Below, one piece after another: positions 1 through 64,000 of a stretch of DNA of 64,000 bases. Source of the DNA: a virus (lineage: Duplodnaviria > Caudoviricetes). The DNA lies in the IMG/VR virus record IMGVR_UViG_2772190776_000003, positions 1-64,000 of that record; one strand, 5' to 3'. The number at the start of each line of letters is the position of its first letter. Position 1 is the stretch's first letter. Both the position numbers and the translations under genes were made by a program. The notes beneath the pieces are model-generated. The model was not told where the DNA came from, did not search any database, and worked only from the letters and a program-made list of their open reading frames with translations.

Positions 1-428
1 GCATTCCTCTCTCTTTGGTGCTGAATCAATGCGGCAAAATTCAAACTGGGTATTGGCGATGGTCGCTCAGTTCTCACGGGAATCTGCCAAGATTCTTTGG
101 CCAACTATAGGAGCATGCTATTTCGCTTCATGTAGTAAAAATTCGATTTCAAGGGGCTGCACCCATAACTTGTGACATATCAAGCACTTCAGCGGCACAT
201 TCACTTTGAAACTTCATTGCCTTGAAGCTTTACCCGCCTCAAGACCATGCCCCGCATGCCACCCAAGCATCGCCATGCTTCAGACAAAGCCTTGTTTCTG
301 AAAACCGTTGTCTGTCTGGGCACAATAACGCCCTGCTCTTGAAGGCGAACCTGTACCGCATACCTGTGCCGTATACGCAGTTGCTCCATTCTGAACTCCA
401 AAAAGACGGGGAATTTGGCGTTTTTTGG

Positions 429-538
429 GGTGCTACAGACGGTGCTACAGACCGCCAAAAATGCCAATGAATTCCAAAGAAACCAATACAAATCAAGAAC
501 TTAAGCCTTATCCACGCATGAGCGTTGCGCCGATGCTG
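429..538 (+). mobile_element. End (att site) of a dusA-targeting integrative element: tandem arm-type repeats plus a replacement dusA 5' end
   Basis: GGTGCTACAGAC occurs twice in tandem (429-452). ATG at 461 reads MPMNSKETNTNQELKPYPRMSVAPML, and RMSVAPML matches the DusA N-terminal motif. The composition shifts at about 530. Confidence 0.7.
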
Positions 539-2456
539 TGCTGTACTGACCACCACGGCTGTACAGGCCACCACCGCCAACAGATACACCGCTGAAGCTG
601 GGGCCAGACTGCGACTCAAACGCGCGGCTGCTTTCATGGTCTGAGCTGTAGCTGCTGGTGGTGGCATCCAGATCCACCAGCTTGACGGTGACTGTCTTGC
701 CCGCGTAGTTGACCGAGCCACGGCCTGACAGGCCGCCCTGCCCGTCATCGACCAGCTGGTGCTGCACCTGGTCTTGCGTCTTGCTCAGGCGCTGGCTGGT
801 CGTGCTGTAGCCACCGTTGCTCTGGCTGATATAGCCATTGCCGTAGCTGGTGGCGTAGCTGCGCTCACTCTTGTTTGCGTTGCCACCGCTGGACTGCGCA
901 CCGCTGCTGGCAGAGACATTGCGCACGGTCATCCAGCGCAGCTCCAGGCTGCCGGGGGCGGGCACGCTGTCCAGCGCAATCGTGGCCCAGCCGCCCGCAT
1001 CTGGGCTGGCAGATACCGACTGGGTCACTTTGGGCGCCCAGCGGTAGCTGATCTGGAACTCGCCACCCGCATCAATCCACGCCGTGGGGCGGATCAGGAT
1101 CTGGCCGCTGGCGTGGTTGACCAGCCCTGTGCCGCCACTGCCCGCCAGCGCAGTGCCACCGCCTGCATCGCTGATGGTTTTGAGCACGCCGCCACTTTCC
1201 CAGCTGACTGCTACGCTGCCGGGCTGCAGGCACTGGTGCTGCAGCTGCAGGGCGTACTCTGGCTGGCGCACTTGGGCCGCGCTGCCGGTGCGGTTGGTAA
1301 AGCCCGTGGTTTCACCCCACTGGAACAGCACCATGCTGCCCACGTCCGGGAAGGCTGGCAGGCTCAGCGCCACGTTGCCGTTGCTGTAGTTGACGGTGCC
1401 CACGGCGTCGCCCTGCAGCTCGCCCTGGCCGTTGTCCTGGCAGGTGTACCACTTGCCCAGGGCGCGAAAGCTCACCACCACCGTGCCGGGGCTGGGGAAT
1501 GGGCGCAAGATGGTGGTCCAGCTGTAGCCACGGTTTTCCTGCGTCACGGTAAAGCGCTGGGTGTGCGGGGCCACGGCCACGGTGACTTCACGCGGGCCAG
1601 TGGCCAGCGTGATGCTGCGCAGTGCAGCCGGGCGCTGGTCCAGGCTGATGGTCTCGCTGCGGCTGCTGGGCACCAGCTGGGTGTAGATGCTGGCCACCTT
1701 GATCTGGCGCGAAGGGTCGCCCAGCTCGTAAGCCGCCGTCAGCGTGCTGGCTCCGTAAAAGCGCATGGCATCAGCCACGGTGGTGTCGCGCAGCTTGGCA
1801 GCCCCGGCATCAGCAGTAAACATGCGGTTAGGCTCGCTGCCTTTGAACGCATGGCTCAGGCGCGGGGAGATGTCGCAGGTGGACACCAGCGCCTGGTAGT
1901 CCTTCACCTCAGCGCCCTGCATATAGGAGAAGGTGCGCTCCACGGTCTCCGTGCGGCGAATGCGCACGAACTGGGCGCGCTCCGTGGGCTGGCCTTCGTC
2001 TTGCACAATCACCAGCGTGGCCCCAATGTTGGGGGCCGCCGTGCCAACGCGGTGGAAGATCTGGATGTTGCCCTGATTGGCCACGTGATTGCCCAGCAAA
2101 ATGCCGCTCCAGACCGTGCCCGCAATCTGGTAGTCCGCAATGGCCTTGGCAATCTGGGTGCGGGTGGCGAACATGTCACAGGCGGCCAGCGTTACGCTCA
2201 CATTGGGGTCTGTGGGCATCTGGTCAATGATGATGTTGGCATCCAGCAGCGGGTCGGTGCTGCCCGTCTGCACGGCCGCATGCAGCTGGCGGATGCTCAC
2301 CTGGCCGCCAGCGCGTGCCACTTCGGTCACATCGTCAAAAATCTGGTTGCTCTTGCCCCACTCCACCACTTGCCCGGTGGGGCCGCCACCGCCTTCGGGC
2401 ACGTCGTCCATCACTTTGGACTTGAGCAGCTTGATGTCACCGTCTTGAATGGCCAT
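501..2456 (-). pseudogene. Phage tail tip/fibre protein, probably 3'-truncated at the att junction
   Basis: Follows the tape measure and distal tail genes. The last residues (QRSCVDKA) are encoded by the att/dusA sequence. Confidence 0.65.
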
Positions 2457-2472
2457 TGCGTTCTCTCTCGCT

Positions 2473-2856
2473 TCAAACAGTCAACAGTCGCAGCGTGGCG
2501 ACGTAAGGGTGGGTGCTGGCAGGCAGCTCAGGGCGGCTGATGGGCCGCGCAGAAATGGGCTCATCTGGCGCAAACTGCACAGTGAACTCACGGCCATCGG
2601 CCAGCTTCAGCAGGTACTGGCCTGCGGGGTCATCTGCCAGCGCCTGCACGGCCAGCAAAGTGGCACGGCGTATCCAGCCGTGGTTTTCTGTGGCCTCCAG
2701 CGTGATGGGGCGGCCAGCCAGCTTGGCGGCGGCATCAATCACCTGTGCGCCGGTGATGCTGCGCTCTACGCTTTTTTGCACGGCAGACCAGTCAAACTCA
2801 TCCGTCCACAACATGCCGCGTGGCAGCTCAATGCCTGCCAGAAAATGCCCCGCCAT
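2473..2856 (-). CDS. Phage distal tail protein
   Basis: 127 aa, coupled to the tape measure gene, WTDEFDWSAV motif typical of minor tail proteins. Confidence 0.7.
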   Translation of the reverse strand: MAGHFLAGIELPRGMLWTDEFDWSAVQKSVERSITGAQVIDAAAKLAGRPITLEATENHGWIRRATLLAVQALADDPAGQYLLKLADGREFTVQFAPDEPISARPISRPELPASTHPYVATLRLLTV

Positions 2857-5800
2857 CAGAACCGCCCCCCTGCCATTTGTGCGCCACGCTCCAGCTGCTC
2901 AAACAGCGCATTGAGTGCATCGCTGCTGGCGCTGTCTGCCACATGGATGCCCAGCACATCGCCCCCAGGCAGCGCAATTTCGTGCCGGATGATTTGCTGC
3001 ACCTGCTGCGCGCCCCAGCCTTGCTGCTGCTCGGGCTGCGGCTGGCCAGTGGGCTGCTGGCGCATTTCTGCCAGCAGATCGCGGTTGCTGGGGCCTGTGT
3101 CTGCGCTGGCCAATTGCTCGCGCCGTGCCTGGTTCTGGCGCTCCAGCTCGTCACGCTCAGACTGGCGGCGCTGTTCATCCTCATCTTTGCGGATGCGCTC
3201 TTGCACCTTCTCCAGCTCGCGGTCATAGACCCACTTGCCCTGGCGCTGTGCTTTGCGCAGGCGCTCGGCTTCTTCTTCGGTGGCCCCCCGGGGCACCGCG
3301 GGGCTTTGCGATGTGCGCCCGGGTTTGTTGCCGGGTGCTGGTTTGGTGTCGCTGCCGGGCTGCTTGTCAGGTGCAGGCTTGTTCTCGGCGGCTTGCTGCT
3401 GATAGCGCAGGCGCTGCTGCTCGGCTTTGGCCCAGGCTTGCATTGAACGGTCTGCAGACTTTTCTGCCGCGTCTGCTGCTTTTTCAAACGCCAGGGCAAT
3501 TTCACGCGGGGTGGCGGTGCCGCTGTCGCGAATGGCCTCATAGGCTTTGCGGGCAGTCTCTGCCGTACGCAGCAGCGATTCATCTGACACCACACCCAGC
3601 TGGCGCATGGCTTCCTGCACGCTCTGGATGCCGGGGGTGGAGTCTTCCAGCGCCGTCTTGAGCTCACGCGCCTTGGCGGCAGCCTGGTCCAGCAGGCCAT
3701 CAGCCACCTCATCACCGAGTTTTGCACGCAGCTCTTCAATCTTCCCTTTGAGCGCCTCCACTGCCTGCTGGCTGTCTGCCGTGTTGATAGCTTTGCTCAA
3801 GCTGACCTGCAGGGCCCGGGCTGCGTCTACGCCCTGCGCTTGCAGGCGCTCCATGCTTGCTGCAATGGCGTCCACATCATTGATAGCGCTGCGGCTGGCC
3901 GCACCAATCTTGCCCTGCAGCACATCAAAATCCAGCCCCGTGCGCAGCACAGCCTGGTGCACCACGGCATCCATCACCTGCGCCAGGCGCTCAGCCTCAC
4001 GCGCGCCGCCTTGCAGCGCTGTCTGGGCATTCACGGCAAATACGCCCAGGTCGATCTTTTCCAGCGCACCCTGCCATGCCTGGGCAAATTGCTCGGCAGT
4101 GATCTGGCCATCTGCCTGCAGCTTGTCCAGCACGGCAGCGGCGTTCTGGATGCCTGCTTTGCCAGACAGGTCAAAGCCCTCACCAATCTTGGCCAGCGCC
4201 TCATCCACCCGCTTGCCCTCGCGCACCATGCCCTGGAAGGTGGCAATCAGGCCCTGTCCCTCTTTGCTCAGGCCAAAGCTGGCATTGCGTGACTCCTCTA
4301 GTGCCTGAGAAATTCTCTTATTTGCTTGGGCAACTTCTTCAGCCACTTTCGCCTGGTAGCTAGAAACCTCAGCAGCTCGTCGCTGCTCCTCCTCAAACTC
4401 TTTTAACTGCCTACCTGCTGCAGTAAAAGACTTCCCCCACTCGACAACGCTGCGGATGCCGCTTTCAATCTCGCTGCGAAATAAAACAAGATTAGCGACG
4501 AGACCAACCCAGCCCCCTGCAAAACCCACCACAGCGCGTCCCACAGAGCCAAGCCCTTTGCCAAGCATGCCAGCGGCACCAGCACCTCCCTTCATGGCAG
4601 CTGTAGCTGCCTGCTGTGCCTTGGTGGCCTTCCCCCCAAAGATGGCCGCATTTTTGGCATTGCGCGCCAGCTCTGCCTGAATGAATGCCGATGTTTTGGC
4701 CGCAGCCGCCTGCGCACCCATGGCTGCTGCGCTTGCGCCCACGGCCGCAGCATTGGCCTTTTGCACAGCCGTGTTGGCAGCGGTGGCCACGGTGTTGGCT
4801 TCCATGGCCTGCGTGGCAGCCAGCGTTTTGGTGGCCCAGGCGCCAAAGTCGCTGGCCAGCTGGGCAATCTTCAGGGCTGCCCACAGCTTGCCTGCGGTCT
4901 GCAGCGCGTTGATCAGGGTGTCAATGTTCTCGGCCAGGTAGTTGATGGCCTTGGCTGCGTTCTCCGTGCTCAGCAAGCCAGCATCTGCGCTGCCCACGTA
5001 CAGCATCCACTGGGTGCGCAGGTTTTCCAGCGCACGGCCCACGGTGGCAGGCAGCTTGCCAAACTCGTTGGCCACCACGTCAGCCTGACCCTGCAGGGCT
5101 TTGGTGACCACTTCTGTGGTCAGTGCCCCCTCACCCGCCAGCTTGCGCAGCTCACCCGTGGTCACACCCAGCCCATCTGCCATGGCCTTGGCCAGGCGTG
5201 GGGCCTGCTCCATGACACTGTTGAACTCTTCGCCACGCAGCACGCCAGACTGCAAGCCCTGGATGAGCTGGGTGATGGCTGCATCAGACGCCTGCGCGCT
5301 GGCACCTGACAGCTGCACGGCCTGGTTGATGGTCTCCGTGAGCGCCATGGCCTGCTGCGCAGCAGCTTGGGCACTCTGGCCTGCAGACTTGCCTGCATCG
5401 GTCAGCCGCGCAAACAGCGTGGCGGTGCTGCTGAGGCTGCTGTAAGTGGCTTGCGCCACGCGGGACACCTGCTCCCACGACTGGGCAAACAGCTGCCCCT
5501 CCCCCGTGGCCAGCTCTACGCGGGCGCGCAGGTTCTTGAATTCGTCCGCGACATCTGCAATCTCTTTGGCTTTGCCAATGGCCCAGCTGCCGCCCAGGGC
5601 CACCATGGCAATGGACTGGATGCGCTGGATCTGCGCGGCAATATCACCCAGCCCGTCTTTGAGTGTGCGCTGCGCGGCCAGCTGCTGGACAGCTGCACCA
5701 GAGGCCGCCGCAGCCGCCTGCTGGTAGGCTGGGGCCATGCGCTGCACTTCTTCACGCTTCTGAGCGATGGCGTTTTTCAGGTTGCGCTCATGAATGTTCA

Positions 5801-6479
5801 GATCCGTGGTGGCCACGCCCAGGCGCTGCATCTGGGCCGTGGCTTCAGCCAGTGCTACGCGTTTTTGCTGCAGTGCGGCCGACACATTGCGCACATTGCT
5901 GACCGCGCCTTTGTACTCTTGCTGCAGCGCAGCTTCTGCGCGTGCGGCCTTTTGCGCTTCACTACCCGCCTGCTGCAGCGCTGCCTTGCGCTGGGTCAGC
6001 TCGGTCTTGGCAGCGGCAATGGCGGCTTTCAGGCCTTCTTCTGCGCGCTTGTAGTCTTCGGTCTTTTTGCCTGCGGCGTCTGTCTCTTTGCGCAGGGTGC
6101 GCAGGGCATTGCGCTTGCTGTCCAAGCTGCGCTTGGCATCGGCCACGGCGGTCTGCGCCTGCTGCTCTGCCTCTGCAAAGGCCTTGGCTGCAGCGGCTTC
6201 GGTCTTGAGCTCAGTGCCCAGGCGCTTGGCATCGTCTTGTGCCTTGCGAAATTCAACGCTCAGATCACGGGTCTGCGTGCCCAGCTCTTTGAAAGACTCC
6301 AGCGCCCGCTGCTTGGCCCCCAGGGCGTCGAGTGCCTCTGCTGCCTCTTTGGCATGCTCAGACAGCTCATCATCCAGCACACCGCTGAGGGCGCGCAGGT
6401 CATTGGCCAGCTCATCAACATTGCGCTGGCCTTTGACTATTGCCTCAATGGCAATCTGGATGGGCTTGGGAGTGGACAT
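2856..6479 (-). CDS. Tail tape measure protein
   Basis: 1207 aa, Ala/Gln-rich, with tape-measure domain QLIQGLQSGVLRGEEFNSVMEQAP. Confidence 0.93.
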   Translation of the reverse strand: MSTPKPIQIAIEAIVKGQRNVDELANDLRALSGVLDDELSEHAKEAAEALDALGAKQRALESFKELGTQTRDLSVEFRKAQDDAKRLGTELKTEAAAAKAFAEAEQQAQTAVADAKRSLDSKRNALRTLRKETDAAGKKTEDYKRAEEGLKAAIAAAKTELTQRKAALQQAGSEAQKAARAEAALQQEYKGAVSNVRNVSAALQQKRVALAEATAQMQRLGVATTDLNIHERNLKNAIAQKREEVQRMAPAYQQAAAAASGAAVQQLAAQRTLKDGLGDIAAQIQRIQSIAMVALGGSWAIGKAKEIADVADEFKNLRARVELATGEGQLFAQSWEQVSRVAQATYSSLSSTATLFARLTDAGKSAGQSAQAAAQQAMALTETINQAVQLSGASAQASDAAITQLIQGLQSGVLRGEEFNSVMEQAPRLAKAMADGLGVTTGELRKLAGEGALTTEVVTKALQGQADVVANEFGKLPATVGRALENLRTQWMLYVGSADAGLLSTENAAKAINYLAENIDTLINALQTAGKLWAALKIAQLASDFGAWATKTLAATQAMEANTVATAANTAVQKANAAAVGASAAAMGAQAAAAKTSAFIQAELARNAKNAAIFGGKATKAQQAATAAMKGGAGAAGMLGKGLGSVGRAVVGFAGGWVGLVANLVLFRSEIESGIRSVVEWGKSFTAAGRQLKEFEEEQRRAAEVSSYQAKVAEEVAQANKRISQALEESRNASFGLSKEGQGLIATFQGMVREGKRVDEALAKIGEGFDLSGKAGIQNAAAVLDKLQADGQITAEQFAQAWQGALEKIDLGVFAVNAQTALQGGAREAERLAQVMDAVVHQAVLRTGLDFDVLQGKIGAASRSAINDVDAIAASMERLQAQGVDAARALQVSLSKAINTADSQQAVEALKGKIEELRAKLGDEVADGLLDQAAAKARELKTALEDSTPGIQSVQEAMRQLGVVSDESLLRTAETARKAYEAIRDSGTATPREIALAFEKAADAAEKSADRSMQAWAKAEQQRLRYQQQAAENKPAPDKQPGSDTKPAPGNKPGRTSQSPAVPRGATEEEAERLRKAQRQGKWVYDRELEKVQERIRKDEDEQRRQSERDELERQNQARREQLASADTGPSNRDLLAEMRQQPTGQPQPEQQQGWGAQQVQQIIRHEIALPGGDVLGIHVADSASSDALNALFEQLERGAQMAGGRF

Positions 6480-6575
6480 GGGTGCAAGAAAGTCAACGGT
6501 TTGCGCTGCAGCTGATCAGCCGCACTGCAAACCGCCCCGGCACGGGGCCGGGATGGTTTGACGGGTTGAAGGGCT

Positions 6576-7385
6576 TCAGGAGACGACCACGGGGCGGCCA
6601 TCGCAGTAGATGGCTTCGCCATTGGCGGGCTTGAGGGCTTCCAGGCCAAACTCCATGGCCACCACATCTGTGCCCTCAGCAATCAAGGGCAAGTCACCGT
6701 TAGGGGTCAGCGTGACCTTGGGCAGATACCAGTCGCGGTTGCCGCCTGCGGCGTTGTCAGACACCACGCGCAGCGCACCGGTCAGCTCTGCCTTGGCGCC
6801 AGACTTGACGGACTCAAACGCGCCCGCCACGGTCTTGTAGCCAAACTGCACCGTGGTTTCGGCCGTGATGGCACCGCCTTCAATGATCTGCACGCGGCCG
6901 GTGGCGGTGTCCACGTTGTAGTCCTTGCCTGCCACCAGCGCCTGGCCTTGCGCGCCGCCATCGTCCAAGTGCACGGTGATGTCCGTCACATTGCGCACGC
7001 CCAGGGGGTTTTCTGCGGTAGCGCCCAGCTGGTACTGGCGGCCGGGCAGCACCTTGCGCTTTTCGCCGGTGACGGTCTGCGCGGCCTGGGTCTTTTTCTC
7101 CACCGTACCGGCCAGCCACAGGGCTGCGTTCTGGGGAGAAAAGTTGTCGCACGACAGTGTGCCGGTGCGCGAGACTTCCACAATCCAGCTGCCGTCTTTC
7201 TCGCGCAGGCCAGACTGGCTGCTGTAGTGGTCGGTCTTTTCGGTGCTGATGGTCAGCGACACGCCGGGGCAGTTGCCCAGGTCAATTTCGCCCGTGAGCT
7301 GCTCGCTGGCGTTGTAGGGGTCAAAGTACACACGACCGCGTGGGATCAGGTACTGGTTGGTGGTGTGGTTAATAGGCATATCCAA
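6576..7385 (-). CDS. Major tail tube protein
   Basis: GRVYF...LGNCP N-terminus, position upstream of the TMP, resembles the tube gene at 50575-51369. Confidence 0.8.
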   Translation of the reverse strand: MDMPINHTTNQYLIPRGRVYFDPYNASEQLTGEIDLGNCPGVSLTISTEKTDHYSSQSGLREKDGSWIVEVSRTGTLSCDNFSPQNAALWLAGTVEKKTQAAQTVTGEKRKVLPGRQYQLGATAENPLGVRNVTDITVHLDDGGAQGQALVAGKDYNVDTATGRVQIIEGGAITAETTVQFGYKTVAGAFESVKSGAKAELTGALRVVSDNAAGGNRDWYLPKVTLTPNGDLPLIAEGTDVVAMEFGLEALKPANGEAIYCDGRPVVVS

Positions 7386-7401
7386 TCCCTATGTGTGATG
7401 G

Positions 7402-7821
7402 TCACTGCTGACCGTTGAAAACAGAGGTGGTGGTGAACGTCAGCTCAAAGCCAATGAGCGCTACATCCACAACATCCACTGGCAGCACGCGGACCAGCTT
7501 CAGCTCAGTCCATGCGCGGCTGGCAACCGGGCGCCAGTTATGCAGCGCGGCAATGACGGCCTCGATCACGCCATCCAGCACATCTGCCGCATCGCTGGAG
7601 CGTTTGCTCACCAGCACAACCTGCCATTCGGGCTGCAGCTGCACCGAGCGCTGGTTGCCACTGGGCACAGAGGCACCACCCATGCGCACATCGACTGCAG
7701 GCACCGGGCGGCGATCCGCATCGTCAGTCCCTGTGCGCACGGCCCAGCCAGTGAGCGCAGGCAGCTCCCGCAGACGCTGGGCCATCAGCTTTTCAAGCGC
7801 CAGCATCTGTGGCTCCTTCAA
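7402..7821 (-). CDS. Tail terminator (Gp37-like)
   Basis: 139 aa, ALHNWRP motif, position before the tail tube. Confidence 0.65.
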   Translation of the reverse strand: MKEPQMLALEKLMAQRLRELPALTGWAVRTGTDDADRRPVPAVDVRMGGASVPSGNQRSVQLQPEWQVVLVSKRSSDAADVLDGVIEAVIAALHNWRPVASRAWTELKLVRVLPVDVVDVALIGFELTFTTTSVFNGQQ

Positions 7822-8131
7822 AAACGACGGGGAAAGTGGCCCAGCCCGAGGCGTCCGGGATCACGGCACCGCTCACCCGGACTGGCCGGCCATTGACGCA
7901 CAGCCCTGTGCTGCCCTCTGCAATGCCTGGTGCATTGGCTACGCACATGGATACGGCGTAGCGGTCAGCAGTGACCACCTCGGGCATAAAGCCGGTGTCT
8001 GCCTCACGGTCCAGCATCACGCCGAAGGGCGCACCGCCGTTCCAGGTGGCCGTGGCATTGCTCAGCATCTGTGCAACGCCCTGATTGATCAGGGCTTCCA
8101 CGTCAGCAAAAGGCGCAAGCTGCTGCGTCAT
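7793..8131 (-). CDS. Head-tail joining protein
   Basis: Start MTQQLAPF just after the capsid gene, C-terminal PDASGW motif. Confidence 0.6.
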   Translation of the reverse strand: MTQQLAPFADVEALINQGVAQMLSNATATWNGGAPFGVMLDREADTGFMPEVVTADRYAVSMCVANAPGIAEGSTGLCVNGRPVRVSGAVIPDASGWATFPVVFEGATDAGA

Positions 8132-8145
8132 GGCTGCGCCCAGGC

Positions 8146-9186
8146 TTAACCGCGCTTGGCACGCAGCAGCATGCCGGGACGGGTGCACATGAACAGCGGG
8201 TAGCTGTACACCTCGGGACGCACCCAGGCCTGGCGGTCCTTGTCCGGCACGATGAGGGCGTACACGTCCTGGCCGGGCGTGTTCACAAAGGGCAGGAACT
8301 CGGCAGGCGAGAAGCCAGCCTTGAAGGCCTCTGGCGCACCTACGGGGAAGAAGTGGCACTTGTCGCTGCCAATGGCCACCGTGCTCTTGTCATCAGTGCC
8401 ACGGTAGTTGATGAACAGGATGTTGCCGTACTTGAAGGTGCTAAAGGCCTGGCCCACGTCGTTGCGCAGATCGCTGGCTTCCTGCTGGCCCAGGTAGGTG
8501 CTGCGCGTTTCGGGGTTGCCCACCAGGTCATCGAAGAAGTTGTCACCACACAGCGCTGCAGCGTAGGTTTGGCCGGGCAGCCAGGCACCATGGCTGGCAC
8601 GCACCATGGCGCGCACCACTTCATTGCACTTCTTGCGAATCTCACCGCCATCCGCAGTGGCAGATGCCAGGTTGAAGTTGATTTCATCGGGCTGCTTGAT
8701 GTCAAACCCGCTGTACCAGTTGAACAGCTCCGAGCCATCCGCATCCAGCACCTTGCCTTGCACAGCACCCAGGCGCATGTTTTCGTGCGTCAGCTCCATG
8801 GCTGCGCGCAGGCCTGTCTTGCCGTTCATGATGTCGGCCACTTCATCCTGCACGGCCTGCAGCTCACTGGTGGTGCCAAACGCACGAATATTCTGGATTT
8901 CGTGCGCATACAAGGTCTTGCCACGCGCCAGGCGCACGGTGCTGAAGTGCTTGACGCGGCGGCCTTCACCCTGGCCCTCTTCAATGGGTGCGCCACGCTG
9001 CGAGGATTTGATGAGCGAGAGCACACCGCCCTTTTCCTCCACCGTGATGGTGGTGGTGCGGGAGCGATCGGGCGTAAAAATGCCCATCTGGCCCAGCAGC
9101 TGGGGCACATAGGGCGCGCGCTGGATGGCAGCAGACAGCGAGGTCATGCTGAACTCATCACGATTAAAAATTGCAAGATCTGCCAT
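8146..9186 (-). CDS. Major capsid protein (lambda gpE family)
   Basis: 346 aa, ends YPLFMCTRP, follows the decoration protein. Confidence 0.9.
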   Translation of the reverse strand: MADLAIFNRDEFSMTSLSAAIQRAPYVPQLLGQMGIFTPDRSRTTTITVEEKGGVLSLIKSSQRGAPIEEGQGEGRRVKHFSTVRLARGKTLYAHEIQNIRAFGTTSELQAVQDEVADIMNGKTGLRAAMELTHENMRLGAVQGKVLDADGSELFNWYSGFDIKQPDEINFNLASATADGGEIRKKCNEVVRAMVRASHGAWLPGQTYAAALCGDNFFDDLVGNPETRSTYLGQQEASDLRNDVGQAFSTFKYGNILFINYRGTDDKSTVAIGSDKCHFFPVGAPEAFKAGFSPAEFLPFVNTPGQDVYALIVPDKDRQAWVRPEVYSYPLFMCTRPGMLLRAKRG

Positions 9187-9215
9187 GGTGTTTCACCTCT
9201 TTCTTTCCGGCGCGA

Positions 9216-9596
9216 TCAGCGCGCCACAATGCCTGCCTGAGCCAGCTGGGCCAGCGCGGCGGTTTTTTGTTGCTCGGCAATGCCTGCTGGCCAGAGCAGC
9301 GCATGGGCGGCCACTTCGGCATCACGGGCGGTAATCACGCCGGGCTTTTCACCCAGGGTGGCGTCCACTTCCGCAAACAGCACGGCCGCAGCGGTCTGGC
9401 TGCCGTCAGGGGTCTCGTCCTCTCCACTGCCTTTTGTGGGGGCCAGGGGCACGTAGTGGCCGGTGGCAGTCACCTTGCCCAGCACGGTGCCTGGCAGGGC
9501 ATGCACACCTTTGGCAATGGTCACCACGTCACGAGAACGGGTGCCATTGGCTTCGCTCACCAGGTAGCTGGCAGCGCTCGGGGTCTTTACAAACAT
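9216..9596 (-). CDS. Head decoration protein D
   Basis: GTVLGKVTATG...DGSQTAAAVL motifs. Confidence 0.88.
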   Translation of the reverse strand: MFVKTPSAASYLVSEANGTRSRDVVTIAKGVHALPGTVLGKVTATGHYVPLAPTKGSGEDETPDGSQTAAAVLFAEVDATLGEKPGVITARDAEVAAHALLWPAGIAEQQKTAALAQLAQAGIVAR

Positions 9597-9626
9597 GGTT
9601 TGCGCTCCTTTTTTGTCAGCAGTCGC

Positions 9627-10982
9627 TTACTTGCTGTTCACGCCAAATGCGCGATCCCAGCCCGCGGAAATAGCTGCAGGGCCTGCATTTGCCTGCGTGG
9701 CTACGGCTTCCACGCCAGACACATCAGGGTTGCCCATGGCCGCCATGGCTGCAGCAAACGGATTGGCAGGTGCAGCAGCGGCAGCAGGTGCGGCGTCCAG
9801 GAAGCCCTTGGCCTGCTCGGCACTCAGGCCTGTGGCAATGCACTGCTGGGTGATCAATGGGTTGGCCGCTGCATTGGCATGCCCCAGGATGGCGGTCACG
9901 CGGGCACGCTCTGCCTGCACGCCATCGGCATAGGTCTTGCCCTGTTCAGGAGCTGCCGACGCAGCTGCGGCCGCTTCAGCAGCAGGCGTAATGGCACCAG
10001 CGGATGCAGTCGTAGCTGCAGCCGCTGCATTCGCGGATGCTTGATTCATAGTGGTTCCTTCAGATTGGTGAGACATACCCACGCCCGTTGACACGGCATG
10101 AGTGCGCCGGGCCGCCAGCTCAGCCACCACCGCATCCACAGTGCCGATGCGGTCTGCCAAGCGCGTGGCAACAGCTGCCACGCCCCGGTACACGGCTGCG
10201 CGCGTGTTGCGCACCGCCTGCTCATCCAGCCCACGGTGCTTGGCCACGGCCTGGATAAACATCTGATAAAGCCCCTCAATGTCGGCCTGCAGCGTGGCGC
10301 GCACGCCCTCAGGCAGGGGCTGGTATGGGTTGCCGTCGATCTTGTGTTCACCGGCAAAGATGTGTGTGACGTTGATGCCGTCATTGGCAAGTGCGCGGCT
10401 GAAGTCCACATGGCGCATCACCACACCGATGGACCCCACATAAGAAGTCGGTGTGAGCACCACTTCATCCGCTGCACTGGCCGCCAGATAGGCAGCACTT
10501 GCAGCCATGCCATCTGCAATGGCCACAATGGGTTTGCTGCCACGGGCGGCAAAAATGCGCTCTGCCAGCTCAAAAGCGCCAGAGACTTCACCGCCGGGGC
10601 TGTCGAGCACCAAGGCAATGGCATGCACATCACTGCGGCCAAGGGCATCTTCCATGTCGGCTGCAATGTCGTTGTAGCCAATGAGCAGGCTGCTGTTGGC
10701 ATCAATCCTGGTGCGGTGCACCAGAGCGCCCATGGCGGTGATGACGGCCACCCCATCCAACACACGGTAGCCGCGCTCGGTACGCTCACCACGGCGGGTG
10801 CTGAACATTTCAGCAGGCAGTGCAGCCTGGGCCGTCAGATCTGCGGCCTCAAAGCGCAAACCGTCTGCACCCAGCAGGCGGCCACCAAGGCCGGCCAAAA
10901 TGGCGTCGAGCTTTTGGGGATGGACCAACAGCGGCGTGTTGAACACACGCGCTGCAAGATGGGGGTACATGCGGCTGCTCAT
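9627..10982 (-). CDS. S49 family head maturation protease with scaffold tail (gpC/Nu3-like)
   Basis: DSPGG, AASAAY and GSIGV motifs, Ala-rich C-terminal scaffold. Confidence 0.92.
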   Translation of the reverse strand: MSSRMYPHLAARVFNTPLLVHPQKLDAILAGLGGRLLGADGLRFEAADLTAQAALPAEMFSTRRGERTERGYRVLDGVAVITAMGALVHRTRIDANSSLLIGYNDIAADMEDALGRSDVHAIALVLDSPGGEVSGAFELAERIFAARGSKPIVAIADGMAASAAYLAASAADEVVLTPTSYVGSIGVVMRHVDFSRALANDGINVTHIFAGEHKIDGNPYQPLPEGVRATLQADIEGLYQMFIQAVAKHRGLDEQAVRNTRAAVYRGVAAVATRLADRIGTVDAVVAELAARRTHAVSTGVGMSHQSEGTTMNQASANAAAAATTASAGAITPAAEAAAAASAAPEQGKTYADGVQAERARVTAILGHANAAANPLITQQCIATGLSAEQAKGFLDAAPAAAAAPANPFAAAMAAMGNPDVSGVEAVATQANAGPAAISAGWDRAFGVNSK

Positions 10983-12565
10983 GCGGATACCTCTTTGTCT
11001 TTTACGGGGTCGTCCTGCTCAGGCCCTTGCTTGCCGACCACCCACTGCGCCGCAGCAGGTGCCGCAACACCCAGCTCTGCACGGCGTTTTTGCTCCACGG
11101 CCTGCTGCACCAGAACTTCCTCCCAGTCCAGGCCCTGCTCTGCGCACTCCTGCTCCAGCGTGGAAACGCCGATTTCCAGCCGCAGCTTGGCGGCCGTGAT
11201 TTCTTTGACGGGGTCCACCCAGCCACGGCCACCGAACACAAAGCGGCAGCGGCAGTAGGCGTAGCGGTTGGCGTAGAAGTCGGGCGCTTCAATCACACCG
11301 GCATTCACGGCCTCTTCCAGCCACAGCTCGTAGATGGGCTTGAGCCAGTGCGTCATGAGCCAGCGGCGGCGGCCCTGGAAGTAGCGCCAGGCCTCCAGCA
11401 GCACGGCACGGGCGCTGGAATAGTTCAGGCGGCTGAAATCTTTGGCGAACAGCTCATAGGGCAGGTTCATGCCTGCGGCGATGCGCCGTTCCACCGCCTG
11501 CATGAAAGCCTCAAACGCCACATTGGGGCGGCTGGGAGCAAAACTCTGCAGGCGTGCGCCAGCAGGCAACGGGATGACAGCTGCGCCCTGCAGCTTGCCA
11601 ATGCTTTGCGCCTGCTTGACGGACTTGCCCCAGGCCTCGCGGGGATCGTCGCCAAACAGGGCTGCTGCAGATTCCTGGTCCAGGTTGGATTCCAGGAAGG
11701 CGGCCACCAGCGAGTTGGCCAAGCTGGCCTGCAGCTCGTTCTGCGCATACTTGCCCGCCATGTGGAATTCGCGCATCACGGCGCTCACAATGGGCTTGCC
11801 GCGCGATTGGCCTGTGCGCTCTTTGGCATGCAAGTGCACCACCCGGCGACGCCCCCAAGGCGTGAAGGCAGGCACACGCTCCCAGCGGTACAGATCGTGC
11901 ACTTCATGCCCGCTCAGGTATGGCGCATCGCCAGGGTGTGCTGCGCGGAAGTGATAGGCCACAGGGGCACCGTTGGTGTCGTACTCAATGCCACGGCGAA
12001 TACGGGCCATGCCCTCCAGGTGTGGAGGCGTCTCCAGCCGGTCAGACTCAATCAGGCACAGGCGGGTAGCCCATGGGCTGTCTGGGCGGGGCAGCCATTT
12101 GGGAATAGCCACTGCATCACCATTGAGCATTTCGCCGCTCAGGGCCAGCACTGTCATGCCCAGCAGGTCCAGCGTGCGGGCGGCATCGCAATCCGTGGTC
12201 TCTGCCCAGCTGCGGAAATGGGCCTCCACCTTGTTGCCCCACTCCCGCGCCTGCTCTACGGACCAGCCCAGCAGGCGGTAGTCCGGCATGGCAGAAAGGC
12301 GCAGCACCGCACCCACAATGTTGTCACGGTGGGTCTGCAGGCCACCGGCCATGAGGCCGTCATTGCGTGCCAGGTCACGGCTGCGGCTGGTGAGTGCGCC
12401 CAGTTCAGGCAGCAGATCAGCATCTGGGCTGCCCAGGCCGGGCTGCCAGTCACGCAGTGCCAGGTCGGTGTGAGACGCGCCCTGGTACGCAGACATGCTG
12501 GCACCCGCTGCCACAGAGGCAGCTGCGCGAGTACGGCGGGAGAGAGATTGCTTGCGCCCCATCAC
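10979..12565 (-). CDS. Portal protein, lambda family
   Basis: RSRDLARN, NYSSAR and WVDPVKE motifs. Confidence 0.93.
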   Translation of the reverse strand: MMGRKQSLSRRTRAAASVAAGASMSAYQGASHTDLALRDWQPGLGSPDADLLPELGALTSRSRDLARNDGLMAGGLQTHRDNIVGAVLRLSAMPDYRLLGWSVEQAREWGNKVEAHFRSWAETTDCDAARTLDLLGMTVLALSGEMLNGDAVAIPKWLPRPDSPWATRLCLIESDRLETPPHLEGMARIRRGIEYDTNGAPVAYHFRAAHPGDAPYLSGHEVHDLYRWERVPAFTPWGRRRVVHLHAKERTGQSRGKPIVSAVMREFHMAGKYAQNELQASLANSLVAAFLESNLDQESAAALFGDDPREAWGKSVKQAQSIGKLQGAAVIPLPAGARLQSFAPSRPNVAFEAFMQAVERRIAAGMNLPYELFAKDFSRLNYSSARAVLLEAWRYFQGRRRWLMTHWLKPIYELWLEEAVNAGVIEAPDFYANRYAYCRCRFVFGGRGWVDPVKEITAAKLRLEIGVSTLEQECAEQGLDWEEVLVQQAVEQKRRAELGVAAPAAAQWVVGKQGPEQDDPVKDKEVSA

Positions 12566-12789
12566 TACACCAGATAGATGGGGCCACGACGCTTGCCAGT
12601 GCGGCTGTCAAGCTCTTCATGGATGGCTTGAATTTGCCGCTCAATCTGGGTCGTGTCCTGATTGAACTGAACGGAGCGGCCGCCCCCGCTGGCTGTGGTG
12701 GGCAAGGTCAAGCGCGCCTCCAGCGCCTGCATCAGCTTGTCGCGCTTGGCCTGGAGTTGCTCAACAGAAAGATGGCGGTAGATACCCAT
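12565..12789 (-). CDS. Head-tail joining protein gpW
   Basis: 74 aa coupled to the portal, GRSVQF motif. Confidence 0.8.
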   Translation of the reverse strand: MGIYRHLSVEQLQAKRDKLMQALEARLTLPTTASGGGRSVQFNQDTTQIERQIQAIHEELDSRTGKRRGPIYLV

Positions 12790-12796
12790 GCGCCGA

Positions 12797-12840
12797 ATGG
12801 TCGGCGAGGTGCTGCGAACAAACCAGACGAACTAGTTCGC
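12797..12840 (-). promoter_or_regulatory. Candidate activator-dependent late promoter for the gpW-head operon
   Basis: Palindrome CGAACTAGTTCG upstream and a GACCAT -10-like hexamer 7 nt before the gpW ATG. Confidence 0.4.
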
Positions 12841-13063
12841 TAAATTTTGTCGCAGGCGGCTAGGGCTTATGCAGCAAAGAAGTCAACAATCAATTTAATA
12901 GCATTTTTGTGGAAACCGGGCACTCAATGACCATTGCGCATTCCCCAAACAGGCAGAGCCATGTCTGAATGGATCTCCATTGTTATCCGCCTATTTTTGG
13001 GTGCCGCAACAGCGTGCATCACGGTCAGACCTGCATGCCATCGTGAAGCAACATACAAAAAAA

Positions 13064-13180
13064 AGATGCCATTGCATCCATTTAAAACAATCAATGCTGC
13101 AGAAAATAAAAAAAGATGCAAAAGCATCTATTGATTGCCGTGCATAGCCATATGTGGTAAAAATAGATGAAAAGGCATCT
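13064..13180. promoter_or_regulatory. Three palindromic operators of the hipBA-like operon
   Basis: AGATGC-N4-GCATCC (13064), AGATGC-N4-GCATCT (13114), AGATGA-N4-GCATCT (13165). Confidence 0.7.
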
Positions 13181-13189
13181 TTTAACACC

Positions 13190-13498
13190 ATGAAACACAG
13201 CATCCACACCGTCGCAGACCTCGGCCTGATTTTGCGTGCAGTACGTAAAAGCCAAGGCTTGCGCCTGGACGATTTGGCAGGCAGCGCAGGCGTTGGCCAT
13301 GTGTTTGCCCGTGAGGTGGAGCACGGCAAAGCAACCGTGCAGATGGGCCGCGTACTCAAGCTGCTTCAAGAAGCAGGCCTTCAGCTTACCGTAGACATCC
13401 CATCCAGCGCGCTGGAGCAATTTGAAGCGCTGCAATCCACGGGCCTCAAACCTCTGAAGCCACGTACACGCAGCAGCAACGCAAAGGCCAAGGCATGA
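13190..13498 (+). CDS. hipB: XRE-family HTH antitoxin (HipB-like)
   Basis: LGLILRAVRKSQGL...EHGK HTH, overlaps the hipA start. Confidence 0.8.
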   Translation: MKHSIHTVADLGLILRAVRKSQGLRLDDLAGSAGVGHVFAREVEHGKATVQMGRVLKLLQEAGLQLTVDIPSSALEQFEALQSTGLKPLKPRTRSSNAKAKA

Positions 13499-14787
13499 GC
13501 ACGGCACGCCAGCTTCTTGTGCGCATCAATGACGCCACAGTGGGCACCCTCAGCACCCAAGACGACATCTGGCGCTTTGCCTACGCCCCTGAATGGATAG
13601 CAAGCCCCAAAGCATTTGCGCTGGCTCCAGGACTGCCGCTTTCAGAAGCCGAATATGTAGACGGAGCCAGCCAACGCCCCGTGCAGTGGTACTTTGACAA
13701 CCTGCTGCCCGAAGAACAACTGCGCAGCGTGTTGGCCAAAGAAGCCCAAATTGATGAGGCAGACGCTTTTGGCCTGCTGGGCTACTTTGGCGCAGAGTCA
13801 GCAGGCTCACTGGTGCTGGCTGCACCCGATGCAACCGCTGCAGCAACGGGGCTGCAACCTCTGCCTCTGCCAGAGCTGAATGTCCGCATTCGCAACCTGC
13901 CCCGCGCCACGCTCACGCAAAAATCGCCCAAGCGCATGTCACTGGCGGGTGCGCAGCACAAAATGGTGGTGGTCTACCGCGATGAGCAACTGTTTGAGCC
14001 ACTGCCCGGCACGCCCTCCACCCACATCCTCAAGCCGGACAGCCAGTCTGCCGACTACCCGCACTCCGTCATCAACGAATACTTCAGCATGCGCCTGGCC
14101 GCAGCAGTGGGCTTGAACGTACCCGCCGTACACCGCCTTTATGCCCCAGAGCCTGCATACATTGTTGAGCGCTTTGACCGCCGCACAGGCCCGGATGGCA
14201 GCACCCAACGCCTGCACATCATTGATACCTGCCAGTTGCTGGCCAAGTCACGCGCCTTCAAATACGAGCAGGCAACCTTGGGCACACTGGTTCAGGCTGT
14301 AGAGCAATGCACCGCCAAAGCCGCCACACGCCTGCAGCTGTACCGTTGGCTGGTGTTTAACTACCTGCTGGGCAACGGTGACAACCACCTCAAAAACATC
14401 TCTTTCCTCATCAGCCACGCAGGCATACAACTCGCCCCCGCTTACGACTTGCTGTGCACCGCGGTGTATGACACCCGATCGTTCAGCGAAAGCCCCGTCT
14501 GGCCTAAAACCCAACTGGCGCTGAGCTTGGGCCAAGCCACCCAGTTTGAACACGTCAACCGCGCAGTCATGCTGCAGGCGGGGGCAGATTTAGGCTTGTC
14601 CAAAGGCACCGCAACACGCGAACTGGACAAAATGCTCAAAACACTGCCAGAGCATGCCGACCGACTGATCGCAGCAATTGAAGCCAGCTACCCTGCTCAG
14701 GCCACCAACTACCAGGCGGGTGAACTACGGCTGCTGCGCGCCATACGCCATGTGATCGTGCAAGACACACTCCAGCGCTTGCAATAA
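13495..14787 (+). CDS. hipA: HipA family kinase toxin
   Basis: Coupled N-terminal domain FDNLLPE, SLAGAQHK, HILKP, VERFDR, GNGDNHLKN, LAPAYD. Confidence 0.95.
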   Translation: MSTARQLLVRINDATVGTLSTQDDIWRFAYAPEWIASPKAFALAPGLPLSEAEYVDGASQRPVQWYFDNLLPEEQLRSVLAKEAQIDEADAFGLLGYFGAESAGSLVLAAPDATAAATGLQPLPLPELNVRIRNLPRATLTQKSPKRMSLAGAQHKMVVVYRDEQLFEPLPGTPSTHILKPDSQSADYPHSVINEYFSMRLAAAVGLNVPAVHRLYAPEPAYIVERFDRRTGPDGSTQRLHIIDTCQLLAKSRAFKYEQATLGTLVQAVEQCTAKAATRLQLYRWLVFNYLLGNGDNHLKNISFLISHAGIQLAPAYDLLCTAVYDTRSFSESPVWPKTQLALSLGQATQFEHVNRAVMLQAGADLGLSKGTATRELDKMLKTLPEHADRLIAAIEASYPAQATNYQAGELRLLRAIRHVIVQDTLQRLQ

Positions 14788-14804
14788 AGACCACCCAAAA
14801 ACAC

Positions 14805-14841
14805 AAAGCCCCTGCCAGCCAACGCCAGCAGGGGCTTTCTT
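14805..14841. terminator. Intrinsic terminator between convergent hipA and rha
   Basis: AAAGCCCCTGC...GCAGGGGCTTT hairpin. Confidence 0.7.
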
Positions 14842-14847
14842 CAAGCA

Positions 14848-14895
14848 AAATCAGCCGCTAACGCTTACCCAGCAAGCGCTAGCAGCTATCAAATT
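14848..14895 (-). repeat. REP-like palindromic element (Comamonadaceae type)
   Basis: GATAGCTGCTAGCGCTTGCTGGGTAAGCGTTAGCGGCTGATTT on the minus strand, similar copy at 37971. Confidence 0.55.
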
Positions 14896-14904
14896 TGAAA
14901 ACCC

Positions 14905-15744
14905 TCACCCAAGCACAGAGCGAGATGTGTCAGAAAGCCTTGGCTTGCGGTCGCGCTCGAGGCGGGGGGATACGGGCGCGGCCACGGCGGTGGAGGTGGT
15001 TGCAGCGGCGGCGGCTTTGTTGGCCGCGCGCAGCTCGCGTATCTGGGCGCGTTCGGAGAGTTGGTGGGCACAGGCGGTGACCAGTGCGGCCAGCTGCGCG
15101 TCGGAGGGGATGACGTCGTGCTTGGCGATGTGCTGGGTGAGCGCGTTCAGTGAGGTAACCATCTGGTCATCACCCACCACATGTGTCTGGGGAATGGTGG
15201 GCTGGCCATCACGGTCGTAGCCAAAGCTGAGCAGGTAGCGCACGCGACGCCAGTCACTGTTGCGGCCGGAGGCAATGGCCTCAAACACAGTCTGCGTCAC
15301 TTGCGCGGCGGCCTGGGCGGCCAGGCTGTGGGCCAGCTCAATGCGGGCGGGGTCGTAGGCGGGCTTTTGCAGCTCGGCCTCCATGCGGTTGAAGGCGGCG
15401 ATGTAAGCCAGCTTCCAGCGCAGTGCCTCTTTGCCGGTAAAGCCCATGGCAAGGAGCATGAAGCCTTCGCGGTTCATGCGGTAGGCTGGATCTTTCCGAG
15501 TTGCACCTTTGATGTTTGCAGCCCCTTCGATCTTTGTTTCTACAGAGGTCTGCGCAAAATTGCGCGCATCTGCTTCAGGCAGTTCTTGAATCAGATTCTT
15601 GATTGCACGCATGACGTCGCGATGGCGTTTGCCAAAGAACTGTGCGACTTGCACGCTGGTGGTGGTGACTGTGCCGTTGTGAATAGAAAGCTCAGGACGA
15701 GCGCAAACAGCGGATGCAGAAGAACCGGGAGTGATGTCAGCCAT
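14905..15744 (-). CDS. rha: Rha family phage regulatory/antirepressor protein
   Basis: TTSVQVAQFFGKRHRDVMRAI and REGFMLLAMGFTGKEALRWKLAYIAAFNRME. Start set at the ATG after AAGGAG. Confidence 0.9.
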   Translation of the reverse strand: MADITPGSSASAVCARPELSIHNGTVTTTSVQVAQFFGKRHRDVMRAIKNLIQELPEADARNFAQTSVETKIEGAANIKGATRKDPAYRMNREGFMLLAMGFTGKEALRWKLAYIAAFNRMEAELQKPAYDPARIELAHSLAAQAAAQVTQTVFEAIASGRNSDWRRVRYLLSFGYDRDGQPTIPQTHVVGDDQMVTSLNALTQHIAKHDVIPSDAQLAALVTACAHQLSERAQIRELRAANKAAAAATTSTAVAAPVSPRLERDRKPRLSDTSRSVLG

Positions 15745-16000
15745 AACAGGCTCCTTGACGACAGGTTTTGAACCCATCCTCTCCCCGACCAAAAGGAGGT
15801 GATGGACCGTGCAGGGTTGGTCGACCGGGTCAAGGAACCGGCACACCCTTGCGGGTGTCCCCACACGGCCCACCGTAAAGCGAAACCATGTGCACGCAGA
15901 CATGCTTAGAAAGCAAAAAGCCGCAACCAACTTTTTTGTGGCGCGGCTGCTGCGCCTTGACTACCGAGCGACCAAGCCCAGATCACGCTTACGGGCGTGA
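15745..16000 (-). ncRNA. C4-type antisense RNA and target leader upstream of rha
   Basis: 5' hairpin TCACGCCCGTAAGCGTGA. Seeds TTGGTCG and GTCAAGG are complementary to downstream CGACCAA and CCTTGAC. Confidence 0.7.
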
Positions 16001-16024
16001 TGTGCAGATTCTATGCGCTTTTCT

Positions 16025-17509
16025 TTACGCCTCCAACCGTCCGGACATCTCACAGACTTCTAAATATTTATTTAATTTAATAAATATTTCGTTTTCCTGC
16101 CCACTTCTTAAATTAAAAGATTGCATTACATAACCAGCAAGCCTTAACTCATCAAAATCAACCCTACTCCTACCATTCTTGGAAATAATTGAAATAATTG
16201 CAAAAGATTTCAAAAAATCTCCCCAAGTCCTTATGATAGTGCTATACGAAGAGCCATTTTTCAAAAAAATATGCTTACTCAATTTATCAAAACCATTACC
16301 TATTTGATTAAAATTTTCAATAAAATTTCTACTTATTAGCTTCTCAAGCTTTATTAAACACAACAATAAAAATATTATCTCTTCATGTGGCAATATTGAA
16401 TCACCTTTCTTAAGAAGTTCTAAACATATACGGAGCCTAGAAAACAAAGATTTTATCACTCTAAGATCAAAATTATAATTCAGACAAACAAACTCATAAA
16501 ATCTCAATGCATCCCCATTAAAACTTATTGAATCACTCAGGAGAGAAGATTTCGAATCCATAATACTCCTAAAATCGTCCAAAGAATATATATATTCTTT
16601 TATTGTTGGAGATGGTAACTTTAATCTATGATTAAAAAATCTATCCAAGTATCTATCTGCTTCGAAATTAGCACCATAAATTGTCCTAATTGACTCTTTT
16701 AATTGAAATATATTCACAGAAGATATAAAACATATACCTTTTGAATTAAAAATGTGTTTTACCACTTCCAGAAGGCGCACAGCATAATCCGGCCGACATC
16801 TGTCTAATTCATCAATAAAAATGAACACTGGGCCTATAGATGATTTTTTTCCACGCACCAAATCTTCTGCGACCCTAGACAATTCAGCTTTAAATTTCTC
16901 GATAAGCTGTATATTTTTATTGTGCGCTTTTAATTTTGTGTGGAGCGAGAAAGATGCAATTTCATTTTGTTCATCTTTCTCACTATCAAGAACCTCTTTA
17001 GTACTATCAGCAATTGATTTAGCTACTTCTTTAGCGACCTCGTCCGTAACCAGATAGCCAAGTGCTTTAACTCCTGCACCTTTCACTAGTTCTTGAGCAA
17101 TAGGCAGCAGCCGCTTTTGAGATTTTTTAATACTTTCGCTAGCTAATTTGACGCACCCCCTCTTATCCCAACGCTCCAGATCAGCGTAAATATGACTGAG
17201 AAAGCCAATCAACGGCTCATCAACAATGTCGTTCTTCCACGCATCGAACCGACTGACGAGATGGCCCTTAGCTTCCAAATCACGCATCCAGCAATTGATA
17301 AAAAAGCTTTTTCCACTACCCCAATCTCCATCAATTGCAAAGATTAATGCATTGTCTTCAGCTTCGCTTGTTTCCGCGAATTCAATCACTTGGTACAGAA
17401 AGTCTGCATAGCCTTTTCTATTTAACTTATCATTAGCCCAAATATTATTTATTTCTATTTCTTTATCTTGCAAAAGCATACATACCTTTAAATAAAAAAG
17501 CCACTTCAT
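16025..17509 (-). CDS. KAP family P-loop NTPase
   Basis: Walker A GDWGSGKS, RFDAW, Walker B FIDELDRCRP, YLDRFF. Very AT-rich. The start may be 17479. Confidence 0.9.
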   Translation of the reverse strand: MKWLFYLKVCMLLQDKEIEINNIWANDKLNRKGYADFLYQVIEFAETSEAEDNALIFAIDGDWGSGKSFFINCWMRDLEAKGHLVSRFDAWKNDIVDEPLIGFLSHIYADLERWDKRGCVKLASESIKKSQKRLLPIAQELVKGAGVKALGYLVTDEVAKEVAKSIADSTKEVLDSEKDEQNEIASFSLHTKLKAHNKNIQLIEKFKAELSRVAEDLVRGKKSSIGPVFIFIDELDRCRPDYAVRLLEVVKHIFNSKGICFISSVNIFQLKESIRTIYGANFEADRYLDRFFNHRLKLPSPTIKEYIYSLDDFRSIMDSKSSLLSDSISFNGDALRFYEFVCLNYNFDLRVIKSLFSRLRICLELLKKGDSILPHEEIIFLLLCLIKLEKLISRNFIENFNQIGNGFDKLSKHIFLKNGSSYSTIIRTWGDFLKSFAIISIISKNGRSRVDFDELRLAGYVMQSFNLRSGQENEIFIKLNKYLEVCEMSGRLEA

Positions 17510-17537
17510 TTACAGGAAGCAGCTTGAAACATAAATG

Positions 17538-17969
17538 TTATTTTTTACTTGATTTTGCTAATCTTCTTTTCCATTCGAGAGGATCACATTCTTCGCAAAT
17601 ATTAAATGCATCATGCCCATGTGTTGCTTGGAAAAATTTCCGCATTAATTCAAAAAGATCTTTCTGATAACTATTAACGCTTTCCGCAGAAAATGCAGCA
17701 GCGTGATCACGAACAAACATCATCATGCTTGGAAAGTCTGGCAGATAGACTTCATAGATATGATCACCTCGCAAACAAACATGCGCTAGAAATTCTCCTC
17801 TGTTCTCAGACTCATAAATCTGAATATGCGACAAATCTTCTCCACCGAATTCCATTGGTAAAGTTTTGAAATTTATCCTTATAAGATAATCATCAAAATC
17901 TTCACCATCTTCCCAATCCAATAAATGACAATCGTTAAACCATTCACCACGCTTGTATGTATACCGCAT
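17538..17969 (-). CDS. Hypothetical protein (acidic, C-terminal HxH...CxxC)
   Basis: 143 aa with strong RBS AGGAGG, in an AT-rich operon. Confidence 0.75.
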   Translation of the reverse strand: MRYTYKRGEWFNDCHLLDWEDGEDFDDYLIRINFKTLPMEFGGEDLSHIQIYESENRGEFLAHVCLRGDHIYEVYLPDFPSMMMFVRDHAAAFSAESVNSYQKDLFELMRKFFQATHGHDAFNICEECDPLEWKRRLAKSSKK

Positions 17970-17989
17970 ATCCAGCCTCCTCCTTTTAA

Positions 17990-18916
17990 TTAAATAGAAC
18001 GTAACTTGTATTTCTTTATCTCTGTCGCACTGACAGGATCACGAAATACGGTAACGCTTACAGGCAGATTTACGCTTTGCCCCAGGCGCATTGCGGACAC
18101 CACATCGGCTTGAGCTTTTGGCTTGAATTTAATATTTATTTTTTCACCAGATGCCGTAAGCAATTGGATACGGCCTGATGCTGAAAGCAAACTAACAGCA
18201 CCTGCTATTTCAGCATCTTTAGGCTCAGGGTCTTTAGTACTTTTTAAAAGTGTTCTGATGTGAATGACTTCTGAATAAGAAATCATTTTGCTTTTGGCTG
18301 CACCATTGGCATGCCATTTCACTTCCACAGAGCATTCCTCTTTTTCAATGGCATACAGCACGTCGTGCAGTGCATCAGCAGCCATTTCCCCCAAACCATC
18401 AATGGAGGCATAGAACTCTGCCGCATCCCTGCCGCTATTAAGTGTGTCAAATAAGTGTTCAACACCTTCAACTAGCGCTGTGGTGCCAGTCATGTCTGGC
18501 ATGGTGTTGCCAACAATAAATAAGCGGGCAGAGCCTTCTGCAAGGCCGGCGAGCTTGAGGTTCATTTCATTGGAGAAACTTTCGCCAGTGCCGTTTTCAG
18601 GCTCCTCATGGTTTCGGGCGAAATAGGCTGCGCGCAGCAATAGCTTGTTAAGGGGGTCTGACAGACGCGCCAAAAGCCCCATTGGCACTGCGCCGCCTTC
18701 TGTGCTTTGACCAATCAAGCGCCATTCAAGCGCTTGAGCCGCAAGTAAACCTTTTGCCTCTTCAAGCTGAATTTCGGCTTTTCTAGCAGCACCTAGTTGG
18801 TTTTTTGCTGCGATTTTAAGAAGCGGGTTTGCAGGGTCTTGTGCTGACCGCTGTGCCGTGATGGTGGCGAATTCACGCAGTTTTTCTGCGTGCTGCTGGA
18901 GAAAGGCGAGATTCAT
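17990..18916 (-). CDS. Hypothetical protein, partner of the nucleotidyltransferase
   Basis: 308 aa, 4-nt overlap with the upstream gene. Confidence 0.8.
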   Translation of the reverse strand: MNLAFLQQHAEKLREFATITAQRSAQDPANPLLKIAAKNQLGAARKAEIQLEEAKGLLAAQALEWRLIGQSTEGGAVPMGLLARLSDPLNKLLLRAAYFARNHEEPENGTGESFSNEMNLKLAGLAEGSARLFIVGNTMPDMTGTTALVEGVEHLFDTLNSGRDAAEFYASIDGLGEMAADALHDVLYAIEKEECSVEVKWHANGAAKSKMISYSEVIHIRTLLKSTKDPEPKDAEIAGAVSLLSASGRIQLLTASGEKINIKFKPKAQADVVSAMRLGQSVNLPVSVTVFRDPVSATEIKKYKLRSI

Positions 18917-19365
18917 ATCAAAACCTCCGCAATACCTTTGGCGGTCACTCGGTCGTGGCAGTACCCAAACATGCCCTTCCAGTAGGCCTCTTCGTGAATG
19001 ACCCGCTCTGGTGCGGGCATTGCAAGGTATACATCAAGCCCGTAAACAGCTTTGCAGGTTGGGTTATCAAAAAGCAATTCGGCCTGTGTTTGTTGGTCAT
19101 CATTGAAAGGCGCTTGAATCATGGGGGACCACATAATTAAGTCGATGTCATTGGGCGTTTCTTTTTCTGTAAGAAAAGAGCCGTCAAGCCACACGCAACC
19201 TGATAAGCCCAGTTGCTTGAGCTGCTGGCGCCAAGCCAAGAACCGACCAAAGAGGTCTGCTCGCTTTGTGCTGCCAGGGAAAGCTTCGACGGTTAAAACT
19301 TTGATCTCCTCAAGCGTCAGCCGGTGTAGCCCGGGCTGCAACAATGGCTTGGCATCTACCTTCAT
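18913..19365 (-). CDS. DUF6932-like minimal nucleotidyltransferase
   Basis: WLDGSFLTEKETPNDIDL matches the pol-beta-type GS...DxD motif, C-terminal KGI. Confidence 0.75.
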   Translation of the reverse strand: MKVDAKPLLQPGLHRLTLEEIKVLTVEAFPGSTKRADLFGRFLAWRQQLKQLGLSGCVWLDGSFLTEKETPNDIDLIMWSPMIQAPFNDDQQTQAELLFDNPTCKAVYGLDVYLAMPAPERVIHEEAYWKGMFGYCHDRVTAKGIAEVLI

Positions 19366-19444
19366 TTCGCTTCATGCGGACACCTAGTCGCACATGCCTC
19401 CTTGTTATTAGTGATGGCATGTTACACAACCGAATATCAGGCAC

Positions 19445-19783
19445 TCAACTCTCCCCCAACAACCTCTGCACCCACCGCACACTCACCCCGTACTCCCGCG
19501 CCAGGGCGCGGGTGTTGCGGCCGTTGAACTTGGCGCGCACCTCTGTGGCGATGCGTTCACGCTCCATGACCCGGGGGTTGCGCACGTAAACGGTGGAGCC
19601 ACCCAGTCGGTCTACATAACGGCTAACCAACGCCTCGGTCAAATCTTCCACCCGCTCCACGCCATGGCACACGGCGGCGGCTGTCAGCTCTTCACGCAGC
19701 ACGGCGATGGGGTCCAGCTTGTTTGCTGCTGTGGTCTTTTTGCTCATGGTTTTGATAGCTGGTTGCGCTTGATTCATGGTCAT
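19445..19783 (-). CDS. Mor/C family transcription activator
   Basis: LGGSTVYV...FNGRNTRALAREYGVSVRWVQR. Confidence 0.85.
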   Translation of the reverse strand: MTMNQAQPAIKTMSKKTTAANKLDPIAVLREELTAAAVCHGVERVEDLTEALVSRYVDRLGGSTVYVRNPRVMERERIATEVRAKFNGRNTRALAREYGVSVRWVQRLLGES

Positions 19784-22700
19784 TGCAGGCTAATTGGGGC
19801 AAATATGTCTTCGTCGGCTGTACTGGTGGCAGGCTGCGCCACGGCAAGCGGTACGGGGGCGGCCGGTGTTGAGGGCTGTGCGCCCTGCTCTTGCGCGGGT
19901 GGTGTGCTGAACAGGTCTGGCGGGGGCTGCACGGTTTGCTCCAGTTGCAGCCATTTAGACTCTGGCCATTTGTGGAGGCCGTTGGCCATGGCGGCATGCA
20001 GCGAATAGTTTCGGCAGTTGCCCGCGATGAAGGTTTTGCCGCCACGGCGCACGATCAAGGTGCCATTGGGAACTGTTGCGCAATAGACACGCCCTGCGTA
20101 GTGCACGGTTTGGCCGATGTAGCCACGTTTGCCATTGCCACCGCCGTCTAGATAGGCACGCGAGGAAAGCCGTTCATAGACGTGGTATTGCAGTTTGGGG
20201 GTGGTGGGTGATTGATGCCCGCTGATGACAGGCCGGTGTTTGGGCTGCACCACCCGCATAGTGGCCGCGTTACCAGTTTTGATGAACAGCTCCTGCATGT
20301 CATCAGCCAGCAACCGCGATGTGGTTGCATAAGCCCGGTTTGGCCGGTGGTGCGCTTTGCGCTGCTGCGCCCAACCATCGCCTGCAATAGCGGCGTTCAG
20401 GAAGGCTGCGATTACGCTGGGCTTGGCATCTTTGATCCATTGCGGCACGCGGCGCTCATGCTGGAGTGCACCAAGCGGCGCCACGAGGTCGTAGACCTGT
20501 TTGCAGGTGAAGATGTATCTGTCATGGGTGACATGGAACTTCCAAGGCAGACGAGCGAGCAGTGCTTCAATTTCAAGACGTCGATGGGGCTTGGTTTGAT
20601 GGATGGTGACGCGCCTGCGCACATTGCCTTGTGTTTTGCTGCGCACCTCTTGCACGGAGCCTTCTGACACCCACCAGCCAAAGAAAGCGGCCATGTCATG
20701 CGCATCTACCGCGACTTCTGGGAACAAAAGGCGGTTTTGCGCTGATATGGAGGCGGGGATGACATAGGCGTCTGCCTGGTTGCCTTGCCAGGTGGCCGCA
20801 ATTTTGAGGGCATGGTGAACGGTGAGGTCTTTCGCCAAGGTAATGGCCGGTGACACATCCAAGTTCCATTTGCGCACGCCGGGGGCAATGGTCTGATGCG
20901 CTTTCTTCAAGGTCACCATGCGGTGCCCAGGCGTTACCAGCACATCAATGGACTTGCCTTTGAGTTGCACCATGTCGCCGCTGTAGGGTTTGTCAATGAG
21001 TAGCGATGGCTGCTGGTACTCCATCAGGTCGGTGGACAGGTTGACCGTGGCCAGAAGGTCTTCATAGCAGACATCGCCCCAGCGCTTCCAGCCTGTATGG
21101 GTGAGCACTTCAGTTTCTGCGTCAAAGCAGTCCAACACTTCATTGCGTGGGCGGCGTTTGACCCACTTGTAAACGTCCCGGCCTTGCACCTTGGCCAGGA
21201 TGCGCTGCTCGGCAGTGAGCTGCTCATACCATTCGCGGGGGAGCTCCTGGCTGGTGTGCACATAGCCGGGGCCTGGCTCTGTAATGGCGAGCTGGCCCAG
21301 CAGCAGGTCTTTGGCGTTGTCTACGCCTACGAGCCACAGCTTGATGCCTTTGGCGATCTTGCGGCCGCGGTGGTTGACCTCCTGCATGCTGCTGGGGCCC
21401 ACGATGTTGCGGTTGTCGTTGGTGTCACCCTTGATGGCACGGAGGTTGGCAATCCTGGTCTGGGTATTGCGCACCCAGTTGTAGACGGCCTGGGTCTGGT
21501 CTGAGGAGTCAATGCTGACTGCAGACAAGCCCAGGGTGCCACCGTGGAGCGCCTGGGGGAAGCGCTGGAGCAGGAACTGCTCTACGGGCTCCCAATCTGC
21601 GTCATTGGCTGGGTTGCCGTAGATGACGTGGTGCATCACTGTCCAGCTCTCCAGGCCCCTGCCCCACCCCCAGATGGCGATTTCCCAGCGGTCACGCTGC
21701 ACGTCAACCCCGGCTGTCAGGTACAGCGCGCCCACAGGTACGCGGCCGAGCGGAAAGTCCTCTGCCCGCTGCTGCAGCACGTGCTCGTCGCTGCTTTCGC
21801 CCTTCACCTCCCAGGTCTCGCCCAGCGTTTCGTTGGTGAAGCTGGTCATGGGGCCCACGTCGCCAGCTTGCATGGCGCGGTAGGCTTTTTCGTGCTCGTC
21901 CACGATGCTGGCCCATGTGCGCTGGGGGCTGTAGGCCGCCCAGATGTGCACACCCAGGGTGCGCGGTGGGCGGCAGGGCTCGCCCTTGGCGTTGCGCCAC
22001 TGGCCATCTGCGTCGTAGCGGATGCCGGTTTTCTTGCAGACCCATGCGCCGCTCAGGGGCCAGCCGCCGGGCAGGTAGTCTGCCTGGGTGATGCTTTCGC
22101 GGCAGTGGGGGCAGACGTGGCGCACGGTTTCGGGCTTGCCTTTTTCCCACTTGAAGCCATAGGGCAGGTCTTTGCTGCCCCAGATGAGCGGATGCTCACC
22201 ACCGCAGTGCGGGCACTCTATGTGGTACTGCACATAGGCTTCAGACTCTTCACAGGCACGCTCTACGTGGCACAGGCCTTTGATGCGGGGCGTGCTGCCG
22301 CCCACAAACTTGGGGTACGGCGCACCCTCCAGACGGCCCTTGGCCAGGCTGCCTGGGTCGCCGGACTTCTCAATGGTCTGATCGAATGCGGACCATTCAT
22401 CCAGAATGGACACGGCCACCGTAATACGCCGGTAAGCGCGTGCCGCCTTGCCACCCAGCAGGTGCAGCACCGAGTCACGGAAGGGCTTGTACTTGATGGT
22501 GTCCACCACGCCCTTGCCCTGCTTGCGTGCAGCGCGCACGGCGGGCACACCGTCCAGCACGGGCTCAATCTCGCTTTTGACGTAGCTGTCCCGGTCATCA
22601 TCCGTGGGCTGCCATAGCGCCTGCTTGCGGCGGCGGTGGGCGATGTTGTAGGCCACAAAGGCCGTGATCATCTTGGTATAGCCCACGCGCTTGGACTTTT

Positions 22701-22929
22701 TGACGGCCAGCTCCTCGATGCGGTCATCGCTCATGAAGTCCAGAATGCCGCGCTGGAAGGGCCACCCTACCCAGCCGCCCTTCTGGTGGCTGGACTCGCC
22801 CGCCAGAATGAAGTGCTGGGCCGCCCACTCGCTCAGCGTCTGCGGCTCATCGGCGCGCAGGCTCTCCAGCCCCAGCCGCACAGCGGCCTTGATGGCGTGC
22901 AGGGCTTCTTTACTCAGGGGCGCGGTCAT
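19780..22929 (-). CDS. Terminase large subunit GpA containing an intein
   Basis: KSKRVGYT Walker A, ILDE Walker B, GSTP, CPHC pairs, AGVDVQ nuclease motif. Confidence 0.95.
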   Translation of the reverse strand: MTAPLSKEALHAIKAAVRLGLESLRADEPQTLSEWAAQHFILAGESSHQKGGWVGWPFQRGILDFMSDDRIEELAVKKSKRVGYTKMITAFVAYNIAHRRRKQALWQPTDDDRDSYVKSEIEPVLDGVPAVRAARKQGKGVVDTIKYKPFRDSVLHLLGGKAARAYRRITVAVSILDEWSAFDQTIEKSGDPGSLAKGRLEGAPYPKFVGGSTPRIKGLCHVERACEESEAYVQYHIECPHCGGEHPLIWGSKDLPYGFKWEKGKPETVRHVCPHCRESITQADYLPGGWPLSGAWVCKKTGIRYDADGQWRNAKGEPCRPPRTLGVHIWAAYSPQRTWASIVDEHEKAYRAMQAGDVGPMTSFTNETLGETWEVKGESSDEHVLQQRAEDFPLGRVPVGALYLTAGVDVQRDRWEIAIWGWGRGLESWTVMHHVIYGNPANDADWEPVEQFLLQRFPQALHGGTLGLSAVSIDSSDQTQAVYNWVRNTQTRIANLRAIKGDTNDNRNIVGPSSMQEVNHRGRKIAKGIKLWLVGVDNAKDLLLGQLAITEPGPGYVHTSQELPREWYEQLTAEQRILAKVQGRDVYKWVKRRPRNEVLDCFDAETEVLTHTGWKRWGDVCYEDLLATVNLSTDLMEYQQPSLLIDKPYSGDMVQLKGKSIDVLVTPGHRMVTLKKAHQTIAPGVRKWNLDVSPAITLAKDLTVHHALKIAATWQGNQADAYVIPASISAQNRLLFPEVAVDAHDMAAFFGWWVSEGSVQEVRSKTQGNVRRRVTIHQTKPHRRLEIEALLARLPWKFHVTHDRYIFTCKQVYDLVAPLGALQHERRVPQWIKDAKPSVIAAFLNAAIAGDGWAQQRKAHHRPNRAYATTSRLLADDMQELFIKTGNAATMRVVQPKHRPVISGHQSPTTPKLQYHVYERLSSRAYLDGGGNGKRGYIGQTVHYAGRVYCATVPNGTLIVRRGGKTFIAGNCRNYSLHAAMANGLHKWPESKWLQLEQTVQPPPDLFSTPPAQEQGAQPSTPAAPVPLAVAQPATSTADEDIFAPISLQ
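20017..21129 (-). mobile_element. Intein (371 aa) with LAGLIDADG homing endonuclease
   Basis: Starts CFDAETEVLT after RNEVLD, block B TPGH, FFGWWVSEGS and FLNAAIAGDG motifs, ends VYCATVPNGTL...FIAGN followed by Cys+1. Confidence 0.9.
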
Positions 22930-23443
22930 CGTCGGCGTCCTCCTGGTCTTCAGTCATGCCATCCACTTGATCGGATACCAGCTTGGCTGTGCTGCGAATC
23001 CACTCATTGCGCGCATTGGCCAGCGTGCGCAACACCACCACCCGTGCGTCCTCTGGCAGGTCGGGGCAGGCCTTGCGCAAGTCGCCCTCCACCTGGTCCA
23101 TGCGGTCCACCACGGCAGATGCCGCCTGGCCCAGCACGTCAGCCAGCAGGCCGATGGGGGCGAACTCGCCACGGGCCACGGCGTTTTTCAGCTCCTGCGC
23201 CTCGCGCTGCGACCGTGCCAGCGCAGCGCGCTCCTGCACCAGATCCAGCCCACCGACTGAGGCACGGCCTGCCGCCATGTCACGCAGGCGCTCGCAATAC
23301 CCCAGCAGCCAGCCGTGGGCGTTGTCGCCCTTGGTCAACACTCCCTCACTGATCAGCGTGCTCACTCTGGCCTCACTGATGCCAACAATCTGCGCGAACT
23401 CCGCTTGAGAAATAGGAGCAGCCAAATAAGGCAGTATCTTCAC
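22910..23443 (-). CDS. Terminase small subunit (Nu1-like)
   Basis: N-terminal HTH SQAEFAQIVGIS, coiled coil, overlaps gpA. Confidence 0.85.
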   Translation of the reverse strand: MKILPYLAAPISQAEFAQIVGISEARVSTLISEGVLTKGDNAHGWLLGYCERLRDMAAGRASVGGLDLVQERAALARSQREAQELKNAVARGEFAPIGLLADVLGQAASAVVDRMDQVEGDLRKACPDLPEDARVVVLRTLANARNEWIRSTAKLVSDQVDGMTEDQEDADDDRAPE

Positions 23444-23477
23444 TTAACCCCCTTAGGAGCACCACAAAACACTGAGA

Positions 23478-23523
23478 CAGCGCGGCGCGAATTACCCGCG
23501 TCCGAGGCTGCCGGGAAGGACCC
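23478..23523 (-). other. Candidate cos region
   Basis: GGGTCCT (identical to lambda cosQ) at 23517-23523, followed by a GC-rich dyad just upstream of the small terminase. Confidence 0.55.
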
Positions 23524-23555
23524 GCGCACCCCAGCCACCATGACAGCCGCCGCCC

Positions 23556-24407
23556 TCATACGCCTGCCGCCTCACGAATGCGGAAGCGCACACGCTTGGC
23601 CAGGTAGTTCTCGGCGTCTGCACGCTTGGCCACCTTGTCCATGTCCAGCCGTTGTGTGTAGATACCCTGCTGCACGAACAGCAGCACAGCACGCACTTCC
23701 ATCCCTTCATGCCCCATGACTGCCCAGATACCAGGGCGCAGATGTTGCCCTCTCCCCCCCTTAGAACCGTGGCTGACAAAAAAGCGCTGGCCACGCACAT
23801 GCTTGGTCCACCCTTTTTGCCCCATGGGAATGTCATCTTTGCGGCTGTTCTTGTGGATGCGCTTATAGCCCTTCTCGGACATGTTCACCTTTGCACCACC
23901 GCCTTGAAATGACTGCAAGTAGCTGAGAAGCTTCTTGAGAAAATCCCCCCTCAGGTTGCCCTTACCATCGTCGCTCCCAGGGAATGGACCACCGTATTTT
24001 TCGTCAGGGATAACAGTTTGGTAGCCATTGGGCAGGATGCGCGCGCGGCGCAATGCCACCTCGCTGCGCTTGTCACGGCGCCGACCACCCCACGCCTGGG
24101 CATTCAAAATCTTCTGCGGGTCAACACCATCTCCACCCTTTCCCTTGGCTCGGCCCATGTAGGCAGGCTCGATGGTCACGCTCAGGCGCTCTGGCGTGGC
24201 CCGCTTGAACCGTGGGCTGCGCAGGATGTAATCCGTCGGGTCTTTGAACACCACACGCATTTCATCCTGCATCGCCCTGCGCACCTCAAAGCCCACGTCA
24301 TTGAGCGCCTTGGCAGCAGCCACGGCCATCTGCCTGCCGCTTAAACCGTGCAGCACACGCAGCGCCTCAGCTTGCCCAATCACCTTGGCACCCAACCTAA
24401 TGTGCAT
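23556..24407 (-). CDS. Phage protein, gpZ-like tail completion family (tentative)
   Basis: 283 aa basic protein with AAAKALND motif, upstream of cos. Confidence 0.55.
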   Translation of the reverse strand: MHIRLGAKVIGQAEALRVLHGLSGRQMAVAAAKALNDVGFEVRRAMQDEMRVVFKDPTDYILRSPRFKRATPERLSVTIEPAYMGRAKGKGGDGVDPQKILNAQAWGGRRRDKRSEVALRRARILPNGYQTVIPDEKYGGPFPGSDDGKGNLRGDFLKKLLSYLQSFQGGGAKVNMSEKGYKRIHKNSRKDDIPMGQKGWTKHVRGQRFFVSHGSKGGRGQHLRPGIWAVMGHEGMEVRAVLLFVQQGIYTQRLDMDKVAKRADAENYLAKRVRFRIREAAGV

Positions 24408-25503
24408 TCAGACCTCCAAACTGATTCCGATAGGCCTGCATCACACGGGCCTCATAGACACTGAACAGCCTGTCCTTGCTTTCATCCCACACGCCCAAGC
24501 CAAGCTGCTGCCCCATCAGCTCAATGCCAGAACGGGTCTCGTGCCACTGACCTGCGACACCTGTAACGCCTGTCACGCTACCTGTAACGCCACCTGTAAC
24601 GGGTGCTGGAACGGCCTGCGACGCATCCAGCCAGCGCGACTCTTTCAGCCAGCGCAACACACTGGGACAGGCCTTGCCGTCATCCCGGCACAGCGCCGCG
24701 GACTGGGCAGCCGCAGCCGTCAGCAACTGCTGCTCTGTGACCGCACCACCCTCCACAAGGCGCGTAACCATGCGGGCTACCTCGATGACGCGAGTGCGCC
24801 GGTGTTCAGGGAAAAAGCCCATCAGCTTGCTCACCGTGGCCGCAGGGTTCTCCAGCTTCAAGCCCTTGCTGGTTGCCAGTTCTGCGCCCTCCTGCTCACC
24901 GGATTGCTCAGCAGACTGTTCGGCAGACTCAACTGCTTCACCCGTCACAGCCCCCCCTGCAGGGGGGTTGGGGGGTAAGTTTTGGTTATGGGTATTGGTT
25001 AATGGGGAATGGTTAGCCGTGACAGGTGCGTGACAGGTCCGTGACAGGTCAACCCCTTTGCAATGCTCATTGAAAGCAGCACGCACCTCAGCAATCGGCG
25101 CATTCCACAACAAATGCACACCCACCTTGCGCAGCGCCTCAAACATGGCTGCACGCTGCTGCCTGTGCACCTGCTGGCGGCGGTTCACCGAATCCTTCAC
25201 AGCGCCATTCGCCGCCACCTTCTCGCGGTACTCCTGCAGCTCACGCTCGCACCGTGGCTGCACGTACCGCTCAGCGTCGATATCGAGATCGAAGAACTCA
25301 TCCAGCACATACTTCAGCGCCTGCTTCTCTTCCTCAGACTGGCAGCACAGCCTGCGCGCCAGCCGGTCAAAGTCCGTAGCATCCAGCGCCTCCTCAGTCA
25401 CGTAGTAAAACTCGATCGCATCGCGATATATCGAGCGCTCCAGCCGCGTCAAATGCCGCGTGGCCGTGTTGAAGTCGCCAATATGGTGGGGATAGTGATT
25501 CAT
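24397..25503 (-). CDS. YdaU/DUF1376 family replication initiator
   Basis: MNHYPHHIGDFNTATRHLTRLE N-terminus, internal repeats. Confidence 0.85.
   Translation of the reverse strand: MNHYPHHIGDFNTATRHLTRLERSIYRDAIEFYYVTEEALDATDFDRLARRLCCQSEEEKQALKYVLDEFFDLDIDAERYVQPRCERELQEYREKVAANGAVKDSVNRRQQVHRQQRAAMFEALRKVGVHLLWNAPIAEVRAAFNEHCKGVDLSRTCHAPVTANHSPLTNTHNQNLPPNPPAGGAVTGEAVESAEQSAEQSGEQEGAELATSKGLKLENPAATVSKLMGFFPEHRRTRVIEVARMVTRLVEGGAVTEQQLLTAAAAQSAALCRDDGKACPSVLRWLKESRWLDASQAVPAPVTGGVTGSVTGVTGVAGQWHETRSGIELMGQQLGLGVWDESKDRLFSVYEARVMQAYRNQFGGLNAH
25018..25048. repeat. Iteron-like repeats (candidate origin)
   Basis: CGTGACAGG three times at 11-bp period, plus four inverted CCTGT(A/C)ACG copies at about 24560-24601. 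Confidence 0.55.
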
Positions 25504-25526
25504 CGTTTTCTGCCTCCGCCCCACAC

Positions 25527-25916
25527 TCACACCAGCGCCTGCTGCTGCGGCACCGCCCGAATAGGCGTGATATCGTGGCCCGTCACGCTGCACTTGCGCA
25601 GCACCTGCAGGCGCTCCACCCGCCGCGCCTTCACCAGGCCATTGACCGTGCTGGAAATGCTCGACATATCCACCCACGCACCCGTCGCATTGAAATACGC
25701 CGTGCGCAGCTCCTTGGCAGACATATTCACCACCCCCTGGCGGTGCTGCTCAATCAACACCGCCAGCAAACGGCCCTGAAACTGGGCCATCAGCTTGGGG
25801 CTCAGCCCCCAGTACGCCTGTGCCTTGGCATCCAGCGAAGTGACAAACGCCACCCCACCGCCACCAGCAGCGGCAGCAGCTGCCACAGGCATAGCAGCCA
25901 TCGACTCAGCTTGCAT
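25527..25916 (-). CDS. Hypothetical winged-helix-like phage protein
   Basis: 129 aa with GGAGG RBS, between cII and the replication gene. Confidence 0.65.
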   Translation of the reverse strand: MQAESMAAMPVAAAAAAGGGGVAFVTSLDAKAQAYWGLSPKLMAQFQGRLLAVLIEQHRQGVVNMSAKELRTAYFNATGAWVDMSSISSTVNGLVKARRVERLQVLRKCSVTGHDITPIRAVPQQQALV

Positions 25917-26063
25917 AGTTCACCTCCGATATCGAAGTGCAGGAATAAAAAGCCCCGACCACTGCACTGCAGCGTGTTGACGCTGCCGGAGACATGAGCA
26001 GCCACCCGCAGCACAGCATGGGAAAAGTCAGGGGGGAAAAACTTTGAGATATCGCGCGCATGG

Positions 26064-26594
26064 CTACACCTCGCGCTTGGCAGCCCTTGCAGCCACCGTG
26101 TTCACCAGCGCCGTAATACCGGCCATCAGCTCATTGGCCTCATGCTCCACACGGCGCAGCGCATTGGCACTCACCGCCCCGCGCTCAGGGCGCAAGGCAT
26201 CTGCAGCTGCAGCGGTGAAGTCCCCCATGGCCTGCTGCACAAAGCGAAAAGCCTCCCAGGCATCGCCCTCTGCCATATCAGGGCGGCTGCGCAGGCAGGT
26301 ATGGTCCAGCTGGGCCGCCATGGCATGCAGCACATAAGGCAGGCCAGACACCACCTGCAAGGCCACAGCCTCCTTCAACGTCAGGTGGTGCGTGCTGTTA
26401 TTGGGGTTCAGCTTGTGCTGCAGCGTGTTAGGTGACACACCCATGCGCTGCGCCAGAGCACCAACACCACCAGGCGTCTCTTGCGCAATCAGAAAGGCGG
26501 CATCCAGCACATCCATGCCACGGGCAATGTCGGCCTTGGGCGCGTTTTCGCCATAGACCGGCACCGCAGCCGCCATGAAACTAAAGCCTGTCAT
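26064..26594 (-). CDS. CII-like regulatory protein (CP76/YmfL family)
   Basis: PGGVGALAQRMG...LQHKLNPNNSTHHLT. Confidence 0.85.
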   Translation of the reverse strand: MTGFSFMAAAVPVYGENAPKADIARGMDVLDAAFLIAQETPGGVGALAQRMGVSPNTLQHKLNPNNSTHHLTLKEAVALQVVSGLPYVLHAMAAQLDHTCLRSRPDMAEGDAWEAFRFVQQAMGDFTAAAADALRPERGAVSANALRRVEHEANELMAGITALVNTVAARAAKREV

Positions 26595-26617
26595 CAGCCC
26601 CCCCTTTCGGAGACACC

Positions 26618-26869
26618 ATGGCAACAGCACCCACACCAACCGCAGCACCAAGCGCAGAAGAATTTGCAGCCCTGCAACTACGCGTCACAGCGCTGGAAGA
26701 ATTTCTGGCCCAGCTGGCCACAGTCCTGGAATGCGAGCCACGCGGCTTCACCGCAGAACGGATGAACCACTGGCTGAACATCTGCACAGCCAAAATGATC
26801 ACCACCGGCAGCGCCAAGCCCGAAGAAGTCGCCGCACTGCGCCGCTTGCAAGGCATCGTTGTGGGGTAA
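26618..26869 (+). CDS. Hypothetical protein
   Basis: 83 aa with GGAGA RBS. Confidence 0.55.
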   Translation: MATAPTPTAAPSAEEFAALQLRVTALEEFLAQLATVLECEPRGFTAERMNHWLNICTAKMITTGSAKPEEVAALRRLQGIVVG

Positions 26870-26974
26870 GCGCCATGCTGCACAGCCGCAACACCCGATA
26901 TGGCGCCTGCACACCCCGTGGCTACGATGGAGGCTCCTACACCAACCACCGAACCACGGAGAGCGGACACAACC

Positions 26975-27193
26975 ATGGGCATCCTAGACTCACAGCGCAT
27001 CGACATCCCCTGCCCGAACTGCGGACACAAGCGCAGCGAGACGATCGCAAAGCTTCGCCTCAATCCAAAGCTCACCTGCAACGGATGTGGCACAACGCTG
27101 AACATCGACACCAGAAGTCTGGACACCGCTGCCAAAAAAATCGACAAGAGCATTGCGGACCTTCACCGAACGCTCCGCCGCATTGGCAAGTAA
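26975..27193 (+). CDS. Small zinc-ribbon protein
   Basis: CPNC and CNGC pairs, basic C-terminal helix. Confidence 0.7.
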   Translation: MGILDSQRIDIPCPNCGHKRSETIAKLRLNPKLTCNGCGTTLNIDTRSLDTAAKKIDKSIADLHRTLRRIGK

Positions 27194-27256
27194 TTGCAGG
27201 TCTGCAACCATGGCATCCAGGCCATCAAGGTGCACGCTTATGTGCTCAGTCGTCAT
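26990..27256 (-). CDS. Hypothetical protein antisense to the zinc-ribbon gene
   Basis: AGGAG RBS, follows 27268-27498 in the cro operon. Confidence 0.4.
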   Translation of the reverse strand: MTTEHISVHLDGLDAMVADLQLLANAAERSVKVRNALVDFFGSGVQTSGVDVQRCATSVAGELWIEAKLCDRLAALVSAVRAGDVDAL

Positions 27257-27267
27257 ATCACGCACTC

Positions 27268-27498
27268 CTACAACAAAACCTCGGCCGCGCAGCGGGCAGC
27301 GCTCAGCGCCTCCAGCTGCAGCAGTGGGCCGAGGGGATCAGATTGGAAAGTGACGGCCTTGACGCTCAGCGCACGCGCCTGCCAGTACAGACGAACCGCG
27401 CGCGCCTGAACCAGCGTATCTGGGGTGCATGCGTCAACGGCTGGCCCCAATTCAGACAGCAGGCCGCTGAGGATTCGCTCACGCTGCGCATCAAGCAT
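27268..27498 (-). CDS. Hypothetical protein
   Basis: 76 aa, overlaps the cro stop. Confidence 0.5.
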   Translation of the reverse strand: MLDAQRERILSGLLSELGPAVDACTPDTLVQARAVRLYWQARALSVKAVTFQSDPLGPLLQLEALSAARCAAEVLL

Positions 27499-27736
27499 TG
27501 GAGCTCCCGTTCTGTACCTGTTCAGGAACGATCGTTGGCTTCACGCCATCCGGTGCTTCAACACCGTATCCCTCTCCGATAGCGAGGATTGCAGTGCCGA
27601 GGGAGTACCGTGGCTCACGGGTCTTACCTGAAGCCAGATCAGAAATAGTGGTTTGCCCACAGCCGACTAGATTCGCCAGACGGCTTTGAGAAACCCCCTT
27701 TTCAAAGATTTCGGCGATGTAGTCTTTCCATTGCAT
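27491..27736 (-). CDS. cro: Cro-like HTH repressor
   Basis: SQSRLANLVGCGQTTISDL, divergent from cI. Confidence 0.85.
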   Translation of the reverse strand: MQWKDYIAEIFEKGVSQSRLANLVGCGQTTISDLASGKTREPRYSLGTAILAIGEGYGVEAPDGVKPTIVPEQVQNGSSNA

Positions 27737-27743
27737 GGAATGA

Positions 27744-27803
27744 ACTATATCGGTTTGCCGATTTTTACACAAGCGGTTTACCGCTATCGGAATTCCGTAT
27801 GCT
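27744..27803. promoter_or_regulatory. OR operators with PR and PRM promoters
   Basis: ATCGGTTTGCCGAT, AGCGGTTTACCGCT and ATCGGAATTCCGTA. PR is TTGTGT-17-TATAGT on the minus strand and the PRM -10 is TATGCT. Confidence 0.75.
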
Positions 27804-27810
27804 TTGCACT

Positions 27811-28464
27811 ATGAATACAGAGTTCGGCCAACGCCTTAAAACAGCACGCAAAGCGGCAAAAATGACCCAAGCTGATCTGGCCAAAAAGGTCGGTATCGGC
27901 CAGTCAACCATTGCTGAGCTTGAAAAGTCCGGCAACGGCTCCAGCCATGTCCCCGTCATGGCGGCCGTACTCGGCTGCTCCGCGTTGTGGTTAGCTACTG
28001 GCGAAGGTCAAATGAATACCCCTGTTGGGGCTGGATCAAATGTTGAACCAGGTCCAGACATAAGAGGCAAGGTACCCCTGGTTTCTTGGGTCCAGGCGGG
28101 TGCTTGGTGTGAGGCGTGCAATCCTGTGGACATATCAGAAGTAGAGCGCTGGCTTGCTTGCCCAGTGCCACATAGCAAAAGCACATTCGTACTGCGCGTG
28201 CGCGGAGACAGCATGACAGCCCCGTCCGGCAATGCACGCACCTACCCGGAAGGCTGCTTTATTTTTGTGGACCCTGAGCGGCGCTCCCCCGTGAACGGGG
28301 ACCGCATCGTGGCCTGCCTGGCCGGCAGCAATGAGGTGACATTCAAAGTCTTCAAAGACGAAGACGGCCGCCGCTGGCTGCAGCCCCTGAACCCCAGCCA
28401 CGAGCCCATCCGCGAGCCCTTCAAGGTGCTGGGCACAGTGATTGGGAAATGGGAGGATGGGTAG
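27811..28464 (+). CDS. cI: CI repressor (HTH + S24 peptidase)
   Basis: XRE HTH, VQAG cleavage site, GDSM serine and TFK lysine. Confidence 0.95.
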   Translation: MNTEFGQRLKTARKAAKMTQADLAKKVGIGQSTIAELEKSGNGSSHVPVMAAVLGCSALWLATGEGQMNTPVGAGSNVEPGPDIRGKVPLVSWVQAGAWCEACNPVDISEVERWLACPVPHSKSTFVLRVRGDSMTAPSGNARTYPEGCFIFVDPERRSPVNGDRIVACLAGSNEVTFKVFKDEDGRRWLQPLNPSHEPIREPFKVLGTVIGKWEDG

Positions 28465-28555
28465 GAACCCTCTGCACATCTAGGACAACACCAACAACTC
28501 ATGGCTTTGCAACTGAAAAATAGTTACACTGCTAGGCCAACCTAACACTCACGGC

Positions 28556-28819
28556 ATGTCAAAGCACGACAAAACGATCGCGAAACTTACAGCGAAGCCT
28601 GTGCCAACAGATTTGAAATGGGATGACCTTGTTGGACTGCTCTCGCACCTAGGCTATGAACAACTCAACAACAACGGGTCAAGGCGTAAATTTGTGAACA
28701 AAACTAGCGGTCACATGTTGTCTTTGCATGAACCTCACCCTCAAAACGTTATCAAACAATACGTCGTTCGGATGGTCTGCGAAGAGCTCATCAACCAGGG
28801 ATTGATTGCTGAAAAATGA
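28556..28819 (+). CDS. hicA: HicA family mRNA interferase toxin
   Basis: GSRRKF...LHEPHP. Confidence 0.9.
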   Translation: MSKHDKTIAKLTAKPVPTDLKWDDLVGLLSHLGYEQLNNNGSRRKFVNKTSGHMLSLHEPHPQNVIKQYVVRMVCEELINQGLIAEK

Positions 28820-28841
28820 ATTCACTCTAAGAGGTACCGCA

Positions 28842-29330
28842 ATGGATAAACTTCTCAATTACAAGGGTTATCACGGGTCGGTAGAATTTGATCTTAATGA
28901 AAAACATTTATTTGGAAAAATTCTCCATATTAATGATTTAGTAACTTACGAAGCCGAAACCGTTAGCGAACTTACTAATGAATTTAAAGCAGCTGTTGAT
29001 GATTATTTGGAAACCTGCAAGCAATTAGATAAATCACCTGACAAAGCATTCAGCGGTTCTTTCAATATTCGCACAACTGCTGAGGTTCATAAAAAATTAA
29101 GCATTATCGCCAGCGCCAAAGGTGAAAACCTTAATACTATTGCAAATTTAGCGTTAAAGAATTTTATTGACAGTAACGATGATAAATTAAAGCCTTCTAC
29201 AACTATTATTGTGCAGGTGCAACAACAAAAAAGCCTCAGCACTGCGACTGGCACAGGCCAAACCATATCTTGGAATAGCACAAGCATGACTGACGGAATG
29301 GCATTTAGAAATTTATCGACGGTGCAATAA
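28842..29330 (+). CDS. hicB: HicB antitoxin with C-terminal extension
   Basis: YKGYHGSV, AVDDYL and RHH FSGSFNIR motifs, then an S/T/Q-rich tail of about 45 aa. Confidence 0.9.
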   Translation: MDKLLNYKGYHGSVEFDLNEKHLFGKILHINDLVTYEAETVSELTNEFKAAVDDYLETCKQLDKSPDKAFSGSFNIRTTAEVHKKLSIIASAKGENLNTIANLALKNFIDSNDDKLKPSTTIIVQVQQQKSLSTATGTGQTISWNSTSMTDGMAFRNLSTVQ

Positions 29331-29331
29331 A

Positions 29332-29619
29332 ATGGCTGAAAAAAAAGATCCAACAATCAAATTCTCAATGACTGAAATTGGGAAATTATTGATTAGAGAA
29401 GCAAAATTTACAGAAGGCCGATATGAAGTAGCTGTAGGCTTTAAAGTAGGAGTTGGTGTGGTTGGACCGACAGAAAACGAAGCCCTTCCAGGTGCTATAA
29501 TAGGCGTTCAAGATATTGGCCTTTCCCGTGTAGCAGACGATGCTTCAGGACCAATGATTTTGGATGCCGCTGTAATATCTGCACAAAAAACTTCAAGAAA
29601 ATCAAAAAAATCTTCGTAG
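29332..29619 (+). CDS. Hypothetical protein, third gene of the hicAB operon
   Basis: 95 aa, starts 1 nt after the hicB stop, terminator follows. Confidence 0.8.
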   Translation: MAEKKDPTIKFSMTEIGKLLIREAKFTEGRYEVAVGFKVGVGVVGPTENEALPGAIIGVQDIGLSRVADDASGPMILDAAVISAQKTSRKSKKSS

Positions 29620-29622
29620 CAT

Positions 29623-29647
29623 AAGCCCGCCGCAAGCGGGCTTTTTT
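29623..29647 (+). terminator. Intrinsic terminator of the cI-hicAB-orf unit
   Basis: AAGCCCGC-CGCAA-GCGGGCTTTTTT. Confidence 0.85.
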
Positions 29648-29829
29648 ACGCCCTCACCCCCGCCGCTCCAACCACCTGGATCCTCATACCAGGCACAGAC
29701 CAGCAGCAATCCCACAGCCAGCATCACAAACACTGAAGTGGCCGTCCGCAGCCACTCCAGCACGGGACATGGCGCACAAAGCCCAAAGCTGTGTTCACCA
29801 GCATCCAAACGGCACAGCCATCCAACCTA

Positions 29830-29855
29830 CAGCCCACCACCCGGTGGGCTTTTTT
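29830..29855 (+). terminator. Repeated terminator, copy 1
   Basis: CAGCCCACCACCCGGTGGGCTTTTT. Confidence 0.8.
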
Positions 29856-29909
29856 ACGTATTCAAAACGCCAGCCCTGTAGCACGAATCCGACATTCCAG
29901 ACGAACGGC

Positions 29910-29971
29910 ATCGGTGCACCTATAAATTTATCGGGAAACCGCTTGCAATGAATAATCGGTTTGCCGATACT
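29910..29971 (+). promoter_or_regulatory. OL operators and PL promoter
   Basis: ATCGGTGCACCTAT, ATCGGGAAACCGCT and ATCGGTTTGCCGAT, with TTGCAA-17-GATACT at 29943-29971. Confidence 0.75.
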
Positions 29972-30054
29972 ATGCCCAACGCAGCAATGCGCTGGGCACC
30001 ACGGCATCGACCGGGCCAGCCCCGGTCTTTAACAAGAGAGTGGATAGGGAAGGG

Positions 30055-30435
30055 TTAGCCCGACATGACCTCTTGAATCATGCGCAGCGGCACAAACGCC
30101 GCCACAAAGGCAAACACCACCACCATGAATGCGCAGGTAAGGCACCACATCGTCAACAGCGAAAACTGAAGCAAGGTGACACGTGTGACCGGCTCTGACT
30201 GCGCGCTTGCATAAACCAGCCAACCCACAGAAAGGAGCCACATGAGCGCAAACCCCCATACCCGCGACTTGAACCACCTCCACCTTTGGATGATTGGATT
30301 GTCTGCCGCCTCTTGCGCCGCCTTGGCCGCACTGATCTGGGCACGCTGGTGCTTGGCAGAGTTGACGCAGGCCCAAGCCGTCAAGATTAGCGATGCAATC
30401 TGGATGCTGATTTCAATCCATTCCTTGGTAGTCAT
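30055..30435 (-). CDS. Small membrane protein, candidate superinfection exclusion
   Basis: Three hydrophobic segments, antisense within the PL operon. Confidence 0.6.
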   Translation of the reverse strand: MTTKEWIEISIQIASLILTAWACVNSAKHQRAQISAAKAAQEAADNPIIQRWRWFKSRVWGFALMWLLSVGWLVYASAQSEPVTRVTLLQFSLLTMWCLTCAFMVVVFAFVAAFVPLRMIQEVMSG

Positions 30436-30944
30436 TGTGATTGCCACACTCCTGCAAAGCAGACGCACGTAGCACCTGCATGACGGAGTCCCTCCTGTAA
30501 GAAGTTTGAATGTTGGATCCTCAAATGTATTGCAGAGAGCGGACTCCACCCTTACCGGCAACCTACCCGCCCTTTTCTATCCACTCTCGAAACTGTTGGA
30601 TAAAAGCACCAAAGCCAGCCGCTGCCGATAGCGCCTGCGACTGCGGAGCCTGCCCCGTACGCACTGGCAGCAACCAAAAAGTGCAAACCGCCCTCTCCCC
30701 ACCGCGAGGCCATGCCAAGTGCACCGTGCATGCCCTGTGACCGGTATAGAGGACGACTCCCAGGCCAACCCCGCTGCCCATATGCCAAGCAGCCGCGCTG
30801 GCCAGGACGCCCACCAGCCGTGGCGCGGTAACGGCTGGCCATGGTGCCCACGCTGCCGGGCTGGCGGCGGGGCACCGCAAACCCAAGCGTCTTGGCATCA
30901 GGACGTTTGGGTTTGAAAAAATGCTTCAAGTGAAGGAGACTGCC

Positions 30945-31223
30945 GTGCAGGACCAATTGACGCACTATCACGCCATGGATAGACAGGAACTTATACGTCT
31001 TGCTGGTGAGCAAGCCCTGCTGCGCCGAGAAGTAGAAGAACTTAGCGCACAAAAAAATCGAGATATGCAGGCACTACGCAACCTGCCTGCTCAAATCGGT
31101 TTTTCCAACAACTGGCATAGCGATGGAATAGCAATTCTTGATCGGCTGAAAGATGCTGAATCCAAGCTAGCGAATGGCTATGCACGCTTGCATGAGCTGT
31201 CAAAACTCACGGGCATCAAATAA
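30945..31223 (+). CDS. Hypothetical coiled-coil protein
   Basis: AAGGAG RBS before GTG, terminator follows. Confidence 0.6.
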   Translation: MQDQLTHYHAMDRQELIRLAGEQALLRREVEELSAQKNRDMQALRNLPAQIGFSNNWHSDGIAILDRLKDAESKLANGYARLHELSKLTGIK

Positions 31224-31241
31224 CGCCTGACTGCCCTCCCC

Positions 31242-31268
31242 CAGCCCACCACCCGGTGGGCTTTTTTT
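31242..31268 (+). terminator. Repeated terminator, copy 2
   Basis: Identical to 29830. Confidence 0.8.
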
Positions 31269-31512
31269 CGCCCCTGCACAGGCTGCAGGGCCATGCAGCG
31301 AGTCTTTTTGCCACCTTGCGGGTGTCAGCCGCGCCAGCTTCCCTCTTGGCTGGCGTGGTGGTGAAAAGGCTCACCCCATGGCTAGCGCCCCAGTTTTCAA
31401 GCCGGGTTGTGGGCCCAACTCCTCCCACCTTCTCTCACTTCCCACGACACGCCAAGGCTGCAGGCTTTGCTTGGCACCGGCTTTCTTATTCCATGCGTCA
31501 CGGAGAAAGACC

Positions 31513-31848
31513 ATGCAAACCACCACCACCGAAGCTGCGCACCAGCGCATACGCGCCAACGCGCCTGAGTACTTTGGGTTCAGCGATGTGGAAGACCCCA
31601 CCATGTGGCTAGCCTTCTACCTAAACAACCTGGCAGACCAGGTAGCACTGAAACACCTGTACCAGACGCAAGACTTTGACGAAAGCACCACACACGCCCT
31701 GCACTTTGCCAGCGTGCTGGTCACCGACAAGGTGCGCGAAACAGCCAAAGAGTGCCAACGCTGCGGCCTGCTGCCATTTGCCTGGCATGGCACGCAGTAC
31801 TTTCGCCGCCACAGCGCAATGCTGGGGCCCGTACAGGCCGCCCACTGA
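31513..31848 (+). CDS. Hypothetical phage protein
   Basis: GGAGA RBS, phage-like codon usage. Confidence 0.6.
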   Translation: MQTTTTEAAHQRIRANAPEYFGFSDVEDPTMWLAFYLNNLADQVALKHLYQTQDFDESTTHALHFASVLVTDKVRETAKECQRCGLLPFAWHGTQYFRRHSAMLGPVQAAH

Positions 31849-31881
31849 GGTGGCTTTTTTACACCCCACAGGAGACCAGCC

Positions 31882-32139
31882 ATGCACCACCTCCCCGGCC
31901 GCCTGACTTTGCCCCGTGTGTCCGTGTTAAGCCCTGCGTTTCGCTACACCAGCGCCGCCGCCACCAACGTGGCCGAAACCATCGAGCGCGAGCGCCGCCT
32001 GCAGGCCCAAGAGCAAGCCCGGCAACGCAGTGGCAGCCACGCCGCCCAGCACACGCTGCCCGGCATACCCAGCCAGAACCGCCCCACGCGCCTGGTCGCA
32101 GGGCTGGGCCACAAAGTCATTGAACTGCCCTCTTTGTGA
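31882..32139 (+). CDS. Hypothetical phage protein
   Basis: AGGAG RBS, FRYTSAAATNVAET motif. Confidence 0.6.
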   Translation: MHHLPGRLTLPRVSVLSPAFRYTSAAATNVAETIERERRLQAQEQARQRSGSHAAQHTLPGIPSQNRPTRLVAGLGHKVIELPSL

Positions 32140-32150
32140 TTGGAGAGCAC

Positions 32151-32315
32151 ATGCAACCCCGCGCCTACCATGTTCAAGTTGTCACACCCCAGGGCCGCAG
32201 CGCATACATCACCCTGGCAAACGGCGGCTGCACCGCAGTTGCCCACGCCATGCAGCACTTCCCAAGCGCCCGCCGCATCAGCGCCAAGCCCGTGCGAACC
32301 AGCTCCGCTGGATGA
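32151..32315 (+). CDS. Small hypothetical protein (54 aa, not in the ORF track)
   Basis: GGAGA RBS, reads MQPRAYHVQVVTPQGRSAYITLA...ISAKPV. Confidence 0.45.
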   Translation: MQPRAYHVQVVTPQGRSAYITLANGGCTAVAHAMQHFPSARRISAKPVRTSSAG

Positions 32316-32490
32316 ACTGCTGCACCAGCTGCGCGCCCACGACCTGCGGCGCAAGCAGATTCTGAACGCTATCGAAACCAAAGCAGCCAGCGCACGACCT
32401 GCCTTTGCATCACTTCAAAACTATTTTGAAAGCGAGCAACGGCGTGCGCTAGGCGCTCTGAAATTTGCACACCGCAAGCTGCACCTATGA
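32170..32490 (+). CDS. Hypothetical protein (start uncertain)
   Basis: Stop overlaps the next ATG (ATGA). Confidence 0.35.
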   Translation: MFKLSHPRAAAHTSPWQTAAAPQLPTPCSTSQAPAASAPSPCEPAPLDELLHQLRAHDLRRKQILNAIETKAASARPAFASLQNYFESEQRRALGALKFAHRKLHL

Positions 32491-33200
32491 CCACCACCAA
32501 ACCCCACGGCTACTGGCAGCGCAATGCCCAGCTGCTGCGCGACCAGGCCAAAACCATGACCTGCAAAGAGCTGGCCACAGCGCACCACGCCACGCCCAAA
32601 CAGATCCGGCACCAGCTGCACCTGCTCAAAACCACCTGCAAAAGCGCCAAGCTGGCGCGCTATGAGCACCTGAGCGAGCTGTGCAAAAAGCAGCTGTCTG
32701 TGCGGCAGATTGCAGAGCTTGAGGGCAAGACCACATCTGCCATCTACCAGGAGCTCAAGCTGCACGGCCTGAGCACCATCAACACCCAGCTGCGCTGGAC
32801 AGAAGCCGCCATTGCAGAGCTGACCGAGCAGGCCAAGACACGCACCGCCGCAGAGCTGGCTGCCCTGCGCCAGTTTGAGCTGAAGTACATGTACAAGCTG
32901 CTGCGCCGCTTTGGCATCAAAACGCGCCCACACCGCACCGTGGTGCCGCGCTCCCCAAAGCCCAAGGCGGCACCCAAGCAGCGCACCGCTGCCGCATACA
33001 CGCCCGTGCTGCGCAAGCCAGCGCAGCCGGCCTATGCACTGCCACAGCCCAAGCCCCAGCCAGAAATCATCTGGCCCACCCATGTGCAAGTGCAGCGCAT
33101 TGCCACCTGCATACCTGCCAACGCCCCGCTATGCACCAGCACCAGCCGCAAACCACTGGTACTGGGCAAAAACTTCTGCAACGGCCCACGGGCCATCTAA
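32487..33200 (+). CDS. Multi-HTH-like phage protein
   Basis: Repeated HTH-like units (SVRQIAELEGKT, TAAELAAL) and a Pro-rich tail. Confidence 0.6.
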   Translation: MTTTKPHGYWQRNAQLLRDQAKTMTCKELATAHHATPKQIRHQLHLLKTTCKSAKLARYEHLSELCKKQLSVRQIAELEGKTTSAIYQELKLHGLSTINTQLRWTEAAIAELTEQAKTRTAAELAALRQFELKYMYKLLRRFGIKTRPHRTVVPRSPKPKAAPKQRTAAAYTPVLRKPAQPAYALPQPKPQPEIIWPTHVQVQRIATCIPANAPLCTSTSRKPLVLGKNFCNGPRAI

Positions 33201-33212
33201 CGCACACACACC

Positions 33213-33941
33213 ATGCACCAGACACACAAGCTCACCCCCGTCCTGCTGGGCATTACCGGCCTGGCCAACGCAGGCAAAGACACACTGGCCCAGCTGCTGG
33301 CCACCCACTGCGGCGCCCGCACCATGGCCTTTAGTGACGGCATTTATGCCGAAGTAGCAGAAGCCTTTGACTGCACCATCACCGACCTTGCCCTGCGCAA
33401 CACCAAGGAACAGCCCCAGCCCTGGCTGGCACTGGTGCACTGCCGTGACGTGGCCTTTGTGCAGCGCATACAGGATCACTGTGCCGCCCAAGGACACGCG
33501 CTGGACCTGATGGCAGCACGCAGCCCCCGCACCATTTTGGAATGGTGGGGCACTGAATACCGCCGCCACCAGAACCCCGCCTACTGGGTCAACACCGTGC
33601 GCCAGCGCATCCAGCGCCTGCGCAGCGTGGGCTGCAAGATGCCCATAGTGATCAGCGACGTGCGCAAGCCAGACGAAGCCGCCATGCTGCGCGAGCTGGG
33701 CGGCCACCTGTGGCGCATCACCCGCCCCGGCAGCGAAGTGCAGACCGGCCACGCCACATCCACCACCGGCCAGGAATTTGCACCAGACCTCACCCTCATC
33801 AACTGCCACGACATTGCGCACCTGCAGGGGCTGGCGCTGGTGCATTGGGGGGAGTTGGTGCAAAAAGCCCACACAAACAAACCAAGACATAGAGTCGTTG
33901 AAGCAGCTTCATCCGATAGCATCGGAGAACAGCTTCACTAA
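33213..33941 (+). CDS. Deoxynucleotide monophosphate kinase family protein
   Basis: GITGLANAGKDT P-loop, SPRTILEWWGTE, ISDVR. Confidence 0.85.
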   Translation: MHQTHKLTPVLLGITGLANAGKDTLAQLLATHCGARTMAFSDGIYAEVAEAFDCTITDLALRNTKEQPQPWLALVHCRDVAFVQRIQDHCAAQGHALDLMAARSPRTILEWWGTEYRRHQNPAYWVNTVRQRIQRLRSVGCKMPIVISDVRKPDEAAMLRELGGHLWRITRPGSEVQTGHATSTTGQEFAPDLTLINCHDIAHLQGLALVHWGELVQKAHTNKPRHRVVEAASSDSIGEQLH

Positions 33942-34006
33942 TCAGGACAACACAAACAAGTGAGCAAATGGCGTTAACCGCCGCCACCGCTGGGAGAAAC
34001 ATACAA

Positions 34007-34765
34007 ATGACCACCGTCAGCCGCATTGAATGGACAGAGCGAACATGGAACCCTACTGTCGGGTGCACCAAAATCTCGCCCGGCTGCAAGCACTGCTATG
34101 CAGAAGCAATGTCATACCGTCTGAAGGCCATGGGCACCCCAGGCTATGAAAACGGCTTCGCCCTCACCCTGCTGCCAAGCCGCTTACAAGACCCCATTGA
34201 GCGCAAAAAGCCCACCGTCTACTTCGTCAACTCCATGTCGGATCTGTTTCACGACAAGGTGCCAGACGAATATATAGAGCGCGTCTTTCAAGTCATTGAG
34301 CAAACACCGCAGCACACCTACCAAATCCTCACCAAACGCGCTGCCCGCATGGCCCGCTTCTTCAAAAAGCGCAGTGTGCCTAGTAACGCATGGATGGGTG
34401 TCTCGGTAGAAGACAAAAAATACGGTGTTCCGCGCATCAAGCACCTGCGCAAAGTGCCCGCCAGCATCCGCTTTCTGTCGGTTGAGCCATTGCTGGAAGA
34501 CGTAGGCCAGCTTGACTTGGCAGACATCCATTGGGTCATCGTTGGTGGTGAATCAGGCCCCAAAGCCCGCCCCATGGAAAAAGCTTGGGCACTCTCCGTT
34601 CAGCAACAGTGCGAGGACCAAAACGTTGCCTTCTTCTTCAAGCAATGGGGCGGCTGGGGAGTTGACGGTAAAAAGCGCGCTAAGGCGGCCAATGGCCGCG
34701 AACTGAACGGCCGCACATGGGACGAAATGCCCGATGGCGTAGCAAATCGCATTAGCCCTGTCTAG
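34007..34765 (+). CDS. DUF5131 (Gp37/Gp68) radical-SAM-like protein
   Basis: IEWT, GCTKISPGCKHCYA, NSMSDLFH, GGESG, FFKQWG. Confidence 0.92.
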   Translation: MTTVSRIEWTERTWNPTVGCTKISPGCKHCYAEAMSYRLKAMGTPGYENGFALTLLPSRLQDPIERKKPTVYFVNSMSDLFHDKVPDEYIERVFQVIEQTPQHTYQILTKRAARMARFFKKRSVPSNAWMGVSVEDKKYGVPRIKHLRKVPASIRFLSVEPLLEDVGQLDLADIHWVIVGGESGPKARPMEKAWALSVQQQCEDQNVAFFFKQWGGWGVDGKKRAKAANGRELNGRTWDEMPDGVANRISPV

Positions 34766-34858
34766 CTGTTTGATCGTACAGCTTGATACTTCTGGCACTG
34801 TCATGCAGAGTAATAAGCCCCCGGCTTAAATCTGGCAGCAATTGCTGCCACGCACTGC

Positions 34859-36124
34859 ATGACAAAAAAGCACTACGAATGGGTATTGGGAGGCACTCCA
34901 CCACAAATTTTGCGCCACAGCCAGGTCAAACACGACCTGCTGCGCGACTATCTTGTGGATTATTTTTTAACCCTGGTCACAGCACCCGGGCAAGAGCGCG
35001 TACAGCTAACCATTGTTGACGGCTTCTGCGGCGGTGGACTTTACCGCGACGTAGCAGGCCGTGAAGTACCCGGCTCACCCATCGTTATTCTGCAGGCGAT
35101 TAAAGAGGCACAAGCCCGCGTCATGCTGGAAATGCAAAGGCATAAGCCTATCGACTTTGACGTCAAACTGATCTGCATCGACATCGATGAATCCGCCATA
35201 GCCCATCTGCGCTATGTGCTTGACGGTCATGGTTATGGCGACAAGCTGCGCTCAGGCGCCATCGAAACCCTCACGGGTGACTTTTACGAGCTCAGCGAAC
35301 CTGTGATCAATGAAGTAGCACGCCGCTCACCCCGTGCAGGGCGCGCCATATTCATTCTGGATCAATACGGTTATGACAAGGTACCACTGGCCACCATCAA
35401 CACTATTTTCAAAAAGTTCAAAGGAGCCGAAGTTATTCTCAACTTCAACGTCGACTCTCTCATTAACTTCTTGAACCCCAAGAATTTGAGTGACTTTGAA
35501 CGCAAGACAGGCATCACAGATGCTGTGCCTGCTGATCTGCTGGATAAAGAAACACGCCTGCCTGGCTACCGCCGTACTGTTCAAAGCAATTTGCACCAGC
35601 GCATCATTCAAGGTTCAGGGGCCAAATATTTCACACCGTTTTTTATCCGCCCTGAACGCGGTCATGGGGATTACTGGTTGCTGCACCTGTCACAACACGC
35701 TAAAGCACGCGATGTGATGGCAACTACACATTGGAAATACAACAATCATTTTTCACACCATGGAGGTGCAGGATTTGATATGTTCAGCACTGGCTATGCT
35801 GCAAAAATTGATGATCAAGACAAAATTCAAAGAGGATTTTTGTTCGATGACCTAGCCGAAAAAATAAGCATCGAAACCATGCTGGAGCAAATTCCACGCT
35901 ATCTGGCTGAAGCCAAAGAAGGCATCAGCTTTGAAGCCTTCTTTGCACAGAGAATCAACTCAACACCAGCAACCAAAGCCATGGTTGAAAAAACAGTACT
36001 TCAATTGGCTCATGCAAATGAAATTGTGATTACTGATGAAAATGGAAAAATACGCAGCCCAAGAGTCGCAATTAAATCCACTGATTTAATAAAGCCATAT
36101 CCTCAAAAATTATTTTCATTTTAA
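34859..36124 (+). CDS. tcmP: Three-Cys-motif partner protein (SAM-dependent methyltransferase fold)
   Basis: VDGFCGGG, GSP and LDQYGY motifs, adjacent to DUF5131. Confidence 0.85.
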   Translation: MTKKHYEWVLGGTPPQILRHSQVKHDLLRDYLVDYFLTLVTAPGQERVQLTIVDGFCGGGLYRDVAGREVPGSPIVILQAIKEAQARVMLEMQRHKPIDFDVKLICIDIDESAIAHLRYVLDGHGYGDKLRSGAIETLTGDFYELSEPVINEVARRSPRAGRAIFILDQYGYDKVPLATINTIFKKFKGAEVILNFNVDSLINFLNPKNLSDFERKTGITDAVPADLLDKETRLPGYRRTVQSNLHQRIIQGSGAKYFTPFFIRPERGHGDYWLLHLSQHAKARDVMATTHWKYNNHFSHHGGAGFDMFSTGYAAKIDDQDKIQRGFLFDDLAEKISIETMLEQIPRYLAEAKEGISFEAFFAQRINSTPATKAMVEKTVLQLAHANEIVITDENGKIRSPRVAIKSTDLIKPYPQKLFSF

Positions 36125-36129
36125 AACAA

Positions 36130-36981
36130 TCATTCCTCTTCCATTCCATACCAGCTTGTCGTATCAACCACGAGTGAATAAGGCTTCATTTCTATTTTAT
36201 TTGGCGCTTCAAAAGAAGCTGTAAAGATACAGGAAACTGGATATGAACAACTGATAGTACAAGGATCATCTCTTGACCCATAATATTGATCCACTGAAAC
36301 TGAACCAGTAGCATGGTACTCAATATAGAGTGGCAGGAATTTCACTTCGACCTCACCACCATAGAAACCATCTATTGAATGAGACTGAGCAATTTCATCC
36401 AGTGAAGCTTGTGTTTCATTTGCAAACATGGACATAATTTCATCATGCGCTTTAGCCTCAACTGATTGAGAGAGCTCATTTTTTATATCGTATGCAGAAC
36501 TTATAACATTTAATAAACTCTGCATAGATCCAAGGACTAAGCTTCTATATTTATCATCAGGAACATCAATAGTTCCTTCGGATAAATGAACATATTTGCT
36601 CAAATCACCAAATTTCTTATTCAAATCTTTTGCAATATCATCTACATCAATTTCAAATTTATCAGAAAAATATGCAGAATCAAACCCTCCATGCAAAAAA
36701 TATCTTATTCTTTGCAATCTAGTTATGCCGTTCTTCGAAGTTTCATCTGCAACAAACCAACTGCACGCTCTCAAATCATCATCAGCAGCGCTTAAATGAA
36801 AAAATTTAGTCAGTATTTCTCTAAATACAAGCGTAAAATAAGCTGCTCTTAATAATCCATCTTTTTCATTTGCAAGTCTCTCAGATTCATCTAGCAAACG
36901 GCAAAGCAGCTCATTATCTAAAAGCTCTTTAATTCTATTTACTGTCGCTCTTACGCTCTCTTCAAAGCTGATAGCACTCAT
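36130..36981 (-). CDS. Predicted pPIWI-associating nuclease-like protein
   Basis: REIL...CSWF...TRLQR..Y..HGG...LSKYVH, with C-terminal LDEIAQSH domain. AT-rich. Confidence 0.6.
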   Translation of the reverse strand: MSAISFEESVRATVNRIKELLDNELLCRLLDESERLANEKDGLLRAAYFTLVFREILTKFFHLSAADDDLRACSWFVADETSKNGITRLQRIRYFLHGGFDSAYFSDKFEIDVDDIAKDLNKKFGDLSKYVHLSEGTIDVPDDKYRSLVLGSMQSLLNVISSAYDIKNELSQSVEAKAHDEIMSMFANETQASLDEIAQSHSIDGFYGGEVEVKFLPLYIEYHATGSVSVDQYYGSRDDPCTISCSYPVSCIFTASFEAPNKIEMKPYSLVVDTTSWYGMEEE

Positions 36982-37066
36982 AGTTTTATCTCCAAAATTT
37001 CAGAGCGTACTGTAACAAAACAACACAAGTCGCATAAAGCGACTAGATGCCTTACACTACACCCCG

Positions 37067-37314
37067 TCACGCCCGTAAAGCGTGATCAGGGTTGGAAGCC
37101 TGTAATACCGCTTGCGGCGACAAAGCCGCACCTCGCTACCGCAGTTGTGCGGCTTTGTCGTCTGTGGCCCCAGTTTTATGGTGGCTCGGAGGGGGAGCCG
37201 CAAGGCTCGCCGGTTCGCGCAAGCGGTCCCGGTCTTCCAACCCCTTCGAGTCACCGCCATTCGGTTGGAAGCGAAGGCGGTGGTTGTAGCAAATATGACC
37301 GCAAGGAGGCCGCC
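37067..37314 (+). ncRNA. C4-type antisense RNA and target leader upstream of the BRO antirepressor
   Basis: TCACGCCCGTAAAGCGTGA hairpin. GGGTTGGAAG and ACCGCTTGCG are complementary to CTTCCAACCC and CGCAAGCGGT. Confidence 0.75.
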
Positions 37315-37968
37315 ATGGCTGAAATCACGCCCTTCAACTTTGGTTCCAACATCGTCCGAGTTATTTCTCGTAATAACGACCCTTGGTTCGTTGCTAATGA
37401 CGTCTGCAAAGCACTCGGCTACAGCAATACCAGCAAGGCCATAGCTGATCATCTTGATGATGACGAACGCTATAACGAATCGTTAGACCGTGGCGGCAGC
37501 CTGCTTCTGATCAGCGAATCCGGCCTCTACGCCCTCATCCTTCGCAGCCGCAAACCCGAGGCACGCAAGTTCGCCAAATGGGTCACCAGCGAGGTGCTGC
37601 CCACCATCCGCAAAACCGGCAGCTACCAAAGCGACACCCAGAGCCAGCGCACCGCACTGGCCCACCAGCTGGCCAGCCAGGCCACCGCGCAGGTGTTTGA
37701 CACCGTGTTCCGCGCTGTGATGGATGGCAGCTTCAACCCATCGCTGGACCGTCTGCTGCTCAGCTTTACCCCCGGCGGCCCCAATGGCGAACACACCCCG
37801 CAGGCCACCACCCTGCCGCACAACGCCATAGTGACCACCGTGCCACACTTCATACGCGCCGTGGCGAGTGATCTGGCCATTACCACCCCAGACCTCACCA
37901 GCCTCGCCCTCGCCTGCACCCAACGCCTTGCCAGCCGCACCTGCCGCCAGCAAGGCGTTTTTTCATGA
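37315..37968 (+). CDS. BRO-N family antirepressor
   Basis: PWFVANDVCKALGY, ISESGLYALI, KWVTSEVLPTIRKTGSY, AAGGAGG RBS. Confidence 0.92.
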   Translation: MAEITPFNFGSNIVRVISRNNDPWFVANDVCKALGYSNTSKAIADHLDDDERYNESLDRGGSLLLISESGLYALILRSRKPEARKFAKWVTSEVLPTIRKTGSYQSDTQSQRTALAHQLASQATAQVFDTVFRAVMDGSFNPSLDRLLLSFTPGGPNGEHTPQATTLPHNAIVTTVPHFIRAVASDLAITTPDLTSLALACTQRLASRTCRQQGVFS

Positions 37969-37970
37969 GT

Positions 37971-38014
37971 GATAGCACCCAGCGCTTGCTCCACAAGCGT
38001 TAGAGGCTAATTTC
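37971..38014 (+). repeat. REP-like palindromic element
   Basis: GATAGCACCCAGCGCTTGCTCCACAAGCGTTAGAGGCTAATTT. Confidence 0.5.
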
Positions 38015-38026
38015 CTTCACATCAAC

Positions 38027-38051
38027 CAGCCCACCACCCGGTGGGCTTTTT
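38027..38051 (+). terminator. Repeated terminator, copy 3
   Basis: Identical to 29830 and 31242. Confidence 0.8.
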
Positions 38052-38062
38052 GTTTTTCTGGA

Positions 38063-38113
38063 TGAAGCGCGGCGTGATAATTGAAGGCAGTGAGGTGTGA
38101 TAAGTCTTATCCA
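38063..38113. repeat. Right end of the Mu-like prophage with transposase-binding repeats
   Basis: Terminal TG at 38063, GTGATAA at 38074 and 38097, inverted TTATCCA at 38107. Confidence 0.6.
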
Positions 38114-38156
38114 ACGCTGTTTCAATAGGTGCAACGAAATTGCATATTTGAGCATC

Positions 38157-38870
38157 TCACTCGATTTCGTCTGCCTCGCGCCACAAGGGTTCAATGATCA
38201 AGCCTAAATTACCCATCAGACGACCATCATCTGGATAGATGAACCCTAGGGCATTGCTCGCACTCTGTAGCTTGGTCTGGATATCAGCTAGAGGTATGGT
38301 TCTTTCTTGGCCTAAGTGCTGCAATAGTTTTCTAGAACCATCAATTTTCTTAACGCGGTATGAGTACCTGGCCCAGGTGTGATCTTGCTCAACAGCATGA
38401 ATCTCGTTCACAGCGACCCGCAATTCATCAGGTACCGCCCCCAACTGCAAGACTGTGACCATAGTCTCGACGTCAGATAGAAGTTCTGGAAGACCGTGTC
38501 CGCTCTCTGCTCGATCAGTGAGGCCCTTGCTGAGGAAATTAGGATTAGGTTTGCCCAACTTCTCACGATATTTCTGAATTTCGATTCCTAGCTGTAGTGG
38601 GGCTTTGAGCAGTAACTCGGCTGCGTGACGTTGAAGAAAGAAGATAGGCAGGCTATGGTGATCCAAAGTCTCCTCATGCAAGGACACCTTTAACAAGGTG
38701 CTAGCCGCATGCAAATAGGCCTGTGCATAGTTTGGAGTACGAAATCCCCCGATTCGAGCGATCCCCACAGACAAGTCTGCTTTCGCTAGCTCTGGAGATT
38801 TCCCCCAAATCAATACGTTGGAAGGTTCTGAATCCTTAGGTAAATACAGCGGTTCTTGCAATTGCGACAT
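38157..38870 (-). CDS. Hypothetical cargo protein, HEPN-like
   Basis: PIFFLQRHAAELLLK...HGLPELL pattern, lower GC than its neighbours. Confidence 0.6.
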   Translation of the reverse strand: MSQLQEPLYLPKDSEPSNVLIWGKSPELAKADLSVGIARIGGFRTPNYAQAYLHAASTLLKVSLHEETLDHHSLPIFFLQRHAAELLLKAPLQLGIEIQKYREKLGKPNPNFLSKGLTDRAESGHGLPELLSDVETMVTVLQLGAVPDELRVAVNEIHAVEQDHTWARYSYRVKKIDGSRKLLQHLGQERTIPLADIQTKLQSASNALGFIYPDDGRLMGNLGLIIEPLWREADEIE

Positions 38871-38879
38871 AGGTGCTCC

Positions 38880-39671
38880 TCAAAACAGACCTGCAGGCTC
38901 AGCTTCTCTGTCCCAACTATAGATGACCAGTTCGCCGCGCTCGACGCGGTTGGCGGCGCCGCCTACGGTGTAGTCCAGCTTCAGGGCTTCCATCTCAAAG
39001 TCTTTGAAGCATTCACGGATGGCTGGGTGGTCGTTGATGCTGACCACGGCCTTACCCTTGATGGCCTTGAGCTTCTTGGCCATCAGCTCGTACTGCTCCC
39101 AGGGGAACGGCACGCCGTAGCCTTCGGTTTGCCAGTAAGGCGGGTCTAGATAGAAGAGCGTGTGGGCGCGGTCGTAGCGGTCGATGCAGGTGGCCCAGTC
39201 CAGTTGCTCTATATAAGTACCGGCTGCCATTCTGAGGTGGGCGGCCGAGAGGTTCTCTTCAATACGCAGCAAGTTGATGGCCGGGGCCGTGGTGGCAGTG
39301 CCGAAGGTCTGGCCTGCCACCTTGCCCCCGAAAGACTGCTGCTGCAGGTAGAAGAACCGGGCAGCGCGCTGGATGTCGGTCAGGGTTTCGGGGCGGGTGT
39401 CCTGCAGCCATTTGAAGACCTGGCGGCTGGTCAGCGCCCATTTGAACTGGCGCACGAACTCTTCCAGATGGTGCGTCACTACTCTATATAGATTGACGAG
39501 GTCGCCATTGACGTCGTTGAGCACCTCGACGTCGGCCGGATGGCGGGCAAAGTAGACGGCCGCGCCGCCTGCAAACACTTCGACGTAGCAGTCATGCGCT
39601 GGAAAGCGCTTGAGCAGCATGTCCACCAGACGGCGCTTGCCGCCGATCCAAGGAATGATGGGGTTGGTCAT
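38880..39671 (-). CDS. D12-class DNA adenine methyltransferase
   Basis: WIGGK, EVFAGGA and DPPY motifs. Confidence 0.95.
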   Translation of the reverse strand: MTNPIIPWIGGKRRLVDMLLKRFPAHDCYVEVFAGGAAVYFARHPADVEVLNDVNGDLVNLYRVVTHHLEEFVRQFKWALTSRQVFKWLQDTRPETLTDIQRAARFFYLQQQSFGGKVAGQTFGTATTAPAINLLRIEENLSAAHLRMAAGTYIEQLDWATCIDRYDRAHTLFYLDPPYWQTEGYGVPFPWEQYELMAKKLKAIKGKAVVSINDHPAIRECFKDFEMEALKLDYTVGGAANRVERGELVIYSWDREAEPAGLF

Positions 39672-39825
39672 TGATCTCAGCTTTCGGCACTCGGTGGTGC
39701 TCTTTTGGGGCGCTCTGGGCGCTCAGCTGATTGAATGCCCCACAGCGGGGGCACTTGATGGTCAGGCGGATGTACTCGCCTTCGGCCAGTTTGCGGCGGC
39801 AGTTGCCGCAGCGTATTTCAGTCAT
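39592..39825 (-). CDS. com: Com family zinc-finger regulator
   Basis: IRCGNCRRKLA...IKCPRC, overlaps the methylase start. Confidence 0.9.
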   Translation of the reverse strand: MTEIRCGNCRRKLAEGEYIRLTIKCPRCGAFNQLSAQSAPKEHHRVPKAEINDQPHHSLDRRQAPSGGHAAQALSSA

Positions 39826-39864
39826 TGCAAGCCCGTTTCAACTATTGAAAGGTGATAGGCTCAC

Positions 39865-39972
39865 CGCACTCTGATCAGGGTGGCGGGTCTTGCCTGGCTT
39901 GCAGGTCTACTCTGCAGGTTGGGGGCTTGGCCAGGTGTTCGTAGCACCTGACCAGGTCGCCCGTCTTTTTTT
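39865..39972 (+). ncRNA. Candidate structured RNA antisense to the com leader
   Basis: Three-way junction with G-U pairs only on the + strand, ending in a U-tract. TAGGCT -10 at 39856. Confidence 0.5.
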
Positions 39973-42142
39973 ATGCCCGGCTCACCTCCCATGCCACGGC
40001 CTGGTGGCTGTATTTCCCCCCTTGTTCGCAGTCCAGCACGATGCGCAGGCTGGTGAAGGGGCCGCCGTCGGCGGTCTCGTCGGCCGTGCTGTAGGTTTTA
40101 CTGGTTCCGGTCAGGCCGCTGTAGGTGCGGCGCAAGGTGGCTCCGGTGTAGATGCGCAGGCGGTAGGTCAGGCCGGCGCCGGTGCCCACGCTGGCGGCGT
40201 TGGCGTCGATCAGCTCGTCGCTTTGGATGATGCGGTCGCGGTGCGCCCAGCTGACGGTCAGCTCCCCAGTGATGGTGGCTGGCCAAGCCTGGCCATTGAT
40301 GCGCAGCTGGCCCGGTGGGTATGGCTTGGCAGCGCGGCCTTGCACGGCGGTGGTGTCAAACGGGGCGATGGCCATGTCCAGAATGCCGCTGCCCGTGCGG
40401 GTCAACACCTTGGTTTGCACCTGCACGCCCTGGGTGTATTCCACCTCGGCGGCCGCGCTGAAGTCGTCATAAAACCAGATGCGAGTGCCTTCGGCATGGG
40501 CCACGGGCACCGTGTCTACGCAGCCTCGGCCGAAAGTGCACAGGCCCGTGAGCGGGTTGATGGCATCCACCCGCACAATTTCTTCGCCCAGCAGTGCGGC
40601 GGTGCCCACGCGCACTTCCCCGAGACCGTTGCCACCGACCAGTTGCACGGCCGTGGTGCCAGGCGCGATGCCCGTGGCCAGCAAGGCGCTGGGGCAGTAA
40701 GCCCCGTCGATGGCGGTGGTGGAAAACTCAGCCGGTGCCACGCGGGTGGCCACCTCATAGGCCATGGCCATGGCGGTCGGTGCCACGGCCGCCACCATCA
40801 GCATGCCCGCTGTCGGGTCTTGGGCTTGTACCTCGGCAGCGCCCAGCTGCTGCACCAGTTCCCGGTACGGTGCCTCAAACACGCGGCGCAGTGTGGTGGC
40901 CACGGGTTCGGTCGACGGCGCGGTGTAGCCCGGTGGCTCGGGCTGGACGTAGGCTGTGCCGTGCAGGCCAAATATGTCCTGCACGGCGGTGATGGTGACC
41001 GTGCCCTCGGTCAAGGTGCCGTATTCGCAGCGGCCGGCGCGCAGCACCATGCGGGCAATGCCGCGCTTGGCATCGCTGATGGCAAAGACGCTGCCGGGCA
41101 TGATGTCGGCCCCTCTGCGGTCAAAGCGCAGCTTGAACTTGCGCACAAAGCCACTGCCAGCGCGGCGCTCACGCTCGGCCACGCGCTGGGCCAGATCCAC
41201 GGTGGGGATGCCGAAAAAGTCTTTGGTGCTGGTGTTGGTGACACCGCCTGCGGCGTGGATGGCCCCCAAGTTCTTGGCGCGCACCTGCCGGTCTTGCTTG
41301 GTGACAGGGTCGCGGAATTTGACGATGACTTCGTTGACGCCACCGGTCTGGCTGGCGGATTCGTCCTCATCCACGCCCAGCAGGCCGTTGTCGTAGGTGA
41401 AGTGGGGCAATTCGGCCACGTTGTAGTCATCGCGGATGGGCTTGAGCACAACCAGCCCCGTGCGGCGGCTGGTGTAGAAGGTGGCGCCCGCGTGGTCGAG
41501 CACGCTTTGGGCGAACTTATCAATATCGTCCTGGCGCGACCATTTCAGGCACAGGCCCATGCCTTCGCCGTGGAACACATCGGCGGCGGCACGCCAGCTG
41601 GCGTCGTCCAGCCGGGCGCTGGCCAAGCCCCGCCCCATGCGGGGGTCGGTGAAGGCCTGGTACAGGATGTGCGCCGGGTTCATGGCGTGAACAGCACCGC
41701 CGCCCAGCACAACACGCGCTTTATCGGCATACCAGGCGGCGCCGCCATGCCAGCCCTGCAGGGTGCGGCGCACGCGGAAGGCCCAAGGCTTGGGGTATGG
41801 ACTCATGGCACAGATCAGCCCGTCGTAGAAAACCGTGACCACGCCCCGGAAAGCGGGCACCAGGCCGCCGAGCATGCGGGCCAGCCTGGCATGTACCGGC
41901 TGGGTGGGGCCGCCCATCAGCACGGCCAGCGTGCCTTGGATGCCGCCTTCCTTTTCTTCACCACCGAACAGGTTGGGCTTGTTGATATAGACCTCGGTGT
42001 TGCCCGTGATGCTGCCTTGGAAGGCCGTTTTGTCGCCCACGCGGATTGCCACGATTTCATCGTAGGGGCCACGGCCCAAGGCCATGTGCACGCCCATGAA
42101 GTAGCGGTGGCCAATGGTGGATTTCTTCTTTTTACCCCCCAT
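39971..42142 (-). CDS. Tail tip / central tail hub protein
   Basis: MGGKKKK start, MNPAHIL, PYPPGQLRING. Confidence 0.85.
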   Translation of the reverse strand: MGGKKKKSTIGHRYFMGVHMALGRGPYDEIVAIRVGDKTAFQGSITGNTEVYINKPNLFGGEEKEGGIQGTLAVLMGGPTQPVHARLARMLGGLVPAFRGVVTVFYDGLICAMSPYPKPWAFRVRRTLQGWHGGAAWYADKARVVLGGGAVHAMNPAHILYQAFTDPRMGRGLASARLDDASWRAAADVFHGEGMGLCLKWSRQDDIDKFAQSVLDHAGATFYTSRRTGLVVLKPIRDDYNVAELPHFTYDNGLLGVDEDESASQTGGVNEVIVKFRDPVTKQDRQVRAKNLGAIHAAGGVTNTSTKDFFGIPTVDLAQRVAERERRAGSGFVRKFKLRFDRRGADIMPGSVFAISDAKRGIARMVLRAGRCEYGTLTEGTVTITAVQDIFGLHGTAYVQPEPPGYTAPSTEPVATTLRRVFEAPYRELVQQLGAAEVQAQDPTAGMLMVAAVAPTAMAMAYEVATRVAPAEFSTTAIDGAYCPSALLATGIAPGTTAVQLVGGNGLGEVRVGTAALLGEEIVRVDAINPLTGLCTFGRGCVDTVPVAHAEGTRIWFYDDFSAAAEVEYTQGVQVQTKVLTRTGSGILDMAIAPFDTTAVQGRAAKPYPPGQLRINGQAWPATITGELTVSWAHRDRIIQSDELIDANAASVGTGAGLTYRLRIYTGATLRRTYSGLTGTSKTYSTADETADGGPFTSLRIVLDCEQGGKYSHQAVAWEVSRA

Positions 42143-42386
42143 GGTTGCTCTCCTGTTGGGCCGCAGCGGCGGCTTCGGCGGCCGCCACCGCGTGGGCGTG
42201 CTCGACCAGGCGCAGGGCCAAGGCATCGCCCGTGGCGATCAATACGGACGCATCCAGCCCGTGGGCCACAAAGTCTGCCCAGTTCAGGCCATGGGCCGCA
42301 AACCATTGGCGGCTGCCCTTGGCGCAGTAGCCGGTGCTGCCCTTGTAGTCGGGCACGCTGTAGAGGTGTTGGGTGGTGATCAGCAT
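42132..42386 (-). CDS. Small tail assembly protein
   Basis: YCAKGSRQWF...GLNW motif, synteny with D3112-like tails. Confidence 0.7.
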   Translation of the reverse strand: MLITTQHLYSVPDYKGSTGYCAKGSRQWFAAHGLNWADFVAHGLDASVLIATGDALALRLVEHAHAVAAAEAAAAAQQESNHGG

Positions 42387-42404
42387 GGCGCTCTTTCCGG
42401 GCAT

Positions 42405-42620
42405 TTAGCGGCGGATGGGTGTGGTGCGGTAGTTGCCAACGCCCACCACCGTCCAGTCTTCAATCCACACATCGCCAAAAATGAAGCACTGGGGGGTGCC
42501 TTCTTTGGCCTGGGGAAAGTCAAAGTCTTCAAACGCGGCAGGCCGTGGGGCTTGCGTTTTGGGGCGCGTGGCGTAGCTGATGATGGCGCTGACCACAAAG
42601 ATGGCGAGTTGTACCCACAT
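42405..42620 (-). CDS. Small tail assembly protein
   Basis: FPQAKEGTPQ..IFGDVW. Confidence 0.75.
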   Translation of the reverse strand: MWVQLAIFVVSAIISYATRPKTQAPRPAAFEDFDFPQAKEGTPQCFIFGDVWIEDWTVVGVGNYRTTPIRR

Positions 42621-42629
42621 GGCGCTTCC

Positions 42630-43448
42630 TTAAAAAACGGGATCACCGTCAAACGGTGATTTGCCGGGCATGTGCCGAAAGCCGCCATAGTTGTCCATAT
42701 TGGCAAACCGCCCGTGGCACATGGCGCTGGTGCCGTTGCAGCCTGGGTACAGCGTGACATTGCCGCCCACTGCCAGCCCGGCCGTGCCGCCCAGCAAAGA
42801 GAGCTTTTGCCCGACCTCGGTATCAATGCCACGGCGCTCGGTGCGGCCGCTGAGCTGCCACTCGATAAAACCGCCCGCATAAGTACCCGCTCCGGCCGCG
42901 TTGTGCACGATGGCCGCACCGTCCAGGCTGGTGATGGTGGCCGTTTTGGCATGCAGCACGCGACTGACCTTGCACTGCGCGTCGTACACGGTGTGTGGAC
43001 AACTGCGCTGGTAGGTCAGCTTCAGCCCTGGGCGGCGCATGCTGGCGGACAGGGTTTCACAGCTCAGCTCGCAGCGGTCATCCTGGGGCCAGCGCACACC
43101 CGAGATAGAGCCCACCCAGACCACTTCGCTGTCGGCCGCCGTGCTGCCCAGGCCGTGGTGGGTGTCGCGGATGGTCACAAACACTTCGTCCGAGGGAGGC
43201 ACAGTACGCCATGGCACGGCCACGGCCAAATCCGCTGCTGCGGTGATGCGCAGCGTGTCGGCGCTGGCCTCGCCCGTCATGCGGATGCCATCGTCGCTGA
43301 TGGCCGCAGGCTGGTAGGTGATGCCCAGCAATTGGACGGCACGGTCTGCCGTGCAGTAGGCCCAGCGCTGGTTGCCGCCCAGCTCGAACAGGTACAGACG
43401 CACGGGTGCGCCGTCTGCAATGCTTTTTTCACGTGCTGCAAAGCTCAT
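42630..43448 (-). CDS. BR0599 family tail protein (Fe-S, gpL-like)
   Basis: CPHTVYDAQC and PGC...C..RF.N..NYGGF. Confidence 0.88.
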   Translation of the reverse strand: MSFAAREKSIADGAPVRLYLFELGGNQRWAYCTADRAVQLLGITYQPAAISDDGIRMTGEASADTLRITAAADLAVAVPWRTVPPSDEVFVTIRDTHHGLGSTAADSEVVWVGSISGVRWPQDDRCELSCETLSASMRRPGLKLTYQRSCPHTVYDAQCKVSRVLHAKTATITSLDGAAIVHNAAGAGTYAGGFIEWQLSGRTERRGIDTEVGQKLSLLGGTAGLAVGGNVTLYPGCNGTSAMCHGRFANMDNYGGFRHMPGKSPFDGDPVF

Positions 43449-45154
43449 GCCACCTCCAGGTCATCACGTACACCGCGCAGGGTGATGGCACAGCGCGCCA
43501 CACCGTCTTGGTCAGTCAAATGTTCCAGCTCGATGTCGTCGCTGGCTAGACGGCACAGCGCCATATAGCTGATGCGTGCCACTTGGCCAGGCTGGATGAC
43601 ACCGGGGAAGTCGGCATCCACCACCAGCTCTTCGATGGGGCCGCGCGCCACGGCCGCTGTGATGCGCCGCATGAGCACACTGCCGTCGGCCAACTCGATG
43701 CGGATGTCTTGGCGGCCCAACTGGCCCACCCCAAACCGGGCATAGCCCACACGCTGCACCTTGAGCAATGACCCAGAAAGCGGCTCTACGGGCACCAAGT
43801 CCTGCGCATGCGTGGGCAGCCAGATGGATTTGGCACGGCCTTGGAGTGCGTAGAGCAAGCTGCGCCAGGCGCTGTGCTCAGCCCGCCCTGCCAAGCACCA
43901 GCGGTGTTGCTGCAGCACAAAGCCCTTGCCAGCGGTATCGGTGACGGCGGTATTGCCTGTCGTGTTGTCCAGCAAGAGCGTTAGGCGCTCATAGCTGTGT
44001 GACAGGTCGGTGGACTCGTCGGGCCGCTGGGCAAAGACCGGGCGCCCCCGGTACAGGGTGCTGGGCAGCGCAGCGGGCCAGTTAGCAGACTCGGTCAGCT
44101 CAAAGCTGCAATCGACCTGCAGCAGTGCATCGGTGCGGCGGGTGGTTTGTGGCATTTCTGTCAGGCGGGCACTGCGCAGCGGGTACAGCTTGGTGCCAGC
44201 GGGCCAGGTGGACTGCGTAACCCGCTTGAGCGTGAGGCCGGCTGCGGTCATGTCCAGAATTTCCACGGCCTCGGTGTCAAAGGCGGTCTCGCCGCGCAGC
44301 AAGGCCAGGCCACCCACGCGGAAGTCACGGCCCGTGGTGTCGCAGGCAATGGCGCTGCTGCCTGCAGGCAGCGCGGCATCCAGCTGCAGCACATCCACCC
44401 ACACTGGCAGGGCCCAGACGCGGCGGCCCCAGCCCGCCATGGACAGGTCAAACAAGGCCCGCTCGGCGCCTTCGGCCGTAAAGCTGGCCTGCCAGCCCTT
44501 GCGTGGCGCGGCACGCAGGCTGCGGCGTTGCTCGGCCCCCCGGTTGTTGGCCAGGATGTTGGTCAGCCATGAAAGCGTCTCCAGCAGCGGAGACGACCAG
44601 TTGGGCGCAAAGCCCCAGGGCACAATGCGGTTGCCCGTCAAATGCAAAGGCCGGGTCGATGCGCCGTCAAACAGCCACCCTACATAGGCATCCAGCACGG
44701 CCGGCCCGTCTGGCGTCACCGCAACCAGCCAATTCGTCTCCTGCATTGCGGAGAGCACCATGGGCAAAGCTGCAGGCGGGGTGATCTCAATGCCTTCGTC
44801 GACGCCGTCCAGCCCGATGACCGTCTTGGGTGACAGATACGCGTTCCAGACGCGCACGGTGGACACCTGCGTGCTCACGACATTACCCAGTGCCAACGCA
44901 ATCGGAGTGATGTAGATCCGGTTGTAATAGTCGGCGCTGTAACTCCCCCCCACTTCCCCTTGCACTGGGCGAGCATTCGCGCAGACAGGCCAGGCCGTGA
45001 CTACGGGACGCGGCAGAAACAATGGTAGGGACGATGCGTGCGGTGGCCACGAGATCGCCCCCTCCCCATCAAACGCAGTCAACTCCCCTGCGAGATAGGG
45101 ATTGGAGGCACCGCCCGTCCCGCTGATGGATAGAAATCCGGTAACGACAGCCAT
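43445..45154 (-). CDS. Virion structural (distal tail) protein
   Basis: WLTNIL...EQRRSLR..PR motif, start at MAVVTG. Confidence 0.75.
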   Translation of the reverse strand: MAVVTGFLSISGTGGASNPYLAGELTAFDGEGAISWPPHASSLPLFLPRPVVTAWPVCANARPVQGEVGGSYSADYYNRIYITPIALALGNVVSTQVSTVRVWNAYLSPKTVIGLDGVDEGIEITPPAALPMVLSAMQETNWLVAVTPDGPAVLDAYVGWLFDGASTRPLHLTGNRIVPWGFAPNWSSPLLETLSWLTNILANNRGAEQRRSLRAAPRKGWQASFTAEGAERALFDLSMAGWGRRVWALPVWVDVLQLDAALPAGSSAIACDTTGRDFRVGGLALLRGETAFDTEAVEILDMTAAGLTLKRVTQSTWPAGTKLYPLRSARLTEMPQTTRRTDALLQVDCSFELTESANWPAALPSTLYRGRPVFAQRPDESTDLSHSYERLTLLLDNTTGNTAVTDTAGKGFVLQQHRWCLAGRAEHSAWRSLLYALQGRAKSIWLPTHAQDLVPVEPLSGSLLKVQRVGYARFGVGQLGRQDIRIELADGSVLMRRITAAVARGPIEELVVDADFPGVIQPGQVARISYMALCRLASDDIELEHLTDQDGVARCAITLRGVRDDLEVA

Positions 45155-45159
45155 ACTTG

Positions 45160-46095
45160 TCAACCCGGCAGATAGCGTATGGCCCAACCGAATGTACCGG
45201 TGTGATCTATGTAGCTCCCTCCATTGCGAACACTGGCATTCTTGCGATACGCGGGGAATACCATCCACTGGTCACTGCCCAGCGTGATCACCTGACCAGG
45301 CACGTAGTTGTCAATGCGTACATAGCGCGCATGCCGCACGCTCAGCACCAGGCTCCAGAAATTCTCCGGCCGTCGTTGATACACGTGGATGGGCACCAGA
45401 ACGGATTCCTGATTCCACGCGCTCGGCGATCTCTGGATCAGCGGAGCAGCGCCATAGAGTGCGCTAATTGCTCCCACGTTGGTGCCGACGCTAGCGCCAG
45501 CCCAATCTCCATCTATGCCGCTATAGACGGCCTGACATCGGTAGAGAAAATTACCACCGTTGGTGCCACTAGATTCCCAGAAAATGAGCCCGGAATGATT
45601 CCCTGGGTAGCTATAGCCCCCTCCAGCACCTTCAGTGATAACTATCTTCGGATATGACAAGTTGTAGTACCCACCATATGAACTGGCAGACACCCAAGGG
45701 CCTTGCTGCCGTGCCGATGATCCAAACGCCAGCCAGTAGTGGCGGTCCACGTTGAACTGCAGCACCATGAAAACCTCATCCGGTTCACTGCACACGAACA
45801 AGTGGTAGATAGCCGGCCACGTCACAGCCTCCAGTCCGGCATTGGCTCTGCCCAGCCTGGGTATGCATCCACTGCCACCGGTGATTGCAGCGCCACTGCT
45901 TCCCGTACCAACCTCCAACAGCAGTCCCATTCCAGTGTTCGCAGTCTCCGTGGTACTGACATAGGGGCGCACGAATGCCAGGCCTTTGCTCAGGATGGAG
46001 TCTGACCAGGACCAGCCGTTGTCGACGCAGCCATTGACCAGCGCGGTGTGCAGATCCTCGAAACTCGATACGCTGCCCGTGTAATAGTTCGCCAT
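45160..46095 (-). CDS. Virion structural protein
   Basis: 311 aa in the tail module, ends GTFGWAIRY. Confidence 0.75.
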   Translation of the reverse strand: MANYYTGSVSSFEDLHTALVNGCVDNGWSWSDSILSKGLAFVRPYVSTTETANTGMGLLLEVGTGSSGAAITGGSGCIPRLGRANAGLEAVTWPAIYHLFVCSEPDEVFMVLQFNVDRHYWLAFGSSARQQGPWVSASSYGGYYNLSYPKIVITEGAGGGYSYPGNHSGLIFWESSGTNGGNFLYRCQAVYSGIDGDWAGASVGTNVGAISALYGAAPLIQRSPSAWNQESVLVPIHVYQRRPENFWSLVLSVRHARYVRIDNYVPGQVITLGSDQWMVFPAYRKNASVRNGGSYIDHTGTFGWAIRYLPG

Positions 46096-46967
46096 CAGTC
46101 ATCCATCCTTACCGCGTAGTAATCAATGTGGCCAGTGCGCGCCACGTCCTGCATCACAACGTGGGTAACGCCGTCGATCTCCACCGTGTTCTCCACAGCG
46201 TTGTTGAACCCGCTGATGTGATAGACGCCATCCAACTCGCCAAAAATTCCGCTGGCGGCGTCGCTCAGCACAACAGGAGTGAGCGGATAGACCCCATCCG
46301 TATCCCGCGCCTTGTTGGTTGATCCGCACAGCTGGGCGTTGCACCACGGGTATGCCTCTGGGGTTTTCCACGTGCCGTCGTTAAAACGCATACGCATGTT
46401 GTTCCATGTACCGCTACCCACCGCACGGCCTGATCCACCCTTGACCCAACAGCTGTGCGCCGTATCACTGAACCGCGTGGTGGCCTCGCCATTGAGCATC
46501 CCCCCCACCACCATCGGGTAGGGATACTGGCTGGGCCTGGCATAGGGAAACATCTTGCCGATGTACATCGACTCATAGACCGGGGTGCCCACCTTCATGG
46601 CCAGCACCAGCCGCTGGCCGTTGAGGGTGAGCCAGTAGTCAATCCGCTGGTTATGGGCCGGGACACCGCTCAAGATGACGCCAGGCTGGGCAGTGAAAGC
46701 CGCGCCGGGGACATGGCCGGTGAAGCCCGCAGCAGTCAGGTTGTAAAAGTCGGAATTGGCGTTGTCATAGGTACGCATCCCCACAAAAATCTCTTCGGTG
46801 CCCGACAGGCCTGGCGCTTTGAGCAGCAGTTCGTGCTGGGCCTGCGTGGTGTCAAAGCGCAGCACTGTCCAGCCGTGTGCGGCCGCGAACGTGGCCACCA
46901 CTTCCAGCATCTTCTGGTGGGCCAGCTTGCCGCCGCCCGCCTCTACAAATCCAATTTGATGGGGCAT
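46095..46967 (-). CDS. Virion structural protein
   Basis: 290 aa after the TMP, YARPSQYPYP and GELDGVYHISGFNNAVEN motifs. Confidence 0.78.
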   Translation of the reverse strand: MPHQIGFVEAGGGKLAHQKMLEVVATFAAAHGWTVLRFDTTQAQHELLLKAPGLSGTEEIFVGMRTYDNANSDFYNLTAAGFTGHVPGAAFTAQPGVILSGVPAHNQRIDYWLTLNGQRLVLAMKVGTPVYESMYIGKMFPYARPSQYPYPMVVGGMLNGEATTRFSDTAHSCWVKGGSGRAVGSGTWNNMRMRFNDGTWKTPEAYPWCNAQLCGSTNKARDTDGVYPLTPVVLSDAASGIFGELDGVYHISGFNNAVENTVEIDGVTHVVMQDVARTGHIDYYAVRMDD

Positions 46968-46969
46968 GT

Positions 46970-49885
46970 TTAATTTCCTATGCCCAGGAGCTGGCGGAAC
47001 TTGGCCGGATTGCGGCTGAGCATGACGGTGAATGCCTCTTGGCCCTGGCGGCTGCCAAAGGCCATGGAGGCAATGCGGTCGGGGTCGTCAATGAGGTTGA
47101 GCTGCAGGCGGTTGTCGACCGTGCTGCCGCCCACATTGACGGTGGCGGGCTGAAAATTGGCGCTAGTGGGCACGCCGGAGTGCGCACCAGGCACCACCAG
47201 GCCACCGTCGGCGTAGCCTTGCCAGCCTTTAAGGGCGGCCATGCCTACGCGGTTGAACTCCGACAAAAAGGCCAGTGCACCGGGCTGGCGTACCACCTCT
47301 TGGCGGTTGACGAACTCACCCGCATGCACCACGCCTGCTGGCTGGTATTTGCCGCCGGGGCCGGTGTAGCCCCCCGAAGCAAAGCCGGGGATGGCTGCGG
47401 CCGCGCCGCTTGCGGCACCGGCGCCAGCCCCAAACATGCCCATGATGGAGCTGGCCGCACGCATGGCCAGCTGCTGGGCGGCCCACTGTGCCATAGCGCT
47501 GGCCAGGTCAGCCACAAAGCCGCGCACGGCGTCACCCAGGGTGGCGGTGCCGTCGGCCAGTGACTCCAGTGCATTCGCAAAGCTGTTGCCCAGCGCGTCG
47601 CTGAAAGCGTTTTTCAGCTCATTGGCCTGGGTGCGCAGGCCCTGCACGCGCAGCTCCATGTCGGCAAGGCCTGCGGCCAGGCTGGGGTCGCCCGTGATGG
47701 CGGCCAGCTCTTGCATGCGTGGCAGCAGTGCGGACACCTGGTCGGCGGTGCGCGTGTTCAGATCCAGAATCTGGCGCTTTGCCTGCAGCTCGCTCGTCAG
47801 ACCGGCCGTGACGTTGAGCTGCAGGCTTTGCTCGGTGCGGCTGTGGTTGCTAAAGACTTGCTCCACCTCGCGCTGCAGCTGCTGCAACTGGGCACGGGCG
47901 GTTTCGATGTCGATCAGCCGGTCGAGCTTGATCAGGTCTTCGGTCTTGCCCTCGGCCTGCAGGTCTTCGCGCAGTTTGCGGTAGCGCTCCTTGATGCGCC
48001 CGATTTCCGCATCGACGGCGCGGCCCGTGGCCTGTGCCAGTGCGGCGTCCACACTGGCCATGCCCTGGGTGATGCGCTCGGCACGGGCGCGGGCGTCCTG
48101 CAGGGCCTTGGTGGCGGCCACGGCGGCGTCGGTTTGCTGGGCCAGGCTGCGCAGCTGGGCGATGCGCGTGGCGTCCAGCTTGAGGGCGTGCTGGTTGGTG
48201 GACAGCCATGCCTGCAGCTTGACCGTGGCCTGCGCCGCGCTGCTGGCCACATTGGCCTGGGCGTTGGCCAGGGCCTGCTCGGCGGCCGCACGGGCCTGTG
48301 TGAGCTGCTGCAGCTGCGCCTGGAAGGCGCTGTCGACGGGGTTGACCTTGGTGGCTGTTTGGGGTGTCAGCTTGTCACGGACAGCCGCAATCTGGGCGTC
48401 AATCTCTGCCTGCGTCTTGCCCAGCAGCGCGCCTTGTTCCTTGATTTTCTTGGTCTCGTCGGCCAGCTGCTCGCGCCAGGTGCGCAGTGACTTGGCGCGG
48501 GCGTCCCAGCTATCGGAGGCCTCCATGCGGGCGCTGCTGTCACTGGCACGCTGGGCCGCAGTGGCCGCTTTGCGCTCTTCAGCGGTGATCTGCTTTTGAA
48601 TCCGTACCACCTCGGCAAGTGCTTCCTGGCGGGCTTGCTTGGTGGTATCGACCCCTTGAATACCAAAGAAGCCCGCAATCTTGGAGCTGTTGTTGGCGGC
48701 GGTCACCAAGGTGGCGTACTCTTTTTGCGCTTCGGCCAATTGGTCAGCCAGCGGGCGGACTCGGCCGATGTTTTTCATGGCGTTCCACATGCCACCAGCT
48801 TGCTCACCCACCCAGTTAAATGCGCGCCCCAGCGCGTTCAGCTGGGCTTTGACCTCTGCCACCCGGTCGGTCATGGCCTGCGCATAGGTGCGCTGCGCCA
48901 GCGCGGCCGCATCTTCCTTGCGGCCTCGCTCTTCCAAGGCCTTGATCTGCTCATAGACCGATGCTGTGAGGTAGTTGTACTGCTCATTGAGTTTGCGGCT
49001 GGCTTCTACTGGGCTTTTGCCCAGCTCGGCAAACTTGGCCGTCATGTCACCTACAGCAGCTGCGCCCACTTGGGCCATGCCTACCGTAGCCTGCGCAGCC
49101 AAAGACAGCTGTGCATTGGCTACACGGCCTGTGGCGGCCAACTCGCGGGTGGCCTCAATGGCCAGGCTGTAAGAGCCGGTGACGCGGCCCACCGCCTGTG
49201 ACGTGCTGGTGAGCTGGCTGGTGGTGGTGCCTGCGGCATTGCCATTCATGAGGATGGCGGCCGTGAATGCCTCGCTTTCTTTGGCCCCTTGGTACCACGC
49301 CGTGCCCAGTGCAGCGACTGCGCCAAGCGCCACCGTGGTGGGGTTGACCAGGGCCAGCGTGGCTTTGGTGACGGCAGCGATGGCTGGCGCCACGCCGCCG
49401 TACATATCTTTGAGCTGGCCGCCCTGCTGCAGCGCCACCATGAGCGGGCTTTGGCCCGTGGCCAGGCCTACGGTGATGTCCGTCATCTGCGCGGGCAGCA
49501 TGCGATCGGCCTGCTTGCGCATGTTGGCCTGCTTCCGGGCCTCCTTGGCGGCGGCCTCGGCGGCCTTGTTGGCTTCTGCGAGGGCCTTTTTCTCGGCCTC
49601 TGCCTGCGCGCGCAGGGCAGCCGCTGTTTCCTTGGCCGCCGCCGCCCGCTGCTTGGAGGTGGCGGTAGCGGCCTTGTCTGCCTGGGCCGTGGCCTGGCTG
49701 GCCTTGGCCGTGGCCTTGGTCGTGGTGGCAAGCTGCTCCACGGCTTTGCTGGCCGTATTGACCCGTGAGCCGGCGTTGCGCATGCCGTCCAGCTCGGCGC
49801 GCATGGCCTTGACCTGCTGCAGGGCTTCGGCAAGGTCTGCCTGCACGCGCAGCGCCACTTCCATTTGTTTGCCAGCGGTTGCCAT
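46970..49885 (-). CDS. Tail tape measure protein
   Basis: GQSPLMVALQQGGQLKDM, FASGGYTGPGGKYQPAGVVH. Confidence 0.93.
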   Translation of the reverse strand: MATAGKQMEVALRVQADLAEALQQVKAMRAELDGMRNAGSRVNTASKAVEQLATTTKATAKASQATAQADKAATATSKQRAAAAKETAAALRAQAEAEKKALAEANKAAEAAAKEARKQANMRKQADRMLPAQMTDITVGLATGQSPLMVALQQGGQLKDMYGGVAPAIAAVTKATLALVNPTTVALGAVAALGTAWYQGAKESEAFTAAILMNGNAAGTTTSQLTSTSQAVGRVTGSYSLAIEATRELAATGRVANAQLSLAAQATVGMAQVGAAAVGDMTAKFAELGKSPVEASRKLNEQYNYLTASVYEQIKALEERGRKEDAAALAQRTYAQAMTDRVAEVKAQLNALGRAFNWVGEQAGGMWNAMKNIGRVRPLADQLAEAQKEYATLVTAANNSSKIAGFFGIQGVDTTKQARQEALAEVVRIQKQITAEERKAATAAQRASDSSARMEASDSWDARAKSLRTWREQLADETKKIKEQGALLGKTQAEIDAQIAAVRDKLTPQTATKVNPVDSAFQAQLQQLTQARAAAEQALANAQANVASSAAQATVKLQAWLSTNQHALKLDATRIAQLRSLAQQTDAAVAATKALQDARARAERITQGMASVDAALAQATGRAVDAEIGRIKERYRKLREDLQAEGKTEDLIKLDRLIDIETARAQLQQLQREVEQVFSNHSRTEQSLQLNVTAGLTSELQAKRQILDLNTRTADQVSALLPRMQELAAITGDPSLAAGLADMELRVQGLRTQANELKNAFSDALGNSFANALESLADGTATLGDAVRGFVADLASAMAQWAAQQLAMRAASSIMGMFGAGAGAASGAAAAIPGFASGGYTGPGGKYQPAGVVHAGEFVNRQEVVRQPGALAFLSEFNRVGMAALKGWQGYADGGLVVPGAHSGVPTSANFQPATVNVGGSTVDNRLQLNLIDDPDRIASMAFGSRQGQEAFTVMLSRNPAKFRQLLGIGN

Positions 49886-49888
49886 GGG

Positions 49889-50185
49889 TTAGCTTTCGAG
49901 GTCGGTGTCTTTCGTCAGGTCACGCAATCGGTCGGTGGCCGCTTTGCCGCCGGCCATGCCGGCGTTGACGTCCACCAGCCGGGCGGCGCTGCGGCGGCGT
50001 TCCAGGCGCTGCGCCTCCCGGTAGTACAGCTTCAGCTGTCGGTCGGTGTAGTGGCCGAGGTCGCAGGCCCTGTGGCCGTGGGCGATGAGGGTGGCGTAGA
50101 TTTCTCCCCAGCCAATGGTTTCCGCGCCGCCATTGCCTCCTGGTACTGCGCCATAGCGCGGTTTTTGGCGCGGTTGACGAAAAAA
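49889..50185 (-). CDS. Tail assembly chaperone frameshift extension (gpT-like)
   Basis: -1 frame overlapping the chaperone 3' end, in-phase T TTT TTC heptamer at 50179-50185. Confidence 0.55.
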   Translation of the reverse strand, partial: FFRQPRQKPRYGAVPGGNGGAETIGWGEIYATLIAHGHRACDLGHYTDRQLKLYYREAQRLERRRSAARLVDVNAGMAGGKAATDRLRDLTKDTDLES

Positions 50186-50562
50186 TGCCCGTTCACCCCC
50201 CACCAGTGCATGAGCAGCGCTTCCAGGTCGTTGCTGTTGAGCGTCTCCACCCAGTCCACGTCACGGTCGACGGACTGGACGACCAGGGGCAGCAGTCCAT
50301 CGGTGTGGTGGGCAATGACGGCCAGCACGTCTTCGTAGCTGGGCGGTGCGCCTGCGGACAGCATGGCGGTGATGTTGGCCACCAGCGGCTCAGCCTGCGG
50401 CAGCAGGCGCAGCCATTCCACGTTGCCGTATTCGCGCACGGTGACGGTATCCACGGAGAGCTTCACCTCGCGCTCTGGGTGCAGCACCTCCAAGTCGGAG
50501 GGCTGCTGTTGCGCGGCTTTTTGCTTGGCGCTGCGCGGCTGTTTGGGGGTGACTTGAGCCAT
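50032..50562 (-). CDS. Tail assembly chaperone (gpG-like)
   Basis: Lies between the tube and the TMP, WWGVNGHFF motif. Confidence 0.75.
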   Translation of the reverse strand: MAQVTPKQPRSAKQKAAQQQPSDLEVLHPEREVKLSVDTVTVREYGNVEWLRLLPQAEPLVANITAMLSAGAPPSYEDVLAVIAHHTDGLLPLVVQSVDRDVDWVETLNSNDLEALLMHWWGVNGHFFVNRAKNRAMAQYQEAMAARKPLAGEKSTPPSSPTATGPATSATTPTDS

Positions 50563-50574
50563 GTCGCTGCCCGC

Positions 50575-51369
50575 TTACGGTGTGATGGGGTTGATCTGCA
50601 CGAAGCGGCCAAAGCGCCCTAGGGGGCCATTGGCGGGGCGCGATGCGTCTGCCAAGCACTCGGCCTGGTAGTTCATGCCTGCCAGCTCGGTACCGCTGGT
50701 AATCAAGGCCAGCTCTTGCAAGGGGGCCGTGCTGACTTTGTAGAACTCGGCAATCACCGGGGCATTACCTTCTGCCAGGTTGATGCCTTCGTAGCGCAGC
50801 TGCATTTGCTTGGGCGGTGCGTTGAAGAACGCCACCTGGCGGGCACCGGCGTGCTTGTAGGCAGCCTTCAACGGCTGGGTGAGCGCACCGGGTGCGCTGG
50901 GCAGGCTGAGCAGTTCAATGCTGCCGTGCTCCAGGAATGCGTCGTAGTGTTCCGGTGCCAGTGTGACGGGCGATCCGGCGCTGTCAGTGATGACCAAGTC
51001 ACTGACGTTGTAGGGGAAGTCCAGCTTGATGGTGTCGCCCACGGCTACAGTCTGGGGAAAAGTCTCTGCCGTCACAGTGCCCGGTGAAATCACGGTCACG
51101 GTGCCACGCAGCAGCTCGGCCAGAATGTTGGTGTCCATCTGGTGGATCACGCCATTGAGGGTGCGGTCACCGCCAATGGAAAACTTGCGCACGGCGGATT
51201 TTTGGCCGCTGTAGCTTTCCTTGTGGGTGGCCTGCTCATCGGTGCCGCCAAAGGTCAGGCTGGACATGTCGCCAATCCAGCGCCAGCCGCCATTGCCCAC
51301 GCTGCCCACCGGGCGCACAAAAATGCGGCCCTGGCCATAGAAATACTGCTCAATTGTCTTGTTGCTCAT
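50575..51369 (-). CDS. Major tail tube protein
   Basis: YFYGQGRIF...HKESYSG...GINLAE. Confidence 0.82.
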   Translation of the reverse strand: MSNKTIEQYFYGQGRIFVRPVGSVGNGGWRWIGDMSSLTFGGTDEQATHKESYSGQKSAVRKFSIGGDRTLNGVIHQMDTNILAELLRGTVTVISPGTVTAETFPQTVAVGDTIKLDFPYNVSDLVITDSAGSPVTLAPEHYDAFLEHGSIELLSLPSAPGALTQPLKAAYKHAGARQVAFFNAPPKQMQLRYEGINLAEGNAPVIAEFYKVSTAPLQELALITSGTELAGMNYQAECLADASRPANGPLGRFGRFVQINPITP

Positions 51370-51398
51370 AGTGCTGCGCTCCTGTGCGTTGTGCAGGT

Positions 51399-51605
51399 TC
51401 AGGCCTTGTTGGCGGGGGGGTATTGGGCGGGAGCGATAACTTCGGCACCGCGCAGCCATGCGGCGGTGGCCGCGTCGACCTCAATCTCTGCGCCTTTTTC
51501 ATGCGCTTTGCCCGCATGGGTGTGCGGCTTGAGCAGCGTGACTTTTTCAGTGGCTGCAACGGCTTTTCCGTTGACGTCTGCGGCGGTGGTTTTGGGTGTG
51601 CTCAT
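51399..51605 (-). CDS. Small virion protein
   Basis: VTLLKPHTHAG...A.WL motif. Confidence 0.7.
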   Translation of the reverse strand: MSTPKTTAADVNGKAVAATEKVTLLKPHTHAGKAHEKGAEIEVDAATAAWLRGAEVIAPAQYPPANKA

Positions 51606-51613
51606 GGGTGGCC

Positions 51614-52054
51614 TCACTTTTGGAGCAAATGGGTCAGTTGATAGGTTTCGACGTACAGCACCGTGGAGGCGTCGTAGTCCATGACGCGGCCGCCTTCCCA
51701 TGCCAGGGCAGTGGCGCCAGGCACCGGGGGCACCCAGCCCAGCAGTGCGCTGCGCACGGCACCAATCACCTGGCGCAGCTCCTCGCTGAGCTGCCCGCCT
51801 GCACCGGCGCGGTAGTTGCGCACGGCCAAGGCCACGCCAAAGCGGGTCTCAGCGGGCTGCACGCGGGGGCCACGGGGTGCGGGCCCAGCGCTGCCGGATT
51901 CCCCCGCAAAAATCACATAGGCCGAGGGCGTGCGGAAGGTACTCAGCTGTTGGATGGCCGCGTACTCGGCCGCGCCGCCCACTTCCAGCAGCACGGGCAC
52001 TTGGGTTTTCAGGCGCTGCTCCACCAGGCCGGTGTCAAACGGCTCAAAGTTCAT
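51614..52054 (-). CDS. Tail terminator (Mu Gp37-like)
   Basis: ALLGWVP motif, synteny. Confidence 0.78.
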   Translation of the reverse strand: MNFEPFDTGLVEQRLKTQVPVLLEVGGAAEYAAIQQLSTFRTPSAYVIFAGESGSAGPAPRGPRVQPAETRFGVALAVRNYRAGAGGQLSEELRQVIGAVRSALLGWVPPVPGATALAWEGGRVMDYDASTVLYVETYQLTHLLQK

Positions 52055-52569
52055 CGGAATGCCCCCAGCTGGCGGCGGCCGAAGACCGGGGCATCACCGG
52101 CAAAGCGCACATCGGTGCTGCTGCCGCCCGTGGCCACGGTGTCGTCAGCGCCCAGGCTGAACTTGCCGTCTGCAGTGAGCTGCAGCAGCTTTTGCGCATC
52201 GCGGTAGTCGCGCACGATGGGGTCGGTGCTTTCCATGCTCAGGCGGCTCTTGTGCAACAAGTAGCGGGCAATGGCGCGGCTCCAGCCGGTGACCAGCGTG
52301 GGCACCGGGTTCAGGGGCAGCGCATAGCCGCGCTTGGCCAGGAAGCCGTCAACCATGGCGTCGGCCTCGGTGACAGCGTTCAGGATGCGCGCCAAAGCCT
52401 CATCCGCCACCGCCTGATCCGCTGGTGCCCAGCTGCTGCGGTCGGTGCCGCGCAAGGTCGCGTCCATCAGCGCGGTGTCCAGGGTGCGCTTGCCATCGGG
52501 TGTGGCCACCTGGGCCAGCTCGGTGGCACCGGGTCGCTCAGCAAGATCAGGGGGGAGGATGTAGGGCAT
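52051..52569 (-). CDS. Mu gp36 / DUF1320 head-tail adaptor
   Basis: IARYLLH...DYRDA..LL...ADGK. Confidence 0.85.
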   Translation of the reverse strand: MPYILPPDLAERPGATELAQVATPDGKRTLDTALMDATLRGTDRSSWAPADQAVADEALARILNAVTEADAMVDGFLAKRGYALPLNPVPTLVTGWSRAIARYLLHKSRLSMESTDPIVRDYRDAQKLLQLTADGKFSLGADDTVATGGSSTDVRFAGDAPVFGRRQLGAFR

Positions 52570-52586
52570 GGCGGTGCGACCTTGCT

Positions 52587-53501
52587 TTACAGCCAGCCGG
52601 AGACAACCACTTCCAGACGATCCTTGAGGTCGTTGGTCTCGGTGGTCACTTCATTGCCCACGGTCACGGGCACCAGCTCGGCAGTCATCAGCTTGTTGGC
52701 TTGACGCTGCAGCGCGGTAGGCACCACCAAGGTGGTCGCTTTCAGTGCCAAGGGGCGGCCCATATCGCCTTTGAGGCCTTCAATCGCATTGATAGCGGCC
52801 CACAAGTTATCGCTGTTCAAAGGCTTGTTGCTGGCATAAGCCATTTGCCAGAAGCCAAAGCCCACATTGCGGCGTGCGTCTACGCCGTATTGGAACTCTG
52901 CTTTCGTGAAGACATTCGGATCTGTCTCTGCCGTCATCGCCACAAAGTGGGGGTTCTTGCGGTTCTGGAAGATCAGAGGCTTGATGGAGCGGCTGGTGTC
53001 CAGCACATACCACCAAGGGCCGTTACCGCCAGCATCCACGTTGCTGACGGCCTCTACCTTGCCCGATGCGTTCTTGACAGGGTGATTGGCTGCAAAGAAT
53101 GGCTTGCCGTCGTAGCACTTTTCGGCGGTGCCGCTAGACAGCAGGCCAAAAATCAGCTGATCAGGGTGCGCGGCAGCGGCGCGGCCAAGCTCACCCATCA
53201 GGGGCGTATAGACGCCATAGGTGTCATCTTCAATCGCGGTGCGGGGCACACCCACGGTCAGCTCGAAGGGCTTGTTCTTGATGCTGTAGCCGTGCGCTTC
53301 CAGGCCGTGGATGACGCGCTCGCCAATCCATTCACGCATGCCGGGCACCTGGCCCAGCCAGCCGTACTCTTCGGTACCCGTGGAACTGGGAACGACGGTG
53401 GCGAGCTTTTGGTAAATGCTCTGGGCTTCGTTGAGACCGCCTTGGAAGGCGGTTTTAAAACCCGTGAACAGGGTTTTCAGGCTAGATGGGGTCAGTTGCA
53501 T
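52587..53501 (-). CDS. Mu-like major head subunit gpT
   Basis: YGWLG..PGMREWIGER, KPLIFQ, GFGFWQMAY. Confidence 0.93.
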   Translation of the reverse strand: MQLTPSSLKTLFTGFKTAFQGGLNEAQSIYQKLATVVPSSTGTEEYGWLGQVPGMREWIGERVIHGLEAHGYSIKNKPFELTVGVPRTAIEDDTYGVYTPLMGELGRAAAAHPDQLIFGLLSSGTAEKCYDGKPFFAANHPVKNASGKVEAVSNVDAGGNGPWWYVLDTSRSIKPLIFQNRKNPHFVAMTAETDPNVFTKAEFQYGVDARRNVGFGFWQMAYASNKPLNSDNLWAAINAIEGLKGDMGRPLALKATTLVVPTALQRQANKLMTAELVPVTVGNEVTTETNDLKDRLEVVVSGWL

Positions 53502-53545
53502 GGTGCTGCCTTTTGACTGGTGGTAATGGGGTGCCAGGCCGGGGC

Positions 53546-53956
53546 TTAGGCGGTGGTGGGCACGGCAGCCTTGCCGATGTGCACCCAGACACCGACGTCG
53601 TCCACGTCGATGATTTCGCCTGCGATGCACGTGCCGGTCTTGGACACGGTGCTGTCGTCGGCCACAAAGGCGTTGTTGCCAATGTCTGCGCGGGTAATTG
53701 CTGCGGCCGCAGTGCTGTTGTCAAAGCGGAAGACACCGCGCTCACCCGGCACGGTTCCATCGGCCGGAACGGACTGGCGTGTGGATACGGCACGCACCGG
53801 CTTTTTGTCGGCTGCCACGGCGGGCTTGGCAGCGCCTGTGGCGTCCAGCACATACATCCCCCCGGCATAGAGCACGGTGGAAGCGGCGACGGGGTCACCC
53901 ACCAGCATGGCGTCGCCACGGCGGGGGGTGTTGCGGTTATCGGTTAGAGCGGCCAT
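53546..53956 (-). CDS. Capsid cement/decoration protein
   Basis: 136 aa between protease and capsid. Confidence 0.65.
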   Translation of the reverse strand: MAALTDNRNTPRRGDAMLVGDPVAASTVLYAGGMYVLDATGAAKPAVAADKKPVRAVSTRQSVPADGTVPGERGVFRFDNSTAAAAITRADIGNNAFVADDSTVSKTGTCIAGEIIDVDDVGVWVHIGKAAVPTTA

Positions 53957-53992
53957 GGGGTTTCCTTGAAGTGGTCGGTCAGTGGATCAAGC

Positions 53993-55207
53993 TCAGGCCG
54001 CAGCCTTGCTCTTGGCGAAGTCCTCGGGATTGATGCCCATGGCGCTGCACACGGCCACTTCCGAGGCATCCAGACCATGCGCGCCCTTGGCGGTGTTTTC
54101 AGGCTGCTTGCCTTGGGTCTGGGTGCCGGTCAGCGCAGCGATGGGCTGTGCAGTGGCCAGATAGCTGGTGAGCGCAGTCATATTGGTTTGGCCCAGCTCA
54201 CGCGCCCAGGGCTCCATGGTGGGCTGCAAGCGCCCGTCTGCTAGCGCGGGCTGGATGAGGGCGTCGATCTCGGCCTCCTGCTGCTTGGCGGTCAGCGCAG
54301 CCAGTTGGGTTTGCAGAGCAGTGAGCGCAGCCACTGGCGCATATTCGGCAGGGTTGGGCTTACCGGTGGCCACAGCAGCCGTCAGCGCGGCGATCACCGT
54401 CTCGGCCTTGGCGTCAGCGGGCAGGCTCAATGCTGTGCACGCGGCGGTAGCCACTTGGGTGGCGGCCTCACCGGCGGCGGCTTTGGTCTGCAGGTCTTTG
54501 ATGGAGCCCACGGCGGTCAAGGCAGCAACAGCGCCTTTTTCGTCGGTGGTGTTGGGCAGGCCAAAGGCTGCCAGCACAGCGGCTAACAATGGATTCATGG
54601 TGGTTTGCTCCTGGGGGGCGGGAAGAAAGGCCGCCGTTGCAGCAGCCAGAAGGGAAAGCGGCTCCAGCCCGTGCAAGCCGGGGTGGTTGGTGACAGCGCC
54701 CATGTGAATGGCCAGGACGTGGCCCTCCGGCTGGGAGTACTCAAACACGGGGCTGAAATAACGGTATTGCTTGGCGGCAATCAGCGCTTTGGCTTCGTCT
54801 GTCCACTCGACTTCGCCAAAAAGCCCACGGCCTTCAACCCAGCGCAGCCGGTGCAGCCAGCCCGCGGCGGGCGCGGGCTGACCGTTCTTTTCTTTGTGCA
54901 GGGTCTGGTGCTCGTAGTCGATCACCGAGGGCTGACCGCGTGCGGCGTGGCGGGCGATCACTTGCGCGGCCAGCTCGGCGTCGATGTACCAGCTGGCCAC
55001 ATCCATGGCGCGGCCATCGGCGGGCAGAAACTTTCCCGCCGGGGTGCACTGCACCAAGTGGCGGCCGCCGCCGATGTCTTCGCCGATAGCGGTGCCTTCG
55101 AGCGCAAAGCTGCAGGCAGCCAGGGCCAGATTGCCGGCGCCTGCACTGCACAGTGCGATGGCGCTGGCTGCGGCGGCAAGGGGGTGGGTGCGGTGTTTTT
55201 GGGCCAT
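53993..55207 (-). CDS. Mu-like prohead protease I / scaffold
   Basis: IDYEHQT, APAAGW, YRYFSPVF, TNHP. Confidence 0.92.
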   Translation of the reverse strand: MAQKHRTHPLAAAASAIALCSAGAGNLALAACSFALEGTAIGEDIGGGRHLVQCTPAGKFLPADGRAMDVASWYIDAELAAQVIARHAARGQPSVIDYEHQTLHKEKNGQPAPAAGWLHRLRWVEGRGLFGEVEWTDEAKALIAAKQYRYFSPVFEYSQPEGHVLAIHMGAVTNHPGLHGLEPLSLLAAATAAFLPAPQEQTTMNPLLAAVLAAFGLPNTTDEKGAVAALTAVGSIKDLQTKAAAGEAATQVATAACTALSLPADAKAETVIAALTAAVATGKPNPAEYAPVAALTALQTQLAALTAKQQEAEIDALIQPALADGRLQPTMEPWARELGQTNMTALTSYLATAQPIAALTGTQTQGKQPENTAKGAHGLDASEVAVCSAMGINPEDFAKSKAAA

Positions 55208-55214
55208 AGCCGCC

Positions 55215-55256
55215 ATGGTCGGCGGCTGCGGCCTTGTGGTCTTTTAGCGGGCGCTA
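55215..55256 (-). promoter_or_regulatory. Late promoter PI-like
   Basis: TAGCGCCCGCTAAAAGACC with GACCAT 18 nt after AAAGAC. Same layout as the site upstream of the holin. Confidence 0.6.
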
Positions 55257-55264
55257 GTGATTGC

Positions 55265-55813
55265 CTAGCGGCCCAGCAGCCAGTCCCGTGTGATGGTTTG
55301 GATCTCGCGCTCGTCCTCGGTGCTGATGCCCAGGAATGGCCGGGCGGGCATGACGGCTTCGTGCGCAGGAATGGTAACGGCCATGCTGCGCTGGGCCTTT
55401 TTCTTTTTCACGAAAAGGCGCTCTGTGCTGCCCGCGCCAAAGTGCACGGTGCTTTGGCGGGCTGGCTGCTCAATGGTGCCACCATGCTGGTGGATGGCCG
55501 CATAGACACTGTTGCTGCCCCAGCGCACCGCATCATTGCCCACCGGCTGCCAGTGGATGCGGCGCAGGTAGCCGTCCAAAGTGAGCACCTTGTCTTTGTT
55601 TTTCTTTTTGCGCTTGAGGTAGCGCGGGGTGAGCGCCTGCCATGCGGTGCCATCGGGGCCGGACTGGCTTTTGAAGCGGGCCTCTGTGCTGCTTTGCCCG
55701 TATTCGCCCAGCTGGGCCAGCAGCTCGGCGGGGTTCTCCAGCCGCGCTTGAATTTGCCCCAGCACGTCGGGGCCAACCATGGATAAATCAACGCGGATGT
55801 GGGTGCCTGCCAT
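55265..55813 (-). CDS. Virion morphogenesis protein (Mu gpG)
   Basis: PDGTAW, YAAIHQHGG, PARPFLG. Confidence 0.9.
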   Translation of the reverse strand: MAGTHIRVDLSMVGPDVLGQIQARLENPAELLAQLGEYGQSSTEARFKSQSGPDGTAWQALTPRYLKRKKKNKDKVLTLDGYLRRIHWQPVGNDAVRWGSNSVYAAIHQHGGTIEQPARQSTVHFGAGSTERLFVKKKKAQRSMAVTIPAHEAVMPARPFLGISTEDEREIQTITRDWLLGR

Positions 55814-55842
55814 TTTTGGGCTCCTGTGCTTACAATGTGATC

Positions 55843-55929
55843 AACTCATCGGGGGAGAAGGCCGCGCCAGGCCCACCGACCCTACCCCCGGAGGAGCCCA
55901 GCAAGTGGCGCTTTGCTGGGCTCGCCGTT
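55843..55929 (+). ncRNA. Candidate kissing-loop small RNA convergent on the MuF-nuclease gene
   Basis: TACAAT at 55831, nested stems, complementary loops GCGCCA and TGGCGC. Confidence 0.5.
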
Positions 55930-57174
55930 TCAGCTGCGTGCATATACCTGCACGCCCACGCGCCACTCTTCGGCGCTGCCGCTCGCACCCTGAAACAGGG
56001 TGACACCGGCCCAGCCGTCATCCCCCAGCTCAAACACTGCCAGCGCTGGCAGCGCTTGGCCTTGCACCGCAAACTGTGCGATGTAGCGGCGGCGCACCAC
56101 TGCCTTTTGCAGGGTGTAGAGCCACTCCAGCCGCACCCAGATTTCGTCCGGGTGGAGCAGCGCTTGGGCCAGCAGCGGCAAAAAGGTTTCACGGCCACGC
56201 TTGGTGACCTTCCACTCGCCTTGCGCCGTCTGGAACAGCTCTTTACCCACGACCAGCCGCTCACCCACTGCATCGCGCACGATGGCGGGCTGCTCCAGCG
56301 TGGCCCCCAGCGGCTGCAGGAATGCCTGCACATAGGCTTCGGGGGCCAGCCCTTGGGGCAACAGCGCATCGCTGGTGACGGGGCGTGGCGGCGGCAGTGG
56401 TGCCAATGGGCGGGTATTGGGCAGCCCTTGGCCGCCCGCGCTGCCCGGCACGGGTGGGTCTGGCCGCTCAGGCGGTATGGCGCTGCGCAGGCGGCAGCTG
56501 CCGGGTGCGTACTCAAAGCCGGGGCCAACGCCTTCGGGCACCTGCACCGTGCGCGGGCCGTTGGGACTGTTTTTGCCAATGGTGTGCTCGACAAGGCGGA
56601 TCTCGGGCGCGGTATCTGGCCCGCTCTTGCCCAGGCGCTGCAGATCGCGTGGCCACAGGCCGCGCACCTTGCACTGGCAGCCCCAGTCGTTGGGCGGGAA
56701 GTGAATGCGCCACCACGGGTCTTCACGCAGCAGCACCAGGCCATCCCACGCGACGTGCTGCATGCGTGGGTGCTCGACCCAGTCGCTGTGCTCGTACTGC
56801 CAGTACGGCGCGGCCTGCAGCTGCTGCCAGCGGCCAGCGGCGTAGCTGGTGGACAGGTTGGTGTCATAGATGACGCGGCTGCGCCAGTTGCGCCCGCCGT
56901 TGTAGTCCCAGCCGTGCTTGGCGACGATGGCATCGAAGTCCTTGCGGAAGGTCTCCAGCGTAGTGCCCTCGGAGATGGCTTTTTCTACAGCCGCCCGAAA
57001 GTCCGTGACGATGTCGTTGCGGTTGGCCCCAGCCACGACGAACGCCCAGTCATGCTCGTGGGTGTAGATGTCTGTCCAACTGGTGGTGGGCAGGTTGAGC
57101 TTGCGCTGAAAAAAAGCCTGCTGCTCCTTGAACGGAAAACTGCCATACGCGGCGGCGGGTGGGCTAGTGGCCAT
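55930..57174 (-). CDS. MuF head morphogenesis protein with C-terminal PBECR2-like nuclease domain
   Basis: FPPNDWGCQC MuF motif, C-terminal LA..L..PDEIW...RRRYI...GVTLF. Confidence 0.85.
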   Translation of the reverse strand: MATSPPAAAYGSFPFKEQQAFFQRKLNLPTTSWTDIYTHEHDWAFVVAGANRNDIVTDFRAAVEKAISEGTTLETFRKDFDAIVAKHGWDYNGGRNWRSRVIYDTNLSTSYAAGRWQQLQAAPYWQYEHSDWVEHPRMQHVAWDGLVLLREDPWWRIHFPPNDWGCQCKVRGLWPRDLQRLGKSGPDTAPEIRLVEHTIGKNSPNGPRTVQVPEGVGPGFEYAPGSCRLRSAIPPERPDPPVPGSAGGQGLPNTRPLAPLPPPRPVTSDALLPQGLAPEAYVQAFLQPLGATLEQPAIVRDAVGERLVVGKELFQTAQGEWKVTKRGRETFLPLLAQALLHPDEIWVRLEWLYTLQKAVVRRRYIAQFAVQGQALPALAVFELGDDGWAGVTLFQGASGSAEEWRVGVQVYARS

Positions 57175-58780
57175 AGCCAGCCGCCTCCTGCAGCACGTCA
57201 TGGCGGCCTGCCAACTCGGCCGTAGCCAGCGCATCGGCCAAGGCACTGGCGTACTGATCCAGCGTCATATCGGGCAGCAGCTGCTCCAGCCCATCGCGGA
57301 TGTCTTGCAGGCTGGTGGCCCGCATCACCAGCTCGCGCAGTTGGGCCACCCAGCCGCCCGCTGCCGGGTCAGCCTGGCGGGCCAGCTGGGGCAGCATGGC
57401 CCCGGCCACGGTGCGCGGCTGAGATGGGGCTGTCTGTGCGGTCAGCGCGGCGGCGGCCGCAGGTGGAGTGCCGGGCACAGCAGGCGCGGCATGGGCAGCT
57501 ATGGTAGTTGGGGCTGGGGTCAGCACCTCTTCGCCTGCTTGCGGCAGCGGAATGCCCAGACGGCGGTTGGCCCAGGTTTTGGGCACTTGCACGCCAACAG
57601 CCACCAGCTTGGGCAGAGCGTTGGACATGGACTCCATGTCCTCGGTTTCGTCGGCCGTCAGCCGCATGCGTGGGCAGCGCTTGATACCACCCGGCGCCAG
57701 GCCATTGAGCGTGGCCATGGCGTAGACCAGGTCGCGGGTCAAGGTGGTGTTGAGCTGGCGCAAGTCGCCGTCGCGCAGGTCTTTGCGCACCTCGTTGTGC
57801 ACATTGCCCAAGGCGTTGGTGCTGCTTTTGCCATCGGCCCCGCTGGTGAGCGTGCCGCCCAGGATGACCTTGGACTGGTTGCGCTCACACCAGCTGATCA
57901 TCAGCTCAAAGGCTTTGGGGTCACCCGTGGCAGCATCCTTGAAGTCGATGAGCATGCCGTCGGGGATGATGCCCGCCGCGTTGTGGCCAATGCCCACCAG
58001 GGCACGCAGCAAGGTGGCTTTTTCCTTCTCAGTGGCATTGGCCGGGTATTTGCCCAGCCGCACAGGGATGCCATAAATCTCCAGAAACTCGGCCAGGTCG
58101 CCCACGGAGTAGTTTTTGAACAGGTACGTCCACACCAGCTGGCGAAACAGCGCCGTGCGCTCCAGGTAGCCGGATTTGGCCTTGTGGATGTGGGTGATCC
58201 AGTTGAACGGACGCAGCACCTCGCCCTGAATGCCGTCAGCGTCTGCGGTGTTGGAGCGCAGGCGCAGCTCCTGCCGGTAGCCACGGTGCAGCTGGAACCA
58301 GCTTTGCGGCCGGTGCGTGACGGTTTTGGGCAGCCACAGCTTGCCCTCACGGTGCCATTCCATTTCAAGGCATGCAAAGCCTTTTCCGATCGCGTCGGTG
58401 GCGTCAAAGATCACGTCTTCAAAGTCGGGGATAGCCTGCACCAGCTCGCCCAGTTGCTCGGCGTTGCGCTTTTCCAAGGCGCTGGCGCCCTCGGGCGGCA
58501 CGACCTCCCAGTCCACGATGCAGGCGCGGCGGCGCTTGCCCATCTCGCTGGCAATGTGGCCGTCCTTCTCTTCCATGTCTTCAAACAGGTCGAACTGGGC
58601 CGTGAGGTCACCTTGCTCGGCCGCGTCCAGGATGGTGGCCAGTTTGCTGGGGGTGAGACCGCGTGTGGGGTGGGACTGCAGCTCACGCTGCAGGTGGCCC
58701 AGCTGGGAGGTTTGCGGGGTGCGGATGTCATCCATCTCAATCGGCTGGCCATCGGCCCCCAAAATCATGCTTTTTGCCAT
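57164..58780 (-). CDS. DUF935 portal protein (Mu gp29)
   Basis: FLEIYGIPVRLGKY, ILGGTLTS, GNVHNEVR. Confidence 0.92.
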   Translation of the reverse strand: MAKSMILGADGQPIEMDDIRTPQTSQLGHLQRELQSHPTRGLTPSKLATILDAAEQGDLTAQFDLFEDMEEKDGHIASEMGKRRRACIVDWEVVPPEGASALEKRNAEQLGELVQAIPDFEDVIFDATDAIGKGFACLEMEWHREGKLWLPKTVTHRPQSWFQLHRGYRQELRLRSNTADADGIQGEVLRPFNWITHIHKAKSGYLERTALFRQLVWTYLFKNYSVGDLAEFLEIYGIPVRLGKYPANATEKEKATLLRALVGIGHNAAGIIPDGMLIDFKDAATGDPKAFELMISWCERNQSKVILGGTLTSGADGKSSTNALGNVHNEVRKDLRDGDLRQLNTTLTRDLVYAMATLNGLAPGGIKRCPRMRLTADETEDMESMSNALPKLVAVGVQVPKTWANRRLGIPLPQAGEEVLTPAPTTIAAHAAPAVPGTPPAAAAALTAQTAPSQPRTVAGAMLPQLARQADPAAGGWVAQLRELVMRATSLQDIRDGLEQLLPDMTLDQYASALADALATAELAGRHDVLQEAAGYGH

Positions 58781-58949
58781 GTGGGCACCTCGTGAAGGGG
58801 ATTGCGCCAGCGCATTGCATGGCTGCAAGGCGCGGCAAGGCGTTTACGGGCGTTTACAAGGCCGCAAACACAACAAACCGTGGGCGTTGCATACCCTCGG
58901 CCTAAAAATCGCTTAAATCGCCGGATTTCGGCAGCTGGGTGTTGCGGCA

Positions 58950-60494
58950 TCACCAGCCCTCGGCCTCGGGCATGGCCCAGTCGTTGTCATCCACGGCGCT
59001 GGGGTCGGCCCGGTGGTCAAAGCCACGGGCGTGGGTGGGCACGGGGATATAGTCGATGGGAATAATCTTGAGCTTGGCCGCCGCATGGGCGTACACGCAG
59101 GCCATGGCGCGGTCGCCGTGGCTGTCGCCTTCGGTCTTGCCCTCCGGGATGCGCGCCACCCCGCGCACCAGCCTGAAGGCGCGGTGGTCTTGCAGCAGGC
59201 CATCGTGCTTGGGCAGCGTGATTGTGCCGTCTTCAAACGCGGCCTTGTAACCGGGCATGTTGTCGCGGTACCAGCCCTCGGTGGGCATGAGCTTGAGCAC
59301 CATGGCCCCATAGCGGTCTTCGGCGGATTCACCGATGTAGGAACCATTGCCCCGGCTGTCAATGACGATGCCCGAGCAACGGGGCAACGCATCACAAATG
59401 GCGAACAGCACCTGCTCTTGCTGCTTGTAGGGGACGTTTTTCAGCTCGACCAGGAACGGCACACGCTCATGCAGGTTGGCTGCCACCTCCACCGGTGCCA
59501 GCACAGACAGGTCGCCCGTGCGCGCAAAGTCCATGCCCAGCGCGTGGCGCAGCTCGGGGGTGAGTTTCTTGAGCAGGGGCCGCAGCGTTTCGTCGATCCA
59601 GTCCTGCATGAGTGCTTTGCGCACTTCCGGGCTGGACTGGTTGAATGCTTTGGTGCCCGTAAAGCGGATGACGGGTGCCTCCACCATGCGGCTTTCCACC
59701 TGCACGCGGGTGAGCCAGGCACCACCGCCCTGGGCGGGAATGCAAAACAGCTCTTCGCCCTCGTTGGGGCGGTAGCGGTTGATGATTTCTTGCCGCCACT
59801 GGGCCTCGCCCTCGCGGCTCCAGGGCCGCTTGCTGACCGCACAGATCTTGCGGTATAGGCCATCACGCAGGGCGTCGTCAAAGTCCACGCGGTGCAGGCT
59901 GTAGGGGTAGCGGCCTGCGCGCACATCGGTAATCAGTTCGTTGAACGGGTTGTCCTCGCCGTTGTGGGTGCTGATGATGCGGATTTGCCCGCCCCACATG
60001 GTCATGGCCATGGCGGCCTTGAGCAGCTCTTTGATGTCGTCCACAAAGGCGGCTTCGTCAATCACCAGCCGTTCACCGGGGCGCCCCTTGGAGCGCAGGT
60101 TGCGTGGGTTGCTGGTGAAGGCCTGAATCTTGTGGCCGCTGTCGAAGTGGATGCTGTAGCTGAGGATTTGCTTGTCTTCCTCTTCCAGCACCGACTCTTG
60201 AATCTGGCTGGCGGCCGCATTGAAGGCCTTGGCCCAGCCGGCACAGTCCTGGATGAAGCCTTGGGTCATCTCCTTGTTGTAGGAGATGTAGTAGACGTTG
60301 GCCCCCTCGGCGCTGGCGGCATACAGCACGTCGTCGGCCGCCTCGGCATAGCTTAGACCGATGCGGCGTGACTTTTCCATGATCTTGACGGGTGCCATGT
60401 CTTCCACCCACTTGACCTGGTAGGCCATGAAGATGGCCTGGCTCAGCTCCGTAGGCTCTGGCGCTTGCAGCTCGGGGGTGACCTGCTCCATCAC
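58950..60494 (-). CDS. Terminase large subunit (Mu gp28)
   Basis: KSRRIGLS, VIDEAAF, ISTHNG, GMDFAR, HGD. Confidence 0.93.
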   Translation of the reverse strand: MMEQVTPELQAPEPTELSQAIFMAYQVKWVEDMAPVKIMEKSRRIGLSYAEAADDVLYAASAEGANVYYISYNKEMTQGFIQDCAGWAKAFNAAASQIQESVLEEEDKQILSYSIHFDSGHKIQAFTSNPRNLRSKGRPGERLVIDEAAFVDDIKELLKAAMAMTMWGGQIRIISTHNGEDNPFNELITDVRAGRYPYSLHRVDFDDALRDGLYRKICAVSKRPWSREGEAQWRQEIINRYRPNEGEELFCIPAQGGGAWLTRVQVESRMVEAPVIRFTGTKAFNQSSPEVRKALMQDWIDETLRPLLKKLTPELRHALGMDFARTGDLSVLAPVEVAANLHERVPFLVELKNVPYKQQEQVLFAICDALPRCSGIVIDSRGNGSYIGESAEDRYGAMVLKLMPTEGWYRDNMPGYKAAFEDGTITLPKHDGLLQDHRAFRLVRGVARIPEGKTEGDSHGDRAMACVYAHAAAKLKIIPIDYIPVPTHARGFDHRADPSAVDDNDWAMPEAEGW

Positions 60495-61066
60495 ATGGTC
60501 CCCATGATGGCGGCGCGCAACGCTGCCACCCCGTTGGCGGACAAGCCAGCGGCCTTGGCCGTGGTTTCTGCGGTGGCGGCGGCGTCTTCCAGCGCTTTCT
60601 TGCGTGCCTCGGCCTCTACCTTGGCCTGGAATTGCTTCAAGTTGACGCTGGAGCGGGTGAGCGTGGCAATGTTCTTGGCCGCTTTGCTGAGCAAGGTGAC
60701 GCGCTGGCCGGGGTCGGCCTCGGGGTCGTCGGCTTCTTGCAGCAGCAAGATGGCGTCAAACAGCTCGGTCTGCACCATGGCAACCAGGGCTTCAGAGCGG
60801 GCGTCTTCGTCGTCACCAGCATGCTGGCGAATCAGGCGTGCGGCTTCGGTGCTGGCCCGGATGGCGTTCAAGCGCCGATCCAGCTTGGCGCCGTAGCGGT
60901 GCAAGGCCGAGCGGCTGGGCAGTTCGCCCTTGCTGGCCTCGGTGGGAAAGCGCTCTTGCAGGTCTGCAATCAACGCATCCAGCGTCTGACTGCCTGTGGC
61001 CAGCATGGCCTGAATGTAGGCCTTGACGTCAGGACTCATGCGGTCGATGGAGCTTTTGCGGCCCAT
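60491..61066 (-). CDS. DUF3486 terminase small subunit (Mu gp27)
   Basis: MGRKSSIDRM, SRSALHRY. Confidence 0.88.
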   Translation of the reverse strand: MGRKSSIDRMSPDVKAYIQAMLATGSQTLDALIADLQERFPTEASKGELPSRSALHRYGAKLDRRLNAIRASTEAARLIRQHAGDDEDARSEALVAMVQTELFDAILLLQEADDPEADPGQRVTLLSKAAKNIATLTRSSVNLKQFQAKVEAEARKKALEDAAATAETTAKAAGLSANGVAALRAAIMGTM

Positions 61067-61069
61067 GGC

Positions 61070-61384
61070 TCAGCCCGCCCAGTACTTCTGGGGCCGGGCA
61101 ATGCCAGGCTCGCAGTCGATGGTGTATTCGGCAATGTCTACGCCATTGCGGGTCAGCTCTGCATGCCAGGGGCCGCTGGGGTCTTTGCGCAGCTTGACCA
61201 GGTCACGGTCGCCCAGATAGTCCAGCTCACGGCGCAGCTCCAAAGGGCTGGCGTCGGGGTAGATGGACTGGGCCACGGACAGGATGGGCGACTCCTGCGC
61301 GCCACAAGGGCGGGCATTGTTCAGTGTGAGCAAGATGAGCCAGCGCAGGCTCTCGCGGCGGACTTTGGCGTGGTCAATGTGCAT
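61070..61384 (-). CDS. Mu gp26-like protein
   Basis: ELDYL...LTRNGVD...PGIARP. Confidence 0.8.
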   Translation of the reverse strand: MHIDHAKVRRESLRWLILLTLNNARPCGAQESPILSVAQSIYPDASPLELRRELDYLGDRDLVKLRKDPSGPWHAELTRNGVDIAEYTIDCEPGIARPQKYWAG

Positions 61385-61387
61385 GGC

Positions 61388-61744
61388 TTACCCTCTGTTG
61401 TTCTGGATGCTGGCAACGCGCAGCTGGGCGTTTTCGAGCTTGACGGCCACAGCGTCCAGCTTGGCTTCAATGACGCTTTGACCCCGGATGTAGTCTTCGC
61501 GGCGCACGTACTGCAGCGGCAGGTCGGCCCGCAGCTGCAGCATTTCGCGCTCAAGGCGCTGCCACTGCGCGGCCTCTTGTTTGTTGGTCTGCTCCATGCT
61601 GTCCAAGCGCGAGAGCAGTTGCAGGTGTGCAGCGTCCTGGTGCTTTTGGGCTTGCATCAGCCCAAACTTGAGCAGGCCCACCACCACACCAAGCCCCGAG
61701 AGCAGCAGGCCTACCAGCTGCCAAAAATCAATCTGCAGGCTCAC
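61388..61744 (-). CDS. Membrane-anchored coiled-coil protein (gp25-like)
   Basis: N-terminal TM segment, LPLQYVRREDY. Confidence 0.75.
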   Translation of the reverse strand: MSLQIDFWQLVGLLLSGLGVVVGLLKFGLMQAQKHQDAAHLQLLSRLDSMEQTNKQEAAQWQRLEREMLQLRADLPLQYVRREDYIRGQSVIEAKLDAVAVKLENAQLRVASIQNNRG

Positions 61745-61974
61745 AAGAACCGTCCTTTCATGCGCTCTTGGGCGCTTTGGCACTTCACGCAGCGCGTGCA
61801 CCCTGGCACCGCCCAGCGGCGTGCTTGTGGAATTGGCTGCTCACAGTCCTGGCATTCGGTGGCTGAATCGGTCATGGCTTTGCCCTGCAAGCCCGCCCTT
61901 GTGGCCTGGCGGCGCAAGGCGGTATCGCGCTGGCGTGCCTCCAGGTCTTGGGCGCGGTCGATGTCGTCAGTCAC
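61741..61974 (-). CDS. TraR/DksA C4 zinc-finger protein
   Basis: DDIDRAQ, CQDC..PIPQARR...PGC.RC..CQ. Confidence 0.88.
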   Translation of the reverse strand: MTDDIDRAQDLEARQRDTALRRQATRAGLQGKAMTDSATECQDCEQPIPQARRWAVPGCTRCVKCQSAQERMKGRFL

Positions 61975-62272
61975 TGGGCGGCTCCTGCGGCTGGCACGGT
62001 GCAGACACGGCTGTGCCATTGCTGGAGGCCGAGGACTTGGTCTCGGAGGCGGTCAGCGTCTGCTGCCAGCACTGTGTATCTGTGGCTGCACGTGCCGAGT
62101 AGCTCTCGGGCGGTGGTGGCTTCGCGAGTGCAGGCGGCAAGGCCGGTGTCGTCAACGGTAAAAGGCTTGGGTCTGCTGTTAAGCCGCTTGATTTCTGCGC
62201 GCAGGCTGCGCTCAGTAGCGGCAGCAAGAGCAAAGCGCTTTTCAGTAGTTGCTTGGCGTTGTGCTTGTTCAT
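61967..62272 (-). CDS. o-spanin lipoprotein (Rz1-like) embedded in Rz
   Basis: MNKHNAKQLLKSALLLLPLLSAAC signal/lipobox and a Pro-rich body. Confidence 0.7.
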   Translation of the reverse strand: MNKHNAKQLLKSALLLLPLLSAACAQKSSGLTADPSLLPLTTPALPPALAKPPPPESYSARAATDTQCWQQTLTASETKSSASSNGTAVSAPCQPQEPPSD

Positions 62273-62483
62273 CGGCCACTTTCTCGGCCGCACGCTGGCG
62301 CACGGCGTTGGCCTGGCCGGTGGCCAGATTGCGTTGGTAGGTTTCGGCGTTCCAGGCTTGCTGCACACGGGCAGCGCCTTGTGCATCGCCTTTGGCGATC
62401 AGATGGCCTTGGTAGCTGTGCACGCCCCAGACCAGGGCGGCCAGCGATGCTGCCCCCAGCAGCCAGTGCAGGCCCGGCTTCAT
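61971..62483 (-). CDS. i-spanin (Rz-like)
   Basis: N-terminal TM segment plus coiled coil, after the endolysin. Confidence 0.75.
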   Translation of the reverse strand: MKPGLHWLLGAASLAALVWGVHSYQGHLIAKGDAQGAARVQQAWNAETYQRNLATGQANAVRQRAAEKVADEQAQRQATTEKRFALAAATERSLRAEIKRLNSRPKPFTVDDTGLAACTREATTARELLGTCSHRYTVLAADADRLRDQVLGLQQWHSRVCTVPAAGAAQ

Positions 62484-63106
62484 AAGCCCGGCCCCCAGTG
62501 GCTGTAGCGGGGCTGCAGCTCATTCAAGATGCGGCGCGGATACTGCAGGTTCTCCCCGCAGTGCACAGCTGCGCGGCGGGCTTTCCCGCAGGCTGCGTCC
62601 ACTTGCTCGCGTGTGGGCTGGGTGGCACCGGAAGCCACGGCCTCACGTTGCCAATGGCCCAGCCCGCCGTTGTAGGCACGCAGCGCCACCCACATGCGGT
62701 CGTAGCTGCTATAGCGGGTGGGCGTGCGGTCGTAGAGGTATTTGTTGTAGCCCACCAGGGCACGCAAGGCCCAGGCAGGGTTGTGCGGCAGGCAGGCTGC
62801 GGGGGCAATCTTGTTCAGGTCACACCACCAGCTGGCGGTGGCGGGCATGAACTGGGCCAGGCCCCCAGCGCCTACGCGGCTGATGGCCTCTGGCTTCCAG
62901 GCAGATTCTTGGTGTACCTGTGCGGCAAAGACGGCCACGGGTGCATCCAAGCCCCACACGCTGTGTGCGGTGCGCACCAGCTGGGCACGGTATTGCTGGG
63001 CTGCGGCTGGCACCTGGGCCTGCACAGGCTGAGCGCAGGTGCTGAGCACAGCACCTGTCAGCGCTGCAGCAGCCAGCAGCCAGGCACGCATGGAACGGGC
63101 GCGCAT
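62480..63106 (-). CDS. SLT lytic transglycosylase endolysin
   Basis: HQES, GLAQFMPAT and AYNGG motifs, N-terminal signal/SAR. Confidence 0.92.
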   Translation of the reverse strand: MRARSMRAWLLAAAALTGAVLSTCAQPVQAQVPAAAQQYRAQLVRTAHSVWGLDAPVAVFAAQVHQESAWKPEAISRVGAGGLAQFMPATASWWCDLNKIAPAACLPHNPAWALRALVGYNKYLYDRTPTRYSSYDRMWVALRAYNGGLGHWQREAVASGATQPTREQVDAACGKARRAAVHCGENLQYPRRILNELQPRYSHWGPGL

Positions 63107-63109
63107 GGC

Positions 63110-63553
63110 TTATCCCCCCATGCTGACCGCAATCATTGCGGCCGCGATGATGACGGCCCGGCGCAGCATGCAGCCCAGCATGAAGTGCAGCGGTGCCGGG
63201 TCAATGGGGCCGCAGGTGGCGGTCATGACCTCGTCCAGCGGGATGCGTTGCCCGTCGCCTGCGAGGATGTAGCCGCGCTCCTGGTCTTCTTGCGTGATCT
63301 CGATGCCGTCCAGGTCCCAAAGGGTGCGCAGCGCACGGGTGTCGGGGCGTGCATAGGGAAAGACTTTGCGGTCAATCCAGTACCCGGACACAGCGGCCAC
63401 AGCGATCAGGTTGAGCTTGTACAGGCTGACGGGGATTTGCTGCGGCGCGATGAAAAACACCGCCAGCGACAGCAGCGCTGCAATCAGCCACCAGCTGGTC
63501 AGTCTGGGCAGCTTGGATTCGGACACGGGGGCAGGGGCCATGGCGTACTCCAT
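63110..63553 (-). CDS. Putative holin
   Basis: Three TM segments, GYWIDR..FPYARP and RRAVII motifs. Confidence 0.85.
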   Translation of the reverse strand: MEYAMAPAPVSESKLPRLTSWWLIAALLSLAVFFIAPQQIPVSLYKLNLIAVAAVSGYWIDRKVFPYARPDTRALRTLWDLDGIEITQEDQERGYILAGDGQRIPLDEVMTATCGPIDPAPLHFMLGCMLRRAVIIAAAMIAVSMGG

Positions 63554-63580
63554 AAAAGACTTTCGGTCTGAAAGCCTTTA

Positions 63581-63621
63581 CTGTGAAGCGCCGCATGCCT
63601 GCGGTCTTTTACCCCGCGTTA
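63581..63621 (-). promoter_or_regulatory. Late promoter Plys-like
   Basis: TAACGCGGGGTAAAAGACC with CACAGT 18 nt after AAAGAC. Confidence 0.55.
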
Positions 63622-63628
63622 CTAAAAC

Positions 63629-63960
63629 AAAACGGCCAATTTGGCCGTTTTCAAATCCGCCAAATTGGCAGATTCCAGCGTGTCATCGTCGTGGGTGACA
63701 AGCTCAAGGAATGCACTGGCTCGCCAGTGAGTGCCAGCTCATCAATCTGTTCATCATCCAGAACCAGCATTTCAAACAGCTTGGACTGTGAATCGACTGA
63801 TTTCAAAAGCGTCGACGTCGACGCTTTTGAGAACTTCAACGCCGATTGCATGAATTTCTGTGCCACGCGGGTTTCAATGCCCAGTGCTTTTGACCTGGGT
63901 GCTTAAAACCGCCAAATTGGCGGATTTGGCGGTCTTTGCCGCTGACTGCATAAAGCGTTG
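63629..63960 (-). repeat. Palindrome cluster built from nested fragments of homologous genes
   Basis: Four palindromes (about 63629, 63654, 63803 and 63905) lying within two mutually homologous peptide-coding fragments. Confidence 0.65.
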
Positions 63961-64000
63961 TTCTCAGGAACGTCACAATGCCAAGCCGTGCGCGACGGCT

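Follow-up and report, generated by a model that had tools for sequence, protein, structure and literature searches.

The window, which is the whole 64,000-nucleotide stretch of viral DNA that was analysed, carries a block of four genes on its minus strand: gene A, gene B, gene 3 (p143) and gene 4, which encodes a KAP NTPase (Table 1). The initial annotation had described a co-oriented, tightly spaced array, and the array is real, with the minus-strand open reading frames lying exactly at the coordinates listed. The 4-nt overlap that it had noted between A and B was also confirmed, as the tetranucleotide ATGA at 18916-18913. Since homologues with conserved columns exist for each of the four reading frames, they are genes and not chance occurrences. 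Twenty nucleotides separate B from p143, which is preceded by a strong AAGGAGG, and only a hairpin separates p143 from KAP, where a promoter would not fit before the KAP start. Considering this tight B-p143 spacing and the promoterless p143-KAP gap, one transcript is possible for all four genes, and A, B, p143 and KAP may thus be co-transcribed. Scans for sigma-70 promoter and terminator patterns gave overall counts not above shuffle expectation, and repeats within the block were chance-like.

Table 1. Features of the four-gene block and its flanks in the window
Feature	Coordinates	Strand	Size	Remarks
Gene A	19365..18913	minus	150 aa	
Gene B	18916..17990	minus	308 aa	
Gene 3 (p143)	17969..17538	minus	143 aa	
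Gene 4 (KAP)	17509..16025	minus	494 aa from first ATG; 484 aa from 17479	
Hairpin and T-run	17498..17525	minus		p143/KAP intergenic; found by pattern scan; terminator- or attenuator-like
Swappable cargo segment	16007..19453		3447 bp	holds exactly genes A, B, p143 and KAP; blastn breakpoints
Left flank, Mor-family small HTH protein	19445..19783	minus		Pfam Mor, E 1.8e-10; beside terminase in most related loci
Right flank, C4 antisense RNA	15795..15880	minus		Rfam RF01695, 65.1 bits, E 2.8e-11

The block had also been called AT-rich. Compared with a GC content of 0.61-0.65 in the flanking phage genes, that description fits p143 and KAP (0.36 and 0.34), while the composition as a whole is uneven, with A at 0.51 and B at 0.48. 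The block is therefore divided by GC content into A/B and p143/KAP, and identity to the metagenome contig L026 divides it likewise (92% for A, 92% for B, 64% for p143 and 69% for KAP). In DNA and protein searches of GenBank phages, no match was found for the cassette, p143 or B, and KAP had five distant matches.

To the right of the block, the C4 RNA is followed by a Rha-family antirepressor-like gene (Pfam Phage_pRha, E 1.4e-27). In the sibling prophages L057 and L058, which are 98% identical to the window on one side of the block and 96% on the other, PD-Lambda-5 replaces exactly the cargo segment (window 19453-16007, blastn), and the breakpoints recur within 10 nt in L060 and L063. Both terminase and portal genes were found in 65 of 79 related loci, where the interval between them ranges from about 0.6 to 8 kb, and its contents fall into 141 ORF clusters, mostly singletons. 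Among the 80 interval proteins scanned, 37 had PADLOC matches at E<=1e-10, and the matched cargo in related loci comprises PD-Lambda-5, PD-Lambda-1, Lamassu, Thoeris, Dsr2, a retron, DRT, AbiL and RM, of which the genes from Lamassu onward belong to more distant relatives. The best explanation for the block is that it is cargo acquired horizontally at a hypervariable hotspot for defence genes in a lambda-like prophage, between terminase/Mor and c4-antirepressor/gpW/portal; the host of the prophage is probably Comamonas.

Gene A belongs to Pfam DUF6932 (E 2.8e-33) and matches both PADLOC PDC-M63A (PDLC04744, E 8.2e-34, residues 2-148) and phrog_9194. The GS...DID nucleotidyltransferase motif recognised earlier was verified, as all 12 aligned homologues retain G62-S63, D73-x-D75 and D111 without exception, and the hG[GS]...[DE]x[DE]...third carboxylate signature of Pol-beta-type minimal nucleotidyltransferases is present. 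Similarity beyond the motifs is weak. Pfam searches with the family gave NTP_transf_2 at E 0.2 for one of 12 members and DNA_pol_B_palm at E 0.045 for two of 12, and an hhalign comparison with 15 NTP_transf_2 proteins aligned the motifs at a non-significant E of 0.046 (probability 1.2%). Atlas feature matches to nucleotidyltransferases (0.83-0.85) serve as a lead only, a PDB sequence-profile search returned none at E<=10, and a literature search on 'DUF6932' found none. Based on the motifs and this weak similarity, we regard gene A as a putative minimal Pol-beta-type nucleotidyltransferase.

Gene B matches PADLOC PDC-M63B (PDLC04749, E 1.2e-46, residues 24-308), five more M63B models and phrog_6603. 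Its AF2 model (pLDDT 87) is predicted to comprise a helical hairpin at the N-terminus, a central part and, at the C-terminus, an OB-like fold. The OB-fold matches cover residues 231-308 (Z about 9; Foldseek E 5e-3), and residues 61-230, searched as part of the full-length model, had no structural match. A PDB sequence-profile search gave four rows at chance level. The link between B and DUF6575 consists solely of a Foldseek match in BFVD to a phage protein so annotated (E 2.3e-12), and none of 33 family members matched the Pfam DUF6575 model at E<=1. There was no Pfam or PADLOC match to HEPN; the sole invariant His of gene B is H9, and no invariant Arg has an invariant His after it, so a conserved R-x4-6-H motif is absent. 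Gene B is without a recognisable catalytic domain. The family forms about 350 clusters at 50% identity, and nearly all of the 150 best matches listed are about 300-320 aa long, apart from a handful of shorter fragments, and none is a clearly longer, fused form.

The two genes travel together. In the IMG/VR loci found through B by an alignment-based scan (a single-protein scan with B gave none), A lies directly upstream in 13 of 13, and neither p143 nor KAP is present in any of them. Conversely, B is downstream of A in all 13 A-found loci with downstream DNA, and the ATGA stop/start overlap recurs in 14 of 14 other A/B junctions read. An S24 repressor gene (CI/LexA-type) stands upstream on the same strand in five of seven other M63AB loci examined, adjoining the pair in two. 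No match to the PDC-M63B model turned up among 401 genomes sampled from one class or among four genomes holding p143, both being samples only. Judged from gene order and junction sequences, A and B form a strict pair, translationally coupled as read from the overlap, that occurs without p143 and KAP.

p143 is an acidic protein (pI 5.1) for which 16 homologues were found and which has no Pfam, PHROG or NCBIfam match. Its invariant residues H117, H119, C125 and C128 (HxH...CxxC; alignment A1) constitute a putative zinc site. The structural model (pLDDT 83) had no fold match, the best Foldseek PDB hit having an E of 0.26 and the best VIA-align hit a Z of 5.2, with nothing usable from Atlas; this is a missing match and not evidence of a new fold. 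A, B and KAP are absent around p143 in 18 of 20 distinct loci, and the two loci that have them as neighbours are of the window's own lineage. Many of these loci are short contigs, about 11 of them having at least 1.6 kb downstream, and no neighbour family is common to the loci. Within one family, a p143 profile matched two genomes out of 401, which is a sample only. The GC content of the homologues elsewhere tracks their hosts (0.33-0.60), and one homologue sits on a conjugative element beside TraD/DUF4400. As far as the neighbourhoods indicate, p143 usually moves by itself on mobile elements, and it represents an unexplored small conserved mobile-element gene with an unmatched fold.

Gene 4 is a KAP_NTPase by Pfam (PF07693, E 1.1e-34, 120.5 bits where the cut-off is 20) and matches PDC-S20 (PDLC04959, E 3.5e-75), residues 14-417 aligning with model positions 6-377 of 464, which leaves the C-terminal end of the model without a counterpart. 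The Walker motifs seen at first reading were confirmed: all 33 sequences compared keep Walker A (G64, G66, K67) and the Walker B block D233-E234-L235-D236-R237-C238-R239-P240 unchanged. Many KAP members typically have transmembrane helices within the NTPase domain; a crude Kyte-Doolittle analysis gave no transmembrane segment here (maximum 19-residue mean 1.52), including between Walker A and Walker B. The C-terminal 90-130 aa or so are variable among relatives, and the KAP of L025 aligns at residues 15-408 only. A PDB sequence-profile search gave none at E<=0.01, and a literature search on 'PDC-S20' found none. The second ATG, at 17479, is the more likely start, because a database protein (P0064) has 484 aa and the first ATG lies inside the conserved hairpin. 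In L066, a PDC-S20 KAP (E 5.8e-75) follows Mor directly and is alone between Mor and gpW; DNA similarity begins at the KAP coding region, and no p143 remnant was found. A PDC-S20 KAP can therefore stand as a single-gene unit.

The initial annotation had allowed for either one four-part system or two stacked modules, of a combination that it did not recognise. The PADLOC comparison that it proposed matches three of the four genes to catalogued candidates and leaves p143 as an orphan. The claim of a new system fails, because A/B match PDC-M63A/B and KAP matches PDC-S20, an outcome that the annotation itself had named as speaking against novelty. PDC-M63 and PDC-S20 are catalogued candidate systems, and the locus is not a new class.

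Besides the window, at least three metagenome contigs (L024, L025 and L026) contain all four genes side by side with their order unchanged. This common order, the exchange of the block as a single segment, the short intergenic gaps and the conserved p143-KAP hairpin are what one integrated system would predict, in which A, B and p143 would be co-transcribed, KAP would be kept low by read-through of the hairpin and p143 would couple the nucleotidyltransferase module to a KAP effector. The recurrence is, however, explained by synteny by descent, since the same flanking genes, Mor or Rha, are found at all such loci. Moreover, A and B do without p143 and KAP in every one of the 13 IMG/VR loci, KAP occupies the same hotspot alone in L066, p143 is mostly alone, and the two halves of the block differ in GC content and divergence. 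We therefore consider a single four-gene machine very unlikely. The stacked alternative of the annotation is the better supported one: the block is probably a stack of separately distributed units, namely PDC-M63AB, p143 and the PDC-S20 KAP.

A smaller unit, in which p143 and KAP act together beside PDC-M63AB, was also weighed. Here p143 would serve as an inhibitor of antitoxin type or as an adaptor for sensing, and an attenuator hairpin would lead to its production in excess. Both genes are unusually low in GC, given the range of p143 homologues elsewhere, and they have diverged jointly relative to A/B. The hairpin lies directly ahead of the KAP start in three loci, and in L025 and L026 it is kept as a structure with a differing sequence (fold energies of -13.6 and -17.4 kcal/mol, against -11.5 kcal/mol in the window). 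Several p143 and KAP database proteins agree in the length given for their longest contig, which is a hint only, one pair being impossible by size. Against these points, the 18 solitary p143 loci have no KAP neighbour, the L066 KAP has no p143, and PDC-S20 is catalogued, by its name, as a single-gene candidate, which makes the two-gene unit rather unlikely. The related proposal that p143 gates KAP as a zinc-binding inhibitor or an infection sensor made in excess, maybe linking in the nucleotidyltransferase pair, and that this amounts to an uncatalogued multi-gene KAP system, also seems unlikely to us. The stack of separate units remains the preferred reading.

A defence role for the block is plausible and strongly supported by location, because the block fills a hotspot that is occupied by known defence systems in other prophages of this kind; the earlier label of a candidate new defence operon is partly supported, for its role but not for its newness. 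We infer the anti-phage activity of the four genes. According to the preprint bioRxiv 2024.01.29.577857, which lists 145 PDCs, the PADLOC candidate families were chosen for their association with defence systems. PMC13552941 describes protection of E. faecalis by single-gene KAP NTPases, which depended on the Walker B motif. The cargo might instead serve the phage or the prophage, either by stabilising the prophage through addiction or toxin-antitoxin modules or by providing anti-defence or regulatory functions. HipBA and HicAB modules are present on the same prophage, the A+B layout is toxin-antitoxin-like, and p143 is small, acidic and found on mobile elements including the conjugative one. 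Deletion of PDC-M63AB in its native host E. coli NILS69, the only published test of the pair that we found, had no detectable effect on defence against 10 phages, according to PMC12409345, and we found no positive experimental support for PDC-M63 or PDC-S20. However, validated defence systems fill the same position in related phages, the candidates were selected by defence association and KAP NTPases are known to defend, so a non-defensive role appears highly improbable. The hotspot shared with PD-Lambda-5, Thoeris, Lamassu, Dsr2 and retrons gives PDC-M63 and PDC-S20 independent evidence, and this Comamonas-type phage family offers a handy natural allele series for testing the candidates.

With defence as the role, B would bind a cue from the phage, either nucleic acid or protein, and A would then nucleotidylate a target. 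That target might be B, on the model of MNT-HEPN pairs, or alternatively the 3' end of an RNA, on the model of MenT/AbiEii toxins, and infection would trigger an abortive response of toxin-antitoxin type. If the KAP proteins validated in Enterococcus are a guide, NTP hydrolysis by KAP could drive or gate its own variable C-terminal part. We infer all of these steps.

Among known systems, PDC-M63 is the closest to the first two genes: the window pair shares its A+B order, overlap and prophage location with 13 other viral loci and does not differ from it structurally, and two extra cargo genes come after the pair here. In MNT-HEPN toxin-antitoxin pairs, the minimal nucleotidyltransferase comes first and the effector second, and the window likewise has a small protein with a nucleotidyltransferase motif translationally coupled to a larger B. 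In contrast with these pairs, B combines an OB-like fold with a helical hairpin, without a conserved R-x4-6-H or a HEPN match, and A is DUF6932, not NTP_transf_2. AbiE/MenAT systems, whose nucleotidyltransferase toxin modifies tRNA and is encoded by the second, larger gene (DUF1814), resemble the pair as two-gene abortive or toxin-antitoxin-like modules with a nucleotidyltransferase (putative here) on mobile DNA, whereas in the window the putative enzyme comes first, has just 150 aa and has no PADLOC AbiE match.

The KAP gene shares with PDC-S20 and with EF_KAP, from the validated single-gene KAP NTPase defences, the KAP P-loop domain, intact Walker A and B motifs, a variable C-terminal region and, as in L066, the single-gene state. 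EF_KAP, as described in PMC13552941, has a C-terminal region of 322 aa along with two transmembrane helices, whereas the window KAP has no such hydrophobic segment and a tail of about 90-130 aa. PifA of the F plasmid and QatA of QatABCD also share the KAP domain. Gene 4 was rejected as PifA because the PADLOC match (E 4.9e-11) covers model positions 36-256 of 720, i.e. the NTPase core and not the full length. It was likewise rejected as QatA, where the PADLOC match (E 2.9e-13) is again confined to the NTPase core, the NCBIfam score of 53.8 bits falls below the cut-off of 600, and the neighbours are p143 and the Rha-like gene with no QatBCD. Prophage defence hotspots are known from the cargo hotspots of P2 and P4 and from rexAB beside cI in lambda. 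The hotspot described here resembles these in having fixed flanks and exchangeable defence cargo and differs from them in its position, between the large terminase/Mor and the c4-antirepressor/gpW/portal of a lambda-like head module.

The four minus-strand ORFs of the block (window 19453-16007), which lies in an IMG/VR provirus record of 75 kb, were found exactly where the initial annotation had placed them. Genes 1 and 2, A and B, share an ATGA in which the A stop overlaps the B start, and B is separated by 20 nt from gene 3, p143, which has AAGGAGG ahead of it. The GS...DxD motif noticed in A is real (G62-S63, D73xD75 and D111 invariant in 12/12 homologues), as are the Walker motifs of gene 4, KAP, whose Walker A and B residues are retained in 33/33 sequences. 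The earlier description held overall except for the KAP start, which is probably at 17479 rather than 17509, since this start matches P0064, the 484-aa form of the protein collection, and the upstream ATG is enclosed by a hairpin. GC contents are 0.51 in A, 0.48 in B, 0.36 in p143 and 0.34 in KAP, and 0.61-0.65 in the adjoining genes for Mor (a small HTH protein), terminase, Rha (antirepressor-like) and portal.

Features of the window and their coordinates
Feature	Position	Strand	Details
A	19365..18913	-	150 aa ORF
B	18916..17990	-	308 aa ORF
p143	17969..17538	-	143 aa ORF
KAP NTPase	17509..16025	-	494 aa ORF
HipB-like HTH gene, HipA kinase	13154-14787	+	toxin-antitoxin pair
C4 antisense RNA	15795-15880	-	Rfam RF01695, 65 bits, E 2.8e-11
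Large terminase (gpA type)	19780-22929	-	1049 aa; LAGLIDADG-type insert
CI-type S24 repressor, then HicA/HicB pair	27799-29330	+	HicA/HicB GC 0.36-0.45
DUF5131 protein, GMT-wHTH protein	33968-36124	+	PADLOC PDC-M30B E 1e-114, PDC-M30A E 4e-24
pPIWI-associated nuclease	36130-36981	-	Pfam pP_pnuc_1/2; PADLOC Aga_Nuclease E 3.7e-55

A portal-based scan gave 79 related phage loci, 65 of which had an identifiable terminase as well as a portal gene. In these, the interval from one gene to the other ranged from ~0.6 kb, with only Mor and the head gene gpW, to ~8 kb (7.2 kb in the window), and its 141 ORF clusters were mainly singletons, often of low GC. When 80 proteins were scanned with PADLOC (the longer 79 of 135 unlabelled cluster representatives, and a KAP from the related phage L066), 37 matched defence models at E<=1e-10. 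The cargo at this threshold comprised PD-Lambda-5 A+B, Lamassu LmuA/LmuB, Thoeris ThsA/ThsB, Dsr2, a retron RT with a 2TM protein, DRT UG17 with SLATT, AbiLi/AbiLii, PD-Lambda-1, PDC-S35, RM enzymes, OLD/Gabija-like ATPases and a PifA-like KAP; stacked systems in one allele were common (e.g. L068 and L122). The sibling prophages L057 and L058 match window 23299-19454 at 98% identity and window 16006-10001 at 96%, whereas between these stretches they carry 2.7 kb with PD-Lambda-5 instead of the 3447-bp block, and L060 and L063 have the same breakpoints within 10 nt. Owing to these shared breakpoints and the replacement by PD-Lambda-5, the four genes together make up precisely a single cargo allele at a recombination hotspot. 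Judged from sequence, this position lends strong circumstantial support to a defence role, and we consider any other role for the block very improbable. A third sibling (portal 99%, Mor 100%) has a different segment of ~1.6 kb at the same breakpoints (L083:4975-6569).

A matched Pfam DUF6932 (E 2.8e-33), PADLOC PDC-M63A (E 8.2e-34) and phrog_9194; B matched PDC-M63B (E 1.2e-46; six M63B models match) and phrog_6603; and KAP matched Pfam KAP_NTPase (E 1.1e-34), PDC-S20 (E 3.5e-75) and phrog_8614. No model in Pfam, PADLOC, NCBIfam or PHROG matched p143. Three of the four genes thus belong to catalogued candidate systems, and the combination is not as unfamiliar as had been supposed. The PDC set is described in the accessible text of bioRxiv 2024.01.29.577857 as 145 untested candidates, identified through 'guilt-by-embedding' and then incorporated into PADLOC. 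In the available portion of PMC12409345, deletion of PDC-M63AB from its native prophage in E. coli NILS69 revealed no defence against 10 phages, and we found no other experimental test of the pair in the literature.

To judge from the IMG/VR scans, A and B form a strict, self-sufficient pair: A stood immediately upstream in all 13 loci found with the B alignment, none of which contained p143 or KAP by tblastn and custom HMMs, and among 14 loci found with the A alignment B was present in 13/13 having downstream DNA, with ATGA at 14/14 junctions read. This argues against a single four-part system, although the order A-B-p143-KAP is repeated in the metagenome contigs L024, L025 and L026. Since these contigs, flanked by Mor upstream (L026) or Rha downstream (L024, L025), look like the same phage lineage as the window, the repetition can be inherited synteny, and a four-part system seems very improbable. 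Identities to the window were 92%, 92%, 64% and 69% in L026 and 83%, 75%, 62% and 49% in L025 (A, B, p143 and KAP, respectively; L025 KAP C-terminus unaligned), and by identity and GC alike the block can be divided into A/B and p143/KAP halves.

For p143, only 16 database homologues were found, and it was present in 2 of 401 genomes sampled from a single family. The 20 distinct p143 loci, drawn from viral contigs as well as genomes and metagenomes, had no neighbour family in common save A, B and KAP in the two loci of the window's lineage; p143 was seen, for example, on a conjugative element (TraD/DUF4400), in integrase islands, in the vicinity of an Mrr gene or of a phage portal, and behind a CI-type repressor. 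The chief reason to retain p143 and KAP as a possible two-gene unit is a hairpin with a T-run between them (-11.5 kcal/mol, z -1.75), which L026 (-17.4 kcal/mol, z -6.2) and L025 (-13.6 kcal/mol, z -3.9) retain as structure with differing sequence. KAP starts almost directly 3' of it in the window and L026, and we read it as a putative attenuator reducing KAP expression. However, KAP followed p143 in none of ~11 loci whose downstream DNA could accommodate it, and L066 has a solitary PDC-S20 KAP (48% identical) between Mor and gpW, with no p143 remnant beside it and DNA similarity beginning at the KAP coding region. Such a unit is therefore rather unlikely. In L037 (1673-3822), an uncharacterised 208-aa ORF directly 3' of a CI-type S24 repressor gene shares 4 nt with a p143 homologue, and this arrangement may be another repressor-linked cargo operon. 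Between the initial alternatives of one system or stacked modules, the M63AB pair and the solitary KAP favour stacking, and the block is quite likely cargo in a defence hotspot of a prophage, with PDC-M63AB, a small orphan protein and a KAP of the PDC-S20 type stacked in it.

A contains all three acidic residues of the Pol-beta-type NTase triad and has NTP_transf_2/Polbeta clusters as Atlas feature neighbours (0.83-0.85). Its family matched Pfam NTase models weakly (E 0.045-0.2, in 1-2/12 members), and hhalign aligned GS and DxD at E 0.046 with a probability of only 1.2%; A is thus a putative Pol-beta-type NTase with weak support beyond the motif. The predicted structure of B (pLDDT 87) has a helical hairpin at residues 1-60 and an OB-like barrel of SSB-type resemblance at 231-308 (Z ~9, just moderately above background; rmsd 2.5-2.6 Å over 73-76 residues; Foldseek Rim1, E 5e-3), and its central part had no structural match when the whole-protein model was searched. 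No HEPN-type motif is conserved, and family length is uniform, with no fused form, among the matches listed. Among viral models, Foldseek matched a phage protein annotated as DUF6575 (E 2.3e-12) and, at E 1.5e-9, a protein of Leptospira phage LE1. In the available text of PMC9519451, validated PD systems of E. coli include DUF6575 among their domains, but this link is a lead only, as B does not match the Pfam DUF6575 model. We propose that B would sense a protein or nucleic acid of the phage and that A would then nucleotidylate either B or an RNA end, giving an abortive, toxin-antitoxin-like response. In five of seven other M63AB loci examined, a CI/LexA-type S24 repressor gene lies upstream on the same strand, adjacent in two, and L009 has the pair between tail genes; these positions are typical of genes expressed from a resident prophage. 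In the window, HicA/HicB occupies this site behind the repressor.

Elsewhere in the prophage, HipB/HipA lies within the terminase-portal interval on the strand opposite the block and is 97-99% conserved in sibling phages. The terminase insert is likely an intein; the gene spans ~2.0 kb, insert-free, in most related phages, and the 3.1-kb form is common to L057 and L058. The C4 RNA sits just upstream of the Rha-domain region, where the 'Rha' ORF, 341 aa long and starting at 15930, has probably been called too long, and this unit resembles the P1-type c4/antirepressor (immI) operon. The low-GC (0.35) pPIWI-associated nuclease is solitary, neither flanking ORF (matching PDC-M30A and Bro-N) being an Argonaute.

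p143 is acidic (pI 5.1; family range 4.6-5.6) with invariant H117, H119, C125 and C128, and its model (pLDDT 83) had no fold match in Foldseek PDB, VIA-align or Atlas. Hydropathy revealed no segment of transmembrane-type hydrophobicity in KAP, whose C-terminal tail varies among relatives and, by analogy, would be gated through NTP hydrolysis. According to the accessible part of PMC13552941, E. faecalis was protected by KAP NTPases of other types, each acting as a single gene, and this protection depended on Walker B. Taken together, the constituents of the block are of known candidate kinds, and the likeness of its KAP to QatA and PifA is restricted to the core domain.

Follow-up and report, generated by a model that had tools for sequence, protein, structure and literature searches.

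The window analysed here is a stretch of 64,000 nucleotides from a virus and forms part of a 75-kb IMG/VR provirus record. Around the non-coding gap considered below lies the head module of a Mu-like phage, in which every gene is encoded on the minus strand. The genes of this region and their Pfam matches are:

60491-61066, minus strand: gp27-like gene (Phage_Mu_Gp27)
58950-60494, minus strand: large terminase (Terminase_6N)
57164-58828, minus strand: portal (Portal_Mu)
55930-57246, minus strand: F, minor head protein (Phage_Mu_F, 1.3e-11; C-terminal PBECR2, 5.1e-28)
55265-55813, minus strand: gpG, virion morphogenesis protein (Phage_tail_S, 1.4e-30)
53993-55216, minus strand: gpI protease (Mu-like_Pro)
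52587-53630, minus strand: gpT capsid (Mu-like_gpT)

For F the ATG at 57174, which is preceded by GGAGG, is a likelier start codon than 57246, and the product has a length of 414-438 amino acids. F and gpG are separated by a gap of 116 nt (55814-55929). No ORF of at least 40 amino acids lies wholly within this gap, and only frames overlapping the neighbouring genes were found. The original prediction had stated that no immunity ORF follows the MuF gene with its PBECR2 domain, and that the gap instead carries a TACAAT box and two stems with the complementary loops GCGCCA and TGGCGC. Both statements were borne out: no ORF fits the gap, the next gene is gpG, and the box, the stems and the loops are all present at the predicted places. 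On the plus strand, the gap and its borders contain the following elements of a proposed small RNA gene:

55807-55812, plus strand: weak -35-like hexamer CTGCCA, 18 nt 5' of the -10 box and within the first gpG codons (gpG is on the other strand)
55831-55836, plus strand: -10 box TACAAT of the proposed gene; T1, A2 and T6 occur in 50/50 aligned elements
55843-55930, plus strand: proposed small RNA of about 85-90 nt, with ends deduced from where the promoter box and the terminator lie
55850-55890, plus strand: 5' domain, enclosing the inner hairpin and a single-stranded stretch
55850-55857 with 55882-55890, plus strand: outer stem CGGGGG(AG)/(CT.)CCCCCG, with a bulged A at 55884
55860-55873, plus strand: inner hairpin GGCC-GCGCCA-GGCC, the loop (55864-55869) being kissing partner 1
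55874-55881, plus strand: unpaired C-rich stretch CACCGACC, which is CCUCCAAUCC in most relatives
55894-55904 with 55913-55923, plus strand: 3' hairpin with a stem of 11-12 bp, GAGCCCAGCAA/TTGCTGGGCTC, the proposed terminator hairpin
55906-55911, plus strand: loop of the 3' hairpin, TGGCGC, kissing partner 2
55924-55933, plus strand: T-containing tail GCCGTTTCAG, overlapping the F stop codon (TCA, 55930-55932)

The 5' end of the proposed RNA would thus lie about 7 nt past the -10 box and its 3' end within the T-rich tail.

By itself the element of the window is within chance for G+C-rich DNA. The z-scores of its fold are -1.23 on the strand of the genes (gene strand) and -0.85 on the plus strand, and 22/200 and 41/200 shuffles, respectively, folded as well as the gap. 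Searches against known families gave no assignment. With Rfam 15 (4227 families) no match was obtained in the gap, even at E values up to 10; in the whole window the scan returned only two C4 matches (RF01695), both elsewhere, and none of 20 diverse loci had an Rfam match. Against GenBank phages, BLAST searches with the element and with two relatives were likewise negative. A tRNA or tRNA-like gene was rejected, as ARAGORN reported 0 genes in eight loci including that of the window.

Relatives were collected by a search anchored on F, which yielded 40 viral and 20 genome loci. In most of them the spacer between F and gpG measures about 90-125 nt, despite identities of gpG down to 33-47%, and the spacers have the same two-hairpin layout with altered stems and with loops that change together. 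An alignment made with MAFFT only (A2, 19 elements), for which the structure was taken from the fold of the window, and a covariance model (R1) built without the loop-loop helix were derived from these relatives. R1 finds the element in the window (114.4 bits, E 3.8e-46) and in 31/60 of the F-anchored loci; five more matches at E 0.11-0.58 were treated as noise. In a separate sample of 80 loci anchored on gpG the R1 element is present in 20, always immediately upstream of gpG and on the opposite strand. Four model matches (L073, L075, L076 and L077) were dropped as false, being 3' parts of tRNAs or plain terminators, and the cleaned alignment (A6) has 50 rows. Prophages with the element occur in Comamonas, Acidovorax, Ottowia, Arenimonas and Stenotrophomonas and also in low-G+C hosts; L044, for example, comes from Comamonas testosteroni. 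With 0-2 copies per genome the element is not a dispersed repeat.

In A6, 95.2% of the cells, which are not independent events because the element sequences are related, were paired, compared with 73.9% after shuffling (0/500 shuffles reached the observed value) and 35-48% with the partners slid. Changes on both sides were found in 25/30 pairs. The outer stem is paired in 94.6% of cells, with both-side changes in 7/8 pairs, the inner hairpin in 97.5%, and the 3' hairpin in 93.3%, with both-side changes in 11/12 pairs. The alignment of the 3' flanks of MuF-PBECR2 genes that the original prediction had proposed also brought out loop-loop covariation: the helix between the two loops, which is outside the model, is paired in 98.0% of cells and changed on both sides at 4/6 pairs, and alignments made with a covariance model are biased toward the nested helices, not toward the kissing helix. 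At its first pair CG (26), GC (22) and AU (2) are found, at the second CG (32), UA (16) and UG (2), and pairs 5 and 6 likewise changed on both sides. Seven loop pairs were distinguished, GCGCCA/TGGCGC, ACGCCA/TGGCGT, CCGCCA/TGGCGG, CTGCCA/TGGCAG, GTGCCA/CGGCAC, CCGCCG/CGGCGG and CTGCAC/GTGCAG. A2 gave a similar picture, with 93.3% of all cells paired (79.3% shuffled, 31-45% slid) and 97.4% in the loop-loop helix. The elements are therefore predicted to share a structure conserved across relatives far beyond chance, and the earlier claim of a structured RNA with two pairing loops extends to 50 aligned elements.

The C-rich stretch of the 5' domain is conserved as well. C46, C47, A49 and C51 are almost invariant, and the motif is kept by elements that span 35-68% G+C, making it a candidate seed or protein-binding site.

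Further sequence types were identified by eye in spacers at the same position. Type B has the loop pairs CCGGCA/TGCCGG (L021-type and L081), CCGGCU/AGCCGG (L174) and CUGGC/GCCAG (L107), with 5-bp versions carrying one end mismatch in L090 and L023. Type C (L029, L091) has CGCCA/UGGCG. Type D has GGUGAU/AUCACC (L130, L138), GGUGAUC/GAUCACC (L216), GGCGAU/AUCGCC (L212) and CGUGG/CCACG (L140), and type E (L036, L038) has ACGCAC/GUGCGU. These types were read by eye, since small hairpins are missed, or the loops closed, in MFE folds. In a generic test on MFE hairpin loops (200 shuffles, 20 gaps without a model match) p 0.005 was reached only by L036 and L038, each, and the remaining gaps gave p 0.045-0.94. 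A second model, R2, fails to recover types B-E; only L107 and L182 score, with E 0.006-0.01. The same loop-matching logic is shown by no fewer than four additional sequence types in the gap, which is suggestive of a design shared with the element described above (type A), a match of 5 nt alone being weak evidence.

The strand from which the RNA is read was assessed from the pairing, the flanking signals and the folding energy. On the plus strand, G.U cells outnumber A.C cells by 114 to 10 in A6 and by 35 to 9 in A2, and in the 3' hairpin by 87 to 0; the ten A.C cells, equivalent to G.U on the gene strand, are mostly in the 5' domain. A TAnnnT hexamer precedes the 5' domain by 9-15 nt in 50/50 elements, and the distance from this -10 box to the ribosome site of gpG differs between loci. 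At least four T within 8 nt past the 3' hairpin are found in 40/50 elements; read on the gene strand, this T tail is an A run around the F stop codon. The feature of an intrinsic terminator, a covarying G+C-rich hairpin with a T tail, is accordingly present across elements. It is weak in the window, where the tail has three T, and clear T runs follow the hairpin in many relatives. The -35 region is weakly conserved, with a mean best score over 50 loci of 3.3 of 6 compared with 2.5-2.8 at control offsets. A promoter scan of the window gave CTGCCA-18-TACAAT (9 of 12), and no terminator was scored. Among the relatives, L147 has a promoter-like site in plus-strand orientation, TTGACT-17-TATATT, and L083 has CTGACA-18-TATAAT on the same strand together with a site scored as a terminator, while a consensus scan of L008 gave nothing at the element. 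Folding energy favours neither strand across elements (mean difference -0.55 kcal/mol, 30 versus 19 elements, p 0.32), and in the window it amounts to -44.1 on the gene strand and -39.6 on the plus strand. Because the pairing asymmetry, the -10 box and the T-rich tail are all on the plus strand, the RNA is most likely read from this strand of the window, opposite to the genes.

The same data bear on a structure in the late mRNA itself, acting in cis on the gene strand in processing, in stability or in coupling the translation of F and G. Such a structure would fit the location inside the operon. In the clade of the window, folding on the gene strand is equally good or better, and the ten cells mentioned above are G.U on that strand only. 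In the same orientation, the unpaired motif is GGAUUGGAGG, similar to a ribosome-binding site. However, no start codon follows this GGAGG-like motif, the G.U asymmetry and the conserved box and tail point to the other strand, and copies exist outside operons (see below). We therefore regard a cis-acting mRNA structure as very improbable.

A site acting at the level of DNA was considered as well, either a central strong gyrase site as in Mu or a dyad operator co-evolving with its protein. In phage Mu the gyrase cut site is placed, in the parts of the literature accessible to us, in the sole sizeable central non-coding gap, between G and I (PMC10052514, PMC3820752), whereas in the window the G-I spacer measures 48 nt and the central gap of its clade is the one between F and G. 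The position in a central non-coding gap of a transposable phage genome is all that the two have in common. The Mu site is a DNA site without a known RNA structure, whereas four helices covary in the element, and this covariation is of the RNA type: it tolerates G.U and is strand-asymmetric, neither of which is predicted by DNA symmetry. Furthermore, copies occur outside Mu genomes. A DNA-level role is hence the explanation that we hold to be highly improbable.

The gap follows a gene with a predicted nuclease domain. According to the sections available to us of Iyer et al. (2017; PMC5512222), MuF with a C-terminal PBECR domain is the architecture of Mu F, in which the domain is inactive, and of its orthologues, and PBECR domains are predicted to bind or cleave RNA. 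In the accessible part of Jamet et al. (2017; PMC5576092), small ORFs are reported downstream of 89.4% of 191 MuF toxin genes, and proteobacterial C-terminal extensions are left unproven as toxins. In phage Mu, F overlaps G, and in Pseudomonas phage JBD25, the F of which is 56% identical to that of the window, the spacer to G is 1 nt. The gpG-anchored sample contains 47 loci with a PBECR2-type F, and the R1 element is present in 18 of them, compared with 0 of 22 loci with other F genes and 2 of 11 without an F match. This association (Fisher p 0.0003, not corrected for shared ancestry) is real in the sample, confounded by ancestry and not obligatory. The element is missing from 29 PBECR2-type loci. 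In 19 of these the spacer is at most 17 nt, as in Mu and JBD25, and the remaining 10 have spacers of 86-106 nt of types B or D or of unclear type. The premise of the original prediction that a MuF toxin domain is normally followed by an immunity gene is consequently weaker than stated for this family: PBECR belongs to the normal architecture of Mu F, and a missing immunity gene after F-type genes is normal, which corrects a tempting annotation.

Several toxin-antitoxin arrangements fit the locus poorly. For a type III antitoxin of the ToxI kind, the tandem repeats are missing: TRF on 55600-56100 found none in the element and only a 9-nt array of 2.2 copies at 56037-56056, inside F. In addition, the RNA is downstream of F with its signals on the opposite strand and not upstream in a same-strand operon. 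A type I system does not fit a neighbour that encodes a head protein of 414-438 amino acids instead of a small hydrophobic peptide. A MuF polymorphic toxin with its own immunity gene was dismissed on the grounds that the gap has no ORF, gpG is the next gene and the C-terminal domain is that of Mu F orthologues. In an alignment of seven PBECR2 sequences the active-site residues could not be placed.

The original prediction had read the pair of gene and gap as a virion-associated RNase with a structured RNA antitoxin or substrate. In a widened form of this idea, the RNA would be an inhibitor, decoy or substrate providing RNA-based immunity against the PBECR2 domain of F (made or injected by Mu-like phages) or against PIN- or NYN-type enzymes. 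The association given above, the predicted binding or cleavage of RNA by PBECR domains (Iyer et al., PMC5512222, in the same sections) and the presence of a PIN or an NYN gene next to 2/7 of the copies outside phage operons are in its favour. Likewise, of the three observations set beforehand as refuting it, namely loops that do not match in relatives, the element after nuclease-less MuF genes and absence of the RNA, none was made outright. The R1 element was absent after the other F genes (0/22), but the look-alikes of type C (L029, L091) follow F genes without a PBECR2 match. Against an inhibitor also speak the 19/47 PBECR2-type genes without a spacer and the survival of the element where F itself is largely deleted: in L087 and L088 most of F is missing, the portal ORF continues into a C-terminal tail like that of F, and the element is intact. 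Moreover, the element is present in a genome in which no MuF was found with the query used. The RNA has its own -10 box and terminator, lies downstream of the nuclease gene, most likely on the opposite strand, and lacks repeats, which is unlike type III systems, and the copies outside operons also neighbour LysR, an MmeI domain, a Mur ligase and an ABC-F protein. What stands of the RNase-antitoxin reading is a conserved structured RNA with two pairing loops and the lack of an immunity ORF after the gene, while the antidote role is mostly unsupported. The link to the PBECR2 nuclease is not obligatory. The element has more the look of a regulatory RNA than of an antidote to that nuclease, and we consider an RNase inhibitor improbable. 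Its more specific form, an RNA immunity factor in which the compact kissing-loop fold serves as a decoy that binds or absorbs ribonucleases of the BECR or PIN type, for example the PBECR2 domain carried by Mu-like virions, is quite improbable in our view. If such a decoy existed, the prophage, or a host bearing a copy of the element, would be protected from superinfecting relatives, and the covarying loops would set the specificity class.

At least seven copies are orphans (L069, L072, L160-L163 and L164), with neither MuF nor gpG in their loci of about 3 kb. The Acidovorax sp. Root219 genome, which has one F gene and the element of L046, bears L069 as a second copy, whereas in the genome of L072 no F (MuF) was found with the query used. 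L160-L163 come from a search within one genus, in which 5/19 genomes had a match, all of them orphans, and L164 was found by an order-level search; the match L165 is doubtful. The orphans retain the -10 box, the stems (with U.G on the same strand), the matching loops and the T tail. Their neighbours are genes for a LysR regulator, an NYN protein, a PIN protein, an MmeI domain, a Mur ligase and an ABC-F ATPase. The loci L072, L160 and L161 share a segment of about 130 nt at a distance of about 1.2 kb. Orphans show that the RNA can exist away from the operon, and perhaps act there, and their presence in host chromosomes suggests domestication or another carrier element.

From these copies it may be argued that the RNA acts in trans, the kissing scaffold displaying the C-rich motif CCUCCAAUCC, which is anti-Shine-Dalgarno-like, as a seed toward host or phage mRNAs, so that the antisense position at the F-G junction would be incidental. 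The conservation of all signals in orphans outside Mu operons, their occurrence in 5/19 genomes of one genus and the persistence of the motif over 35-68% G+C, which a purely cis-antisense RNA would not need, are consistent with such a function. However, short exact-pattern searches brought out no conserved target. Within the window the complement of the motif has 37 matches where 23.9 are expected, a value reached by 2/100 shuffles and near chance, and in four orphan genomes the near-matches lie in unrelated coding sequences. A trans-acting seed RNA therefore appears unlikely.

We consider it quite probable that the element is a structured small RNA gene on the plus strand. That this separate gene opposite the late head operon acts by base pairing, for example on the F-G junction, stands about an even chance of being correct. 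For an antisense RNA of this kind, the following mechanism can be proposed. The loops of the inner hairpin and of the 3' hairpin, which keep 5-6 complementary bases through compensatory changes, would in the simplest reading kiss within the molecule and so lock it in a compact fold. When made in a prophage, the RNA would match the late transcript over the F-G junction with full complementarity, and cleavage of this transcript or hindered translation of gpG would therefore be possible. The targets could be leaky transcripts of the prophage itself or those of a superinfecting relative, and the loops together with the C-rich and G-rich internal loops might provide the first contact points. The promoter region of the proposed RNA gene spans the start codon and ribosome site of gpG, and the RNA could thereby be turned off by strong late transcription.

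Some observations count against the antisense RNA. If the two loops kissed within one molecule they would be hidden, although antisense RNAs usually make their first contact through loops; the loop-loop match may possibly serve as a locked scaffold, in dimer formation or in recognition by a protein. In addition, the -35 region is weak, the tail of the window is short in T, and the ten A.C cells are on the plus strand.

The plasmid antisense RNAs CopA/CopT and RNA I/RNA II form stable hairpins with loops of 6-7 nt, and changes in these loops define specificity groups. They kiss between two molecules, whereas in the element the two loops of one strand must match. The c4 antisense RNA of P1 and P7 (RF01695) is a small phage RNA with its specificity in the loop sequences, and its loops pair with sites of the target mRNA and not with each other; no RF01695 match was obtained at the F-G gap. 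In type III systems the ToxI RNA is structured, lies near an endoribonuclease gene and is found in a phage-related setting, but the element differs from it in having no tandem repeats, in its downstream position on the opposite strand and in a nuclease link that is not obligatory.

The closest counterpart is STnc6030 of the Salmonella prophage BTP1, described in the accessible part of its report as an antisense RNA within late genes that excludes superinfecting phage (PMC7067206). Like the element, it is prophage-encoded and placed inside late structural genes. In antisense orientation it spans the 3' end of a DNA-injection gene and the beginning of the gene that follows, and pairing with the late transcript has been proposed (PMC7067206, same part). 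By analogy with STnc6030 (PMC7067206, likewise), possible roles of the element are the silencing of leaky late transcripts and the exclusion of related phages. STnc6030 measures 500-786 nt and has experimental support, and in the accessible part of that report no conserved fold is described (PMC7067206), whereas the element is predicted from sequence alone, with about 85-90 nt, a covarying kissing fold and orphan copies as well. In a full-text literature search no small RNA described in transposable (Mu-like) phages was found, and in its accessible part a 2025 review of phage-derived small RNAs (PMC12197685) makes no mention of Mu-like phages, phage Mu or kissing. The element would represent a new RNA family with good comparative support, located centrally in many prophages. 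A loop-loop contact within one molecule that is kept by covariation is unusual for a small RNA, and variation of the loops could define classes of specificity in an RNA-based exclusion among related phages.

In random genome samples the element is scarce. Among 151 genomes of one family, eight had a match at the threshold and three of these were true; an order-level sample of 151 genomes gave three genomes with a match at the threshold and a sample of 150 genomes from a second family gave one. A search of sequencing runs returned six matching runs, none with more than 0.15 of the query words, as contigs for which the strand is not given. Some of these contigs, of uncertain RNA or DNA origin, match only 55842-55903, which hints at best at a core conserved in relatives; their flanks are unlike those of the window, and a TAAAAT box is still there.

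In the window, a three-codon frame lies directly after the 5' domain of the kissing-loop RNA element, on the strand of the genes:

55841-55849, minus (gene) strand, frame ATG AGT TGA

Its counterpart on the plus strand, CATC, is kept in most elements of the window's sequence type (type A). In contigs from wastewater with at least 90% likeness the match is limited to the core of the element (window positions 55842-55903); the flanks differ from those of the window, and a TAAAAT box is still present in them.

The neighbourhood of the element is rearranged in several relatives. In three loci (L014, L015 and L045) a block of ~1.9 kb is inserted, so that the RNA element and gpG, the next gene after the Mu F-type head gene F, are ~1.9-2.0 kb apart. 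The element remains at the end of F, and its TAGAAT box is directly adjoined by the start of another gene. In L087 (1-1240) and L088 the tail of the portal ORF (Portal_Mu) resembles the final residues of F. The rest of F is absent and an intact RNA element is located between the portal gene and gpG.

Three orphan loci (L072, L160 and L161), which carry the element without MuF or gpG within ~3 kb, have a segment of ~130 nt in common with 81-89% identity. The distance between this segment and the element is ~1.2 kb, the relative orientation is the same in all three loci, and the intervening sequence differs. The segment may mark a hot spot or the border of a carrier element.

Different structures were also observed in the same slot. 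In L060 the F gene has another C-terminus and is followed by a different small hairpin (~3590-3700, strand opposite to the genes); TATAAAAT lies upstream of this hairpin, and its T run overlaps the F stop codon. This hairpin may be another small RNA gene occupying the same slot. The F-G gap of two low-G+C loci (L247 and L250) holds a different structure with an outer stem of 7 bp and a hairpin, CCTG-TTCGAAT-CAGG, which is similar to a tRNA T arm; ARAGORN called no tRNA.

Weak matches of R1, the covariance model built without the loop-loop helix, in L073 and L076 were rejected as false. They target the 3' parts of tRNAs, followed by terminators, because the unpaired motif of the element looks like a T arm in its 3' half.

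Elsewhere in the window, two matches to the Rfam C4 antisense RNA (RF01695) exceed the gathering score of 45:

37174-37261, plus strand, C4 antisense RNA match, 66.6 bits
15795-15880, minus strand, C4 antisense RNA match, 65.1 bits

Other regulatory RNAs of the phage type may be present in the record, or it may carry more than one element.
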